From an uncultured Acidobacteriota bacterium (lineage in GTDB: Bacteria > Acidobacteriota > Vicinamibacteria > Fen-336): a DNA stretch of 64,000 bases. Below, one piece after another: positions 1-64,000 of this stretch (position 1 is its first letter; every line of letters starts with the position of its first letter). Location: NCBI GenBank assembly GCA_963720545.1, contig OY970399.1:2528001-2592000 (forward strand), read 5' to 3'. Under the pieces are notes generated by a model that was given only the letters and a program-made list of their open reading frames with translations, searched no databases and was not told the origin of the DNA. The position numbers and the translations under genes were made by a program.

Positions 1-2021
1 GTGCCCGCGGCATAGCCCTTGAGGAGTGAATTCTCCGACTGATCCGGAACCACGATCGCGTCGAACTTCTGCAGGAGGCCGCCGGCGCGCACGTCGGCGT
101 CGTGCAGTGTGGTGTAGGGAACGTCCATTTCCTTGTCGAAGACGTAGCGCGTCCAGCCCTCGTCCATCGACGCGTCGTAGCTCTGATAGACGGCGATGCG
201 CGGCGCGCGCAGCGCGAGCGCCGGCGGGGAAGCGTTGACGCCGATGGCGATGACGCCCAGCTCGCGTACCATCGGCTGCAGCAGGCGCAGCGCCGAGGCG
301 GGCACCAGCAGCGTCCCGGCGGCAAAGCTGCGGCCCGCCGCCGTGAAGGCTTCATTGGCCCAGCGCACCGCCACCTTCTGTCGCAGCAGCCGGCCGAGCG
401 CCACCAGGTCGCCGTTCTTGTGGCCGATCGCATAAAAGCGGCCGTGGCCCTCGAGCCGGCCGGGGCGCACCGACACGTCCCGCAGCGGCTCGAGCGCAAG
501 CGTCATCGGCTCCTCGACCTTGACCACGTCGACGCCCAGCAGCAGCGGCAGCGTGTGCGCGGTGACGTCGTACGGCCGCTGCGGCGGACCGCCCGGATAC
601 TCGCGCGTATCCGGATAATGCTGGCGTTCGAGCAGGGTGCCGGCGAAGGCGCTCCACGGCTGCGCCATCAGCACGACCGTGGCGCCCGCGCCGATGCGGC
701 GTCCCGCGGCCGCGAAACTGGCGCGCGCCCGCTGCAGCTCGACACCGCCCGTTTTCAGCACCGTGAGCAGGCGTGCCGTAGCCAGGGGATCGGCCTGCTC
801 TTCCGGGATGATGTAGGCGAACGGCGACTGGCGCGTGGCGGCGCGGTTGTTGACCGCGTAGAAGTTCGCGAGCCAGAAGCCGCGGTTGGCGGCGGCGTGC
901 TCGAGAAGCGCGTGCGAGGCTGCCATCTGGTAGTCGACGATGTCGTGCAGCCGCCAGGTGCCGCCCTGCCAGGGCAGGGGGAAGTTCCATGACGCGGTCT
1001 TGGCGTCGTAGCCGATGCCGCGGTGCAGGTCCTCGCGCTTGACGTCTACCGGCGACGCCATCCGCGCCGACGCGCACTCAGTAAGGATGCGCACGCCGCC
1101 GTGGGTGTGCGGGTAGGCCCGCGCCGGCGTCCAGCCGTCGTACATGGCGTTGAGGACCACGCCCGTGCGGCCGGCGGCGATCATGCGCGCGGCCATCGAC
1201 GTGCCGATCGCGTTGCTCGCCGCGATCAGCGCCGGGTCCACGTTCGGTTCCCACGGGTCGACGTAGGGCGGCATGAAGATGCGCGCCGAGTCGCTGCCCA
1301 TCTGGTGCAGGTCGTGCACGATCTGCGGCCGCCAGCGGTCGTACACGTACTTCACGGTCAGCTGGCTCTCGACCTGGCTGAACATGTACCAGTCGCGGTT
1401 GTTGTCGTGGCCGACGTACTGGTTGTAGAGGAACGGGATGCCGCGGCCCTCCCAGGCCTCGCCGAGCGACTTGCGGTACCACTCGGTCACCATCTGCGTG
1501 CCGTCGGGGTTGTGCGACGGCAGCATCACGATCACGGTCTTGTCGAGCACCTCGAGGAGCGCCGGATCGCTGGTGGTCGCGAGCTCCCAGGCGAGCTGCA
1601 TCGAGGTCTGCGTCGCTGCCACCTCGGTCGAGTGGATGCCGTGGTTGTGGGCGACGATCGTCTTGCCGGTCGCGATCAACCGCTGCGCCTCTTTCGGGTC
1701 CAGGCCGCGCGGGTCGGCGAGCCGCAGGTTCGCCTGGCGGATCTCTTCGAGGCGGCCCATGTTGGCCTCGGAGGTGATGATCGCCACCAGAAACGGGCGC
1801 CCCTGGGTGGTCTTGCCCACTTCCTCGACGGTGATGCGCCCGGAGGCTTCGTCGAGCCTGTGGAAGTAGTCGACGATCTGCGTCCAGTCGGCGAGCTTGC
1901 GGTCGGCGCCGACCTCGAAGCCGAGAACGGATTCGGGAGTTGGAATTTCGGCAGCGACGGCTCGCACCGGGGAGGCCGCGGCGAGCAGATATGCGACTGC
2001 GAGACCTTTGAAGGCGCTCAT
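1..2021 (-). CDS. M14-family zinc carboxypeptidase, secreted (3' end runs off the left edge)
   Basis: Manual minus-strand translation from ATG 2021: signal peptide MSAFKGLAVAYLLAAASPVRAVAA, then IPTPESVLGFEVGADRKLADW, IHSTE (HxxE) and VHDLHQMG. Missing from the ORF track, presumably because it has no stop in the window. Confidence 0.85.
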   Translation of the reverse strand, partial: MSAFKGLAVAYLLAAASPVRAVAAEIPTPESVLGFEVGADRKLADWTQIVDYFHRLDEASGRITVEEVGKTTQGRPFLVAIITSEANMGRLEEIRQANLRLADPRGLDPKEAQRLIATGKTIVAHNHGIHSTEVAATQTSMQLAWELATTSDPALLEVLDKTVIVMLPSHNPDGTQMVTEWYRKSLGEAWEGRGIPFLYNQYVGHDNNRDWYMFSQVESQLTVKYVYDRWRPQIVHDLHQMGSDSARIFMPPYVDPWEPNVDPALIAASNAIGTSMAARMIAAGRTGVVLNAMYDGWTPARAYPHTHGGVRILTECASARMASPVDVKREDLHRGIGYDAKTASWNFPLPWQGGTWRLHDIVDYQMAASHALLEHAAANRGFWLANFYAVNNRAATRQSPFAYIIPEEQADPLATARLLTVLKTGGVELQRARASFAAAGRRIGAGATVVLMAQPWSAFAGTLLERQHYPDTREYPGGPPQRPYDVTAHTLPLLLGVDVVKVEEPMTLALEPLRDVSVRPGRLEGHGRFYAIGHKNGDLVALGRLLRQKVAVRWANEAFTAAGRSFAAGTLLVPASALRLLQPMVRELGVIAIGVNASPPALALRAPRIAVYQSYDASMDEGWTRYVFDKEMDVPYTTLHDADVRAGGLLQKFDAIVVPDQSENSLLKGYAAG

Positions 2022-2070
2022 TGGGGCAGACTTCACCATGCCCATTTTGGAAACGCAAGGAGGCCAGGCG

Positions 2071-3237
2071 ATGCGCATGCTCATGCTCGCGGCAATGTCG
2101 GTGTTGGCGGCGCCTTCGCTGCTCTCGGCCGGACCGGCACTCGAGGTGCGCGCGTGGCCCGACCGCATCTATGCCTGGCCGCTCGAAAGCTCGCGCAGCC
2201 TGGGCAGCGTGGTGCTGCACAACGCCGCAGTCGTGAACACGGGCGACGCGGCCGCGACCATCGAAAGCCTCGACATCGAGGTACGGGCGAAGGGCGCGGT
2301 GCTGGTCACGGAGACGATCGGCGCCGACGGGCTGACGCGCGCGGCCGCGCTCGGCTCCGGCCTCGCGAAGGGCGGTCTGTTGCAGCTGCTGGCTTTCCAG
2401 TTCCGCCCGGACGTGCTGCTGCGCGGCGGTGCCTCCCTGAGCGCCACGCCAACGCTCGCACCGCGCACGGCCATCCTCGTCGCGTCACGCTTCATCGCCT
2501 TCCGCGGCACCGCCGACGCGGTGCGGGTGGCGGTGCGGGGCAAGGACGCCAAAGGCGCCGCGCTCACCGCCGAGGGCACCGTGCCGGTAGCGGCGTTCGA
2601 GAGCAAGATCTCTTACTCGTTCCCGGTGGCCGGCACCACCTTCGTCGGCGCCGGCGCAACCCCGCACACCGGCCATCGCTGGGCGGTGCCCGAACAGTTC
2701 GCGCTCGACATCGTGCGCATCGGCGCGGGCGGCCTCACCCACCGAGGCAGCGGGGCGCAGCTGGCCGATTACTTCATCTATGGCGCCGACGTGCGTGCGG
2801 CTGCCGACGGCATCGTGCGCGCCACAGCGGCCGCCGAAGCGGAGTCGGTGCCGGCGCTGCGCCAGCCCGGCGAAGCGCTCGCGGCCTACATGGAGCGCGT
2901 GATCGCCAGCCAGGGCGAGCGGCTCGTGCAAGGCGAGACCGCCGTGTTCGGCAACCACGTGGTCATCGAACATGCGCCGGGAGAATTCTCGGCCTACGGC
3001 CACCTGCAGCCGGGCAGCGTTTCGGTGAAGGTGGGCGAGTCGGTGAAACGCGGCCAGGTGATTGCGCGGGTGGGTCACTCGGGCAACTCCACCGAGCCGC
3101 ACCTGCACTTCCAGCTCATCGACGGCCCGGCACCGCTCGGCGCCGTCGGCCTGCCGATTCGCTTCGACGGCATCGAGCTGCCGTTTGCCGACGGTGCGCG
3201 CCCCATCCAGAGCGGCGACATCGTGGTGGCGCGGTAG
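2071..3237 (+). CDS. M23-family metallopeptidase, secreted
   Basis: AAGGAGG RBS before ATG 2071; signal peptide; GNHVVIEH...YGHL...GHSGNSTEPHLHFQ M23 motif. Confidence 0.85.
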   Translation: MRMLMLAAMSVLAAPSLLSAGPALEVRAWPDRIYAWPLESSRSLGSVVLHNAAVVNTGDAAATIESLDIEVRAKGAVLVTETIGADGLTRAAALGSGLAKGGLLQLLAFQFRPDVLLRGGASLSATPTLAPRTAILVASRFIAFRGTADAVRVAVRGKDAKGAALTAEGTVPVAAFESKISYSFPVAGTTFVGAGATPHTGHRWAVPEQFALDIVRIGAGGLTHRGSGAQLADYFIYGADVRAAADGIVRATAAAEAESVPALRQPGEALAAYMERVIASQGERLVQGETAVFGNHVVIEHAPGEFSAYGHLQPGSVSVKVGESVKRGQVIARVGHSGNSTEPHLHFQLIDGPAPLGAVGLPIRFDGIELPFADGARPIQSGDIVVAR

Positions 3238-3250
3238 GCGCGGCTTTTCG

Positions 3251-4324
3251 CTACACGCCCCAGCCGTAGTCGGGCACCGACTCGACTTCGCCATTCGCAA
3301 ACCACGCCTGCGCCTCGAGGTGCAGCAGGACGCGCGAGGTGAAATCGGCAGTGGTGGCGGTGCCGCCGATGTCGGGCGTGCGGCAGTCGCCGAGCGCCAG
3401 CGTCACTGCCGACTCAACCTGACGGCCGAGGTCGGGGCGGCCGAGGGCGTACTCAAGGAGCATGGCGGCCGAGAGGATGGCGCCCACCGGGTTCGCGATG
3501 CCGCGGCCTGCAATCGTCGGCGCCGAGCCGTGCACCGGCTCGAACAGCGGCGTGCCGTCGCCGAGCGAGGCGGAGGGCAGCAGGCCGATCGAACCCGTCA
3601 CCGCGGCGGCTTCGTCGCTGAGGATGTCGCCGAACAGGTTGTCGGCGACGATCACGTCGAAGCGCTGCGGCGCCGCCAGCATCTCGAAGCTCATGGCGTC
3701 GATGTAGCGGTGCTCGAGCGCCACGTCCGGATATTCGGCCGCGACCGCGATCACCGCGGCGCGCCACAGCCGCGAGGCTTCGAGGACGTTCGCCTTGTCC
3801 ACCGAGGTTACCCGCGAGGCGCGCTGGCGCGCGGCCTTGAAGGCGACGTGGGCCACCCGGCGCGTTTGTTCGGTGGTCTGCCGCCAGGTGTTCCAGGCCT
3901 CGGTCTCGCCAGTGCCGCGCGGTTCGCCGAAGTAGACGCCGCCGGCGAGGTCGCGCACCACCAGCAGGTCGGCGTGGCGGGCGAGATTTTCGCGCAGCGG
4001 CGTCGGCAGCCCCATGTAGCGCGCCGGCCGCAGGTTGGCCCAGAGGCCGAGGGCCTTGCGCAGGCCGAGGATGCCTTCCTCGGCTCGCCGCCCGGAGTTT
4101 TCCCAGGCCGGGCCGCCGACGGCACCCAGGAACACGGCGTCGCTCTCGCGGCACTGGTCGATCGTCGCCTGCGGCAGCGGTTCGCCGGTGGCGTCGATGG
4201 CGGCGCCGCCGACGAGGGCGGGCCGCTCCTCGAACTCGACGCAGGCGCGCAGCACGCGCAGCGCCGCGTTCACCACCTCGGGTCCGACGCCGTCACCGCG
4301 AAGTACGGCAATGCGTGCGCTCAT
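3251..4324 (-). CDS. leuB: 3-isopropylmalate dehydrogenase
   Basis: GDGVGPEV, NLFGDILSDEAA, LFEPVHGSAP motifs; last gene of the leu cluster. Confidence 0.95.
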   Translation of the reverse strand: MSARIAVLRGDGVGPEVVNAALRVLRACVEFEERPALVGGAAIDATGEPLPQATIDQCRESDAVFLGAVGGPAWENSGRRAEEGILGLRKALGLWANLRPARYMGLPTPLRENLARHADLLVVRDLAGGVYFGEPRGTGETEAWNTWRQTTEQTRRVAHVAFKAARQRASRVTSVDKANVLEASRLWRAAVIAVAAEYPDVALEHRYIDAMSFEMLAAPQRFDVIVADNLFGDILSDEAAAVTGSIGLLPSASLGDGTPLFEPVHGSAPTIAGRGIANPVGAILSAAMLLEYALGRPDLGRQVESAVTLALGDCRTPDIGGTATTADFTSRVLLHLEAQAWFANGEVESVPDYGWGV

Positions 4325-4920
4325 GAGAACGAAGCCTCCTCAAGGATTGTCCGGGCCTTTTCGTAGTCCGCGATGCGCTGCTGGTTCTGTTGCAGGTAGC
4401 CGAGTTCGTCCACGCCGTTCAGCAGGCAGTAGCGGCTGAACGCATCGAGCGTGAACCTGGACGGAACGCCGCCTTCGGGCGTGACGGTGAGTGCCTCCAC
4501 GTCCACGGTGACGACGGTGCCCGGCGCCGCGCAGAGCAGCGCGTGCAACTCCGCGGGCACGACCACCGGCACCAGGCCGTTCTTCAGGGCGTTGCCGCGG
4601 AAGATGTCGGCGAACGACGGCGCCAGCACCGCGCGAAAACCGAAATCGCGCAGCGCCCAGGCGGCGTGCTCGCGGGAACTGCCGCAGCCGAAGTTGCGGC
4701 CCGCGACCAGGATGCTGGCGCCGCGCGCGCGCTCGTCGTTGAGGGGGAAGTCCGGACGCGGCGCGCCGGAGGCGTCGTAGCGGCGGTCGGCAAACAGCTT
4801 GTCGCCCCACGTGCCGCGCTCGGTCGCGACCAGGAAGCGCGCGGGGATGATCTGGTCGGTGTCCACGTTGTCGGCGGCGAACACCACCGTGTGCGAGCGG
4901 ACCGGGGCGAAGGCGCTCAT
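4321..4920 (-). CDS. leuD: 3-isopropylmalate dehydratase small subunit
   Basis: [46 protein letters not shown] overlap with leuC. Confidence 0.95.
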
Positions 4921-6299
4921 GCGCTCATCTCCCGCGGGTCGGTGATGCGGCCGGTGACCGCGGCAGCCGCGGCCGTCAGTGGGCTGGCCAGGAACGTGCG
5001 CCCGCCCGGGCCCTGCCGGCCCTCGAAGTTGCGGTTGCTGGTCGAGACCGCGTACTGCCCGGGCAGCACCATGTCGCCGTTCATCGCGATGCACATCGAG
5101 CAGCCCGGATCGCGCCACTCGGCGCCGGCGCCGCGAAACACGGCGTCGAGGCCCTCGGCTTCGGCCTCGGCCTTGACGCGCCGCGATCCGGGCACCACCA
5201 GCACACGCACGCCTTGCGGCACGTGCCGGCCGCGCATCACGCGCGCGGCCAGGCGCAGGTCGGAGAGCCGGCCGTTGGTGCAGCTGCCGATGAACACCAC
5301 GTCGACGGGCCGGCCGAGGACGCGTTCGCCCGGCTGCAGGCCCATGTACTGCAGCGCGCGCACGAGGCTCGGCTCGCCGTGCGGATCGGGCACGGTGCCG
5401 CCCACCGGCATGCCGCTGCCCGGACTGGTGCCGTAAGTGATCATCGGCTCGAGCGCCGAGGCGTCGATCGAAAACGACGCATCGAAGGCGGCGCCGTCGT
5501 CCGACGGCAGCTGCCGCCAGCGCGCCAGCGCGCGGTCCCAGGCCGCGTCCCGAGGCGCGTCGGCGCGACCCGCGAGGTACTCGTAGGTCGTGTCGTCGGG
5601 CGCGATCATGCCGGCGCGCGCACCGGCCTCGATCGACATGTTGCCCACGGTCATGCGCTCTTCCATGCTGAGCGCGCGGATGGCGCCGCCGCGGTACTCG
5701 ATGGCGGCGCCGGTGGCGCCGGCGGTGCCGATGCGCGCGATGATCGCGAGCACCAGGTCCTTGGCGGTGACGCCGGGCCGCAGCGCGCCGCTCGCCTCGA
5801 TCGCGAGCGCCTTCGGCTTGCGTTGCAGCAGGCACTGGGTCGCGAGCACGTGGCCGACCTCGGTGGTGCCGATGCCGAAGGCGAGCGCGCCGAAGGCGCC
5901 GTGGGTGCTCGTGTGGCTGTCGCCGCAGACGATGGTGCTGCCGGGCAGGGTCAGGCCGCGTTCCGGCCCGATCACGTGCACGATGCCCTGGCCGGCGTCG
6001 CCGCGGTCGAAGAGGCGGATGCCGAACTCGCGGCAGTTGGCGGCGAGCGCCTGGACCTGCGCCTCGGCGGCCGGCGCCGTCTCGCCGGCTGTCGCGATCG
6101 CATGGTCTACGGTTGCGACCGTGCGATCGGGCCGCCGCACGCGCAAGCCGCGCCGCCGCAGCTCGGCAAACGCCTGCGGCGAGGTCACCTCGTGGATCAG
6201 GTGCAGGTCGACGTAGAGAATCGCCGGCGCGTGCGCCGTCGCTGCCGCGACCACGTGCGCATCCCAGATCCTGTCGAGCATGGTGCGCGCTGCGCTCAT
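4917..6299 (-). CDS. leuC: 3-isopropylmalate dehydratase large subunit
   Basis: [56 protein letters not shown]. Confidence 0.95.
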
Positions 6300-7788
6300 G
6301 CGGCAACCGCCGCCGCGCGCGCCGTGGCGATCGCCGAGACGTAGGCGCGCAAGGTCGCCTCGATGGTGTCGGTGCTCGCCGCCTGGCCGGTGGCTTCGAC
6401 GCCGCAGCTGCGCACCCGCACGATCACTTCGGCAAGCGCGTCCTTGCCCGCGGTCACCGCGCGCGTGTGCATCTCGAGCAGCTCGAGGTCGAAGCCGAGC
6501 GCTTCGTCGGCCGCCTTCAGCGCCGCGTCGAGCGGACCGTTGCCGACCGCCGAGGCGGTGCGGCGCGTGCCATCCACTTCCACCTCCACTGTTGCGGTGG
6601 GCACGATCTGGTTGCCCGAAAGTGCCTGGTAGCGCACCAGCCGCGCGCGCCGCTCGGGAACGTGCGACGCGAGCGCCAGCAGGTCGTCGTCGTAGACGAA
6701 CTTCTGGCGGTCGGCGAGTTCCTTGACGGCGGCCGTGATCCGCTCGAGCTCGGCCTGGTCCGGCGCCAGGCCGAGGCCGCGCAGCCGCGACTCGACCGCA
6801 TGGCGGCCCGAGTGCTTGCCGAGCACCAGGCTCGACTCGGCGACGCCGACGCTCGCCGGCGTCATGATCTCGTAGGTCAGCGGATTCGCCAGCATGCCGT
6901 GCTGGTGGATGCCGGCTTCGTGGGCGAAGGCGTTGCGGCCGACCACGGCCTTGTTGGGCTGCGGCCACATGCCGGTGGTGCTGGAGAGCAGCGCGCTGGT
7001 CGGGGCCAGCAGCTCGGTGCGCACGCCGGTGTCGAAGCCGAGCGTGTCGCGGCGGATCTTGAGCGCCATGACGATCTCCTCGAGCGAGGCGTTGCCGGCG
7101 CGTTCGCCGATGCCGTTGATGGTGCACTCCACCTGCCGTGCTCCGGCAACCACCGCGGCGATCGAGTTGGCGGCGGCGAGGCCGAGATCGTCGTGGCAAT
7201 GCACCGAGATCACGGCATCGGGAAGGTCGCGCACCAGCTTGCCCACCATCTCCGCGTACTCGTGCGGCAGCGAGTAGCCGACGGTGTCGGGCACGTTGAG
7301 GGTGCGCGCGCCCGCGGCGAACACCGCCTGCAGCACTTCGCGCAGGTAGCCGTAGTCGGTGCGCGACGCGTCCTCCGCGGAGAACTCCACTTCCGGCGCC
7401 AGCGTGCGCGCGAGCGTCACGCCCGCGACCGCCTGGCGCAGCGCTTCCTCCGGAGAGGTCTTGAGCTTGTACTTGAGGTGCAGCGCCGAGGTGGCGAGGA
7501 AGGTGTGGATCACCGGCTGGCGGGCGTTGCGCAAGGCGCCGCCCGCGGCCGTGATGTCTTCGGGCTTGGCGCGGCACAGGGCCGCCACCCGCACCGTCTT
7601 CACTGCCTCGCTGACCGCCTGCACCGCCTCCATCTCGGCCGGCGAGGCGATGGGGAAGCCTGCCTCGATGATGTCCACGCCGAGCTTCTCGAGCGAGTGT
7701 GCCAGACGCACCTTCTCGGCGGGATGCATGCTGCAGCCGGGCGACTGTTCGCCGTCCCGGAGGGTGGTGTCGAAGATGGTGATGCGTG

Positions 7789-7792
<4 letters not shown>
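6296..7792 (-). CDS. leuA: 2-isopropylmalate synthase
   Basis: [51 protein letters not shown]-terminal GNGPLDA regulatory domain. Confidence 0.95.
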
Positions 7793-8847
<1,055 letters not shown>

Positions 8848-8861
8848 TTCAAGTCCTCCGG

Positions 8862-9413
8862 TTAAACGCTGCAGGCGATGGTGCCGTCGTCCACCGCGCC
8901 GGTGCGGACTGGCGCTGCGACGGCGTCGAATTTCGGGTTGCCCTGGCCGCGCACCATGGCGAGCCGGCCGGTGCGCACCATCTCGAGGACCCCGTAGGGC
9001 TCGAGCACTTCCACGAGGCTGTCGATCTTGTCCTCGGTGCCGGTGATCTCGACGATCAGCGAATCGGGGGAGATGTCCACCACCCGCGCGCGATAGACGT
9101 CGACGATCTGCATCACTCCGCTGCGGGTTGCGGCATCGGCGCGCACCTTGACGAGGGCCAGGTCGCGCAGCACCGACGGCCGTTCGGTGACGTCGTCCAC
9201 CCTCAGCACGTAGACGACCTTGTAGAGGTTGGCGGCGAGCCGGCGCGCGCCGGCGCCGTCGGTGTCGACCACGATCGTCATGCGCGAGACGCCGGGCACG
9301 TCGGTGTGGCCGACGGTCAGCGACTCGATGTTGAAGGCGCGCCGCCGCATCAGCGACGACACGCGGGTGAGGACGCCAGGCTTGTTCTCGACGTCTACGA
9401 CGAGGGTGATCAT
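8862..9413 (-). CDS. ilvN: acetolactate synthase small (regulatory) subunit
   Basis: ACT domain [29 protein letters not shown]-terminal EMVRTG. Confidence 0.92.
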
Positions 9414-11110
9414 GCGTCGGCTCCGGTTTCTGCCAGGGGCGTGGGACGGCGAATCATGGCCGCGAGGTCGGCGCCGGCCGGGACCATCGGATAAACCGAG
9501 TCCTCCTGCTCGACGCGGAAGTCGATGATGAAGGCGCCGCTGGCGGCACGCGCACGCGCGATCGCGGGCAGCACTTCGGCGCGCGTCGTGACCGTGACGC
9601 CCGCGATGCCGTACGCGGCCGCGAGCGCCACGAAGTCGGGCGAGAGCAGCGGCGTCGCGGCGTAGCGCTTCTCGTAGAAGAACTCCTGCCACTGGCGCAC
9701 CATGCCGAGATAGCCGTTGTTCACCACTGCGATATTGAGCCGCAGCCCTTCCTGCTTGAGCGTTGCCAGCTCGCAGAGCGTCATCTGGAAGCCGCCGTCG
9801 CCCGCCACCACCCACACTTCCGCATCGGGCCGCGCCACCCTGGCGCCGATCGCGGCCGGCAGCGCGAAGCCCATGGTGCCGAGCCCGCCCGAAGTGACCA
9901 GCGTGCGCGGCTGTTCGTGGTGGTAGTACTGCGCCTCCCACATCTGGTGCTGACCGACGTCCGTCACCACGATGGCGCCGCCGCCGGTCGCGCGCCACAG
10001 GTCATGGATGACGTGCGCGGCGTAGAGGTGGCCGTCGTCGGGCAGGTTCTGGATGTCGCGCACCGCGGCGTCGCCGCGCAGCGCCGCGATATGCGCGCTC
10101 CATGCGGCGCGGCCGCCCTGCGGCATGTCGGGCAGCAGCGTCTCGAGCACCTCGCGCAGGTCGCCGACCAGGCCGACGTCGACGGCGACCACCTTGCCGA
10201 TCTCGGCCGGGTCGATGTCCACGTGAATCTTCTTCGCCTGCTTCGCGTAGCTCGCGAGGTTGCCGGTGACGCGATCGTCGAAGCGCATGCCGAAGGCGAG
10301 CAGCAGGTCGGCGTCCTGGATCGCATGGTTGACCCAGGCCTCGCCGTGCATGCCCATCATCCCGAGGTTCTGCGGGTGCGAGGCGGGGAAGCCGCCGATG
10401 CCCAGCAGCGTCATCGCCACCGGGATGCCGGTGCGTTCGGCGAACGCACGCAGCGCCTGCTCGGCGCCGGAGAGCGAGACGCCGTGCCCGGCGAGGATCA
10501 CCGGCCGCTCCGCGGCGTGGATCAGGTCGATGGCGCGGTGCCTTTCGGCAGCGCTTGGCGAATGATCGGGACGGTAGCCGCGCAGCCGCGGCGCGTCGGG
10601 CCAGGCGAACTCGCAGGTCCCCTGCTGCGCGTCCTTGGTGATGTCCACGAGCACCGGGCCCGGACGGCCGGAGCGCGCGACGTAGAACGCCTCGCGGATC
10701 ACCCCCGCCACGTCCTCGGCGCGGGTGACGAGGTAGTTGTGCTTGGTGATCGGGATGGTGATGCCGGTGATGTCCGTCTCCTGGAAGGCGTCGGTGCCGA
10801 GGAGACGCGAGCCGACCTGGCCGGTGATGCACACGATCGGCGAGGAATCCATCATCGCGGTGGCAATGCCGGTGACCATGTTGGTGGCGCCCGGCCCCGA
10901 GGTCGCGATCGCGACGCCGACCTTGCCGGTGGCCCGCGCGTAGCCGTCAGCCATGTGGGTCGCGCCCTGCTCATGGCGCACGAGGATGTGGCGAATGGGG
11001 AAGCGGAGCATCGCGTCGTACGCCGGCAGGATGGCGCCGCCCGGATACCCGAAGACGGTATCGACGCCTTCCCTCACCAGCGACTCCCAGAGGACTTCCG
11101 CGCCCTTCAT
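9410..11110 (-). CDS. ilvB: acetolactate synthase large subunit, biosynthetic
   Basis: [49 protein letters not shown]...[12 protein letters not shown]. Confidence 0.95.
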
Positions 11111-11125
11111 CAAGAAACACCCCCT

Positions 11126-11160
11126 AAAAAGCAAAAACCCCGAGGTTTCCCTCGGGGTTC
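11126..11160 (-). terminator. attenuator terminator of the ilvBNC-leu operon
   Basis: Minus strand AACCCCGAGG-GAAA-CCTCGGGGTT (10-bp stem) followed by TTTGCTTTTT, just upstream of ilvB. Confidence 0.9.
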
Positions 11161-11188
11161 GCTGATCTTTCCGCCCGGCCTCTTTGGC

Positions 11189-11302
11189 CTAGATCACCGA
11201 ACCCCCTCGCAGAGGAATGGAGATCAGGACCAGCAGCAGCAGGGACACCAGTTCCCGGGTCTGGGCCGGGAGCGCGGTGGCGAGCTGGTGGCGGTTGGAC
11301 AT
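11189..11302 (-). CDS. branched-chain amino acid leader peptide (37 aa)
   Basis: MSNRHQLATALPAQTRELVSLLLLVLISIPLRGGSVI*; Leu/Val/Ile run; its 3' end GGGGTTCG-G-TGATCT can pair with AGATCA-G-CGAACCCC, overlapping the terminator 5' arm (antiterminator). Confidence 0.85.
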   Translation of the reverse strand: MSNRHQLATALPAQTRELVSLLLLVLISIPLRGGSVI

Positions 11303-11314
11303 GACGAAGACCGG

Positions 11315-11340
11315 ACCCTAACTCCGTGCCCGCGCGCTTG

Positions 11341-11344
<4 letters not shown>
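11315..11344 (-). promoter_or_regulatory. sigma70-type promoter of the ilv leader
   Basis: TTGACA (11344-11339, overlapping the ilvD stop)-18 bp-TAGGGT (11320-11315). Confidence 0.6.
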
Positions 11345-13032
<1,688 letters not shown>

Positions 13033-13070
13033 CGCGGAAGCGAGAGTATACGCATCGTTTTACGTCTTGC

Positions 13071-13086
13071 GGGCACACATGTTGCA
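13071..13086 (+). promoter_or_regulatory. possible sigma54 (-24/-12) promoter
   Basis: GGGCACACATGTTGCA fits GG-N10-GC of the TGGCAC-N5-TTGCA consensus, about 65 bp upstream of the Rieske gene. Confidence 0.45.
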
Positions 13087-13149
13087 CCTCACCGCGCATC
13101 AGCCGCGGGATTCCTGCGCAGTGGACACCCTCAGTCCTGGAGGTCGAGC

Positions 13150-13677
13150 GTGGCGCGTGACGAAACCGAAACCGAAACCGAAACCGAAGCCGGAGCAGAA
13201 GCCACGCGGCGCGAGTTCTGCGCCGTCGCCTGCCGCGGCGCATCCGCTGCGGCACTGAGCGGCACCCTGCTCACGTTCCTGCAAGCCTGCGGCGGCGGCG
13301 GGGGCGGCGACGGAGTCTCACAGCCCAGCAACACGTCGCTCCTCGCCATGCTCACGGCCTCGGTCAGCGGCAACACCGCAAGCGTCAACGTCGGCGCGGG
13401 TACGGCGCTCGCGAATCCGGGCTCCGCCGCGCTGGTGAGCGCCGGCGCGACACCGCTGCTCGTGTCGCGCACCAGCGCCACCACGTTCGTCGCGCTCACC
13501 GCGATCTGCACGCACGAACGCTGCACCATCACCGGCATCTCCGGCAGCACGTACGTGTGCCCGTGCCACGGCTCGCAATACAGCACCGCCGGCACGCGGC
13601 TCGCCGGCCCCGCGCCGTCGAACCTGCGGCAGTTTCCCGCGTCGCTCAGCGGCGATACGCTGTCGATAACGCTCTAG
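13150..13677 (+). CDS. Rieske [2Fe-2S] protein, Tat-exported probable lipoprotein
   Basis: GGAGG RBS and GTG 13150; TRREFC twin-arginine motif; LQAC lipobox; CTHERC...CPCHGSQY Rieske ligands; GPAPSNL. Confidence 0.88.
   Translation: MARDETETETETEAGAEATRREFCAVACRGASAAALSGTLLTFLQACGGGGGGDGVSQPSNTSLLAMLTASVSGNTASVNVGAGTALANPGSAALVSAGATPLLVSRTSATTFVALTAICTHERCTITGISGSTYVCPCHGSQYSTAGTRLAGPAPSNLRQFPASLSGDTLSITL
13162..13185 (+). repeat. in-frame hexanucleotide repeat (GAAACC)x4
   Basis: Encodes ETETETET just before the Tat motif. Confidence 0.9.
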
Positions 13678-13689
13678 GAGAACCCGCAA

Positions 13690-14250
13690 ATGCTGCGTGC
13701 AAGCGCCCTGCTCGTCCTCACCGCAATGGCGCCCGCGCCCGCCCATTGGCAGGTCGCGAGCGGCGAAATTTCGGTTCGTTGTCCACTGACCGTTGGCGGC
13801 GGCTTCGACGCCGTCACCACGCAGGTCACCGGCTCGCTCGTCGATGCCGCATCCCAGCCGCCGTCCTTCGGCGGCGAGATCGCGGTAGACCTCAAGACCC
13901 TCGACACCGGCATCAAACTGCGCAACACCCACCTGCGCGAGAAGTATCTCGAGGTCGGTAAGGGTGACGGCTACGAGCGCGCGGTGCTCACCGAACTCAA
14001 GCTCACCGGCGTGAGCGGCGCCCCCGCGGCCTTCCAGGGCAAGACCGCGTTCACCGGCAAGCTGCAGCTCCACGGCACCTCCAAAGAGGTCGCCGGCGAG
14101 GCCCGCATTCAGAGAAGTGGATCCAACATTCATGTGGATGCACGTTTTCCCGTACGGCTTTCGGACTACGGCATCGAAGACCCGCGCTATCTTGGGGTCG
14201 GCGTGAAGCCGGTGGTGGAGGTTCGAGTGACGCTGGTGGTGAAATCATGA
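13690..14250 (+). CDS. YceI-family protein
   Basis: Signal peptide; LDTGIKLRNTHLREKYLE, GKLQLHGTSKEV and LSDYGI are YceI-like. Confidence 0.85.
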   Translation: MLRASALLVLTAMAPAPAHWQVASGEISVRCPLTVGGGFDAVTTQVTGSLVDAASQPPSFGGEIAVDLKTLDTGIKLRNTHLREKYLEVGKGDGYERAVLTELKLTGVSGAPAAFQGKTAFTGKLQLHGTSKEVAGEARIQRSGSNIHVDARFPVRLSDYGIEDPRYLGVGVKPVVEVRVTLVVKS

Positions 14251-15386
14251 AAAGGCACCTGCTCTGTTTCGCGGGGCTGGGCCTGGCGCTCGCCGCGCCG
14301 CCGCAGCGGCTCGCGGCCGAGCCGATGTTCCTGTCGAAGCAATACCCCCGCTGCACCACCTGCCATTTCTCGCCGACCGGGGGCGGCCTCCTCACCGACT
14401 ACGGCCGCTCGCTGTCGCACAACGAGTTGTCCACAACCGGCGGCCAGCCCGCGGCGAACAACGCGAACCTCGCGCTCACCAAGGAAGCGCAGTTCCTCTA
14501 CGGCGCGCTCGGCGAAACCATGGACAAGCTGCATCTTGGCATCGACGTGCGGCCGGCGCGCGTGCAGGTCAGCTTCCCGGGGGGAAGCGTCGATCGCAAC
14601 TTCCTGATGAACGCCGACCTGCTGGCGGCGTTTCGCAGCGGGCCGCTCACCTTGTACGCGGAGGCCGGCCGCGAGCCGCTGGCCGACGGCGGACGCCTCA
14701 AGTCTTACGAGTACTGGGCCTCGTACCAGGCCGATTCCGGCTGGGGCGTGCGCGCCGGCCGATTCTTCCCGGCTTTCGGCATACGCGTCGCCGACCACAC
14801 GGCGTTCACGCGCGCCCCGCTCGGCTTCGATCACTACGACCAGGTCTATGGCGTCGAGTTGAGCCACGCGGGCAACAACAGCTTGCTGCAGGTGTCGGCG
14901 GGCCCCGGCCGGGCCGACTCGGTGCTCGACGACGACGGCCGCCAGTCGTTCACCGCGACCGCCCGCTACCAGCGCGACCTCGGTTCACGCACCGTGCTCG
15001 CGGTGTCGGGCCTGCATCGCGCGGCATCCGACAACGCTCCGCGCAGCAGCATCGGCGGGCTGGCCCTGGGGTTCGCGCCGCACGCGCGCGTCACGATCTG
15101 GACCGAGGCCGACGCCGACTTCCGCTCGGGTGTCGATGGCGATCCCGCCTACACCTTCTTCAACGAGACGTCTTTCGAGGTGTACCGTGGCATCTGGCTG
15201 AAGGTGTCGCCGCAGCTCGCGACGCTGCCCGGGGATACTTCGGGCGGTGTGATGCGCTGGATGCTCGGTGCAACGGCGCTGCCGCGCACCCACTACAACA
15301 TCGACGTCGCCTGGTATCGCGACCGGGTGCGCGGCACCGATCTCACGTCGAAGACCTGGTTGTTCCAGCTGCACTTGTACCTGTGA
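14247..15386 (+). CDS. outer-membrane beta-barrel with N-terminal CxxCH (Cyc2-like cytochrome-porin fusion)
   Basis: Signal peptide, then EPMFLSKQYPRCTTCHFSPTGGGLLTDYGRSL; alternating beta-strand pattern; C-terminus WLFQLHLYL. Confidence 0.7.
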   Translation: MKRHLLCFAGLGLALAAPPQRLAAEPMFLSKQYPRCTTCHFSPTGGGLLTDYGRSLSHNELSTTGGQPAANNANLALTKEAQFLYGALGETMDKLHLGIDVRPARVQVSFPGGSVDRNFLMNADLLAAFRSGPLTLYAEAGREPLADGGRLKSYEYWASYQADSGWGVRAGRFFPAFGIRVADHTAFTRAPLGFDHYDQVYGVELSHAGNNSLLQVSAGPGRADSVLDDDGRQSFTATARYQRDLGSRTVLAVSGLHRAASDNAPRSSIGGLALGFAPHARVTIWTEADADFRSGVDGDPAYTFFNETSFEVYRGIWLKVSPQLATLPGDTSGGVMRWMLGATALPRTHYNIDVAWYRDRVRGTDLTSKTWLFQLHLYL

Positions 15387-15403
15387 GGCGCCGCCCTTAA
15401 CAG

Positions 15404-16975
15404 TCAGTGCGCGGCGGGCGGACCGCCCGGCTTGCCGCGCGGCGCACGCATCAACGACACCAGCGCCACGCTCAGCAGGAACACGAAGCCGAGCATGCGG
15501 AACACCTGCACGAACGACAGCATCGCCGCCTCGCGCGCCACCATGCCGGCGAGCGCCATCTGCGACTGCTGCAGCGCGGTGGCGGCGTCCGAGCCGGCAG
15601 CCATGAACGCGCGTCTCAGCGCGGCGAGGCGCGCCTGCACGTCCACGTCGTAAGGCGAGACGTGGCTCACCAGGCGGGTGGTGAGCGCCTGCTGGTTGCG
15701 CGCCAGGAAAGTGGTGGCGGAGGCGATGCCGAGGCTGCCGCCGATGTTGCGCATCAGGTTGAAGAGGCTGGTGGCGTTGCCCATCTGCTCGCGCGCGATC
15801 GCGTCCATGGTGATGGTGGTGAGCGGCACGAACAGCAGTCCCATGCCGATGCCCTGCAGGAACTGCGGCCAGAAGATGTCCCAGTAACCCGCGTGCAGGT
15901 TGAGGTTGCCCAGCCAGAAGAGCGTGAACGAGCCGAGCAGCAGGCCGGCGACCAGCAGCCGCCGCGGCCCGACCTTGAAGAGCACCATGCCGATCACCGG
16001 CATGGCGATGAAGGCGCCGACGCCGCGCGGCGCCATGGCGATGCCAGCCTGGTAGGACGGGTAGCCGAGCAGCGTCTGCAGCAATATCGGCAGCAGCACC
16101 AGGCTGCCGTAGAGCACAAAGCCGAGGCACGTCATGAGGAACACGCCGGTCGCATAGGTGCGCTCCTTGAGGATGCGCAGGTTCACGACCGGATGGTCGG
16201 TGCGCAGCTCGCGCACGATGAAGGCGGCGATCGCCAGCACCGCGGTGACCGCAAGCGACACCATCGCCTTCGACTCGAACCAGTCCTCCTGTTGTCCCTT
16301 GTCGAGCAGGATCTGCAGCGCGCCGATGCCGAGCGCCAGCATGCCCATGCCCCAGTAGTCGATGCGGTTCGAGCTGCGCTTGATGTAGTGGGGATCGAAG
16401 ACGTAAGCGCGCGTCATCAGCACGGAGACGATGCCCACCGGAATGTTGATGTAGAACACCCAGCGCCACGAGTAGCTGTCGGTGAGCCAGCCGCCGAGCA
16501 CCGGGCCGAGGATCGGCGCCACCACGATGCCGAGCCCCCAGAAGCCCATCGCCTTGCCGCGCTGGTCGGGCGGGAACGCCTCGAGCAGCACCGCCTGCGA
16601 CAGCGGCTGCAACGCGCCGCCGGTGAGGCCCTGGATGACGCGGAACACCACCAGCGACGGCAGGCTCCAGGCGAGGCCGCAGAAGAAGGACGCCACGGTG
16701 AAGCCGCTCACCGACATCAGCAGCAGCCGCTTGCGGCCGAAGAAGTTGGCGAGCCAGCCGGTCATCGGCAGGATGATGGCGTTCGCCACCAGGTACGAGG
16801 TGAGCGCCCAGGTGGATTCGTCGATGGTCGCCGACAGGTTGCCGGCGATGTGCGGCAGCGAGACGTTGACGACGGTGGTGTCGAGGATCTCCATGAAGGT
16901 CGCGAACATCACCGCGACCGCCACCAGCCACGGGTTCACGACCGGTATCGACGCGGGTAGCGCTGCGTCTTCCAT
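15404..16975 (-). CDS. emrB: DHA2 (EmrB/QacA) MFS efflux permease
   Basis: MEILDTTVVNVSLPHIAG, FRVIQGLTGG, LGPVLGGWLTDSYSWRWVFYINIPVG; multiple TM segments. Confidence 0.92.
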   Translation of the reverse strand: MEDAALPASIPVVNPWLVAVAVMFATFMEILDTTVVNVSLPHIAGNLSATIDESTWALTSYLVANAIILPMTGWLANFFGRKRLLLMSVSGFTVASFFCGLAWSLPSLVVFRVIQGLTGGALQPLSQAVLLEAFPPDQRGKAMGFWGLGIVVAPILGPVLGGWLTDSYSWRWVFYINIPVGIVSVLMTRAYVFDPHYIKRSSNRIDYWGMGMLALGIGALQILLDKGQQEDWFESKAMVSLAVTAVLAIAAFIVRELRTDHPVVNLRILKERTYATGVFLMTCLGFVLYGSLVLLPILLQTLLGYPSYQAGIAMAPRGVGAFIAMPVIGMVLFKVGPRRLLVAGLLLGSFTLFWLGNLNLHAGYWDIFWPQFLQGIGMGLLFVPLTTITMDAIAREQMGNATSLFNLMRNIGGSLGIASATTFLARNQQALTTRLVSHVSPYDVDVQARLAALRRAFMAAGSDAATALQQSQMALAGMVAREAAMLSFVQVFRMLGFVFLLSVALVSLMRAPRGKPGGPPAAH

Positions 16976-16995
16976 GGGAGTTGCCGTGCGCGGCT

Positions 16996-18108
16996 CTAGC
17001 GGAGCATCACCGTCGGCACCACCGACAGCCCGGGGCGCAGGACGTGGTCGTCGTTGTCGCCATGGTCGATGGCGATCTTCACCGGCACGCGCTGCACCAC
17101 CTTGACGTAGTTGCCGGTCGCGTTCTCGGCGGGCAGGATCGAGAAGCGCGCGCCGGTGGCGGCGGCGATGCTGTCTATGCGGCCGCGGAACCTGCGCCCG
17201 CCAAAGGCGTCGACGCTGATCTTCACTTCCTGGCCGGCGTGCATGTGCGCCACTTGTCCTTCCTTGAAGTTGGCGGTCACCCAGACGTTGTCGAGGTCCA
17301 CGAGCGCCAGCAGCGGCTGGCCGGCGGCCACCATCTGTCCCACTTCGACGCCGCGGCGGCTGACGAAACCGTCCACCGTCGCCTTCACCGTGGTGTACGA
17401 CAAGTTGAGCTGCGCTTCTTCGACCCGCGCGCGTGACTCGGCGACGCGCGCGTCGGCCTCGGCCCAGCGCGCCTTCACCACCGCCACCTGCTGCGGCCCG
17501 GTGTTCGCCTGGCGCAGCCGCGCATCCGCCACCTCGACGCCGCGATGCGCTTCCTGCTCCGAGGCGCGCGCCGAATCGACCGCGGCACGGGCGGCAGCGG
17601 CATCGGCGACGCGCGCGTCGTATTCCTGCCGGCTCACCTCGTCCTTGTCGACCAGCGCCTTGATGCGCTCGAGGTCGGCGCTGGCGCGCAGCGCGTTCGC
17701 CTCGGCTTCGCGCACCCGCGCGCTCGCGGCCGACACCCGCGCGCTGGCCATGCCGGTGTCGCTCGCGGCGGCGTTCAGCGAGCTGCTGGCGTTGGTGGTC
17801 GTCAGCGGCACGTCGCTGGCCGCGGCCAGGCGTGCGGCCTCGGCCTGGCCCAGATCGGCCTGCGCCTTGGCGAGCGCCACTTCGTAGTCCCGCGGGTCGA
17901 TGCGTACCAGCACGTCGCCGGCCTTCACCCGCTGGTTGTCCTGCACCAGCACCGCGAGCACCGGCCCGCCGACGCGCGCCGACACCGGGTTCACGTGCCC
18001 GTCGATCTGCGCGTCATCGGTCGACTCGCGCACCGAGTAGTGAAGGTAGGCGAACACAGCCGCCACCAGTGCCACGACGGCGACTGGAGCGATCCACCAC
18101 TTGCGCAT
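16996..18108 (-). CDS. emrA: HlyD/EmrA-family periplasmic adaptor
   Basis: STDDAQIDG, VTANFKE, PAENATGNYVKVVQRVPVKI. Confidence 0.92.
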   Translation of the reverse strand: MRKWWIAPVAVVALVAAVFAYLHYSVRESTDDAQIDGHVNPVSARVGGPVLAVLVQDNQRVKAGDVLVRIDPRDYEVALAKAQADLGQAEAARLAAASDVPLTTTNASSSLNAAASDTGMASARVSAASARVREAEANALRASADLERIKALVDKDEVSRQEYDARVADAAAARAAVDSARASEQEAHRGVEVADARLRQANTGPQQVAVVKARWAEADARVAESRARVEEAQLNLSYTTVKATVDGFVSRRGVEVGQMVAAGQPLLALVDLDNVWVTANFKEGQVAHMHAGQEVKISVDAFGGRRFRGRIDSIAAATGARFSILPAENATGNYVKVVQRVPVKIAIDHGDNDDHVLRPGLSVVPTVMLR

Positions 18109-19512
18109 CTACTCTCCTTTCAGCAGCGACTTGTAGGACGCCTCGGCGCCGCCCTGGGCGCGGGCCAGGGCGGCGCGCGCGAGGTTGTGCTCGAACAGCG
18201 CCTCGATCTGGCTTTCGGTGGCGGCCGCCAGCGCCTCCTGGCTCTCGACCACCTCGAGGTTGCTCGAGACGCCGGCCCTGAAGCGATCCTCGGCATGGCC
18301 GAGCTGCTGGCGGGCGAGGTCGAGGCCCTGCACGGCCACCGCCACCCTTTCGCGCGTCGCATGCAGGTCGAGCAGGGCCGCGCGCACGTCGTTGTCGATG
18401 CGGCCCTTGAGGTCGGCGAGCGTCGCGCGCGCCGCGTCGGCGTTGGCTTCGGCCAGCACCGTCTCACCCTTGGCCTTGCCGCCGTCGAAGATCGGCATGC
18501 GCACCGAGGCGCTCACCGTGAAAGTGGCAAGCGCGCCGCCCACCGTCTGGCCTATGGAGCCGTAGTCGGCGCTGGCGTCAAGGCTGGGCAGGCGGCGGTA
18601 CTTGGCCGCCTTGATACGCTCGTCGGCCGAGCGCACCCGCGCCTCGGCCTCGAGATAGTCGGCGCGCATCTCGTACGCGTGCGCGATCACCGCTTCGTAC
18701 GGCGGCGCGGGCCGCACGATCGACGGCATCGGGTCGCTGAGGACGAACGGCTGCCCCGATGGCAGGCCGATGGCGCGCGCCAGGTTGAGCTTCTGTTTGT
18801 CGAAATCGTTCTTCGCGACGATCAGCCGCTGGCGCCGGTGGGCTTCCTGCACCTCGGCGCGCAGCACGTCGATCGCCGGCGCGAGCCCCGCTTCCTTACG
18901 GTCGATGGCGAGCTGCTGCAGCGTGCGCGCGGTGTTGAGCTGCGCTTCCGCCGCGTCGATGCGCGCCTGGCCCTCCACCGCCTGCAGGTAGAGGCTGCCC
19001 GACACCAGCACCACGACGTCGCGGGCATCCTTGACGCTCGCCTTCGCGGCGTCCACGTTGGCGCGCTCGGCGCGCAGCTCGGCCCACTCCTTCGGCGCGA
19101 TCACCGCCTGCGTCACGGCGACGCGGCCGTCGAAGACGTTGAACGGCCCGACGAGGGCCGGCACGCCCGGCAGCGAGAACCCGAACGCCTCGAGGTTGAT
19201 CTTCTGGCGCGAGGCGGTGCCGCGCACGCTCGCCTGCGGCATGAGGTCGGAGAGTGCCTGCAACCGGTTGCCTTCGGCAACGCCGACGCGCTGCTCGCGC
19301 AGGACCAGCGCGAGGTTGTAGCGCAGCGCGCGGTCGATCGCGTCGGTGAGGCTCACCTGCAACACCTCGCCGGTCGCGACGCCTTGCGGAATGCCACCGA
19401 AAACCGCCGGGTCGGAGACGCGAATGCCCTCCGGCAGCTGCGCATGCAGCGGGGGAGCCGCGGCGCACCACGCACCGATCGCCACGGCCACTACGGCACC
19501 GGCACGCTTCAT
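18109..19512 (-). CDS. TolC-family outer membrane efflux protein
   Basis: SLTDAIDRAL, PIFDGG, RFRAGVSSNLEVVESQ; in an operon with emrAB. Confidence 0.9.
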   Translation of the reverse strand: MKRAGAVVAVAIGAWCAAAPPLHAQLPEGIRVSDPAVFGGIPQGVATGEVLQVSLTDAIDRALRYNLALVLREQRVGVAEGNRLQALSDLMPQASVRGTASRQKINLEAFGFSLPGVPALVGPFNVFDGRVAVTQAVIAPKEWAELRAERANVDAAKASVKDARDVVVLVSGSLYLQAVEGQARIDAAEAQLNTARTLQQLAIDRKEAGLAPAIDVLRAEVQEAHRRQRLIVAKNDFDKQKLNLARAIGLPSGQPFVLSDPMPSIVRPAPPYEAVIAHAYEMRADYLEAEARVRSADERIKAAKYRRLPSLDASADYGSIGQTVGGALATFTVSASVRMPIFDGGKAKGETVLAEANADAARATLADLKGRIDNDVRAALLDLHATRERVAVAVQGLDLARQQLGHAEDRFRAGVSSNLEVVESQEALAAATESQIEALFEHNLARAALARAQGGAEASYKSLLKGE

Positions 19513-20144
19513 CGCTTCGCGAGTCCTTTCCAGAACCACTCCAGGAGGAACGCCGATACCTCTTCGCTCGAGGCCGCCTTGCCGTCCGTCATGGTGTTGA
19601 CGAACAGGCTGCGGGTGACGTCGGAGATGGCCTGCGCCGCGAGCCGCGCCGGCACCTCGCGAATCTCGCCGGCGGCAATGGCGTCGCGGATGTTCTTCTC
19701 GAGGTAGACGAGTTGCTCTTCCTTCAGTTCGCGCATCACCTTCTGGAAGCGCTCCGGCGGCTGGATGGTGCCGCCGAACTGGGCCGAATAGATGTGGAAG
19801 AAGTCGCGGTTGGCGCCGCAGAACGCGGCCTTCGCCTCGATGTAGGCCTGCAGCTTGGCGCGAAAGGTGGTGGCCGCCTGCACCTGCGCCCGCACCCGGT
19901 CGCGCATCTCTCGCAGGTCGCGCGCCAGGATCTCGAAGTAGATGGCTTCCTTCGAGCGGTAATAGAGGTAGAGCGTGCCCTTGGCGACCGAGGCGGCGGC
20001 GGCGATGTCGGCGACCGAAGCGCGCTCGAAGCCCTGGCGCGCGAACACGGCGCGCGCCGCGCCGAGGATCTCCTCGTCGCGGATTTTCGCCAGCCGTTCG
20101 CGGCGTTCGCGGCGGGCTGACTTCGGAGTCAGACTAATGACCAC
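19509..20144 (-). CDS. TetR/AcrR-family regulator
   Basis: ILGAARAVFARQGFERASVADIAAAASVAKGTLYLYYRSKEAI HTH. Confidence 0.92.
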   Translation of the reverse strand: MVISLTPKSARRERRERLAKIRDEEILGAARAVFARQGFERASVADIAAAASVAKGTLYLYYRSKEAIYFEILARDLREMRDRVRAQVQAATTFRAKLQAYIEAKAAFCGANRDFFHIYSAQFGGTIQPPERFQKVMRELKEEQLVYLEKNIRDAIAAGEIREVPARLAAQAISDVTRSLFVNTMTDGKAASSEEVSAFLLEWFWKGLAKR

Positions 20145-20179
20145 CTGGTCATTCTACTGACCAGACGGTTCAGTGTCCA
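20136..20179 (-). promoter_or_regulatory. promoter with overlapping TetR-type operators
   Basis: TGGACA-17 bp-TAGAAT, then 6 nt to GTG; perfect inverted repeat AATGACCA-CC-TGGTCATT (20136-20153) and an imperfect one ACTGACCAGACGGTTCAGT (20156-20174). Confidence 0.75.
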
Positions 20180-20245
20180 GCTGCCCCCCCCGTTTTCCCG
20201 AGTGCTGGCAGCGCTTGCGCTGCGAGCGAGGGATCCCGGTTGCTC

Positions 20246-20824
20246 CTACAGCTTGATGAGGATCATCGCGGTGAACACCTTCGGGTCGTACTTGAAGCGC
20301 GAGCCGATGCCGCCGAACTGCAGGTCCGTCTGGCGCAGCACCCGCAGGTCGGCGTCGAAGGCGATGCGGCCGCCCGGCGCGATCAGCACGCCGAGGCCGT
20401 AGGTGCTCGCGGTCTTGCTGTCGTCGCCGGTCGCGATCAGGTCGTCCTTGAAGGACAGCCGGCCGATGCCGAGCTCCGCGTACGGCTCAACCGGGCCGAG
20501 CTTGATGGGCCGCAGCATTGCCGCGACCCCGAGGTAGGTGCTGTTGAGGTCGGAGGGCAGGCCGGTGCCGCTGCTGCCGTACTTCTGGTTCGAAGCCTGG
20601 ATCTCGCCGGCAATGGCGAGGGCGCCCATGCCGTAGCGCAGCCGGCCGCGAATGGCCCAGCCGGCGTCGCTTTGCAGCGCGCCCGTGCCGAAAGAAACGC
20701 TGCCCGACTTGGTGATGAACGACGGGCCCACTTCCACGCTGAAGCCGTCGGTCTGGGCCTGCGCGGCGGCGGCAGTCAGGAGCAAGAGTGCGGCTGGGGC
20801 GAGCAAGGTACGGAACATCGACAT
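20246..20824 (-). CDS. small outer-membrane beta-barrel protein
   Basis: AGGAGG RBS; signal peptide ending AQA; PYAELGIG and YGLGVLI beta-strand pattern. Confidence 0.75.
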   Translation of the reverse strand: MSMFRTLLAPAALLLLTAAAAQAQTDGFSVEVGPSFITKSGSVSFGTGALQSDAGWAIRGRLRYGMGALAIAGEIQASNQKYGSSGTGLPSDLNSTYLGVAAMLRPIKLGPVEPYAELGIGRLSFKDDLIATGDDSKTASTYGLGVLIAPGGRIAFDADLRVLRQTDLQFGGIGSRFKYDPKVFTAMILIKL

Positions 20825-20966
20825 GGGAGGGCCTCCTGAAAACCACTCTGGCGGGCGGTCAGCCTCCTCCCGTGTGCGCGGCATCACCCTTCACGGTTTC
20901 TTGCACGGCTACATCGCTTTAGTTAACGTTCTGGCCGTTCCCGTCGCCATTATTGAAGGAGATTCC

Positions 20967-23941
<2,975 letters not shown>

Positions 23942-23945
<4 letters not shown>

Positions 23946-25216
23946 ACGGACTGCGCATAGCGCGACACGTCGGGTTCGGCCTGGCGCTGGCCGCAGTGGC
24001 TGCGGCCGCGGCAGCGCGCCAGGCGCAGCCTACGCCCGCGCCCGGCCCATCGGCGCCGCCGGCGCAGGCGCGCGGACCGAACTGCGACGCGATCGTGGCG
24101 CTGAAGCGCGACGACTGGCCGCTGACGCTGCGCCGCGCGTGGAGCAAGGAAGTGGGCGGCGGGCAGTCGACGCCGCTGGTGGTGGGCGACCGCGTCTACA
24201 TCTTCTCGAGCAGCGGCGAAGAGGAGATCGTGCAGGCGCTGGAGCTCGGCACCGGCACCGAGATCTGGCGCCAGGTTTACCGTGCGCCGTACCGCGTGAA
24301 CCCGGCGGTCACAGCCCACGGCCGTGGTCCGAAGGCGACGCCGCTCGTCGCCGGCGGGCGGGTCATCACTTACGGCATCTCCGGCATTGCCTCGGGGTTC
24401 GACGCGGCCACCGGCAACCTGCTCTGGCGGCGCACCTTCGAGGAAACCGCGATGACCAACATGCCGCCCTTCGGCAACGCGGCCTCGCCGATCCTGGTGG
24501 ACGGCCTCGCCCTGTTCGTCGCCGGCGACCGCGACCGCGGCGCGCTGGTCGCCGTCGATCCGGCGACCGGCCGCGAGCGCTGGCGCTTCTCGGGCGAGGG
24601 GCCGGCGTACGCCTCGCCGGTGGTCGCCGAGATCGGCAAGGTCGAGCAGGTGCTCACCTTCACGCGCACCCGGCTCGTGTCGGTGGCGGCGTCGAACGGC
24701 GCCTTGCTGTGGAGCGTGCCGTTCACCACCGAGGGGGACCAGAACTCGGTGCCGCCCCTCGTCCACGACGGCATCGTCATCTACTCCGGACTCGCCAAGG
24801 GCGTGATGGCAATCCGCCCGGTGCGCCAGGGGCTGGTGTTCAAGCTGGAGAAGGTCTGGACCAACTCGGAAGTGTCGATGCACATGAGCGCGCCGGTGCT
24901 CGCGGACGGCCGCATCTTCGGCTTCTCGCACCGCAAGCGCGGCCAGTTCTTCGCGCTCGACTTCAAGACCGGCAGGACGCTCTGGCTCAGCGACGGCCAG
25001 CAGGGCGACACCGCGTCGCTGTCCGCCGGCAACGGTTTCTGGTTCGCCCTCACCGATTTCGGGCGCCTCCTGGTGCTGAAGCAGGACGAGCCCGCATTCG
25101 CACCGCTGCGCACCTACACGGTCGCCGATGCCGGCACGTGGGCGGCGCCGGCGATCGACGACCACGGCGTCCTCATCAAGGATCTGGAGACGCTCGCGTA
25201 CTGGCGCTTCGACTGA
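23942..25216 (+). CDS. PQQ-like beta-propeller repeat protein
   Basis: STPLV, GTEIWR, ATGNLLWR, ATGRERWR and YASPVV repeats; GTGA overlap with the upstream gene. Confidence 0.85.
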
Positions 25217-25222
25217 AGCCGC

Positions 25223-26665
25223 CTACCAGCGGGTGTTGAGGAACGCTTCCATCAGGATCGTCTGCGCGGCGAGCAGCGTCACGGCGGTCGCGAACAGCGC
25301 GCGCCGCTCCAGCGCGCCGTCGATGACCAGCGCCGCCGGGATGACGGCGAACGGCACCGCGAAAAACCAGATGCGCTCGACCTCGAGCGTGTAGAGCGTC
25401 GCCGTCGCCATGAACAAGACGGTGAAAAGCGCGGCCTTGCAGAAGACCGCAGCGAACCCGCCCTTCGCCACCGCATCGCGAAAGCGGCCGAGCCACAACA
25501 CCGCTGTCGGAAGTCCAACGCCGATGACGAACGCCGCGACGTTGGCCACCGCGATGTTGAGGTAGCGCCCGAGCGTTTCGTGGCCGGTGCCCATCATCGA
25601 CTCGTCGTTAGCACGTGCAATTGCGAGCGCGGCGAGTGGCTGGTAGCCCGACCACCAGACGAGAACGAGATTGGCCAGAACGAAAACGAAAGCGCCAAAG
25701 CTGAGGAGCGCCGCCGAGCGCGGCAGCGGCACGAGACCGTCGCGCCAGCACCAGAACGCGAACGCCGCGAAGAAAACCGCGGTCCCGAGCGTGGCCCAGG
25801 TCATCAAGGCGGACAAGGCAAGCGTCACCCCCAGCGCGGCGCCGTGAAGCCACGGCGACGCAACGGGACGAACCATCGCGTGTACGAAGACGAGGATTGC
25901 GGCCAGGATCCCTACGCTCGACGGTCCGTCCATCGAGGTGGCGGTGAACAGCACGATCGTCGGCGTGACCAGCATCAGCGCCACGGCGATGCGCGCAGCC
26001 GCGCCTCCGGCAACGAGCCAGGCGATCGCGCCGGTGAACACCACCGCGAGAGCGGTGAAAGCGATGGCGGCGAGGCTCGTTGCCACGTAGGTGTAGCCGA
26101 ACAATCCCGCGGCAGCCCAGAGGAAGAGCGCAGCGCCCGGCGGATGCGTGCCGCCGTGCAGCGAGATGCGTTCCTGCACGCGCGGCCCCGAGAACTCGCC
26201 GAGAAAGCCGCGCGGCCCGCCGAACTTGTCGACGAGCCGCACATCCCAGAAGAACTCGTGATACTTCTGCGCGAACGGCTCGGCAAAGGACGGCACTGCC
26301 TCGTGCCATTCGTCGTCGAAGAACGGCTTCTTGTAGCCGTCGATCATCGACACGCTGAGGCACACAGCCCAGAAAGCCGGCACCGCGACGGCAAGCAGAG
26401 TACCGAGTCGCTGGGCGCCGAGAAAGAAGCGCGGCGCCGCCCAGACGAAGGCCCCCACCACCAGCAGTGCGGGTACCAGCCACAAGCTCAGGTTCACGTT
26501 GAAGTTCGCGTACAGCGGCACCGCCTTCATCGCCCGCAGCGCGCCGAGCGGCGGCCGCAAGCCCTCGAGGTACCAGGCAAGCTCCGCGTGATAGGCCCAG
26601 CAGACGCCCGCGAGGGCGAGGCTCGCCCCGGTCAATTCCCTCGCGCTCAGTTGTCGCGGCTGCAT
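25223..26665 (-). CDS. polytopic membrane protein, GT-C glycosyltransferase-like
   Basis: More than 10 hydrophobic segments; THPPG loop; EVERIW. Confidence 0.6.
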   Translation of the reverse strand: MQPRQLSARELTGASLALAGVCWAYHAELAWYLEGLRPPLGALRAMKAVPLYANFNVNLSLWLVPALLVVGAFVWAAPRFFLGAQRLGTLLAVAVPAFWAVCLSVSMIDGYKKPFFDDEWHEAVPSFAEPFAQKYHEFFWDVRLVDKFGGPRGFLGEFSGPRVQERISLHGGTHPPGAALFLWAAAGLFGYTYVATSLAAIAFTALAVVFTGAIAWLVAGGAAARIAVALMLVTPTIVLFTATSMDGPSSVGILAAILVFVHAMVRPVASPWLHGAALGVTLALSALMTWATLGTAVFFAAFAFWCWRDGLVPLPRSAALLSFGAFVFVLANLVLVWWSGYQPLAALAIARANDESMMGTGHETLGRYLNIAVANVAAFVIGVGLPTAVLWLGRFRDAVAKGGFAAVFCKAALFTVLFMATATLYTLEVERIWFFAVPFAVIPAALVIDGALERRALFATAVTLLAAQTILMEAFLNTRW

Positions 26666-26742
26666 TTGGTGTTGCCGTCATTGTCGCGCCGCGTCTCGCC
26701 CCAAGCCAGACCAAACGGGCGGGAGCGCGGTAGGCTCCGCTC

Positions 26743-27240
26743 ATGCTTTCCGAAATCGCAACGCTCATCCTGCGCGATCTCGATGGCCTGCGCCGCGAGG
26801 TCGAGCTGTACCCCGACAGTGAGTCGCTGTTCAAAGCTGTCCCGGGCCTGCCAAATACCGGCGGCAACCTCGCCCTGCACCTCGCGGGCAACCTGCGCCA
26901 TTTCGTCGGCGCCACCCTCGGTGCCACGGGTTATGTCCGCAACCGCGACGCCGAATTCGCCGCGCGCACCATGCCGAAAGAGGAAGTGCTGGCTACAGTC
27001 GCCTCTGCTCGCGAGGAAGTCGCCCGCACTTTCGAAAAACTCGACGAAAAGATCCTCGACCAACCGTTCTCACAAGCGATGGTCAAGCGCCACATCGGCA
27101 CCCGCCAGATGCTGCTGCACCTCTGCGTCCACCTCACCTACCACCTGGGCCAGCTCGACTACCACCGCCGCGCCGCGACTGGCGACTCCCGCTCCGCCGG
27201 CGCCATCCCACTCACTGCATTCGGAACCGCCGCCGACTAG
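26743..27240 (+). CDS. DinB/DUF1572-family protein
   Basis: NTGGNLALHLAGNLRHFVG, YVRNRDAEF, HLTYHLGQLDYHRR. Confidence 0.88.
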   Translation: MLSEIATLILRDLDGLRREVELYPDSESLFKAVPGLPNTGGNLALHLAGNLRHFVGATLGATGYVRNRDAEFAARTMPKEEVLATVASAREEVARTFEKLDEKILDQPFSQAMVKRHIGTRQMLLHLCVHLTYHLGQLDYHRRAATGDSRSAGAIPLTAFGTAAD

Positions 27241-27245
27241 GGACG

Positions 27246-28418
27246 CTACGGGATGGGCAGGAACGTGCCTTCGCTGACTTTGCCGTCAGTGACCGTGTAG
27301 AGGGTGATTCCGGAACGCATGGTCATCGTGTCGTCGCCGCCTGGGCCGACGATGGCGGCGGTCTGCTCGAAGCGGGTGAGGGGGCCTTCGGCTTCGTAGC
27401 GGATCGATTCGCGCGTGTGCATGTGGCCGCCGAGGGCTACCGGGTAGGGGTGGCCCTTCACGATTGCGAGCACCTCGTCGAGGTTCGAGACGACGTGGCG
27501 GTACTGGGTCTTGCCCTTGACCGTTATCAGGGAACCCGCGGGCGGCTCGTCGCGAAATCCTGAGAGCACGTCCACGGCCGAGAGCAGCGGGATATGGTTG
27601 AAGGTGATGACGGGCATTGTTGGCGGGATTGCTGCCAGGTCGCCCTTCAGCCACTCGAGTTGCTTCGCGTCCACGTGGCCGTAGTACCAGAGGTCGTCCA
27701 CGTCGACGGTGTCGAGCGCGACGAAGTGCACACCGCCATAGTCGAACGAGTAGTAGTTTGGTCCCAGGCGCGTTCGGTACATGGCCTTGCCATACAGGGG
27801 ATTCTTCGGGCTCACCAGCGAGAGGTGGCGCTCGATGCCGAAGATATCGTGGTTGCCCGGCACGTTCCAGACCGTCACGGGGAACTTCGCGATCTCCGCC
27901 ATGTAGATGTCCCAGTAGCCGCGCGCTTCTTCCTCGCTGACGCGCAACGAATCCTTGACGAGGTCGCCGGTCATGAGGACGAAAGCCGGCTTCTGCGCTT
28001 CCACGATGCGGCGCGCGGCCTCGATCCTGGGCTGGCTGGCGGCGCTCGCATGCGTGTCGGAGGCGTGTACGAAGGTGAAGGTCGTTGGCGAAGGCGCCTT
28101 GGCTAACGCGAAATCGACTGGACCGCCGTCCTGTGCTGGCTTCCAGAAGCTTTTGGCCGCCTTGTAGCCGGCCGGTGCGTTGACGAAGACGACGCCGAAG
28201 CCCTTGCTGTCGGCAATCTCGTAGTTGCCGTCGTTGCCCGTGGTGACCGTTGCGGCCTGGTCTGACACGCGTGCGCCGTCGACTCCTGGCTCGCTTGCAT
28301 CGCGCGCGCCGTTGCCGTTCGAGTCGAGAAAGACGGTGCCGTCGAGCGTTGGGCCCGCCTCGGCGGCGGCCGGCGCGGTCACGACCAGAAGCAGCGAGAC
28401 GGCAGCGAGGGTCTTCAT
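27246..28418 (-). CDS. secreted calcineurin-like metallophosphoesterase with N-terminal SdrD-B-like domain
   Basis: VFLDSNGNGARD; SDTH, TGDL, PGNHD, HIP and GHMH metal motifs. Confidence 0.88.
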   Translation of the reverse strand: MKTLAAVSLLLVVTAPAAAEAGPTLDGTVFLDSNGNGARDASEPGVDGARVSDQAATVTTGNDGNYEIADSKGFGVVFVNAPAGYKAAKSFWKPAQDGGPVDFALAKAPSPTTFTFVHASDTHASAASQPRIEAARRIVEAQKPAFVLMTGDLVKDSLRVSEEEARGYWDIYMAEIAKFPVTVWNVPGNHDIFGIERHLSLVSPKNPLYGKAMYRTRLGPNYYSFDYGGVHFVALDTVDVDDLWYYGHVDAKQLEWLKGDLAAIPPTMPVITFNHIPLLSAVDVLSGFRDEPPAGSLITVKGKTQYRHVVSNLDEVLAIVKGHPYPVALGGHMHTRESIRYEAEGPLTRFEQTAAIVGPGGDDTMTMRSGITLYTVTDGKVSEGTFLPIP

Positions 28419-28720
28419 GGCAGGCTTCCTCATTTCAAACAGTAGACGCGGCCGTCCGCGGCGCCGATGACCAGGCATTCGGCAGGCGATGGCGGGCGAC
28501 GCCGAAACGCGCAGAGCCCGCGTCGAACCCTCCGGACCTTCGCGTCTATGACGACGTCGAGCACGTTACCAAGGCGCGCGCGGGGCGCGGCTCGCGCAGT
28601 CGTCCAATCTTATGGCGCATCTTGCGCTGCGTTGCGAAACCCTGAAATCCTGAGTCGACGGATGGATTGTCTTTACTTATAACTATTTGCGACGCGGCCT
28701 GCGGCCGGCAGTCCGTGCCC

Positions 28721-28776
28721 TTGACAACCTTTGGAAGGGGGGCGTACATTTCCGTTTACTTGCGTTTGATTGTCTT
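28721..28776 (+). promoter_or_regulatory. promoter of the TonB receptor gene with T-rich direct repeats
   Basis: TTGACA (28721)-18 bp-TACATT (28745); downstream TTTCCGTTTACTTGCGTTTG; GATTGTCTT occurs at both 28665 and 28768. Confidence 0.55.
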
Positions 28777-28798
28777 GTCTTCTGTTGGGAGACCACGT

Positions 28799-31700
28799 AT
28801 GAAACGAGGATCGGGCACTTTCCTCGCCCTCGCCGCGCTTTGTTTCGCCAGCACGCCGGCACTCGCCCAGGTGGACACGGGTTCGATCCTGGGCACGGTG
28901 CGCGACAAGAGCGGCGCCCTGGTCGCGGGCGCGAGCATCAGCGTGCGCGAGTCAACGACCAACGCAACGAAGAAACTGAACGAGACGTGGTCAAGCTATG
29001 TCGCGACGCCGCTCCTGATCGACACCTACACGGTGAGCGTCGAACGCACGGGGTTCAAGAAGCAGACGCGCGAGGGCATCGTCTTGCGCGTGCAGGACCG
29101 CCTGCGGATCGACTTCGAGCTCGAGCCGGGGGACGTCGCCGAGTCGGTGGTCGTGGTCGGCGACGCGCCGCTCATCCAGTCGGAGACCTCGTCGCTCGGC
29201 GAAGTGGTGGACGCGCAGCAGATAGTCGGCCTGCCGCTGAACGGCCGCAACTACATCGACCTCGCGACGCTGACGAGCGGCGTCATCCGCACCGCCGAGG
29301 GCAGCAACGGCAACGTGAACGCGACCTTCGTGGTCAACGGCACGCGCGGCGGCCAGAACAACTTCCTGCTCGACGGCATCGACAACAACAGCAACGACGG
29401 CGGCGAAGCGGCGCTCTACACCAACGTGGACGCGCTCGAGGAATTCAAGGTGCAGACGAGCACCTACTCGGCCGAATTCGGCCGCTCCGGCGGCGCCGTC
29501 ATCAACGCGACGCTCAAGTCGGGCGCCAACGAAGTGAGCGGCAGCGGCTTCTACTTCCTGCGCGACGAGTCGCTCGACGCCCGCGGCTTCTTCGAAGACC
29601 CCGAGTCCGAGAAGGCGCCGTTCCACTTCCAGCAGTTCGGCGGCACGCTGGGCGGGCCGATCCGCAAGGACAAGACCTTCTTCTTCTTCGACTACCAGGG
29701 CACCCGCCGCAGCAGCGCCAACACGGCGATATTCTCGGTGCCGACGGCGGGGCAGCGGCGCGGCGACTTCTCCGGCGATGGCAACAACGTGATCTATGAC
29801 CCGCTGACGGGCGAGCCGTTTCCCGGCAACGTCATCCCGGCCGATCGTTTCTCGCCGCTCGCGCGGAGCTTCATCAACCTCTATCCCGACCCGAACCAGG
29901 ACGGGCTCATCAACAACTACCTGGTCAACCCGGCGACCATCACCTCTGCCAACCAGGGCGATCTGCGCCTCGACCACCAGCTCTCGAACACCGACCGCTT
30001 GTTCCTGCGCCTGTCGCTGACCAAGGGCACGACGCTCATCGAGCCGCCTTTCCCCGGCCTCGCGAACGGCGGCGACTACGGCACCGGCACGTCGCAGTCG
30101 AAGACCTGGGGCGGCGCGCTCGGCTACACGCGCATCTTCTCGTCCGGCACCGTCAACGAGCTGCGCTTCGGTTTCAACCGCGTCAAGGGCTCGGACGGCA
30201 CGACACCCGGCGGGCAGAAGCCGCCGCCGCCGGAGCTGACCGTCCCCGGCGTTTCGAACGACCCGGCGATCACCGGCATCACCGTGTTCGACCCCGGCTT
30301 CAGCCCGATCGGCGACCCGGAGTTCATACCCACCTACACCCGCACCCAGGAGCTGCAGCTCTCCGACACGCTGTCGCTCGTCCGCGGCCGCCACAGCGTC
30401 AAGACCGGCTTCCAGTTCCGGCTCAGCGATTTCGACCTGTTCCAGATTCCGCAGCCGCGCGGCAAGTTCAGCTTCAGCGGCGAGTTCACCCAGGATGCCG
30501 ACCACAACGAGGGCACGGGCGCGGCGCTCGCCGACGCGCTGCTCGGCTACTCGTCGCAGATCGACATCTCGAACATCACCCAGACGCGCAACCGGACGCC
30601 GGTGATCGGTCTCTTCGTCCAGGACGACTTCAAGGTGAGCTCGTCGCTGACGCTCAACCTCGGCCTGCGCTGGGACCGCGCCGGCGCGACCGTGGAAGCG
30701 GACGACCGGCAGAGCAACTTCGACTACGACACGGGGCAGGTGCTGATCGCCAACAGGGACGGCAACTCACGCGGCCTGATCGACGTGGACAACTTCAACT
30801 TCGCGCCTCGGCTCGGCTTCGCGTGGTCGCCGTTCAAGGACGGCCGGACGGCGTTCCGCGGCGGCTACGGCGTCTTCTACGCGCCGCAGGAAGTGCGCAC
30901 CGGTTTTCAGCTCGGCTACAGCATTCCGTTTTTCTTCGCGCTGTCGAAGTCGAGCGACTTCGGCGTCACGCCCGCCGCCTTCGTGGACGAAGGCTTTCCG
31001 CCGCTCGACGCGGCCGCGGCGTCTTTCCCCGGCGTGCTCTCGGTGGACCGGCGATTCCGCAGCCCCTACTACCAGCAGTGGAGCGTGAGCGTGCAGCGCG
31101 ACCTGGGCTGGAACACGCTACTCGAGGTCGCCTACGTCGGCTCGAAGGGCAGCAGGCTGCAGGTGCTGCGCGACTACAACCAGCCGCAGCCTGGGCCCGG
31201 CGACCCGCAGGAGCGGCGGCCGTACCCGCAGTTCGGCAACTTCGCGTCGATCACCAACGCGGGCAGCTCGACCTTCAATTCCGTCCAACTCAAGCTGAAC
31301 AAGCGCTGGAGCAACGGTCTCTGGCTGCTGAGCGCGTTCACGTACGGCAAGGCGTGGAACGACCAGCCCGAGATCTGCTGCGCCTCGCCCTGGCCCCCCG
31401 ACAGCTACAACATCCAGGCCGAGCACGGCCCCGCCGACTACGACCAGCGCTATCGCTCGGTCACGAGCTTCGCGTGGGACCTGCCGTTTGGCAAGGGCAG
31501 GCGCTTTCTCGACAGCGCGGGCCTCCTCGACCGGCTGATCGGCGGCTGGCAGCTGGGCGGCATCGTCACTATCGCCGCCGGCTTCCCGTTCTCGCCCGCG
31601 ACCGGCCTCGACACCTCGAACACCGGCAGCTTCGGGCAGCTGCGGCCCGACCTCGTCGGCAATCCCGATCCCGGCGAGCGCACTCCCGAGCGCTGGTTCG

Positions 31701-31984
31701 ACCCCAACGCCTACGCCACGCCCGCCGAGTTCACGTTCGGCAACGCGCCGCGCAACAGCCTGGTGGGCCCCGGCACGCGCACCATGGACCTCTACTTGAT
31801 GAAGGAGTTCAAGGTTCGCGGCCGCGTGCGCCTGGAGCTGCGGCTCGAGGCGTTCAACGCGTTCAACCATCCCAACTTCGGCCTGCCCGACAATTTCGTC
31901 GGCGACGGCGAGTCGGGCGGCACCATCACCTACACCGCGATTTCGCAGCGCCAGCTACAGCTCGGCGCCCGGCTCGCGTTCTAG
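28799..31984 (+). CDS. TonB-dependent receptor (Oar-like, N-terminal carboxypeptidase-regulatory domain)
   Basis: Signal peptide; LPLNGRNY, NNFLLDGIDNN, EEFKVQTSTYSAEFGRSGG, LRLEAFNAFNHPNF; ends QLGARLAF. Confidence 0.93.
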   Translation: MKRGSGTFLALAALCFASTPALAQVDTGSILGTVRDKSGALVAGASISVRESTTNATKKLNETWSSYVATPLLIDTYTVSVERTGFKKQTREGIVLRVQDRLRIDFELEPGDVAESVVVVGDAPLIQSETSSLGEVVDAQQIVGLPLNGRNYIDLATLTSGVIRTAEGSNGNVNATFVVNGTRGGQNNFLLDGIDNNSNDGGEAALYTNVDALEEFKVQTSTYSAEFGRSGGAVINATLKSGANEVSGSGFYFLRDESLDARGFFEDPESEKAPFHFQQFGGTLGGPIRKDKTFFFFDYQGTRRSSANTAIFSVPTAGQRRGDFSGDGNNVIYDPLTGEPFPGNVIPADRFSPLARSFINLYPDPNQDGLINNYLVNPATITSANQGDLRLDHQLSNTDRLFLRLSLTKGTTLIEPPFPGLANGGDYGTGTSQSKTWGGALGYTRIFSSGTVNELRFGFNRVKGSDGTTPGGQKPPPPELTVPGVSNDPAITGITVFDPGFSPIGDPEFIPTYTRTQELQLSDTLSLVRGRHSVKTGFQFRLSDFDLFQIPQPRGKFSFSGEFTQDADHNEGTGAALADALLGYSSQIDISNITQTRNRTPVIGLFVQDDFKVSSSLTLNLGLRWDRAGATVEADDRQSNFDYDTGQVLIANRDGNSRGLIDVDNFNFAPRLGFAWSPFKDGRTAFRGGYGVFYAPQEVRTGFQLGYSIPFFFALSKSSDFGVTPAAFVDEGFPPLDAAAASFPGVLSVDRRFRSPYYQQWSVSVQRDLGWNTLLEVAYVGSKGSRLQVLRDYNQPQPGPGDPQERRPYPQFGNFASITNAGSSTFNSVQLKLNKRWSNGLWLLSAFTYGKAWNDQPEICCASPWPPDSYNIQAEHGPADYDQRYRSVTSFAWDLPFGKGRRFLDSAGLLDRLIGGWQLGGIVTIAAGFPFSPATGLDTSNTGSFGQLRPDLVGNPDPGERTPERWFDPNAYATPAEFTFGNAPRNSLVGPGTRTMDLYLMKEFKVRGRVRLELRLEAFNAFNHPNFGLPDNFVGDGESGGTITYTAISQRQLQLGARLAF

Positions 31985-31987
31985 CGC

Positions 31988-33103
31988 GTGGCCCGGCCGA
32001 AACGTTTGCCTAGAGCGGCCGGGCTCGGCGCCGCGCTGGCGTTGGCCCTGTCGGCTGTGCCGCTCGCGGCGCAGGAGGTTCCCGAGCAGCGGCCGGAGGA
32101 CGTTCCCGCCGACAACAGGTTCGACCCCGGCCGCATGGTGTCAACGCTGGTCGTGCCGCGCACCCACGTCGAACGCTTCGCCGTGCCGGCTGTCGACGCG
32201 CACAGCCACGCCTATGCCGAAACCGATGCCGCGGCGATCGCCGCCTGGGTCAAGCTGCAGGAACAGGTGAACGTCCGCACCACGTTCATCCTGACCGGCG
32301 AGACGGGCGCTTCGTTCCGCGGCCTGGTGAAGGCGTACGCGACCGCGTACCCCGGCCGCTTCGTGATGTTCGCCGGCTTCGACAAGACCGGCGTGGAGGC
32401 GCCGGACTACGGCGAGCGGCTGCGGCAGGGACTGCGCGCCGACGTGGCGGCGGGTGCTGCCGGCCTTGGTGAATTGAGCGACAAGGGTCTCGGCCTGGTG
32501 CGCGTGGGCGAGACGCCGTACTACATCGACGATGCCCGCTTCGACGCGCTCTGGGACGAGGCGGGCAAGCTGGGCGTGCCCGTCTTCGTGCACGTGGCGG
32601 AGCCGGCGGCGTTCTACGAGGCGCCGGACGAGAAGAACGAGCTGCGGCGCTCCGCCAACTGGTCGTTGTACGGCAGGGGCACGCCGGGTTTCACGGCCAT
32701 GCTCGCGCGCTTCGAGTCGGTGATCTCGCGCCATCCGCACACCCGCTTCGTCGCGGTGCACGCCTTCAACCTCGCCAATGACCTGGCCGCGGTCGGCGCG
32801 CTGCTCGAGCGGCACCCCAACGTGCAGGTCGACTTCGCGGCGCGCATGTGGGAGCTGGCGCGGCAGCCGTTCACCGCCCGCCGCTTCCTGGCGGCGCACG
32901 CGGAGCGGATCCTGTTCGGCACGGACAACGACCCGGTGCTGCCGATGTACCTCGCGCACGTGCGGCAGATGGAGACCGAGGACGAATGGTTCTGGCCGGC
33001 CGACGCCGAGTGGTGGCGCGGCTACGGCATGGGCCTCGCGAAGGGCGTGCTCGCCAAGGTTTACGCGGGCAACGCCGACCAGCTGCTCGCTCGCCGCCGC
33101 TAG
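31988..33103 (+). CDS. secreted amidohydrolase_2-family protein
   Basis: Signal peptide; VDAHSH, VFVHVAEP, RILFGTD, KVYAGNA. Confidence 0.85.
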   Translation: MARPKRLPRAAGLGAALALALSAVPLAAQEVPEQRPEDVPADNRFDPGRMVSTLVVPRTHVERFAVPAVDAHSHAYAETDAAAIAAWVKLQEQVNVRTTFILTGETGASFRGLVKAYATAYPGRFVMFAGFDKTGVEAPDYGERLRQGLRADVAAGAAGLGELSDKGLGLVRVGETPYYIDDARFDALWDEAGKLGVPVFVHVAEPAAFYEAPDEKNELRRSANWSLYGRGTPGFTAMLARFESVISRHPHTRFVAVHAFNLANDLAAVGALLERHPNVQVDFAARMWELARQPFTARRFLAAHAERILFGTDNDPVLPMYLAHVRQMETEDEWFWPADAEWWRGYGMGLAKGVLAKVYAGNADQLLARRR

Positions 33104-36100
33104 CGTTCCTCGAGCCTGAGGACGGCACCCTTGTGGATCGCGGGCAGCGTGAACACGAGCCGGTCCGCCTGCGGGACGCCGGCGATCGTCACCGGCTCGC
33201 CGAGAAAGGGCAGCAGCCAGGCGGTGCCGCCGCTTCGCAGCGGTACGCTGACACGCACTTCCTGCGCCGGCGTCTGCACGGCACTGCGGCCGGGGGCGAG
33301 GCCCGCGAAATTGGCGAAGAACACGTGCGGCCGGCCGCCCACGCGCGCGATCTGGGTCGCGACCGACGGCGGTGCTTCGACGCGGATCGACGCATCGGCG
33401 GCGAGCGCCGCGACGAACTCGTCGGCTGCGGCCGGATCCGCCGTTGCGAAATTGTGCTGCAGCGCGTCGAGGTGCGCCTTGCCGGGACAAGCCGCGAAGC
33501 GCCGCACGCCCGCCGCGTCGTCGAAGCCGGTGGCATCGGCGCCGGTGACGACGAGGCGCGTGCCACGGGCGAGCTGCGCGCGCAACTCGCGCCGTTCGTC
33601 GCCGCCAAGCTCGCGCACGTCGGGCAGGATCAGGCTCGTGCCGCGAAAGGCCGCGAGCGTGCGCGGCGTGACGATCTGGAACTCCAGGTGCTTTTGCATC
33701 AACAGGACGACGATGCCCTGGTAGGAGCGCAGGAATGCCTCGGGGGAGTAGTTCCGCGTCGCGGGCGAGAAGTAGACGCCGACCGGATGGACGGGCTCGC
33801 GACCGCCGTAGAAAGTGCTCTCGTACCGTTCGAGCCATGCGAAGATGCGCCGGCGTGTGGGCGGATCGTTCGACCCCGACATCACGTGCGTGGCGGCGTC
33901 CCAGAAATTCGCACCCGCCATGACCACCGACATCGCGAGGTTCATCATCGGTTCCGGCGCTGCGATCTTCGGGTCCCCGTCCCAGGAGTAGTTGAGGATC
34001 CAGGTCGCCTTGCCCGCGGCGAAGGCGCGGAAGGACTGCATGCCCACCTGGTAGAGGAACCAGTCGAGCATCGTCCGCGACGTGGCCATGTGGTCGCCGC
34101 CGCCGGTCTCGTACTCGTGGGCGATGGCGTCGGCGACCCCGTACAACTGGTAGACGTCGGCGCCCACGACCACGGCCTCGCGCTCGATGCCGGGGTAGAT
34201 CTCGGGGATGGTCATGATCGCGGGGTTCACCGCTCGCGCGGTGCTCGCGATCTCGGCCACGAACTCGGTGATGGTGGCGATGCGGAAGTCGAGCCACTGG
34301 CGGAAGTTCTTGTCGCCGAAGTCGCCGAGCTTCAAGTCGCGGCGCGCATCGAGGCCGGTGCGCGCGCGGAAGGCCGCCACCGTCTGCTCGTCGAAACTGG
34401 CCCAGGAATCCTCCCAGCCCTCGAAGTGCGTCATCCAGTACGGGATGTCCACGTAGATGCCGTCGATCCCCGTGGCTGCGATCTGGCGCACGCGCTCCAT
34501 GTATAGCCGCCGCCACTCGGTTGCGTACGGTGAGATCCAGGCGTCTTCCTCGCCGGCGGCGATCCAGAAGGCGGCGCCGCTCGTGAACACGGCGGGTTCG
34601 CCGCCGAGCTTGCGCTGCAGCCAGTCGGGATGGTCCCTGGCGAGCGTGTGCGCGCTCTTCTCCGCATCGCTGGTGATGCACTCGGTGCCGGCGATGTAGA
34701 CGAACGCACGGTTGCCAGCCGCGTGCGCCCGGGCAGCAAGGTCCTTGATCGCCGCCAGTTTCTCCTCCGGGTGCAGGAAGCTTTCGTAGCGCCCGGTCAC
34801 GTCGTTGTCCACCTCGATGCCGAAGACGTGGTCGTCGGCCGCGGCGCGCACGATCGCCGCGGTCCTGGTCGCGTCGAGCGGGTAGGCGGCGATGCGGACC
34901 CGATGGGTCCAGTTCGCTGCGGGCTCGGGCCGGGCTTCGAGCAACAGCGCCTTCTCGAAAGCGACGCGCAGCCGCGCCGTCGGCCCCTGCACGCGGCCGA
35001 GCTCGCGGTTCGACACGTAGTCCGTGACGCGGTAGCGCGCCGCGGCTCGAGACCGCGCAGCTCGATCGCGCCCGTCGTGCCGCGGCGCGTAGAAGGCGTA
35101 GTAGCAGCGCGTCGCCCTTGCGGATCGCGTGCGCCTCGGGCCGGTCGAAGCCGATGTCGTAGAGCTCGCCGAGGTATTCGCCCTCGGGCAGCCGCTTGCT
35201 CGTCGTAGAGCTGCGATCCAGTTCGCCCACGGCTTCTCGCGCTCGGGCGTGAGCAGCAGCTTCGGGTCCTTCTCGCCGGGCGCGCCGGGCCAGGTGAAGT
35301 TGCGTGCCGACGACACCGCCGACGCCGAAGGTCGAGGCGAAGTCGTCGCCGCCGTCGCTCATCTCGACGTGATCGCCGAAGTACGGCGATGCCGTCGCCC
35401 AGTCAGCGCCTTCAGCGTCTTGCCCTTGAGCCGCACCTGCCAGGAGCTCTCCGGGTCGGAGGCGACCGTCATGTTCAGGAACGGCAGTCGTGAAGAACGA
35501 GTAGGCCGTGCCGCACGGGCAGATCTCGACCACGCGCATCGGGTCGCGCCTCGCGCGCGGCGTCTCCAGATCGCTTCGAAGAAGCCCGGCACACCTTCGA
35601 CCGAATCCTCCGGCGCTGCGTGGTGGTGCGCCGGGTTGTAGCAGGGCGGCGACGCCGTTGAGGTGCTGGCCGTCGATCTTGAGGCCATCGAAGCCCCAGT
35701 CGCGCGAGCGCCTTGCGCACGAAGCGCCGCGGCATCCGCGCGCACCGGCGCGTACGCCGGGCACAGGTAGATGCGCGTTCCACCAGCGTGATCTTGCGCG
35801 GCGTGCCGTCCGCGTTGCAGCAGCAGCCAGTCCGGGTGCTCGCGCTGCGGTGCGCGTGCCCGGATCCGCCGCGAGCGGCGCCCACCACAACTGCGCCTTG
35901 CAGCCCCGCGCGCGTGGATCTTCTCGACGAGCGCCTTCATGTCGGCGTCGCCGCGCGGGAACTTGCTCCGGATCGGGATCCCAGTCGCCCTCGCGCGGTC
36001 TGCCAGCCGTCGTCGAGCGACCGCCCAGCCGAAGCCGAGCTCGCCGGACGATCGGCAGCGTCGCCGTCGATCTGCTCGGCGGTGAAGTCGCGGCCGTAGC

Positions 36101-37018
36101 CCCAGGCGCACCAGATCGGCTCGAACGCGCCCGGCGGCGACTGCGGCAGGACGACGCCCTGCGCTTACCATCAGCCGCCGGTAATCGACGCAGCGTGCTT
36201 GAAGTAATCGCCGCTGATGCACAGCCACGAAACGTGCGTAACGTTTCGAAGCTGTCGCCGGGCTCGAGCGTCTGCGCGGCTTTCGCGGTCACTGCCAGCG
36301 CGAGCTCGCGCCGCCGCTGCGTGTCGCGCGGCACCGGCAGCGAGACGAGCTTCGGCGCGAGCTCGAGATGCCCGACCGCGAGGCCGATGTCGCGGCGCCA
36401 GACGTCGACGCACCGGCGTGCCGCCGCCGTAGTCGGACGCGTTCATGCCCATGGTAAGTTGTCGCTGCGATCGAAGCCACGACCGAGCGGTAGCACCCAG
36501 TCGGGCCGGCGCTCGTAGGAGCCGCTCTGGTACGACCAGAACGCGGGTTCGCGGTCGCCGGGTCGCGGCGCGAACACATAGGCGTTGCTGGTCCAGCCCC
36601 GCAAGACGACCGGTGTCGCGCCCTCGTTCTTGTAGCGAACCGTGAAAAGAGCCCAGCGCGGCCACTCGTCGTAGACGTCCACGAAGACGGTCTTGCGAAG
36701 CGGGCCGCAGCGACCGCTCACGGCCACGCGGCGGCCGGCGCCGAACACATCGGTGATCGGTTCTTCGGCCGCGTGCTCGAGCACGCAGCGGCGCAGCTCA
36801 CGGCCGGTCGTGAGCAGCGTCTCGGTTGCGGCGAACGGGCCGAGCACCTCGTCCCTGCCGGCGACCCTCGCGACGATGCGGGTCCGCATCGCCGCGTCGA
36901 ACTCGACGCGCACGCCGGCGCCGCGAACGACCGCCGAGTCGAGGGCGAGCGCCGGCCACGAGAAGCACAGCAACGCGTGCAGCACCACGGCTGCTTTCAG
37001 GGCTGAGCGTCGATCCAT
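33100..37018 (-). pseudogene. GH36 alpha-galactosidase-like gene fused to a second glycoside-hydrolase-like module; many frameshifts (probably sequence error)
   Basis: Signal peptide from ATG 37018. GH36-like segments are scattered over the three minus frames (MGMNASDYGGGTP, KFPRGDADMKALV, WGFDGLKIDGQHLNG, VVEICPCG, ASDPESSWQVRLKGK, LYDIGFDRPEAH). One clean frame from about 35030 to 33100 contains GIDGIYVDIPYW. Confidence 0.75.
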
Positions 37019-37941
37019 TCGATCCCCACCTCGGGAGTCAGGGCGACAACGTCTTCGTAGCGGAGCACCCCGCTCGCGGTGCCGAGCGCATTCGCCGCGC
37101 CGCAGGCGGCGGCGAGCCGCAGGCACGCCTCGGGCTCCAGTCCTCGCTGCAGGCCGACCGCGAGGCCGCCGAGAAAACAATCGCCTGAGCCCACCGCGTT
37201 GCGCACCGTGATGGCGGGCACGGTGATACGACAGCGACGCCCGTCCCAGAGCGCCACGGCGCCCTCCGCCCCCAGAGTCAGCACCACGCGCGCGGCACCG
37301 AGCGCGCCGATCGCGCCAACGGCGCCGAGCGCTGCCTCGAAGCGGTCGATGCCGCCGGCCAGCAGCGCCGCCGCTTCGTCGCGATTGGGTTTGACGAGAT
37401 GCGGCCCGGCGGCGACACCCAGGCGCAGCGGCGTGCCGCTCGTGTCGAGCAGGCAGCGCACCGCCTGGCTCTGCAGTTGCGCGATAAGGTCGTGGTAGGT
37501 GGCCTCGCCCAGGCGGGGCGGCAGGCTGCCGGACATCACCGCCACCGTTCCCTGGCGCGCGGCGGCGGCGAACACGTCGCGGAGACGCTCGCCGGCTTCG
37601 CCTTGCAGCTCCGGACCCGGTTCGAGGATTTCCGTGATGCGCCCCGCGGCGTCGCGAATTGCAAGGTTCGTCCGCAGCTCGCCGCCGGCGTCGATGCCGA
37701 GCGACTGCACGCCGCGCTCCGCCAGGAACCGCTCGAAGCGGGCGCGGCGCGCGGCATCGGCGTCCACCAGGCCGACGAGCTGTACCGCTTCGCCGAGGGC
37801 GGCGATCGTGAGCGCGACATGCAGGCCCTTGCCGCCCGGCCAGGCGGCGACGCTGCGCGCCCGGTTCACCTCGCCGAGCCGCAGTGCCTCGACCTCGATC
37901 AGCTTGTCGAGCGCCGCGTTGAAACCGGCGACCGCGATCAC
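36997..37941 (-). CDS. 1-phosphofructokinase/tagatose-6-phosphate kinase family (LacC-like)
   Basis: GFNAALD, PGGKGLHVA, MSGSLPP, VKPNRDEA, NAVGSGDCFLGG. Confidence 0.88.
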   Translation of the reverse strand: MIAVAGFNAALDKLIEVEALRLGEVNRARSVAAWPGGKGLHVALTIAALGEAVQLVGLVDADAARRARFERFLAERGVQSLGIDAGGELRTNLAIRDAAGRITEILEPGPELQGEAGERLRDVFAAAARQGTVAVMSGSLPPRLGEATYHDLIAQLQSQAVRCLLDTSGTPLRLGVAAGPHLVKPNRDEAAALLAGGIDRFEAALGAVGAIGALGAARVVLTLGAEGAVALWDGRRCRITVPAITVRNAVGSGDCFLGGLAVGLQRGLEPEACLRLAAACGAANALGTASGVLRYEDVVALTPEVGIEWIDAQP

Positions 37942-38879
37942 GCGTGCGACCGCAGCAAGGCATCGACCTCGGCGGCACTTGCCTGGGTGGCGGTGCCGCC
38001 CGCGCCGCGCGTCGCTAGGGCGCCGCAGGCGCTCGCCCGGCGCAGGCACTCGCGAGTCGTGGCGCCGCGCAGGAAAGCATCGAGATAGCCGGCGTCGAAC
38101 GAGTCGCCGGCCCCGGTCGTGTCGACGACCTCGATCGGAAACGCCGGCACGTGCAGGACGGCGTCGCCCTCGAGCGTCATGGCGCCGCCGGCGCCGAGCT
38201 TCACGACGGTGCGCGTGCGGCCGTTTTGAAGCGCCCGCAGCCCCGCGGCGGCGTCGGTCGCGCCGCTCACGGCCCGGCACTCCACCTCGTTCGGAAAGAA
38301 GAGGTCCACCTCGCGCAGCGTCTCGACGAGGTCTCGCCCCCAGGTCTGAGCCGGGTCGAAGCCCGGATCGAGCGACGTCGTCAGTCCGAGATGGCGCGCG
38401 CGCCGGAACACGTCCTTGAAATCGGCGCGCATCCCGGATTGCAGGAAATACGACGAGGCGTGCAGGTGCGCGAACCCCGCGAACGCTGCGTCGGCGACGT
38501 CACGGCCGGTGAGCGCGCCAATCGAGCCCGGGAAGGAGACGAGCGCCCGGTCCGCCGGCGCCGAGATCGACACGGTCACGCCCGTCTTGATGCCGTCGTC
38601 GCGCACCACGCGCGCGACGTCGACCCCGGCGCCTGTCATCGTGGCGACGCAGAACTCGCCCCACGGGTCGCGCCCTACCTTGCCGAGAAACGCGACCTCG
38701 GCGCCGAGCCGCGCGAGACCCACGGCGCAGATCGCGGAGGCGCTGCCCAGCGTCATGACGAAGTCTTCCACCAGGACTTCCTTGCCGGGGGCGGGGAAGT
38801 CGCGGTAGCCCTGAAGGATGAAGTCCACGTTGATCTCGCCGACGACGAGCAGCTTCGCGTTGGCCGCGGACGGGCGCAC
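37938..38879 (-). CDS. PfkB-family carbohydrate kinase
   Basis: VVGEINVD, GSASAICAVGLARLG, FFPNEVE, VVDTTGAGDSFDAG. Confidence 0.9.
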   Translation of the reverse strand: MRPSAANAKLLVVGEINVDFILQGYRDFPAPGKEVLVEDFVMTLGSASAICAVGLARLGAEVAFLGKVGRDPWGEFCVATMTGAGVDVARVVRDDGIKTGVTVSISAPADRALVSFPGSIGALTGRDVADAAFAGFAHLHASSYFLQSGMRADFKDVFRRARHLGLTTSLDPGFDPAQTWGRDLVETLREVDLFFPNEVECRAVSGATDAAAGLRALQNGRTRTVVKLGAGGAMTLEGDAVLHVPAFPIEVVDTTGAGDSFDAGYLDAFLRGATTRECLRRASACGALATRGAGGTATQASAAEVDALLRSHA

Positions 38880-38923
38880 GCTACGAGTCGCTGGCGAACG
38901 CGCGGCCGGGCGCTGGCAAAAAC

Positions 38924-38964
38924 ATAAGCATTGAAAGGTTAGTAAAGCAAAACGAAAGACGCAA
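38924..38964 (-). promoter_or_regulatory. promoter overlapped by AgaR-type CTTTC direct repeats
   Basis: Minus strand TTGCGT-17 bp-TAACCT; CTTTC/CTTTA/CTTTC/CTTAT spaced about 10 bp apart in an AT-rich island. Confidence 0.65.
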
Positions 38965-38986
38965 CGTGCAACGACCGCACTCGCCG

Positions 38987-40219
38987 TCAGGTCCGGGAAT
39001 GGATCGGAAAGCTCTCGACGACGCGGCTGATGACGCCGTCGGAGGGGGAGTCCGGCCGCAGCCCCTCGTGCCGGCAGCGGAAAAATGCGAGCAACTGGCC
39101 GACCAACACGTCGAGGATCGGCAGGTCGCCATCCGCCAGCGCCGCGCCGCGGTCGAAGTCGACAACAAGGTCGCGAGCGCCCTGCGTGAGCCCGGCCGGT
39201 ACGCCCGCGCCGACGACGACGCGCCGCTGGCCGAGCCGCTTGTGTTCGAGCTCGCAGATCAGGTCGATCTCGTAGGCCCGCACCATCGGATCGGAAGAGA
39301 GGAACGCGACGACCAGGCTGTCGTCGTGGACCGCGGACATCGGTCCGTGTCGCAGCCCCAGGTAGGACTCGGCCATGGTGTGCACACGTCCGCCGGTCAT
39401 CTCGAGCATCTTCAGGGCCGCCTCGCGGGCGGCGCCGAGGCGGCAGCCGCTGCCCAGGTAGAGCACCGAGCGGAAGTCGCTGCGCGCGACCTCGCGGAGC
39501 GGCTCGGCGGCGCCGCTCAGGACGGCGGCGGCAGAGGCGGCCAGCACCGAAGCGTCGGCGGCGCCTTGCTGCGGGCCGCCGGGGATGCCAGACAGCAGCC
39601 GGGCCGCGAGCGTCATGTTGGTGAAGCTGCTGGTCATGGCCAGGCTCTTGTCGTTGGTGCTCTCGTCGAGGACAACGGTACGCACGCGCGGCGCCGCGCG
39701 GTAGTTGCTCGCGAGCGCGCCGTCGCGGCTGCAGGTGATGAGGAGCTGTGAGGCGCGCTCTTGCGCGAGCAGGTCGGTGACGACCGCGCGGCTCTCCGGG
39801 CTGTTGCCCGAACGCGCGAACGACACGACAAGAAAAGGTCCCGACGGCGGCAGGGAGCCGCGCGGGTGCGTCAGCAGCTGGCCGGCGTTCACCGCACTCA
39901 CCGGCACACCGAACGCTTCCTGCAGCGGCACGGCGACGCACTCGCCGGCGTAGAGCGAGCTGCCCGAGCCGGTGAGCACGATGCTGCCGCTCCGATCGCC
40001 GATCCCGGCCGCCTGCAGGGACTCCGCCACCAGCCCGCGGCACGCCCCAAGCCGGGCGGCGGTTCCGAGCCAGGTCGCCGGCTGCTGGCAGATCTCGCGC
40101 AGCGTATGGCCGTAGCCAAGCTCGATCTGCTCGTTCTGGGGCGCCGAAAGCAGCGCGCCGACCTCGCCGCTGCCGGTCAAGTGCTGCAGCCAGGACTCGA
40201 TGTCGGCCGGCGGGTTCAC
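38987..40219 (-). CDS. agaS: SIS-domain galactosamine-6-phosphate deaminase/isomerase
   Basis: TLREICQQP, LTGSGSS, VSFARSGNSPES, NDKSLAMTSSFTNM, LGLRHGP. Confidence 0.88.
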   Translation of the reverse strand: MNPPADIESWLQHLTGSGEVGALLSAPQNEQIELGYGHTLREICQQPATWLGTAARLGACRGLVAESLQAAGIGDRSGSIVLTGSGSSLYAGECVAVPLQEAFGVPVSAVNAGQLLTHPRGSLPPSGPFLVVSFARSGNSPESRAVVTDLLAQERASQLLITCSRDGALASNYRAAPRVRTVVLDESTNDKSLAMTSSFTNMTLAARLLSGIPGGPQQGAADASVLAASAAAVLSGAAEPLREVARSDFRSVLYLGSGCRLGAAREAALKMLEMTGGRVHTMAESYLGLRHGPMSAVHDDSLVVAFLSSDPMVRAYEIDLICELEHKRLGQRRVVVGAGVPAGLTQGARDLVVDFDRGAALADGDLPILDVLVGQLLAFFRCRHEGLRPDSPSDGVISRVVESFPIHSRT

Positions 40220-40352
40220 GCGTTCGCTCCAACCGGGCCTTGCCACTTGACAACCATCGCGGCAACCCTCAGATAATATAAGGCAAGCATGTGTAATATC
40301 TCGCAATCAGACGAAGGATACAAGTGACGGTCCGCACCCCGAGCGGCCGGCA

Positions 40353-41180
40353 TTGAGCCGCGCCAGCGGCGCCCGCCGGCGCAGGCCGCCGCCGGCCGCC
40401 GCGCCGCCGGAGAAGCTCTTCGTCGAGGAGCGCCGCCGACAGATCATCGAGCAGATCGAGGCGAAACAGCGCGTCACCGTCGAGCAGTTGACCGACCGTT
40501 TCGCCGTTTCGGCCGTCACCATCCGCGGCGACCTCGACGCGCTCGCACAGGCGGGCGCCGTGGTCCGCTCGCACGGCGGCGCGCTGCGGCGCCGGGAGGG
40601 CGACGACATCCCGCTCGCCGTCAAAGCGACGCAGCACCATGAGGAGAAGGTCCGCATCGCCCAGGCCGCGGTGCGCGAGATCAACGACGGCGAGACCATC
40701 ATGCTCGACTCCGGCACCTCGACCGCCGAAATCGCGCGCCAGATCCGCACCCTGAAACTGCGCTCGCTGAACGTGATCACCAACGCCCTCAACGTCGCGA
40801 TGGACCTAGCCAACCTGCCGCACGTGCGGCTCATCATGCTGGGCGGAATGCTGCGGCACATGTCCTACTCGCTTGCCGGCCCGCAGGCGGAGCAGGTGCT
40901 GCGCGGCCTGCACGCGGACCGCTTGTTCCTCGGGGTCGACAGCCTAGACCCCGAGATTGGCCTGATGACACCCGATGTCCTCGAAGCGCAGTTGAACGCG
41001 CTCATGATCCAGGTCTCGCGCGAGGTGATCGCGGTGACCGATTCCTCGAAGTTCCAGCGCCGCAGCCTGTCAGTGATCGCCAGCATCGACAAACTGCACA
41101 AGCTGATCACTGACACCGGCGCGAGTCCGCAGATGGTGGCGGCTCTGCGCGCGCGTGGCGTCAAAGTGATTCTCGTCTGA
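40353..41180 (+). CDS. agaR: DeoR/GlpR-family regulator (AgaR-like)
   Basis: ERRRQI...VSAVTIRGDL...RSHGGA HTH; LDSGTST; divergent from agaS. Confidence 0.85.
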   Translation: MSRASGARRRRPPPAAAPPEKLFVEERRRQIIEQIEAKQRVTVEQLTDRFAVSAVTIRGDLDALAQAGAVVRSHGGALRRREGDDIPLAVKATQHHEEKVRIAQAAVREINDGETIMLDSGTSTAEIARQIRTLKLRSLNVITNALNVAMDLANLPHVRLIMLGGMLRHMSYSLAGPQAEQVLRGLHADRLFLGVDSLDPEIGLMTPDVLEAQLNALMIQVSREVIAVTDSSKFQRRSLSVIASIDKLHKLITDTGASPQMVAALRARGVKVILV

Positions 41181-41185
41181 GCCGC

Positions 41186-42181
41186 ATGCGAAGCGGCCCT
41201 GGGTCGTCGCCGCGCCGCCAATCGCGGCCACTCGGCATCGGCAAGCTGCGCGGGCTGCAACAATGCTCCACGGCCGGCGCGACTTTTTCCATACTGGCGC
41301 TCGACCACCGCCAGAACCTCAGGCGCGCGCTGCGTCCCGATGCACCGCAGGCGGTGAGCGACGACGAGCTCGTGGCGTTCAAGCGGGCGGCGGTGGCCGG
41401 CGTCGCCACGGCCGCCACAGCGGTCCTGCTCGACCCGGAGTTCGGCGCCGCGCAGGCGATCGCTGCCGGCAGCCTGCCGGGCGATCGCGGCCTGGTCGTC
41501 GCCGTCGAAGCGACTGGCTATGACGGAGAGCCCAGCGCGCGACGCAGCGCGATTCTGCCCGACTGGACGGTTGCCAAAGCCCGGCGGATGGGTGCAAGCG
41601 CGGTGAAGCTGCTCGTCTACTACCACCCCGCGGCGCCGACCGCGCCGCAGGTGGAGCAGCTGGTGCGCGACGTGGCCGCCGATTGTGCGCGCGAGGATCT
41701 GCCGCTGCTGCTCGAGCCGCTCAGCTATTCGCCTGATCCCGAGCGCCCGCGCTTGTCGGCCGCGGAGCGCGGCCAGGTCATCGTCACGACCGCGCGGCGC
41801 CTGGTGAGCACCGGGGTCGACATCCTCAAAGCCGAATTTCCCGGCGACGCCTCGAACGCGGACGGCTGGTTCGATGCCTGCCGCGAGCTCTCCGCGGCTA
41901 GCGCCGCCCCGTGGCTACTGCTTTCGGGATCCGTGGACTACGACACGTTCCTGGCCCAGGCCGAAGCGGCTTGCCGCGCGGGCGCTTCGGGCGTCGCCGT
42001 GGGGCGCAGTGTGTGGAGCGAGGCCACGGCGCTCGCCGCCGACGCGCGCGCTGCGTTCTTGCAGACGACCGCGCGCGAGCGCATGGCCCGGCTAACGGCC
42101 CTGTGCGTGTCGACGGCATGGCCGTGGACGGGGTTCTACCACCCGGCGTCGCTGCCGCCCCGCTGGTATGAGGATTACTGA
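41186..42181 (+). CDS. lacD: tagatose-1,6-bisphosphate aldolase, class I (LacD family)
   Basis: ILALDHRQNL, VLLDPEFG, AVKLLVYYHP, DILKAEFP, GASGVAVGRSVW. Confidence 0.85.
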   Translation: MRSGPGSSPRRQSRPLGIGKLRGLQQCSTAGATFSILALDHRQNLRRALRPDAPQAVSDDELVAFKRAAVAGVATAATAVLLDPEFGAAQAIAAGSLPGDRGLVVAVEATGYDGEPSARRSAILPDWTVAKARRMGASAVKLLVYYHPAAPTAPQVEQLVRDVAADCAREDLPLLLEPLSYSPDPERPRLSAAERGQVIVTTARRLVSTGVDILKAEFPGDASNADGWFDACRELSAASAAPWLLLSGSVDYDTFLAQAEAACRAGASGVAVGRSVWSEATALAADARAAFLQTTARERMARLTALCVSTAWPWTGFYHPASLPPRWYEDY

Positions 42182-42278
42182 GCGCCCGCCTCTGCCTCCG
42201 CGTAGCCTGTAGCGCGGGCGCGCTGCGTGCGCGCGACCTTACGATCGGCGCCGGCGGTCGTTTCCCAAGGGAGGTACG

Positions 42279-42686
42279 ATGCGGACCGGAATGTTGCTCG
42301 CGGCGCTGCTGACGATGGGCGGTGGCGTCGCAGCCGAGTCGTCCGAGGACGAGTTGCAGGTGCGGCAGTCGCTCTCCTCCTTCTACAGGGATGCCGCGCG
42401 CAACGACTTTCGCAACGCCGACCGATATGCGGCGCTCGACTGGACCCACGTCGATGCGCGCGGCGCACGCAGCCGCGGCCGCGATGCCGTGCTGGCGGCG
42501 CTGCGGCGGGAGATTGGCGGTGGCGTGCCGGTGATCGAGGAAACGACGGTGCGGTTTCCCACCCAGGAAGTTGCGGTCGCCACCGTCGTCGACAACGCCG
42601 GCCAGCGGCGCGTGCGCACCTTCGTGCTGGTGAAGCAGAAGGGCCGCTGGCGCATTACCCAGGATCAGGCCACCGAGGTTCAATGA
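42279..42686 (+). CDS. secreted NTF2-like (DUF4440/SnoaL-like) protein
   Basis: GGAGG RBS; signal peptide; TFVLVKQKGRWRI terminal strands. Confidence 0.7.
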   Translation: MRTGMLLAALLTMGGGVAAESSEDELQVRQSLSSFYRDAARNDFRNADRYAALDWTHVDARGARSRGRDAVLAALRREIGGGVPVIEETTVRFPTQEVAVATVVDNAGQRRVRTFVLVKQKGRWRITQDQATEVQ

Positions 42687-42698
42687 AAGCGGGAGCGC

Positions 42699-44090
42699 AT
42701 GATTAGCCAGGCCGCAGCCGAACGCCGTCAGAACCGCGCACGTACGCTGCTCGCCAACCATTCGTGGCACGAGCTGCGCCGGATGCTTGCCGGGCTGCAC
42801 GCCGCCGACGTTGCCGACGTGATGGGCGCCTTCGAGGGCGATGACGAGCTGATCCTCTTCCGCCTGCTCGGTTCCGGCAAGGGCGACGTGTTCGCCTACC
42901 TGCCGCCCGATCGCCAGCGGCGCATCCTGCGCACCGTGCCCCCGCAGCAGCTCGCAGAGATCGTCGGCCAGATGCGGCCCGACGATCGCGCGCGCATGGT
43001 GGAGGTGCTGCCCAAGCCGATAGCGCACGCCATTCTCGGGCGGCTGCCCCCTTCCGAGCTGAAGGCGAGCCTGGCGCTCCTCAGCTATCCCGAGAACACC
43101 GCCGGCCGCTACATGACGCCGAACTTTGCGTCGGTCGCGCCCGGAATGACCGCTGCCGAAGCGCTGGAGCACGTCCGGCGCACCGGCCGCAACAAGGAGA
43201 CGCTGAACGTCGTCTACGTGGTGGATGAGCACGGCAAGCTGCTCGCGGGCGTGCGCCTCGGCTCGCTGGTGCTGGCGGCACCCGGCACGCTGGTCACCGA
43301 CACCGACGACTCGCCGCTGGTGGCGCTGCCCGACACCACACCGCGCGAGGAAGTGCTGCGCATCTTCGAACGCTACGACCGCGTCGCCCTGCCGGTGGTG
43401 GACGACGAGTTCCTGATGCTCGGCATCATCACCATCGACGACATCCTCGACGTCGCCGAGGCGCAAACGACCAAAGGCATTCACAAGATGGGCGGCCTCG
43501 AGGCGCTCGACATGCCCTACGAGACCGTCGGCTTCTGGGAGATGGCGCGCAAGCGCGGCGGCTGGCTCGCCGCCCTGTTCATCGGCGAGATGCTGACGGC
43601 CACTGCCATGAGCCACTACGAGCACGAGATCGCGCGCGCCGTGGTGCTCGCCTTGTTCGTGCCGCTCATCATCAGCAGCGGCGGCAACTCCGGCTCGCAG
43701 GCGGCCTCGCTCATCATCCGCGCGCTGGCGCTCGAGGAGCTGCGCATTCGCGACTGGCTGCGCGTCTGCCGCCGCGAGATCTTCTCCGGCTTGACGCTCG
43801 GCGCCGGGCTCGGCGTCATCGGCTTCGTGCGCATCGTGCTGTGGCAAAAGTTCGGCATCAACGACTACGGCCCGCACTACCTGCTGTTGGCAGCAGCGGT
43901 CGCGATGAGCCTCGTCGGCGTCGTCACGTTTGGCACGCTCTCGGGCAGCATGCTGCCGTTCCTGCTGCGGCGCTTCGGCTTCGATCCGGCCACCAGCTCG
44001 GCGCCGTTCGTTGCGACGCTCGTGGACGTCACCGGCCTCGTCATCTACTTCCAGGTGGCGGCGCTGATCCTGCGCGGCACCTTGTTGTGA
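42699..44090 (+). CDS. mgtE: magnesium transporter MgtE
   Basis: YPENTAGRYMT CBS pair; SSGGNSGSQ; DPATSSAPFVATLVDVTG. Confidence 0.95.
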   Translation: MISQAAAERRQNRARTLLANHSWHELRRMLAGLHAADVADVMGAFEGDDELILFRLLGSGKGDVFAYLPPDRQRRILRTVPPQQLAEIVGQMRPDDRARMVEVLPKPIAHAILGRLPPSELKASLALLSYPENTAGRYMTPNFASVAPGMTAAEALEHVRRTGRNKETLNVVYVVDEHGKLLAGVRLGSLVLAAPGTLVTDTDDSPLVALPDTTPREEVLRIFERYDRVALPVVDDEFLMLGIITIDDILDVAEAQTTKGIHKMGGLEALDMPYETVGFWEMARKRGGWLAALFIGEMLTATAMSHYEHEIARAVVLALFVPLIISSGGNSGSQAASLIIRALALEELRIRDWLRVCRREIFSGLTLGAGLGVIGFVRIVLWQKFGINDYGPHYLLLAAAVAMSLVGVVTFGTLSGSMLPFLLRRFGFDPATSSAPFVATLVDVTGLVIYFQVAALILRGTLL

Positions 44091-44100
44091 GCGCTTCGCT

Positions 44101-45048
44101 TTAGCGGAACTGCGCGAAGAATGCCGCGGCGGTGCGGTCGCGTTCCACGCGGTTGCGGAAGAGGGTGTGTCCGTCGTCGTCGAAGATCCGCACCGCGTAG
44201 CGGGAACCTTGCTTCGACAGCGCCCTGGCGAGCTCCAGCGTGTGCGTCACAGGCACTCCCTTATCGTCCGTGCCGTGCATCAGCAGCAGCGGCACGGTGA
44301 GCGCTTCGGGCCAGCGGCGGGCCGAGCGCGCCGCGACGATGCCGGCTCGGTTGGTCGCGAAGTCGCTTCCCCAGATCTGCGGGCCGAGAGCCGCAGCCCG
44401 TTCGTCGGAGTTCAGGTACTCATCCAGGTCGGTGATGGCGCCGAAGGTGGCCGCTGCGCGCGCCTTCAGCCCTGCGCGTATCGCGAGAAACGTCATGATG
44501 CCGCCGCGCGACTCGCCGTAGAGGAACAGCGCTTCGGTGTTGGCCGCGTGCAGTGCCGCGGCGGCAATGACGGCGTTGCCGATGTCGTGGACGTCGGCGC
44601 CGCCCATCTCGTCGTGGCCCGCCATGCCGTCGCTGCCGCGAAACATCGGCGCCAGCACCGTGAAGCCCGCCTCGGCGAGGCGGTGAAAGGTCGCCGCGAG
44701 ATGCGGCGCTTGTCCTTCGACCACGTAGCTGCCGCGCAGGAACACGATGAGCGGACGCAGTGCCGCCGGCGCCACCGCCGGGCGGTAGAGGTAGGCACTG
44801 ACCTCGAGGCCGTCGCTGCGGTATGTGAATCGCTCGAGGCGGTACTCGGTGTCGGCGCGCAACGCGTCGTACTCCGCACGCTCCGTCGAACGGTCAAGGC
44901 GTTCCACGGACTCCCACGCGGGCAGCCTCACTACCGCCGGCTGCTGCACGATCGTGCTGTCGGCTTCGTTGCCGGCCGCGCTCGCGCTGGCGCAGGACCA
45001 GAGAGCGAGCGACATGGCCAGGGCGGCGGCGCTGGTGCGCTGGTTCAT
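44101..45048 (-). CDS. secreted S9/prolyl oligopeptidase-like alpha/beta hydrolase
   Basis: YRSDGLEV, GESRGG nucleophile, LLLMHGTDD, DDGH. Confidence 0.85.
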   Translation of the reverse strand: MNQRTSAAALAMSLALWSCASASAAGNEADSTIVQQPAVVRLPAWESVERLDRSTERAEYDALRADTEYRLERFTYRSDGLEVSAYLYRPAVAPAALRPLIVFLRGSYVVEGQAPHLAATFHRLAEAGFTVLAPMFRGSDGMAGHDEMGGADVHDIGNAVIAAAALHAANTEALFLYGESRGGIMTFLAIRAGLKARAAATFGAITDLDEYLNSDERAAALGPQIWGSDFATNRAGIVAARSARRWPEALTVPLLLMHGTDDKGVPVTHTLELARALSKQGSRYAVRIFDDDGHTLFRNRVERDRTAAAFFAQFR

Positions 45049-46406
45049 GTCGTCTTGACGAGCGAAGCGCGCGATTGGTTCCCGCGCCATGCGTCGAGCA
45101 TGAGAATGCCGATGACGACCAGCGACCAGAAGACGGCGCGTCCCGGCGTCAGCGCCGGCTGCGTGAGGCGCGGCAGAATGTCGTTGAGCGACGCGCCGCC
45201 GATGCTCAGCGCGTCCCAGATCGGGGCCGGCCCCGCGCGATCGGCCAGCAGCAGGCGCGCGTCCGGCCGCGCGCTCATGTAGAGCGCGAGAGCCAGGCCC
45301 CAGGCGAGCAGCAGGTAGCGGCAGCGGGCGAGGCCGCCCCGCCACTCGGCCACGCGGCAGGCGGCCGCGATGGCCAGGAACGGCACCAGCGGCACGAGGA
45401 AGCGCGCCGGCGGACAAAAACCCGCCCACCAGGTGCGCCACAGCAGGACGGGCAGCACCAGCGAGACGGCGAGTGTCGCTGCCCAGAAGCGCGCGGCGCC
45501 GAGGCGGTGCCACCACGAAGCCGCGCCGGCGAGGCCGAGGATGAAGGCAGGTGCGATGGGCAGCAGCCCGAAGGCGCCATCCAGGAGCAGCCCGGGCAGG
45601 CTGAGCCACGGCGACGAGCGCTGGATCTTGCGCGGCACCTTCGAGCCGTAGAGGGACAGCGGTGACGGGTCGCCGAACACGCGGTAGTGGTGCAGCGCGT
45701 ACGCGGCCAGGAATGCCCCGACGACGCAGCCGAACGCAATCCGCTCACGGCCGCGCAGGCGCGCGAGGCCCATGAGCGCGAGCACGGCCATCGCCGGGAT
45801 CATCTTGACGTGCAGCAGCGGCAGCGCGCCGACGCAGGCCGCGGCCAGCACGGCACGTGCCATGCCGCGCGGGTGGAGCAGCAGCAGGAAGCCGCCGAAC
45901 ACCAGCAGCGCGGAGGGCGACTCCGTGTAGACGTGGAACCCGTAGAAGAAGAGCGGCGGGGAGGCGGCGAGAAGCCATGCCGTGAGCGCGGCATCGGCAT
46001 CGCCGGTCAGCTCGAGCGCGAAGCGGTGCACGAGCGCGATGAGCGCGGCGGCGCAAACCGCCATCAGCACCACGCACGCCGCCCTGCCGCCCGCGGCATA
46101 GAACGGCGCCAGCAGCAGCGGCAAGCCGACGCTGTGGGTCGAAATCGGCCGGCCGTCGGCGCGCCAGGTGCCATACGGCATCTCGCGCAGGTCGTGGGTG
46201 TACTCGAGATGGTCGCCGCGCCTGAAGTTATCGGCAAGGTCGAGGTCGTGCTCGCGCCACAGGCTCTGCGCGAGCAGCAGGTACTCCACCTCGTCGCCGC
46301 TCGCCGGCACCGCGCGGACATAGCGCAGCCCGAAGCCGAGGATGAAAACCAGTGGCAGCAGGAAGAACGCGAGGCGCGGCAGCGCCGGAACGCGCCCCTT
46401 AGGCAC
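45045..46406 (-). CDS. polytopic membrane protein, GT-C-like
   Basis: GDEVEYLLLAQSL first-loop DE motif; YTESP; CPPARFLVP; many TM segments. Confidence 0.65.
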   Translation of the reverse strand: MPKGRVPALPRLAFFLLPLVFILGFGLRYVRAVPASGDEVEYLLLAQSLWREHDLDLADNFRRGDHLEYTHDLREMPYGTWRADGRPISTHSVGLPLLLAPFYAAGGRAACVVLMAVCAAALIALVHRFALELTGDADAALTAWLLAASPPLFFYGFHVYTESPSALLVFGGFLLLLHPRGMARAVLAAACVGALPLLHVKMIPAMAVLALMGLARLRGRERIAFGCVVGAFLAAYALHHYRVFGDPSPLSLYGSKVPRKIQRSSPWLSLPGLLLDGAFGLLPIAPAFILGLAGAASWWHRLGAARFWAATLAVSLVLPVLLWRTWWAGFCPPARFLVPLVPFLAIAAACRVAEWRGGLARCRYLLLAWGLALALYMSARPDARLLLADRAGPAPIWDALSIGGASLNDILPRLTQPALTPGRAVFWSLVVIGILMLDAWRGNQSRASLVKTT

Positions 46407-47466
46407 GCACGAGCGTGGCGCCCCAGCTCATGCCGGCGCCGAATGCCACCATCAGGACCAGGTCGTTCCGCTGGATGCGCCCCGCGCGCACCGCCTCGTC
46501 CCAGAGCAGCGGGATGGTGGCGGCGGTGGTGTTCCCGTAACGCTCGATGTTGTGGATCATCTTGCTGTCGGGAATGCCGAGCGCCAGCTGGCAATGCTCG
46601 TTGATGCGCTTGTTCGCCTGGTGCATCAGCACGATCGCGAGGTCGTCGACGCCGATCGCGTTCCGCTCCAGCACAGCCCGCGCGCTCGCGACCATGCTGG
46701 TGGTGGCGATGCGGAACACGTGGCGCCCGTCCATCACCGGGATGTGGTCGCCGCGCTCGATCTGCTCGTTGTCGATGTAGGGCCGGCGCCTGAATCCGGC
46801 GCCAGGAACGTACAGCTTGTCGTAGTCCGCGCCCTCGGTGTGCAGGTCGTGGTCGACGATGCCGCGGCCGTCCGACGCGTCGCTGGCGCGCACCACCACC
46901 GCGGCGCCGCCATCGCCGAACAGCACCGTGAGGTGGCGGAAGCGCGTGTTCCACTCCCACTCCTGCGGCGTCGGCGCGGTTTGTGACTCCGAATACAGGT
47001 AGCGCCAGTTCTCCTTGCTGAAGGGCATGAAGCCGCTGTGCACTTCCGCGCCGACGACCAGCACCGTTTTCGCGAGGCCAGAGCGCACGTGCGCATCGGC
47101 GAGCTGCAGGGCATACAGGAAGCCGACGCATTGCTGGCGGATGTCGAAGCAGGGAACCTGCCGTAATCCGAGCTCGGCCTGAAGCAGGGCGCCGTTCCCT
47201 GGAAAGAGGTGGTCCGGCGTCATGGTCGCGAACACCACGAGGTCCACCTCTTCGGGCGCGACCCCGGCCGACTCGAGCGCCTGGCGCGCCGCCGCGGCGC
47301 CGAGCGCCAGGGAGCCGGTGCCTTCCTCAACGTAATGGCGCTGCACCACACCGCTGCGCTCGCGGATCCAGGAATCGCTCGTCTCCATGACGCGGGCGAG
47401 CATGTCGTTGGTCACCGCGCGCGGCGGGATCGCGGCGCCGCTGCCGGCGATGAGGGATCGGGACAT
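46399..47466 (-). CDS. fabH: 3-oxoacyl-ACP synthase III
   Basis: WIRERSG, QQCVGF catalytic Cys, LFGDGG, HQANKRI, YGNTTAATIP, AFGAGMSWG. Confidence 0.9.
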   Translation of the reverse strand: MSRSLIAGSGAAIPPRAVTNDMLARVMETSDSWIRERSGVVQRHYVEEGTGSLALGAAAARQALESAGVAPEEVDLVVFATMTPDHLFPGNGALLQAELGLRQVPCFDIRQQCVGFLYALQLADAHVRSGLAKTVLVVGAEVHSGFMPFSKENWRYLYSESQTAPTPQEWEWNTRFRHLTVLFGDGGAAVVVRASDASDGRGIVDHDLHTEGADYDKLYVPGAGFRRRPYIDNEQIERGDHIPVMDGRHVFRIATTSMVASARAVLERNAIGVDDLAIVLMHQANKRINEHCQLALGIPDSKMIHNIERYGNTTAATIPLLWDEAVRAGRIQRNDLVLMVAFGAGMSWGATLVRA

Positions 47467-47496
47467 CGCTCCCGATTGTAGGCTAACGTCGTTGAC

Positions 47497-47943
47497 GTGC
47501 TCGAAGTTGGCGACGCCGCACCCGATTTCGAAGTGGGCGGCAGTTCACTCCACGCTGTGGCGGCACAGGGCGACGGCGCGGTGGTCTTCTTCTATCCCAA
47601 GGCGTTCACTCCCGGTTGAACGTCCGAGGCCGGCGAGTTTCGCCGGCGATTCCCGCACCTTGCCGAAGCCGGCATGGCGGTGGTGGGCGTATCCTCCGAC
47701 ACGCAGGAGGTGGCGGACCGGTTCGCCGCCAGCCTGGAGCTGCCGTACCCTCTGGTCGGCAACCAGGACGGCTCGGTCGGCGCCGCATACGGCGTAAAGT
47801 GGCCCGTCATCGGTTTCTTCCGCCGGGCCAGCTTCGTGATCGGGCGGGACGGTGTGATCGAGGCCGCTTTGAGGCAGGAATCGAAGCCGCTGACCCACGC
47901 CAACTGGGCCCTCGACAAGGTGCGACGGCGCACCAAAGCCTGA
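47497..47943 (+). CDS. bcp: peroxiredoxin BCP/PrxQ, probable selenoprotein (UGA 47617-47619 = Sec41)
   Basis: GTG 47497 gives MLEVGDAAPDF...VVFFYPKAFTPG[TGA]TSEAGEFR...VVGVSSD...RASFVIGRDGVI; TGA sits exactly at the peroxidatic Cys of the PxxxTxxC motif. Confidence 0.88.
47629..47647 (+). promoter_or_regulatory. putative bacterial SECIS hairpin
   Basis: GCCGGCGA-GTT-TCGCCGGC, a perfect 8-bp stem starting after a 9-nt spacer behind the UGA; the loop begins with G. Confidence 0.7.
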
Positions 47944-47982
47944 CCCGGCTGGAATTAACATCGAGGGCTCGCGAAAGCGCCC

Positions 47983-49635
47983 GTGTTTACAGACCTCTCC
48001 ACCACCCCGATTTCGGAAACGATCCGCCAGATTTCCGCCGGCCGCAAGACCGGGGATCTCACGGTCAGTTCGGGACGTGACGTCAAGACCATCTTCTTCG
48101 ACCACGGCCGCGTGGTGTTCGCGGGCAGCAACGTCAAGGCCGACCGACTCGGCGAATCGCTGATGTCGCAGGGCCGCGTGGTCCGCGAGGACGTCGAGAA
48201 GGCGCTCGTGGTCATGGCCAACAGCGGCCGCAAGCGCCACTTCGGCGAGGCGCTGGTGGAAGCGGGGGTCCTCGACCGCCGTGAACTCGGCGGCTCGGTG
48301 GCGCGCCAGGTGACGCAGATCGTGCTGTCGCTGTTCGAGCTCGAATCGGGCCAGTCGATCTTCGAGGAGCGGCGCTGTCCCATCCCGCTCGAGTTCATGG
48401 TGAGCCTGTCGGTGCACCGCATTCTCTACGTCGGCATCCGCCAGATGAAGAACGCGGCGTTCGTGCAGAACGGCATCGGCGAGCTCGACCGCCGCGTAAT
48501 CCTCTCGGCGGCGCCGCCGTTCCGCTTCGGCACGCGCAAGTGCGGCGCCGAGGAGCTCGAGATCCTCGACCAGGCGACGAAGCCGGTGACCGTGCGGCGC
48601 CTGGCGTGGGCGCCCGGCGGCATCGTGGCCTCACGCCTGCGCAGCGTGTATGCGTTCATCGCTTCGGGCGTGCTCGATTCGGTGGGCGGCGACGAGTCCG
48701 AGCAGCAGCCGGTGATCCAGATGGAAACCAGCACCTTCCTGTTGTCGGCGCTGCGCAGCCGCCCCGACCCGACCTTCCGCGAGGCGATCAACGAGGAAGT
48801 GGAGCAGGAGCTGGCGCGTTCGGACAAGTTCGACCGCGAGAGCTGGCTCAACCTGTCGAAGACCGCCCCGAAGGACGAACTCGTCAAGGCGCTCGAGGAA
48901 AAGATGGAGCGCTACCACCAGCTGCTGGAAGCGGTGGGCGACGACGAGGAGCTGAAGCGCGACATCGAGATGATCCTCGGACGCGCCTCCGCGATGCTGC
49001 GGCTCGCGCGCCAGACCGCTGCCGCCGAAGGGCCGCAGACGCTCGCTTTCCGCCCCCCGCCGGGGGTGGCCCCGGTTCACGCAGGCGGTGAAATCCCGCC
49101 TGGCGCGCCGCCCGATACGCCGCCCGCCGCGCCCTCGGAGCAGGGTTCGACTCCGGCTCCGGCAGTGCCGCGGGCGACGGCCAACATGCAGCGGGTGACC
49201 ACCGGCTCCACCGGCGTCGGCGCGAGCGCCTTCCAGGGCGCCGCGTTTGCCGACCACCTGCTGCTCGAGGCGCAGGCGCGCATGGTGGTGAACGATTTCG
49301 TGAACGCGGCCCGCGTGTACGAGAAACTGGTCGACCACATGCCCGAAGTGCCCGGCTATCACGCGCGCTATGCCATCGCCCTGTCGCGCCACCCGGCGAG
49401 CGCCAAGCGCGCCGAACGCGAGTTCCTCGAGGCGATCCGCCTCGACCCCGACAATGCCGACTTCCGCTACCAGCTCGGCTTGTACTACAAGAGGATGAAG
49501 CAGCGCTCCCGCGCCCTCGCCGAGCTGCGCACTGCGGTGCGCCTGGACGCCAAGCACCGCGGCGCCCGCCAGGAGCTGGAGGCGCTCTCACCCAAGGATT
49601 CGGTCCTCGACAACCTGCGCAAGCTCTTCAAGTAA
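47983..49635 (+). CDS. DUF4388/PATAN-domain protein with degenerate J-like helices and C-terminal TPRs
   Basis: RKTGDLTV...KTIFFDHGRVVFAGSN...RLGESL; Pro-rich linker; EAIRLDPDNADFRYQLGLYY TPR. Confidence 0.75.
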   Translation: MFTDLSTTPISETIRQISAGRKTGDLTVSSGRDVKTIFFDHGRVVFAGSNVKADRLGESLMSQGRVVREDVEKALVVMANSGRKRHFGEALVEAGVLDRRELGGSVARQVTQIVLSLFELESGQSIFEERRCPIPLEFMVSLSVHRILYVGIRQMKNAAFVQNGIGELDRRVILSAAPPFRFGTRKCGAEELEILDQATKPVTVRRLAWAPGGIVASRLRSVYAFIASGVLDSVGGDESEQQPVIQMETSTFLLSALRSRPDPTFREAINEEVEQELARSDKFDRESWLNLSKTAPKDELVKALEEKMERYHQLLEAVGDDEELKRDIEMILGRASAMLRLARQTAAAEGPQTLAFRPPPGVAPVHAGGEIPPGAPPDTPPAAPSEQGSTPAPAVPRATANMQRVTTGSTGVGASAFQGAAFADHLLLEAQARMVVNDFVNAARVYEKLVDHMPEVPGYHARYAIALSRHPASAKRAEREFLEAIRLDPDNADFRYQLGLYYKRMKQRSRALAELRTAVRLDAKHRGARQELEALSPKDSVLDNLRKLFK

Positions 49636-49674
49636 GGTGCGAGAATAGTCCTCGACTTTCGAGGGGGTTCATCC

Positions 49675-50058
49675 GTGAGGCTTCGTTCTGAACGCATCGG
49701 GATCGTCGCGCTGCTCGCGGCCGCGGCGCCCCTGTTGAGCTGCGGCACGATTCACGACCGCTTCCGCGAGTGCGAGGAAGTGAACGTGACCATGAGCGTC
49801 AGCCACCAGGTGCTCACGGGTGCCAACGTGATCGCCGAGAACGAGACGGTCAGCGCCGGCAACTTCCTCGCGCCGGGCGCCGCGCGCGTCTTCGGGGTGT
49901 GCGTCGAGCGCGGCGACCGCAAGCGCTTCATCGCCTTCCGCAACGGCGTCAGCGAGTTCCAGGTCACCTGCGTCGCGACCTTCAGCGACGACCAGGCGCT
50001 GACGGCGCACCCCAGGGTCGAGCTCGGCCCCACCGAGCTCGCGTGTCAGGACTGGTAG
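49675..50058 (+). CDS. hypothetical lipoprotein
   Basis: LLSC lipobox; four further Cys; fills the gap between neighbours. Confidence 0.65.
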   Translation: MRLRSERIGIVALLAAAAPLLSCGTIHDRFRECEEVNVTMSVSHQVLTGANVIAENETVSAGNFLAPGAARVFGVCVERGDRKRFIAFRNGVSEFQVTCVATFSDDQALTAHPRVELGPTELACQDW

Positions 50059-50062
50059 CGCC

Positions 50063-51325
50063 TCAGATCCACTTGACGAACCAGGTCCACGCGCCCACGC
50101 CGAGGAAGCGGGCCTGGAACCAGGTCGTGGGAATCGGCACCGCGGTCAGGACCGGGAAGAACAGCAAGAACAACGCGACGACCAGCACCACGTAGCCGCG
50201 CGCCACGGCCCGCAGGCGGCCGTCCCACAAGAAGTCGAGCGCCGCGCCGAGCGCCAGGCACGCATAGGGGATCGCCTCCAGGAGGTAGTGCGAGTAGTTG
50301 AGGGTGCGCGGCGAAATGCCCCACGGCAGGTACATGCAGAAGAACCCGGCGCCAGCGAACAGCAGCGCGGCGTTGCGCTTCCACAGGCCGGTGACGAACG
50401 CCCAGGCGCTGATCGGCACCGATAGCCACCACACCGCCGGGTTGCCGACGGCGAAGATGCCGTAGACCCAGCCGTCGATTTCCTTGTAGTAGTACCAGGT
50501 CGGCCGATACAGCCATGGCCACGTCTGCCAGTTGCTGAAGTAAGGGTGCGTCGCGTTGAGATGCGCGTGGTAGTTCCAGATGTCCTTCTGCAGGTGCCAC
50601 AACGTCGCAAGGCCGGCCTTGTGGATGTGGCCGCTCCAGTCGGGGATGGCGTAGTAGCTGCCGATGTAGATCGCAACCGGCAGCACCACGAACGCGAGCG
50701 CCGCGAGCGCCAGTTCGCGCCAGCGGAGAAAACGCTTCCTGCGCACCACCAGCAGCACCAGGCCGACGAAGCCCCAGGCCCACAGGCTGGTCCAGCGGGT
50801 GGCGAGCGCCAGACCCAGCACCGCGCCGAGCCCGATCATGGAACGCGCGGGCAACGGCTCCTCTTTCGCGGCGCGCACGCCGATGAGCACGGAGCCGAGC
50901 TGGAAGAGGATGGCGAAGATGTTGGTCATCGCGGTGCGGCTTTGCACCAGGTAGACGCCGTCCGCGAGCAGCAGCACGCTTGCCAGCAGCGCCGCGCGCT
51001 GCGACAGGAACTGGCGCGCGAGCAGGAAGAAGACCGGCGCCACCGCTATGCCGGCGAGTGCGGGCAGCAGGCGCCACGCCCACGGCTCGTAGCCGAAGAG
51101 GCGCACGCCGACGCCGATGAGGATCTTGGCCATCGGCGGGTGCACCCATTCGAGCGGCACGACGCCTTCGATGTACTGCTGCGCGGTCTTCGCGTGGTAG
51201 ACCTCGTCGAAGAACTCCTCGCCGGGGACGCCGAGGCGCGGCAAGCGGGTGAGCGCAGCCACCAGCGTGAGGACCAGCGCGATCAGCAGGTCGCGCCGCC
51301 GCGCCGCTGCCCGGTCGCCCTGCAC
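50063..51325 (-). CDS. PMT-like (GT39) lipid-carrier-dependent protein glycosyltransferase
   Basis: FFDEVYH, VHPPMAK, WAWRL, SRTAM, HPYFSNWQTWPWLYRP, GNPAVWW. Confidence 0.85.
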   Translation of the reverse strand: MQGDRAAARRRDLLIALVLTLVAALTRLPRLGVPGEEFFDEVYHAKTAQQYIEGVVPLEWVHPPMAKILIGVGVRLFGYEPWAWRLLPALAGIAVAPVFFLLARQFLSQRAALLASVLLLADGVYLVQSRTAMTNIFAILFQLGSVLIGVRAAKEEPLPARSMIGLGAVLGLALATRWTSLWAWGFVGLVLLVVRRKRFLRWRELALAALAFVVLPVAIYIGSYYAIPDWSGHIHKAGLATLWHLQKDIWNYHAHLNATHPYFSNWQTWPWLYRPTWYYYKEIDGWVYGIFAVGNPAVWWLSVPISAWAFVTGLWKRNAALLFAGAGFFCMYLPWGISPRTLNYSHYLLEAIPYACLALGAALDFLWDGRLRAVARGYVVLVVALFLLFFPVLTAVPIPTTWFQARFLGVGAWTWFVKWI

Positions 51326-51855
51326 TAGTTGTGGGATGGGACCGGCGCCGGTGTCAGGTCGGACTGCGCCGCTTTCGGGCCGACCCGGCGCGCCACCGGG
51401 CCTTCGGCCATCTTGATCCACTGCGAGGACGAGAGCCGCACGTAGATCTCGACGCGCGCATCCTTCCAATGCGAGTTGCCGAACATCGCCGCCGGCGGTT
51501 CGGGCGAGTGGTAGCGCGCCTCCGACTTGAACTCGAGGAGCAGCGACTGGCCAGCCTTCAGCGGCTTGCCGCCCTGCGTGACGAACTTGAAGTCGGAGCC
51601 CCACGCATCATCCGAGCCCGCCAGGCGGAAGGTGGCCATGGCGCGCACGAACTCGAGGTCGGTTTGGCCCTTGTTGCGGATGTTGACCCGCACCATCGGC
51701 GCGATGTACTGCTCGCCGGCGCTCGCCGGTTCAACGCCCCAGTAGCCGTCGAGGTCCGTAAATTCCACGAACAGGTTGGGGTCTTGAGCCCCGCCGCAGG
51801 CACTCGCACCGAGGCTGGCGGCGAGTATGACGCCGAGGACGGAGCGCTGGCTCAT
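51325..51855 (-). CDS. hypothetical lipoprotein
   Basis: MSQRSVLGVILAASLGASAC signal/lipobox; TACAAT 6 nt before the ATG. Confidence 0.7.
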   Translation of the reverse strand: MSQRSVLGVILAASLGASACGGAQDPNLFVEFTDLDGYWGVEPASAGEQYIAPMVRVNIRNKGQTDLEFVRAMATFRLAGSDDAWGSDFKFVTQGGKPLKAGQSLLLEFKSEARYHSPEPPAAMFGNSHWKDARVEIYVRLSSSQWIKMAEGPVARRVGPKAAQSDLTPAPVPSHN

Positions 51856-52694
51856 GGAGCGATTGTACCCGCGGAGCTGTAGCGAGTTCCGCGAATGAAT
51901 GCGGCCAGCTGGTCGTGCAGGGCCTCGAACGACGGCACCACGAACAGGCGGTCCTGCATCGCCGAGAACTGGTAGCTGGTAGAGGCGACGGTGTCGGCGT
52001 CGAACGGCAGCAACCGCACGTCCGGCGAGAACGCGTGCGGCAGCTCGCCGAAGCTCGAGAGCAGGCCCGCACCGTAGGCCTTGACGCCGCCTTGCTCCTC
52101 GACCAGCCCGAACTCGAGGGTGAACCAGTAGAGGCGGTCGAGGAACACCAGCTGCGCCTGGTTCGCGGTGCGCGCCGCGCGGCCGATGGTGACCGAGAGT
52201 GCCGCGAAATGCGGGTCGACGAACATCGGCATGTGGCCGAGGACCTCGTGGACGATGTCGGGCTCGGGCGTGTACTCGGGCCGCGAGGCGTGGCGAATGT
52301 ACTGCGTAGACGACATCACGCGGTCGGCGAGGCTGCCGAGGAATTCGGCGGGCTCGACCAGTCCCTCGATGGCGCGCACCGTGAACCCGCTCTGTGCTCG
52401 CAGCGCCGCGGAGAGGTCGGCAAGCTGCGGGATCGTGGTGCGCGGGATGCCGAGCACCTGGCGCGCGTGCTGGTAGCGCTGACACGCGTGCGTCGCGTGC
52501 AGGTCGGCGAGCTGCTCCGCGACCGTGCGCCAGGTGCCGTGCTCCTCGCCCGTGTAGACGAGCCGCGGCGGTTCCCGGCCCGCCATGCGGTGGTCGCGGC
52601 AACGCTGCGCGATTTCGTCGCGGCGGGCGCGATAGAGCGGATCGGAAGCTCCCGGATGGTCGATCCCGAGAACCGCGATGTTCTTCGCCGACAT
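51852..52694 (-). CDS. phhA: phenylalanine 4-monooxygenase
   Basis: AAGGAG RBS; DHPG, STQYIRH, YTPEPDIVHEVLGHMP, LYWFTLEFGL, KAYGAGLLSSFGE. Confidence 0.93.
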   Translation of the reverse strand: MSAKNIAVLGIDHPGASDPLYRARRDEIAQRCRDHRMAGREPPRLVYTGEEHGTWRTVAEQLADLHATHACQRYQHARQVLGIPRTTIPQLADLSAALRAQSGFTVRAIEGLVEPAEFLGSLADRVMSSTQYIRHASRPEYTPEPDIVHEVLGHMPMFVDPHFAALSVTIGRAARTANQAQLVFLDRLYWFTLEFGLVEEQGGVKAYGAGLLSSFGELPHAFSPDVRLLPFDADTVASTSYQFSAMQDRLFVVPSFEALHDQLAAFIRGTRYSSAGTIAP

Positions 52695-52718
52695 GTCTCG
52701 TCTCCTTGGTGAATGCAC

Positions 52719-52758
52719 AAAATGAAAAAGCCCGCGTCCCCTTTCGGGTTGCGGGCTT
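52719..52758 (-). terminator. attenuator terminator upstream of phhA
   Basis: Minus strand AAGCCCGC-AA-CCC-GAAAG-GGG-AC-GCGGGCTT followed by TTTCATTTT. Confidence 0.85.
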
Positions 52759-52789
52759 GACCAGCGTTCGTCAGCTTCGTGAACCGCTG

Positions 52790-52858
52790 CTAGGCGCGCA
52801 CCCCGAGTGCGTATCGGTACGAATACGCGTAGAGGTGGCCGGCCGGCAGTTGTTTCAC
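52790..52858 (-). CDS. Tyr-rich leader peptide (22 aa)
   Basis: GTG...TAG gives MKQLPAGHLYAYSYRYALGVRA*; 4 Tyr in 7 codons; extended -10 TGGCATAAT at 52876-52868. Confidence 0.82.
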   Translation of the reverse strand: MKQLPAGHLYAYSYRYALGVRA

Positions 52859-52885
52859 GAGGCGGGGATTATGCCACACCTCGAG

Positions 52886-52961
52886 GTCTTCCCGAGGAGC
52901 TCAACGCTTGCGCTGCGACCGAGGGATCTCAGTTGCAACCCACTGTGTCCGGACACAGTGG
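52886..52961. repeat. left copy of a 76-bp imperfect inverted repeat containing a perfect 22-bp palindrome
   Basis: 66/76 identical to the reverse complement of 53961-54036; CCACTGTGTCCGGACACAGTGG at 52940-52961. Confidence 0.92.
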
Positions 52962-52962
52962 C

Positions 52963-53298
52963 TCAGGGGTTCGGGGCGAGCAGCAGGGCCCCCAGGAGCT
53001 GTTCGACGCTGCGGCCTTCGCGGGCGGCTCGCTGGCGCAGTTCCTCGGCACGCACGGCGGGGAGCGTCACCTCGAACGTCGGTGCCGCTGCGGCCGTGGC
53101 GAGGTGCGCGGCGACCAGGCCGCGGAAATCGGCGCCGATTCTGGCATCGCCAAGCCGCAGCCGCGCTTCCGAGAGGCGGCCGGCGCCGAGCGAGCACAAC
53201 ACCGAGATCTCGCCATCGCCCGGATCGCCGCGCAGCGTGCGGCCCAGGGACATCTCGACGTCGACGAGGTTGAGGCGATGGCGGTCGAACAGGCCCAC
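52963..53298 (-). CDS. hypothetical protein with C-terminal ribbon-helix-helix-like segment
   Basis: GGAGG RBS before GTG 53298; FEVTLPAVRAEELRQRAAREGRSVEQLLGALL fits an RHH pattern. Confidence 0.6.
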   Translation of the reverse strand: MGLFDRHRLNLVDVEMSLGRTLRGDPGDGEISVLCSLGAGRLSEARLRLGDARIGADFRGLVAAHLATAAAAPTFEVTLPAVRAEELRQRAAREGRSVEQLLGALLLAPNP

Positions 53299-53323
53299 TT
53301 GCGATCCTCCGTGATGATGATGG

Positions 53324-53512
53324 CTAGCGGCCGTTGATGATCTCGCCGGTCTTGTATTCGAGCTGCTGGCTCGTATCGCGAACCACACCCGGGGTGTTCT
53401 GTTCAAGCGTCTTCCAGGCTTCCTGGGAAGTCACCGGCTGCTGTGCTTGTTGCTGACCCGGAATCCCGGCAAGCGCCGGATCACCGCCGATCGGCGGCAG
53501 GTTAGAACTCAT
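53324..53512 (-). CDS. hypothetical protein (62 aa)
   Basis: GGAGGAG RBS; ATGA overlap with the upstream ORF; composition is not the Arg-rich type of shadow ORFs. Confidence 0.6.
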   Translation of the reverse strand: MSSNLPPIGGDPALAGIPGQQQAQQPVTSQEAWKTLEQNTPGVVRDTSQQLEYKTGEIINGR

Positions 53513-53805
53513 TGCGGCTCCTCCGTTTCTCCATCAGTGACGACGCCTTTGACACGCAACTGGGCGGTCCACGCGGATTGCGCTGCAACCGCCAGTGCTT
53601 CCGCCAGGTCGCCTTCGGTCGCGCCCGACCCGCCGGTACGCGACATCCAGTGGGCCAGCAGCACGTTCGACCCGACCGAAGCGCGGCCGGCCGAGTCGGT
53701 CATGATGCGCAGCTCGAGGAGCGCGTGTTCGATCCTCGCGGCCCACGCCGCGAAAGCCTCTTCCGCGGCTTGCGGGGCGCCCTCCGTGGCTTCGTTGCGT
53801 GCCAT
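53509..53805 (-). CDS. hypothetical helical protein (98 aa)
   Basis: TAAGGA before the ATG; MARNEATEGAPQ...; translationally coupled to the next ORF. Confidence 0.55.
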   Translation of the reverse strand: MARNEATEGAPQAAEEAFAAWAARIEHALLELRIMTDSAGRASVGSNVLLAHWMSRTGGSGATEGDLAEALAVAAQSAWTAQLRVKGVVTDGETEEPQ

Positions 53806-53960
53806 TTCCTTACCGAATGCACGCGGCGCGCCGCCACCGAAAAGGGCTGGTTGCTGGCCAAACCGTCCTCGATAGGCACGCCTTCCCGCAAAAATGATGC
53901 GCCTCCGGATGGCACCCTGCGCAGCCTTGCGGGCTCCTCGAGAAGGATCAGGCGGTACTG

Positions 53961-54076
53961 CTACTGCGTCCGGACACAGTGGACTGCAACGGGGGTCCCT
54001 CGGTCGCAGCGCATGCGTTGCGCTCCTCGGGAAAACGGCCGGTGGAGGCGCAAGGGTTGAGCTCGTCGGGGAAACC
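53961..54076. repeat. right copy of the inverted repeat plus a partial tandem duplicate
   Basis: 53961-54036 is the full copy; 54048-54076 repeats its outer 28-29 bp at a 39-bp offset (25/29 identical to the left copy). Confidence 0.9.
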
Positions 54077-54106
54077 GCGTGGGTCTGGCGGTAGAGTCGC
54101 CGTCGC

Positions 54107-54901
54107 ATGAAGCAGTATCTCGAGCTGTTGAAGGACGTGCTGGAGAACGGCACCGAGAAGAGCGACCGCACCGGCACCGGCACGCGCTCGGTATTCGGGC
54201 GGCAGATGCGCTTCGACCTCGCGCAGGGATTTCCTCTCGTCACCACCAAGAAACTGCACCTGCGCTCGATCGTGCACGAGCTGCTGTGGTTCCTGCGCGG
54301 GGAGACCAACGTCGCATCGCTGCACGCCAGCAACGTAACGATATGGGATGAATGGGCCGACTCGCAAGGCGAGCTGGGACCGGTTTACGGCAAGCAGTGG
54401 CGCCGCTGGCTGGCGCCCGACGGCCACGAGATCGACCAGGTCGCTTGGGTGCTCGACGAGATCCGCAAGAACCCCGACTCACGCCGCCTGATCGTCTCGG
54501 CGTGGAACGTTGCCGACCTGCCGCGCATGGCCCTGCAGCCGTGCCACGTACTCTTCCAGTTCTACGTCGCCGCGGGAAAGCTCAGCTGCCAGGTGTACCA
54601 GCGCTCGGGCGACATGTTCCTCGGCGTGCCGTTCAACATCGCAAGCTACGCGCTCTTCACCACGATGATGGCGCACGCCACCGGGCTGATGCCGGGCGAC
54701 CTGGTACACACGCTGGGCGACGCGCACCTCTATTCGAACCACTTCGAGCAGGCGCGCGAGCAGCTCTCCCGCACGCCGCGCCAGCTGCCGATCCTGCGCC
54801 TAAACGACGCGCCCCGCGACTTGTTCGCGATCGGCTACAACGACATCACAGTAGAAGGCTACGACCCACTGCCTGCGATCAAGGCCCCCGTCGCGGTCTA
54901 G
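54107..54901 (+). CDS. thyA: thymidylate synthase
   Basis: [55 protein letters not shown]. Confidence 0.97.
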
Positions 54902-55056
54902 CAATTCCCGGTTATCCAGGCGCTTCAACGGCATAGGGCGCCTCTCTTTGCACCCAGACGACGTGACATTCGAGTCAGGCCACTAGCGGGATTGAATACG
55001 GTCCAGAAAACCCATCCTCTATTCGCGGCGGTGTCGTGCAGCACCCGCGGTTCCTC

Positions 55057-56124
55057 TTAGAAACGCTTCAACAGGTTCGTGAGCGTCGGTGTCGTCAGCG
55101 CGGCGAAGTAGTACCGGCGGCCGCCGGCGAGTTCGAGGGCCATCGACGCTTTCTTCGTGAGCGACGCGGCTGGCACCTGCACCACGATCTTGAGATCGTT
55201 GCCCGCCGGCTTCTGCGAGAAGAGCGAAACCGGCTGGCCGGCGAGTGTGACGAGCGCGACGCGTTCGGCGGCGCCGCCATGCAAGGTGAAGCGCAGCCAC
55301 ACCGAGGTGTCGCCCTTCAGCGCGTCGTCGAGCACCAGCGGCTTCTGTCCCGGCAGACCTTCGCGGCGATTGATGGCGACCGACTTCGCCGAAAGCAAGC
55401 CTTCGAAATCCATGGCCGGTGACGACGCAGGCTGTGCTGTCGGCTGCGGCGCGGGCGGCGCTGGTCGCGGCGTGAAGAGCGACGTGGGTGTGACCGCCGG
55501 AACAGGTGCACTGAGGGAGGGCCGCGCCGGCGGGGCGGTTGCTTGCGCCACCACCGGCGCCGGAGTGGGCGACGCAGAGCGGGACGGTGTCGGCACGGGC
55601 GTTGGCACCGGCGTCGGCAACGCGTTGGGTTGCGCCAGAATGGCAGGCGTCGGCGCGTGTGTCGGCACCGGTCTTTGTGGCGCCGGCCGTACCATCGCGC
55701 GAGCGAGCGGCTCCGCGGCGGGCTCGGGCTCCGCAGTCGCAAGCACGAGCCGCAGTTCGGAAGGCGCTCCCTGTGAGCTCGTGCGCAGCGCCAGTACCAG
55801 GACGCGGCCTTCGACGCTCACGTGCATCTCGGCGGAGAGAGGGTGGCGTGTGGGCTGCACGCGGATGATGCCTTCGGGTCGCGAGCCGAGCACCGCGATG
55901 CCCAGAGGGTCGACGGCGGTGGGCGGTTTCACCACCACGCGACGCAGCGACCGCGCCACCACGATGCGTGTGGCCTGGTTCAACGGGCACTCGATGCGCA
56001 GCGGCGAAGCCGCCGTGGCGGCGCCCGCGGCAATGGTGACGACGCGCGGCGCGGCATCCGCGGGCCGAAGTGGACCGAAGCCGATCGCCAGCGAAAGGGC
56101 AGCGAAAATTCCTGAGAACCGCAT
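55057..56124 (-). CDS. secreted two-domain protein with Pro/Thr-rich linker (possible VirB9-like)
   Basis: Signal peptide; beta-rich N- and C-terminal domains separated by a PTPVPTPVPTP linker; last gene of the T4SS operon. Confidence 0.5.
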   Translation of the reverse strand: MRFSGIFAALSLAIGFGPLRPADAAPRVVTIAAGAATAASPLRIECPLNQATRIVVARSLRRVVVKPPTAVDPLGIAVLGSRPEGIIRVQPTRHPLSAEMHVSVEGRVLVLALRTSSQGAPSELRLVLATAEPEPAAEPLARAMVRPAPQRPVPTHAPTPAILAQPNALPTPVPTPVPTPSRSASPTPAPVVAQATAPPARPSLSAPVPAVTPTSLFTPRPAPPAPQPTAQPASSPAMDFEGLLSAKSVAINRREGLPGQKPLVLDDALKGDTSVWLRFTLHGGAAERVALVTLAGQPVSLFSQKPAGNDLKIVVQVPAASLTKKASMALELAGGRRYYFAALTTPTLTNLLKRF

Positions 56125-56127
56125 GCG

Positions 56128-57915
56128 CTACCCGGCGATAGTATCCGAGACGTCGACTCCCGACTCGTCGCGCTCCGCGAACCACGACTGGTCGGGGTTG
56201 GCGTAGGCGGCCTTCAGGTACAGCACGGCCGGGTCCCACACGCTTTCCCCATCGAACATCTTGACGATCGCCTGGTTGAGCTTGAGGCGGGTGAAGGCGC
56301 GCGGCGGGAACACGTGCTCGCGCTGCAGGCTGATCGAGGTGCTCTCGCCGAACGAACCGGCATCAGCAGACACGAAGCGGCCGTCGAACACCGAGTAGCT
56401 ACCCTGCGAGTTCTCGTTGCGGCTGCGGCTCAGCTTCTCGCGCTCCACCTCGCCGCACAGGTCGGCTGCTTGGCGTGCGGTGTAGTTGTCCTCGCAGCAC
56501 AGCCAGATCTTGGTGCGCAGGTTGGCGAGCAGCTGGTGGGTGACGTGCTCGTCGTGCAGCCTGGCCGTGAAGCTCTCGTAGCTCTGGGTGGCGAGGATCG
56601 AGCAGCAGCGCGCCTCGCGGCACTTGGAGAGAAAGTTGCCGTCGGCCGGTTGGGTCACGTAGCCGTCGTACTCGTCGGCCACGAAGAACACCATGCGGCC
56701 CGGATCCGCGCGCCGTTGGTCGCTGCGTGCCAGCCGTGCCAGCACGGCGTCGAAGAAGTTGAGCTTGGTCATGGTGCCGACGATCTGCGACACCGTCTTC
56801 AGCTCGCTGTACGGCACGCGCAGCGCCACGATGCGCCCTGCGGCGATCAGCTCCTCGAAGCCGGCGAAGTTCGCGGCCTCGGGCGCGGGCGCAAACACCT
56901 CGCGGATGCTGGGCACGTCGAAGAGCGAACACGCACCGTTGAGGGTCGCGGCGATCGAACTCTTCAGCTTCGGGTCGAGGCCGGCGTTCTTCTGCTTTTG
57001 CCAGAAATCGAGCGCCTGGTACTCGGCCGGGTCGCCTTGACCGTTGTGCACCCGGATCTCGGCAAGCGCCAGCCAGTCGGCGAACAGCGTCACCGACGTC
57101 GACAGGCGGTAGAGGTCGACCATGGTCGGCTCGCGGCCCTGCGCCAGGCGCACGATGCGAATCACCTGGGTCGCAAGATCCTTGGCCTCCTGGTGCCAGA
57201 ACGGATCCTGCGTCGACTTGCCCTGGATGTTCTGGATCATGTCGGCGATGTGGCCGCCGAGCGCCGGCGCCTCGAGGTCGGGACGGCCGACGATGTTGTA
57301 GCGCACCCCCGACTCGAGGCTGATCTCGTAGTAGTCGTCGCGGCGGCCAGCCTGCGCGCATTGCTCGCGCACGAAATCTGCATAGTTGCCTTTGGCGTCG
57401 ATGATGAGACCGCCGAGCTTGCGGTCCGGGTCGTTTGCGTGCAGGCGGATGAGCTGCGCGGTGTAGGGATACTGTGCCGCCGAGGTCTTCGCCGCGCCGG
57501 TGGCGCCGGTGACGAGGATGCCGGTGCACATGCCCTTCTCGGGCAGCACGCGCCAGCGCGGACGTCCGCAACGGGCGCCGTTCTTCTCGTGCTCTTCGCC
57601 GAGGACCAGCTGCACGACCGACGGATCGAACGGGTAAGGCGGGAGCGCGCTGCGCCGTCCACCGAGTCCTTGCGAGAGGCCGTGGATCGACAGCATGCGC
57701 ATGGCGGCGGTGACGAGCAACGCACCGAGCACGGGAAAGGGAAGCGCCGACGCCCAGGCGACGTAGCCCGCGGCGCGCGGTGCCGCTTCGAGCAACTGCG
57801 GATAGCCGCCGGCGGCCGCGAGCCCGGGTGCCAGCAGCGCGCTGAACGCGGCGCCGGCAAGCGCGCCGAGGAAGGCGATGCCGTGGGCGCCGCGCGCCGG
57901 CTCAGCGCCTGCCAT
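56128..57915 (-). CDS. virD4: type IV coupling protein (VirD4/TraD-like ATPase)
   Basis: N-terminal TM segments; GATGAAKT Walker A; IIDAKG; DPFW; FVADEY Walker B; ILATQS; ANLRTKI. Confidence 0.85.
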   Translation of the reverse strand: MAGAEPARGAHGIAFLGALAGAAFSALLAPGLAAAGGYPQLLEAAPRAAGYVAWASALPFPVLGALLVTAAMRMLSIHGLSQGLGGRRSALPPYPFDPSVVQLVLGEEHEKNGARCGRPRWRVLPEKGMCTGILVTGATGAAKTSAAQYPYTAQLIRLHANDPDRKLGGLIIDAKGNYADFVREQCAQAGRRDDYYEISLESGVRYNIVGRPDLEAPALGGHIADMIQNIQGKSTQDPFWHQEAKDLATQVIRIVRLAQGREPTMVDLYRLSTSVTLFADWLALAEIRVHNGQGDPAEYQALDFWQKQKNAGLDPKLKSSIAATLNGACSLFDVPSIREVFAPAPEAANFAGFEELIAAGRIVALRVPYSELKTVSQIVGTMTKLNFFDAVLARLARSDQRRADPGRMVFFVADEYDGYVTQPADGNFLSKCREARCCSILATQSYESFTARLHDEHVTHQLLANLRTKIWLCCEDNYTARQAADLCGEVEREKLSRSRNENSQGSYSVFDGRFVSADAGSFGESTSISLQREHVFPPRAFTRLKLNQAIVKMFDGESVWDPAVLYLKAAYANPDQSWFAERDESGVDVSDTIAG

Positions 57916-58153
57916 GGCTCACGCTGCGCTCGCGCAATGCCAGCTTGCGGCCGCTGCCGCGCCACAGTGCCAGCTCCGCGACCCGCCGCGTCAGCCAATA
58001 CAAGACGATGGCCCACGACGCCGCCAGGCCGGTGCAAGCACCTGGGTTCTGGCGCACGAAATCGACATAGAGCGGTCCGCCGTCGAGCATCACAACAGGC
58101 CAGGCGATGCCGACGAGCACGAGCATCAGCGGCACCACCACCAGGCGGTTCAT
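57902..58153 (-). CDS. small membrane protein in the T4SS operon
   Basis: Two hydrophobic segments; overlaps both neighbours. Confidence 0.6.
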   Translation of the reverse strand: MNRLVVVPLMLVLVGIAWPVVMLDGGPLYVDFVRQNPGACTGLAASWAIVLYWLTRRVAELALWRGSGRKLALRERSVSHGRR

Positions 58154-59274
58154 CGCACGTCCAGGTCGGCGTTCAGGCAGACGACGAATTTCTCGCCGGC
58201 GCGCGCTTCGATCACCTTGTCGGTGCGGTCCTCGCCCCAGGTGCGCTCGAAGAAGTCAAAGTCGCGGTCGACGTCGTCGGCGATCTCGCGCGCGGCGGTA
58301 CCGACGGCACCCGAAGTCTTGCGCGCGAGCCCGATGGACGCGGCTGCGCCGACGGCTCCCACCGCGCGCGCACCCCACTTCCGGTTGGTGCTCGCCTTGC
58401 GCAGCACCTTGCCCACGACACCCATGTCGCCGTCGGTGCCGAGCGCGAGGCCCTGGAGCCGCATGGTGAGTCCGTCCTGAACGAAGGCGTGGAACGCGAC
58501 CTGCACCCGGTTCGAATCGCGGGTGGCGATGGCCGAACCGACGAGGGTGGCGCCGGCGCGGATCACGACCTGTTCGCCGACGCGCACGTCATCCACGACG
58601 CGCGCCGCAACCGGCACCGGTGCGCCGCCGGTACGCACCGGATAGATCAGGGTCGCGGCGAAGCGCGTGCCGACGTTGACGACGCGCCGCGGCCCGTCCT
58701 CGGCGCGGTCGGCGGCGATCGTCAGGCTTGGGTCGTCCTGTTCGTCGAACAGCACCGCCTCGTCGCCGGCCTTGCGGGCGGGGCGCAGCCAGGCGACGGT
58801 GCCGGCAGGGCTCACGTCGGCGTCCACGACTTCGTCGGGCTGGGCGATGCCGGCAAGCGCGGAGGCCGCGCGTACCCGCGGGTTCGCTGGCGGCAGGGCA
58901 GCGCGCACCGGCGAACGGGCCGGCGCGTCGTCGGTCTTTTCTTCAGCAGCTTCCTCAGCCGCGGGCGCTGCCGGCGCCTGCGCTGGCGCCGGTGGCATGA
59001 AATCGCGGACGCCATTCGAGAGGCCCATCACCTGCACGGTGTTGGTCGCCGCGAAAGGCACGGTGGAGCGCGCGGCGCTGGCACCGCTGTTCATCACGAT
59101 TGCGGCGAGTGCCGCGGTGCCGAGGCCGGCGATCAGCTTCCACAGACGCGGCTTCGGCGCCGGCGCGCGGCCGTTGCTCTGGTCGCGCAGCGTCTTCATC
59201 GCCTCGGCGCAGCGCTGGTTCAGCACCTGCTCGTAGCGAGACGGCAGGCTCGCGGCTCTGGGTGCGGTGCTCAT
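58150..59274 (-). CDS. VirB10/TrbI-like core complex protein
   Basis: Single TM; Ala/Pro linker; GTRFAATL...ARVVDDV...VVIRAGATLVG...RVQVAF...GTDGDMGVVGKV. Confidence 0.75.
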   Translation of the reverse strand: MSTAPRAASLPSRYEQVLNQRCAEAMKTLRDQSNGRAPAPKPRLWKLIAGLGTAALAAIVMNSGASAARSTVPFAATNTVQVMGLSNGVRDFMPPAPAQAPAAPAAEEAAEEKTDDAPARSPVRAALPPANPRVRAASALAGIAQPDEVVDADVSPAGTVAWLRPARKAGDEAVLFDEQDDPSLTIAADRAEDGPRRVVNVGTRFAATLIYPVRTGGAPVPVAARVVDDVRVGEQVVIRAGATLVGSAIATRDSNRVQVAFHAFVQDGLTMRLQGLALGTDGDMGVVGKVLRKASTNRKWGARAVGAVGAAASIGLARKTSGAVGTAAREIADDVDRDFDFFERTWGEDRTDKVIEARAGEKFVVCLNADLDVR

Positions 59275-59939
59275 GGCTTCCTCTCCTCCAGTTCAGTGAC
59301 CGCAGTGGCCATGGCCTCGCCGCGCGGCTGCACGGCAGACACCACCAGGCCTTCGACGACGTCATTGCGCGACGCGCGGAACAGCTCGAGGTCGAGCTCG
59401 AACACCTGGCCTGCGGCCTCGTCGGACCCGACGATCTGGCGGCGACCCTTGACGTTGGCGCGCCACGGATAAGACTTGCGGTCGACCGCGATTTCGAGCG
59501 TCGACGGGTCGATCTGCGTGCGCCGCTTGAGCCCTTCGAGGATGGCAATTGCGCCCTGTTGGTGGCGGCTGCCGCGCATGGCGCTCTTATAGGCTTCGCC
59601 GAGTTCCGGCGTCATGCGGCGCGCGCACCAGGCCGCGTCGTTGACGGCGCTGAAGCTGTCGCCGCGCATGAAGAACACCGTGAACTCCGCGGCGAAGGCG
59701 TGGATCTCGCGCTCGTCGGGCTCGGCGTAGACCTGGTCGTTGACCCGCACCAGCTGCGGGATGCCGTCGCAGCCGATGCGCACCACCTCGCGTTCCTTGT
59801 GGGACTGCCGGTAGAGGTTGACCTGCGACATCAGATTGATGACCGCCATCACCGCGAGCGCGACGCCGTAGAGGCGTGCCCGCCGTTCGTGGCTCTGCCA
59901 GAAAGCGACCGCCGGATTGCCATTCATTTGCAACCTCAT
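59271..59939 (-). CDS. VirB8/TrbF-like bitopic protein
   Basis: One N-terminal TM followed by VVRIGCDG and an NTF2-like domain ending GLVVSAV; lies between the VirB6- and VirB10-like genes. Confidence 0.65.
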   Translation of the reverse strand: MRLQMNGNPAVAFWQSHERRARLYGVALAVMAVINLMSQVNLYRQSHKEREVVRIGCDGIPQLVRVNDQVYAEPDEREIHAFAAEFTVFFMRGDSFSAVNDAAWCARRMTPELGEAYKSAMRGSRHQQGAIAILEGLKRRTQIDPSTLEIAVDRKSYPWRANVKGRRQIVGSDEAAGQVFELDLELFRASRNDVVEGLVVSAVQPRGEAMATAVTELEERKP

Positions 59940-60883
59940 TTCATCGCCGAGCGGACGGCGCCGGACACCATCTTCGAAGCGACCACCGGAATGCTCGCCA
60001 CCGCGGAGAGGAACACGGCGTTCATGCTGAAGAGCACCAGCTGGTTATGGGTCCAGTCGCTGGCGCCGCGCAGCGGCTCGGCGGAAATCGGCGGCAGCCA
60101 GGCGTCCCACGGCAGCGCGCCGATCAGCCGCTCCACGACGCCGAGGAGCAGCGGCCAGATGCAGACCGCGACGTAGCTCTGGACGAAGCCCTTGAAGACC
60201 GGCCGGGTCTGCGGCAGCACCACGGTCCACACGACGTAAGGCGTCAGCACCCAGTAGAACGCGATCAGGAACGCGTAGGTCGCGAGCAGGATGTAGCGCA
60301 GGATGAAGATCCACAGCACGTTGGTCCCGAACAGGCTGGTCCAGAACGGTTGGCTGAACTGGAACACGCGCACCATCGCCTGTTGGCGCACCTGCGGATC
60401 CTGGATGCGATCGACCGACTCCTGGAAATCCTGCATCCAGTTCGCGTCGCGCGCGAGCCTCGGGATGAGCACCGAGAACAACGACTTCTCGCCGGTGGTC
60501 TGGTCGTAGAACATCCAGCCGGTCGTCGCCAGGTAGCGCACCGGTCCGCTTTCGAAGGTATAAGTGGTGAGGAGCCACGCGCAGACCAGCCCGCCGATAC
60601 AGCACTCCTTGGCCAGCGCCAGCCACGGCTGGCCTTGGTACGCGCGGAAGCCAAGCACCAGGCACAGCAGCACCAGCGCCGCGCCCGAGAAGGTGCGGCC
60701 CACCGCGGCGCCTTGAGCCATGAGCCCGGTGAGCGCGGGGTTGTTGGCCAGCACCGTGTTGCGCACGTCGAGCTCGGCGAAGCTTTTCAGCACCTCCTGA
60801 TCGACGCAGCCGCTGCTGCCAAGCGCCACACACAACGCGAGCAGCAGTCTACGAATGTGGCGCGTCTGCAGCGTCTTCCTCAT
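59936..60883 (-). CDS. VirB6/TrbL-like polytopic membrane protein
   Basis: About 5-6 TM segments; VLTPYVVWTVVLPQTRPVFKGFVQSYVAVCIWP; ends IPVVASKMVSG. Confidence 0.7.
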   Translation of the reverse strand: MRKTLQTRHIRRLLLALCVALGSSGCVDQEVLKSFAELDVRNTVLANNPALTGLMAQGAAVGRTFSGAALVLLCLVLGFRAYQGQPWLALAKECCIGGLVCAWLLTTYTFESGPVRYLATTGWMFYDQTTGEKSLFSVLIPRLARDANWMQDFQESVDRIQDPQVRQQAMVRVFQFSQPFWTSLFGTNVLWIFILRYILLATYAFLIAFYWVLTPYVVWTVVLPQTRPVFKGFVQSYVAVCIWPLLLGVVERLIGALPWDAWLPPISAEPLRGASDWTHNQLVLFSMNAVFLSAVASIPVVASKMVSGAVRSAMK

Positions 60884-61671
60884 CTGGCAGCGCCCGCCTT
60901 GCACGGCGCCACGGCGCAGGCGAATGCCGCGTACGCCGAGAAGCCGGCCGCGTCGGCCAGGCGGGTGTCCTGTAGTTCGCGGCCGATCTCGAGCGCCTCG
61001 ATCGCCAGGCGCTGCGACTGGATACTGGAGTTGTGCTGTGCCATGCGCCCGGATTCGGCCGCAAGCCAGGCGGCGTCGCGCAGCGCATCGCCAGGGGTGG
61101 CGCGCGCGCCGGTTGCGCTTGCCTTCTCGATCGAGGGCAGGATCGTGGCCCATTGCCCCGAGGCCTGTACGTGGCTCTTGACGATACCCTCGCTCAGCAG
61201 GCCGACGAGGCTCGTCAGCTGCTCACGGTCGAGATCGCCACGGGCGGGCGCGCCGAAGATCGCTTCCATGCCCGCGCGATCGAGGACCACGTCCTGGTCG
61301 GCGATCCGCACCCGGCGGATGAGTTCGGTGCGCGCCGACCAGGCCCAGCCCTTGTCGACGTCGAGATCGGCGAACTCGGTGGCCAGGCTGCGCACTTCCC
61401 CGAGCAGGATGCCGATGGGCCCGAGTACGCCGGGACGTGGATCCGCCTCCGGAAATGGAAACGCGACCTTCGTCAGGGTGTCGGCGATGCCTTTTTGCGC
61501 AACGCTCTGTTCGTGGAGGACGCCTTCCTCGGCAATCGTCTTGAGGAACCCGGCGAAGTTGGCGAGAGCGTTCAATACGCGCTTCAGGACCGCGCCCGGC
61601 TCGTCGGCACGCACCTCCGCGGCGAGGCCGACGACCAGAATTCCGGCCGCGATGCTGCGCGGCAGCTTCAC
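60880..61671 (-). CDS. secreted helical protein, VirB5/TrbJ-like candidate (paralog 2)
   Basis: Signal peptide; helical; aligns by eye with 61668-62381. Confidence 0.5.
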   Translation of the reverse strand: MKLPRSIAAGILVVGLAAEVRADEPGAVLKRVLNALANFAGFLKTIAEEGVLHEQSVAQKGIADTLTKVAFPFPEADPRPGVLGPIGILLGEVRSLATEFADLDVDKGWAWSARTELIRRVRIADQDVVLDRAGMEAIFGAPARGDLDREQLTSLVGLLSEGIVKSHVQASGQWATILPSIEKASATGARATPGDALRDAAWLAAESGRMAQHNSSIQSQRLAIEALEIGRELQDTRLADAAGFSAYAAFACAVAPCKAGAAR

Positions 61672-62381
61672 CTTCGGCTCCCGGCGAGCGCTGCGTATGG
61701 CGCGAAGGCCGCGGCCGCCGCGATGCGGCGACGCGACTGGATTTCCTGCTGGCGCAGGCTCAGGAGCGCCAGTTCGCTGCTGAGAGTCTCGCTCTGCTCG
61801 ATCATCACCCGCCCGATGCCGGCCATGCCGATCGCCATGTGCCGTTCCGCGAGGCCGGCGCCCTGGTCGTCGCCGCCGCGCGCGGTCTCGTGGGCGAGGT
61901 CGTCCCAGAATTCCTTCTGCTGGTGCGACTCCCTGACACGTGCGGCGACCACGTTCATGCCGAGGACGGCGCTCACGTCGAGCAGCTCGGCAACGTCGTT
62001 ACGGAAGGTGGGCGGCGCGCCGAAGAGGTTTTGCCAGGTGCTGCGGCTGAGCGGCGTGCCGGCGCCGAAGACGTCCGCGACCAGCTGCCGCGCGTCGCCG
62101 TCCAACTCGAACTGGCTCGCCGCCGCGCCCGCCTGGCCGGCCAGGCTCTCGGCGCCGCTGAAGCGCAGCTTCATTGGCTTCTTGGTCGACTCCGGGTAAA
62201 CGGCCTCGAGCTTGCGCTGGGTCGCGACGACGCTGTCCTTGATGTCCTTGAGCACGCCGGCCAGCACCTCCTGCACGCCGTTCATCGCGTTCTCGAAGTC
62301 GTCGTCGGCCGCGTACGCCGAACCCATGGCAAACATCGCCGCGGCGGCTACGTAGGTGACCGCCAGCGCCGTGCGCTTCAT
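61668..62381 (-). CDS. secreted helical protein, VirB5/TrbJ-like candidate (paralog 1)
   Basis: Signal peptide ending AYA; directly after virB4 with an ATGA overlap. Confidence 0.5.
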   Translation of the reverse strand: MKRTALAVTYVAAAAMFAMGSAYAADDDFENAMNGVQEVLAGVLKDIKDSVVATQRKLEAVYPESTKKPMKLRFSGAESLAGQAGAAASQFELDGDARQLVADVFGAGTPLSRSTWQNLFGAPPTFRNDVAELLDVSAVLGMNVVAARVRESHQQKEFWDDLAHETARGGDDQGAGLAERHMAIGMAGIGRVMIEQSETLSSELALLSLRQQEIQSRRRIAAAAAFAPYAALAGSRR

Positions 62382-64000
62382 GCAAGCTCCCTGGTCTCTG
62401 CGGCGAGGACGCGCAGGGTGGCGAGGAGGTCGAGCTCGGGGCGGCTCGCCTGAAGCGCCGCGATGCGTTCGCGGTCCTGCGGCGAGGAGGTGAAGAGCCA
62501 GCGCGACAGCGGATCGAGCGTGATGCGAACGACGTTGGAGATGTCGGCCTGGGTGAGCAGGAACTCGTGGAAGCGGTCGTTGCACGCCAGCCGGCGCACC
62601 TGCTCGGCCTGGCGGGCGCTCAACCGCAGGTGCTTTTCGATTGCGGCGACCGCTTCCTTACCAGGGCGGCCGACGAGCTTGGTGGCACAGTTGCCGAGGA
62701 TCGCCGCGCCGTAGCCGGATCGGGCGAAGTCCTCGATCTGCTGGGACAGCGCGATGGTCGACAATCCTTCCTTGCGGCCCATGCGCACCGAAGCGGCGAT
62801 GAACGGCGCGGCCATGGTGGTAAGCGCGCCGCCGGTGCCGGCATCGAGCAGCGCCCACGACTCGTCGAGCACCAGGAAGCTGCGTCCCTGCCTGCCGGAG
62901 GCGCGATGGCGGCGCGCCGCCGCGCGCCGGATCTCATAGATGACGAGCCGCAGCGCGATGAGCGCGAGGTCAGGGTGCTCGGCGAGCCGTCCGAAGTCGT
63001 AGCACACCGCGTGTACGTCGTCGCCGACGGCCAGGCGGTCGTTCGCCGCGAACATGCGCGCGAACTTGCCGTCGACGAACGAGCGCAACCGGTCGCCGAT
63101 TGCGCGGCTCGCCGGCGAGTCGCCCAGGTGGTGGCTCAGTTCGGCGAAGGTGCGGGTGCCTCCGTCGCTGCCTTCGGCATAGAGATCGAGGAGCGCGCGT
63201 TCGATGACCGCGTTCTTCTCCTCGAAGTCGCCGTCCTTCGCGGGGTCGAGCCGCAGCAGGTCGACGAGCAGCCATTGCAGGCGGCTGACGTGCTCCTCGC
63301 GGTCGTCGACCGCAGGATCGAAAGCAAGAATGTCGCAGCCGGGCGGCTCGTTGAAGCTGAACGGGATGTAGCGGCCGTCGTGCGGCCGCGCATCCATGAA
63401 GCGCTTGTAGCTCGCGCCATTGTCGATGATGAAGACGCGCGGCGCCGGGTGGCCGTGGCAGGCGGCCATCAGCTCGTAACCGGAGACGATCATCTGCACG
63501 GCGACGCTTTTGCCAGCACCCGAGGTGCCGGTGACCAGGATGTTGGCGTTCATCTGGGCGCGTGGATCGAAGGGATCGAAGAAGATCGCCGCCCGGTCGC
63601 GCGTCAGGAACGGCACGCCGCGTGTCGAGTCGCCGCTGCGGAAGTCGAACACCGGTTGCAGGTCCACCATCACCGGCGTCAGCGCCTTGCGCCGCCGTTC
63701 GAGCACCGGCGGCGCGCCGGGAGCGTGCGAAAGGAACAGCCGCCGCAGCAGGAACGTTTCGCGGTAGCCGCGCATCCCTTGGGTCGCGGCCATGGCTGCG
63801 AGCGCCTCCTGCACCGCCTCCTCGAGCGTCTCGACGGAATCCTCCATCAGCACCAGCTGCAGCGAGGTGCCGAACAGGCGCTGGGTAGACGAGAACATCT
63901 TGCGCATCGCTTCGTTGCTTTGCGCCGACACGGCGTCGGCGTGCGGGTCGGTGCGCGCGGTCTCCACCATGGCGGTGTGGCGCAGGCCCTCGGCCAGAGC
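62378..64000 (-). CDS. virB4: VirB4-family ATPase (5' part outside the window)
   Basis: FFDPF, NILVTGTSGAGKS Walker A, IIDNGASY, LVLDESW Walker B, GRKEG...LSQ; frame stays open to 64000. Confidence 0.9.
   Translation of the reverse strand, partial: ALAEGLRHTAMVETARTDPHADAVSAQSNEAMRKMFSSTQRLFGTSLQLVLMEDSVETLEEAVQEALAAMAATQGMRGYRETFLLRRLFLSHAPGAPPVLERRRKALTPVMVDLQPVFDFRSGDSTRGVPFLTRDRAAIFFDPFDPRAQMNANILVTGTSGAGKSVAVQMIVSGYELMAACHGHPAPRVFIIDNGASYKRFMDARPHDGRYIPFSFNEPPGCDILAFDPAVDDREEHVSRLQWLLVDLLRLDPAKDGDFEEKNAVIERALLDLYAEGSDGGTRTFAELSHHLGDSPASRAIGDRLRSFVDGKFARMFAANDRLAVGDDVHAVCYDFGRLAEHPDLALIALRLVIYEIRRAAARRHRASGRQGRSFLVLDESWALLDAGTGGALTTMAAPFIAASVRMGRKEGLSTIALSQQIEDFARSGYGAAILGNCATKLVGRPGKEAVAAIEKHLRLSARQAEQVRRLACNDRFHEFLLTQADISNVVRITLDPLSRWLFTSSPQDRERIAALQASRPELDLLATLRVLAAETRELA

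Follow-up and report, generated by a model that had tools for sequence, protein, structure and literature searches.

According to the available text of PMC11802643, the enterobacterial systems trpL-trpEDCBA, pheL-pheA and pheM-pheST are aromatic leader-peptide attenuators that follow the Yanofsky model. The same text describes the aroR leader upstream of aroF in Corynebacterium glutamicum (Neshat et al., 2014), which contains Phe-Tyr-Phe and responds to Phe limitation, Tyr availability being without effect. In mycobacteria, leaderless short ORFs with poly-Cys stretches were presented as Cys-responsive attenuators (bioRxiv 10.1101/834739, accessible part). As for phenylalanine hydroxylase, the Pseudomonas phhABC system is catabolic and induced by Phe/Tyr through the sigma-54 activator PhhR, and phhB, phhC and phhR are adjacent (PMC1173090, accessible part). 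Our search of the freely readable full-text literature found neither a Tyr-specific attenuator nor an attenuator of phhA, in agreement with the initial annotation of the locus described here, which knew of no such example. Also, the accessible parts of PMC2965389 and PMC1173090 make no mention of such an attenuator.

The window analyzed here is a stretch of 64,000 nucleotides from an uncultured Acidobacteriota soil bacterium, the genome of which is a single contig of 4.09 Mb with 68.7% G+C. It contains a gene for PhhA, a Biopterin_H enzyme that converts Phe into Tyr, and upstream of it a putative leader lying on the minus strand at 52719-52876. Inspection of the sequence confirmed the presence of all the elements listed below. 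Their order is the classical one, i.e., a promoter-like box, an ORF with four Tyr in 7 codons, a terminator, a Shine-Dalgarno sequence and phhA. We consider it likely that this leader is a ribosome-mediated (leader-peptide) transcription attenuator which senses Tyr and controls phhA. The elements, in the direction of transcription, are as follows.

52876-52868, minus strand: extended -10-like box TGGCATAAT, of the TGnTAnnnT type, 9 nt 5′ of the leader start codon; putative promoter element.
52858-52790, minus strand: leader ORF of 22 codons plus a TAG stop (52792-52790), with a GTG start and without Shine-Dalgarno sequence.
52858-52790, minus strand: leader peptide MKQLPAGHLYAYSYRYALGVRA, i.e., M/V-KQLPAGHLYAYSYRYALGVRA, by translation of the ORF.
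52831-52829 (TAC), 52825-52823 (TAT), 52819-52817 (TAC) and 52813-52811 (TAC), minus strand: Tyr codons 10, 12, 14 and 16, read from the sequence.
52848-52787, minus strand: predicted leader helix (segments 1:2, anti-antiterminator), codons 5-9 pairing with codons 18-22 and the Tyr codons forming an inner hairpin.
52806-52794, minus strand: segment 2, UCGGGGUGCGCGC, proposed 5′ strand of the antiterminator, by complementarity to the 5′ arm of the terminator.
52758-52719, minus strand: intrinsic terminator (attenuator), with a hairpin at 52758-52728, its 5′ arm at 52757-52746 and its 3′ arm at 52741-52730.
52729-52719, minus strand: U-tract UUUUUCAUUUU of the terminator, containing U5.
52707-52702, minus strand: phhA Shine-Dalgarno sequence AAGGAG, 7 nt before the ATG.
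52694-51852, minus strand: phhA, the regulated gene, encoding a monomeric bacterial phenylalanine 4-hydroxylase of 280 aa (Pfam Biopterin_H, E 3.4e-82).

The extended -10 box, the 22-codon ORF with four Tyr codons, the U-tailed terminator and the phhA ribosome-binding site named in the initial annotation were all recovered at these positions, and the start codon of the ORF was corrected to a GTG devoid of Shine-Dalgarno sequence. The ORF list also holds an alternative, longer leader frame of 29 codons (52879-52790). DNA contigs from sequencing runs match the window exactly over the leader and provided no natural variants. REP-like repeats crowd the intergenic region around the leader.

Compared with trpL and pheL, the locus has the same kind of short leader ORF in which codons for the end product are clustered, and its leader helix, proposed antiterminator and intrinsic terminator would likewise be mutually exclusive according to the folding model. 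Also, as in trpL, pheL and pheM, the controlled gene makes, or charges, the sensed amino acid. It differs from trpL and pheL in that Tyr would be the sensed amino acid, in that the target is a Phe-to-Tyr hydroxylase and not an enzyme of the chorismate pathway, and in its acidobacterial host. Other differences are the GTG start without Shine-Dalgarno sequence, placed 9 nt past a -10 box on an mRNA that is probably leaderless, and the lack of a match to any Rfam leader family. C. glutamicum AroR, as described in the accessible text, is likewise an attenuation system with a Tyr codon in its leader peptide and an aromatic-pathway gene downstream. However, its motif is Phe-Tyr-Phe, whereas in the ORF of the window Tyr is the sole clustered residue and Phe codons are absent. 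The poly-Cys ORFs of mycobacteria, in the part of the report accessible to us, resemble our ORF as mini-ORFs located at the extreme 5′ end and rich in the sensed amino acid, but differ in amino acid and phylum, and the leaderless state, putative here, is read from the spacing between box and start codon. Lastly, the Pseudomonas phhABC system (accessible description) shares the enzyme family, PhhA, but in the window neither an activator gene nor phhB is adjacent to phhA, hmgA and hpd were not found in the genome, and the control logic would be that of end-product repression. Thus, the novelty of the locus probably lies in a new amino acid (Tyr) and a new target (phhA) for a classical attenuation mechanism.

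The Tyr cluster is exceptional in this genome. Short ORFs of 10-45 codons number 20,975 over its six frames; only one of them, the leader ORF, has 4 or more Tyr within 7 codons, and 3 or more occur in 3 ORFs, leader ORF included; the other two have neither a terminator nor a relevant neighbour gene. Tyr codons represent 4 of the 22 codons of the leader vs. about 1.2% in the long ORFs of the genome. A genome-wide screen for other amino-acid-rich mini-ORFs combined with T-runs gave no further convincing attenuator.

PhhA matches were detected in 16 of 41 related genomes. Twelve loci other than that of the window (L003-L014) could be assessed, having at least 42% PhhA identity and upstream DNA, and all twelve displayed a mini-ORF with a GTG start and 2-4 codons for Tyr, followed by a hairpin and U-run and then by phhA. 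Thus, the conservation of Tyr codons in homologous leaders, on which the initial annotation had staked its reading, holds in 12/12 relatives, and it extends to several other phyla (see below). These ORFs comprise 19-20 codons before the stop, with Tyr motifs such as RYRY, RRYYYPGG and YASRYCY. In 13/13 loci (the window and L003-L014), a TGnTAnnnT box precedes the leader start codon by 6-10 nt. This spacing, together with the missing Shine-Dalgarno sequence, suggests that the leader mRNA is leaderless or nearly leaderless. One locus (L015), cut at a contig end, was left out of the count of relatives, and two more distant loci (L016 and L017, 35-38% PhhA identity) showed no leader-like arrangement upstream of phhA.

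Beyond these relatives, Tyr-rich leaders with terminators were found among 80 genome-collection loci in six Terriglobia MAGs, one further acidobacterial MAG, Peribacteria, Saccharibacteria, Parcubacteria/Patescibacteria and two Gammaproteobacteria MAGs. The RNA and peptide sequences of these leaders are unrelated to those of the window except for the Tyr run, and those of Terriglobia contain both Phe and Tyr codons. The box-to-start spacing of the candidate-phyla-radiation and gammaproteobacterial loci is similar to the 6-10 nt given above. A uniform detector (at least 2 Tyr in 6 codons, stop within 22 codons, hairpin of -9 kcal/mol or lower ending at a T-run) was positive upstream of phhA in 25/122 loci vs. 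2/122 in antisense and 0/122 downstream; three further loci (L024, L026 and L056) were positive by eye. On metagenome contigs, 23 of 75 scannable phhA loci were positive, and L134 was added by eye. The positives include the closest PhhA relatives (61-62% identity), the metagenomic L131, L132 and L137, which have 22-codon leaders with Y-x-Y at codons 11 and 13. A hairpin and U-run follow the leader ORF in every leader-bearing locus.

On a quick PhhA tree of 122 rows, the leader label requires 5 changes vs. 25.5 when shuffled, none of 500 shuffles being as low. A 76-row Blastocatellia/Pyrinomonadaceae clade of PhhA has no leader, and PDH_N, the profile used for TyrA, was not found in its sampled genomes; the Tyr leader is therefore not required for a biosynthetic PhhA. 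Also, the 29 best PhhA loci of an even 300-genome sample of the phylum included no clear leader, one case (L126) being doubtful, so the device is patchy and not universal.

The metabolic context of phhA was examined in the genome of the window. The gene is present as a single copy, next to a 147-aa ORF without Pfam match and a PMT glycosyltransferase. Residues H149, H154 and E194 of the HExxGH and YWFTLEFG motifs are invariant in alignment A1, and we take them to be the iron ligands of this PhhA. The initial annotation had suggested checking whether tyrA is missing, and the outcome favours its reading: a PDH_N profile search for TyrA gave no match in this single-contig genome (G000), whereas the same search was positive in 14/14 control genomes. 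PheA (prephenate dehydratase, PDT) was found, as was a pterin-4a-carbinolamine dehydratase (Pterin_4a) located about 416 kb from phhA. Profiles for homogentisate dioxygenase (HgmA_C) and 4HPPD had no match in the genome, i.e., hmgA and hpd were not found. PhhA would thus have substrate supply and cofactor recycling at its disposal, without downstream catabolism. Since neither TyrA nor the Tyr-catabolic enzymes were found, PhhA looks biosynthetic, and it appears from the gene content to be the only recognizable route to Tyr in this genome.

Other leader-bearing genomes follow the same pattern. PDH_N was not found in the leader-bearing genome G017, nor in any of 5 further leader-bearing genomes, three of Terriglobia (5.7-6.4 Mb) and two of the candidate phyla radiation (0.8 Mb). 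Among the genomes of genus g27 with a leader and phhA (n = 12), PDH_N had no match in 8, a marginal N-terminal match in 3 and a 59-bit partial match in 1; a 46-52-bit partial match was present in 3/3 phhA-negative genomes of the genus. In a sample of 301 genomes of the phylum, the PDH_N search had no match in 32 of 67 phhA-positive genomes vs. 66 of 234 phhA-negative genomes, counts which include the unpublished genomes G063, G088 and G184, none of these three carrying a conclusion by itself. Judged by these profile matches, the phylum-wide association of phhA with missing PDH_N is modest, and the tight association is that of the leader with missing TyrA.

The structures that the leader RNA may adopt were evaluated by folding. 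The terminator hairpin has an energy of -22.9 kcal/mol (z -2.27), and only 5 of 200 shuffles were as good. The leader helix (52848-52787) reaches -25.2 kcal/mol (z -1.25, 21/200 shuffles as good) and is the minimum-energy partner of segment 2. A small hairpin had been proposed earlier for the sequestration of segment 2; it does fold, at -7.4 kcal/mol (z -1.95), but the longer helix takes its place in the minimum-energy structure. It had also been claimed that segment 2 is complementary to the 5′ arm of the terminator. By inspection, 11 of 13 positions of UCGGGGUGCGCGC and GCCCGCAACCCGA (52756-52744) are indeed complementary, but this does not go beyond chance in the window: duplexfold gave 9 pairs at -13.4 kcal/mol, vs. 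-11.3 ± 2.3 kcal/mol for shuffles (z -0.9), and the antiterminator fold, at -25.3 kcal/mol, had a z of -0.37 (64/200 shuffles as good). The modelled antiterminator is thus thermodynamically feasible in the window and, by energy alone, is not separable from chance. The Tyr cluster and the terminator exceed chance, whereas the antiterminator complementarity alone, in this GC-rich window, does not.

For 7/12 lineage representatives, mostly AT-richer ones and Terriglobia, the same duplex test reached z ≤ -2. In four other lineage representatives z was -0.67, +0.36, -0.68 and -1.09, and in the two closest relatives -0.15 and -0.63. The 3′ part of the ORF repeatedly mimics the 3′ arm of the terminator across lineages, despite differing terminator sequences. 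In an alignment of 16 g27 sequences, the antiterminator was paired in 98.4% of cells, with one-sided, pair-preserving changes (GC to GU, UG to UA); double-sided changes were absent from it and shuffles were not exceeded, and the terminator had only 2 compensatory pairs. Another MAFFT alignment (A2), of the window and its closest relatives, had misaligned stop codons and was left out of the pair counts.

The effect of a ribosome on the leader was modelled in 8 sequences by masking positions of the RNA truncated just before the 3′ arm of the terminator, which is the state where the choice of structure falls. In the free truncated leader, segment 2 is locked in the leader helix (-41.7 kcal/mol) and the 5′ arm of the terminator is open. 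When the ribosome is masked at Tyr10, Tyr12 or Tyr14, the antiterminator forms at -26.2 kcal/mol and engages 9 of the 12 nucleotides of that arm, and when the ribosome is masked at the stop codon, just -6.5 kcal/mol is left. These masked folds switch from terminator-permissive to antiterminated as required by the attenuation model, in keeping with the alternative folds envisaged earlier. Six g27 loci showed the same trend as the window; the exception was L003, in which the untranslated truncated RNA already folds as antiterminator. In full-length equilibrium folds, the terminator is kept wherever the ribosome mask sits, so the switch rests on the usual kinetic assumption.

We therefore propose the following model, in which we infer the promoter and transcription start, the translation of the ORF, the stalling at Tyr codons and the co-transcriptional choice of structure. 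Transcription would start a few bases past the TGGCATAAT box and yield a leaderless or near-leaderless mRNA, whose 22-codon ORF would be translated while emerging. Since the ORF has a GTG start without Shine-Dalgarno sequence, its translation would require leaderless or near-leaderless initiation. If the ORF were left untranslated, segment 2 would be sequestered by the leader helix, the 52758-52728 hairpin and its U-tract would form, and phhA would be off. With plentiful Tyr-tRNA, the ribosome would reach the TAG and cover segment 2, so that the terminator forms and transcription stops before phhA. With scarce charged tRNA-Tyr, the ribosome would stall at Tyr codons 10, 12 or 14 and open the leader helix; segment 2 (52806-52794) would then be free to pair with the 5′ arm of the terminator, and RNA polymerase would read through into phhA. 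The PhhA produced would hydroxylate Phe, made de novo via PheA, to Tyr. As TyrA was not found, Tyr would here control, as end product, the apparently sole step of its own biosynthesis. The view of the initial annotation, in which PhhA is a biosynthetic enzyme under Tyr end-product attenuation, thus gains support from the recurrence of the leader, from the missing matches to tyrA, hmgA and hpd, and from the masked folds, the function itself being deduced from these.

Other explanations of the locus were considered. The leader could be a translation-dependent attenuator without specificity for Tyr, with a leader ORF that would tie phhA read-through to general translation capacity, or would act via Rho or by blocking the ribosome-binding site of phhA, and with a secondary role for the Tyr codons. 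The modelled nature of the ORF translation and of the alternative structures leaves room for it, as do the antiterminator of the window, which is not statistically distinctive, and the Terriglobia leaders in which Phe and Tyr codons are mixed. However, leader peptides of different lineages, otherwise unrelated, have nothing but their Tyr codons in common, Tyr is the product of the regulated enzyme, TyrA was not found, and a strong intrinsic terminator is always present. We consequently regard a leader blind to Tyr as unlikely, and Tyr-sensing attenuation as the better account of the locus.

A second explanation is that the hairpin and U-run act as an insulator or as a terminator that is always on, or that they end a short ncRNA transcribed from the TGGCATAAT promoter, with phhA read from its own downstream promoter and an incidental ORF. 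It would fit a region crowded by REP-like repeats, in which a simple consensus scanner called no promoter at the leader. The scanner called no terminator there either, the stem of the terminator having an internal loop, and by inspection no -35 element precedes the TGGCATAAT box. In favour of the attenuator, a weak hint comes from a metatranscriptome run, which gave one 173-nt contig over 52584-52756, covering the terminator and the 5′ end of phhA; the runs are kept as contigs from which strand and transcript ends are unreadable. Against the second explanation, the U-tract and the phhA ATG are just 27 nt apart, with only the Shine-Dalgarno sequence between them. In genus g27, moreover, the gene upstream of the leader is divergent, and the terminator therefore cannot belong to it; the order ORF, terminator, phhA recurs in many lineages, including loci with such a divergent upstream gene, and the genome has no second Tyr cluster of this kind. 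A constitutive terminator or ncRNA end is thus very improbable, and the element is better read as an attenuator preceding phhA.

It is even less probable that the leader is an RNA switch responding to a ligand or a protein (riboswitch, T-box-like element or regulatory protein), with the open frame as a by-product. Such a switch would agree with the structure of the whole 171-nt leader, which is more stable than its shuffles (z -3.21, 1/200), and with the 3′ half of the g27 leader ORF, which is nearly invariant at the RNA level. Against it, Rfam covariance models applied to 52500-53100 on both strands gave 0 matches even at E ≤ 10, T-box included, and RNA sequence and structure differ completely across lineages whereas the in-frame Tyr cluster, the stop codon and the terminator persist. 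Also, the reading frame survives both the length differences among the leaders of the relatives (19 vs. 20 codons, 3 nt deleted in L012) and the TAT/TAC changes. Finally, a small Tyr-rich protein with its own function, merely adjoining phhA, is hardly credible, for despite the 22-codon length common to the closest relatives, the peptides are unrelated save for Tyr and stem-coded residues, the ORF has no Shine-Dalgarno sequence and the terminator lies directly 3′ of it.

Attenuation by Tyr in front of phhA may have a broader meaning. We lean, by a small degree, toward the view that the leaderless Tyr mini-ORF, the terminator and phhA form one cassette across phyla (Acidobacteriota, candidate-phyla-radiation lineages and Gammaproteobacteria MAGs) which replaces the TyrA route. 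This would be the first Tyr-specific ribosome-stalling attenuator, with PhhA as the sole end-product-controlled step toward Tyr in many uncultured bacteria. The logic of the leader provides an argument, drawn from sequence only, that the PhhA of bacteria, to which annotations usually assign a catabolic role, is Tyr-biosynthetic in genomes without TyrA. Ribosome-mediated attenuation, probably from leaderless mRNAs, would be extended to phyla in which almost nothing is known on gene control, and the leader would offer a compact Tyr-responsive genetic part. Predictions of auxotrophy would change for soil Acidobacteriota and candidate-phyla-radiation bacteria and, if our reading is true, ultrasmall uncultured bacteria would be among those that make Tyr from scavenged Phe via PhhA.

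A contig of 173 nt from the soil metatranscriptome run X20 maps to window positions 52584-52756 with two mismatches and a depth of 2, and it takes in the hairpin and U-tract of the terminator as well as the initial 110 nt of phhA. A transcript reading through the terminator would look like this, and the contig may represent one; it may also stem from DNA carry-over.

Between the leader promoter and the upstream ORF (53406-52963), REP-like intergenic repeats occupy window positions 52889-52961:

52889 to about 52930/52960, repeat unit of 40-70 nt
52940-52961, perfect palindrome of 22 nt

A blastn-short search with the unit and the palindrome returned 59 matches genome-wide, and in soil metagenome contigs the depth over this region is raised 10-fold, with joints of the 'goes back 42' kind.

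Leaders mixing Phe and Tyr codons (YYFYYF, YYFYYSYAY) were observed at six phhA loci of Terriglobia MAGs, where an additional ORF of roughly 80-90 codons, starting MI(H/Y/C)DPF, lies between terminator and phhA:

about 250-360 nt upstream of phhA, mixed Phe/Tyr leaders (L018, L020, L022, L023, L025, L040)

At another phhA locus, L133 (440-706), no attenuator was found before phhA. There the phhA start and the stop of the preceding gene form an ATGA-type overlap, and YYYF occurs in the C-terminal part of what this preceding gene encodes.

In genus g27, which includes relatives carrying the leader and phhA, a frame of 360-435 aa with a partial match to PDH_N, the TyrA family (positions about 41-112, 46-59 bits), was observed in genomes G028, G030, G040 and G033. 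It is present in all three phhA-negative genomes of the genus, whereas only 1 of the 12 phhA-positive ones has it. The frame possibly encodes a divergent TyrA, carried in alternation with the phhA cassette.

The Tyr leader is absent from the 76-row Blastocatellia/Pyrinomonadaceae clade of the PhhA tree (L102-L114 and most of L028-L097), and PDH_N was not found in the sampled genomes of this clade (family f40). If PhhA is biosynthetic in this leaderless clade too, its control there must differ from the Tyr leader.
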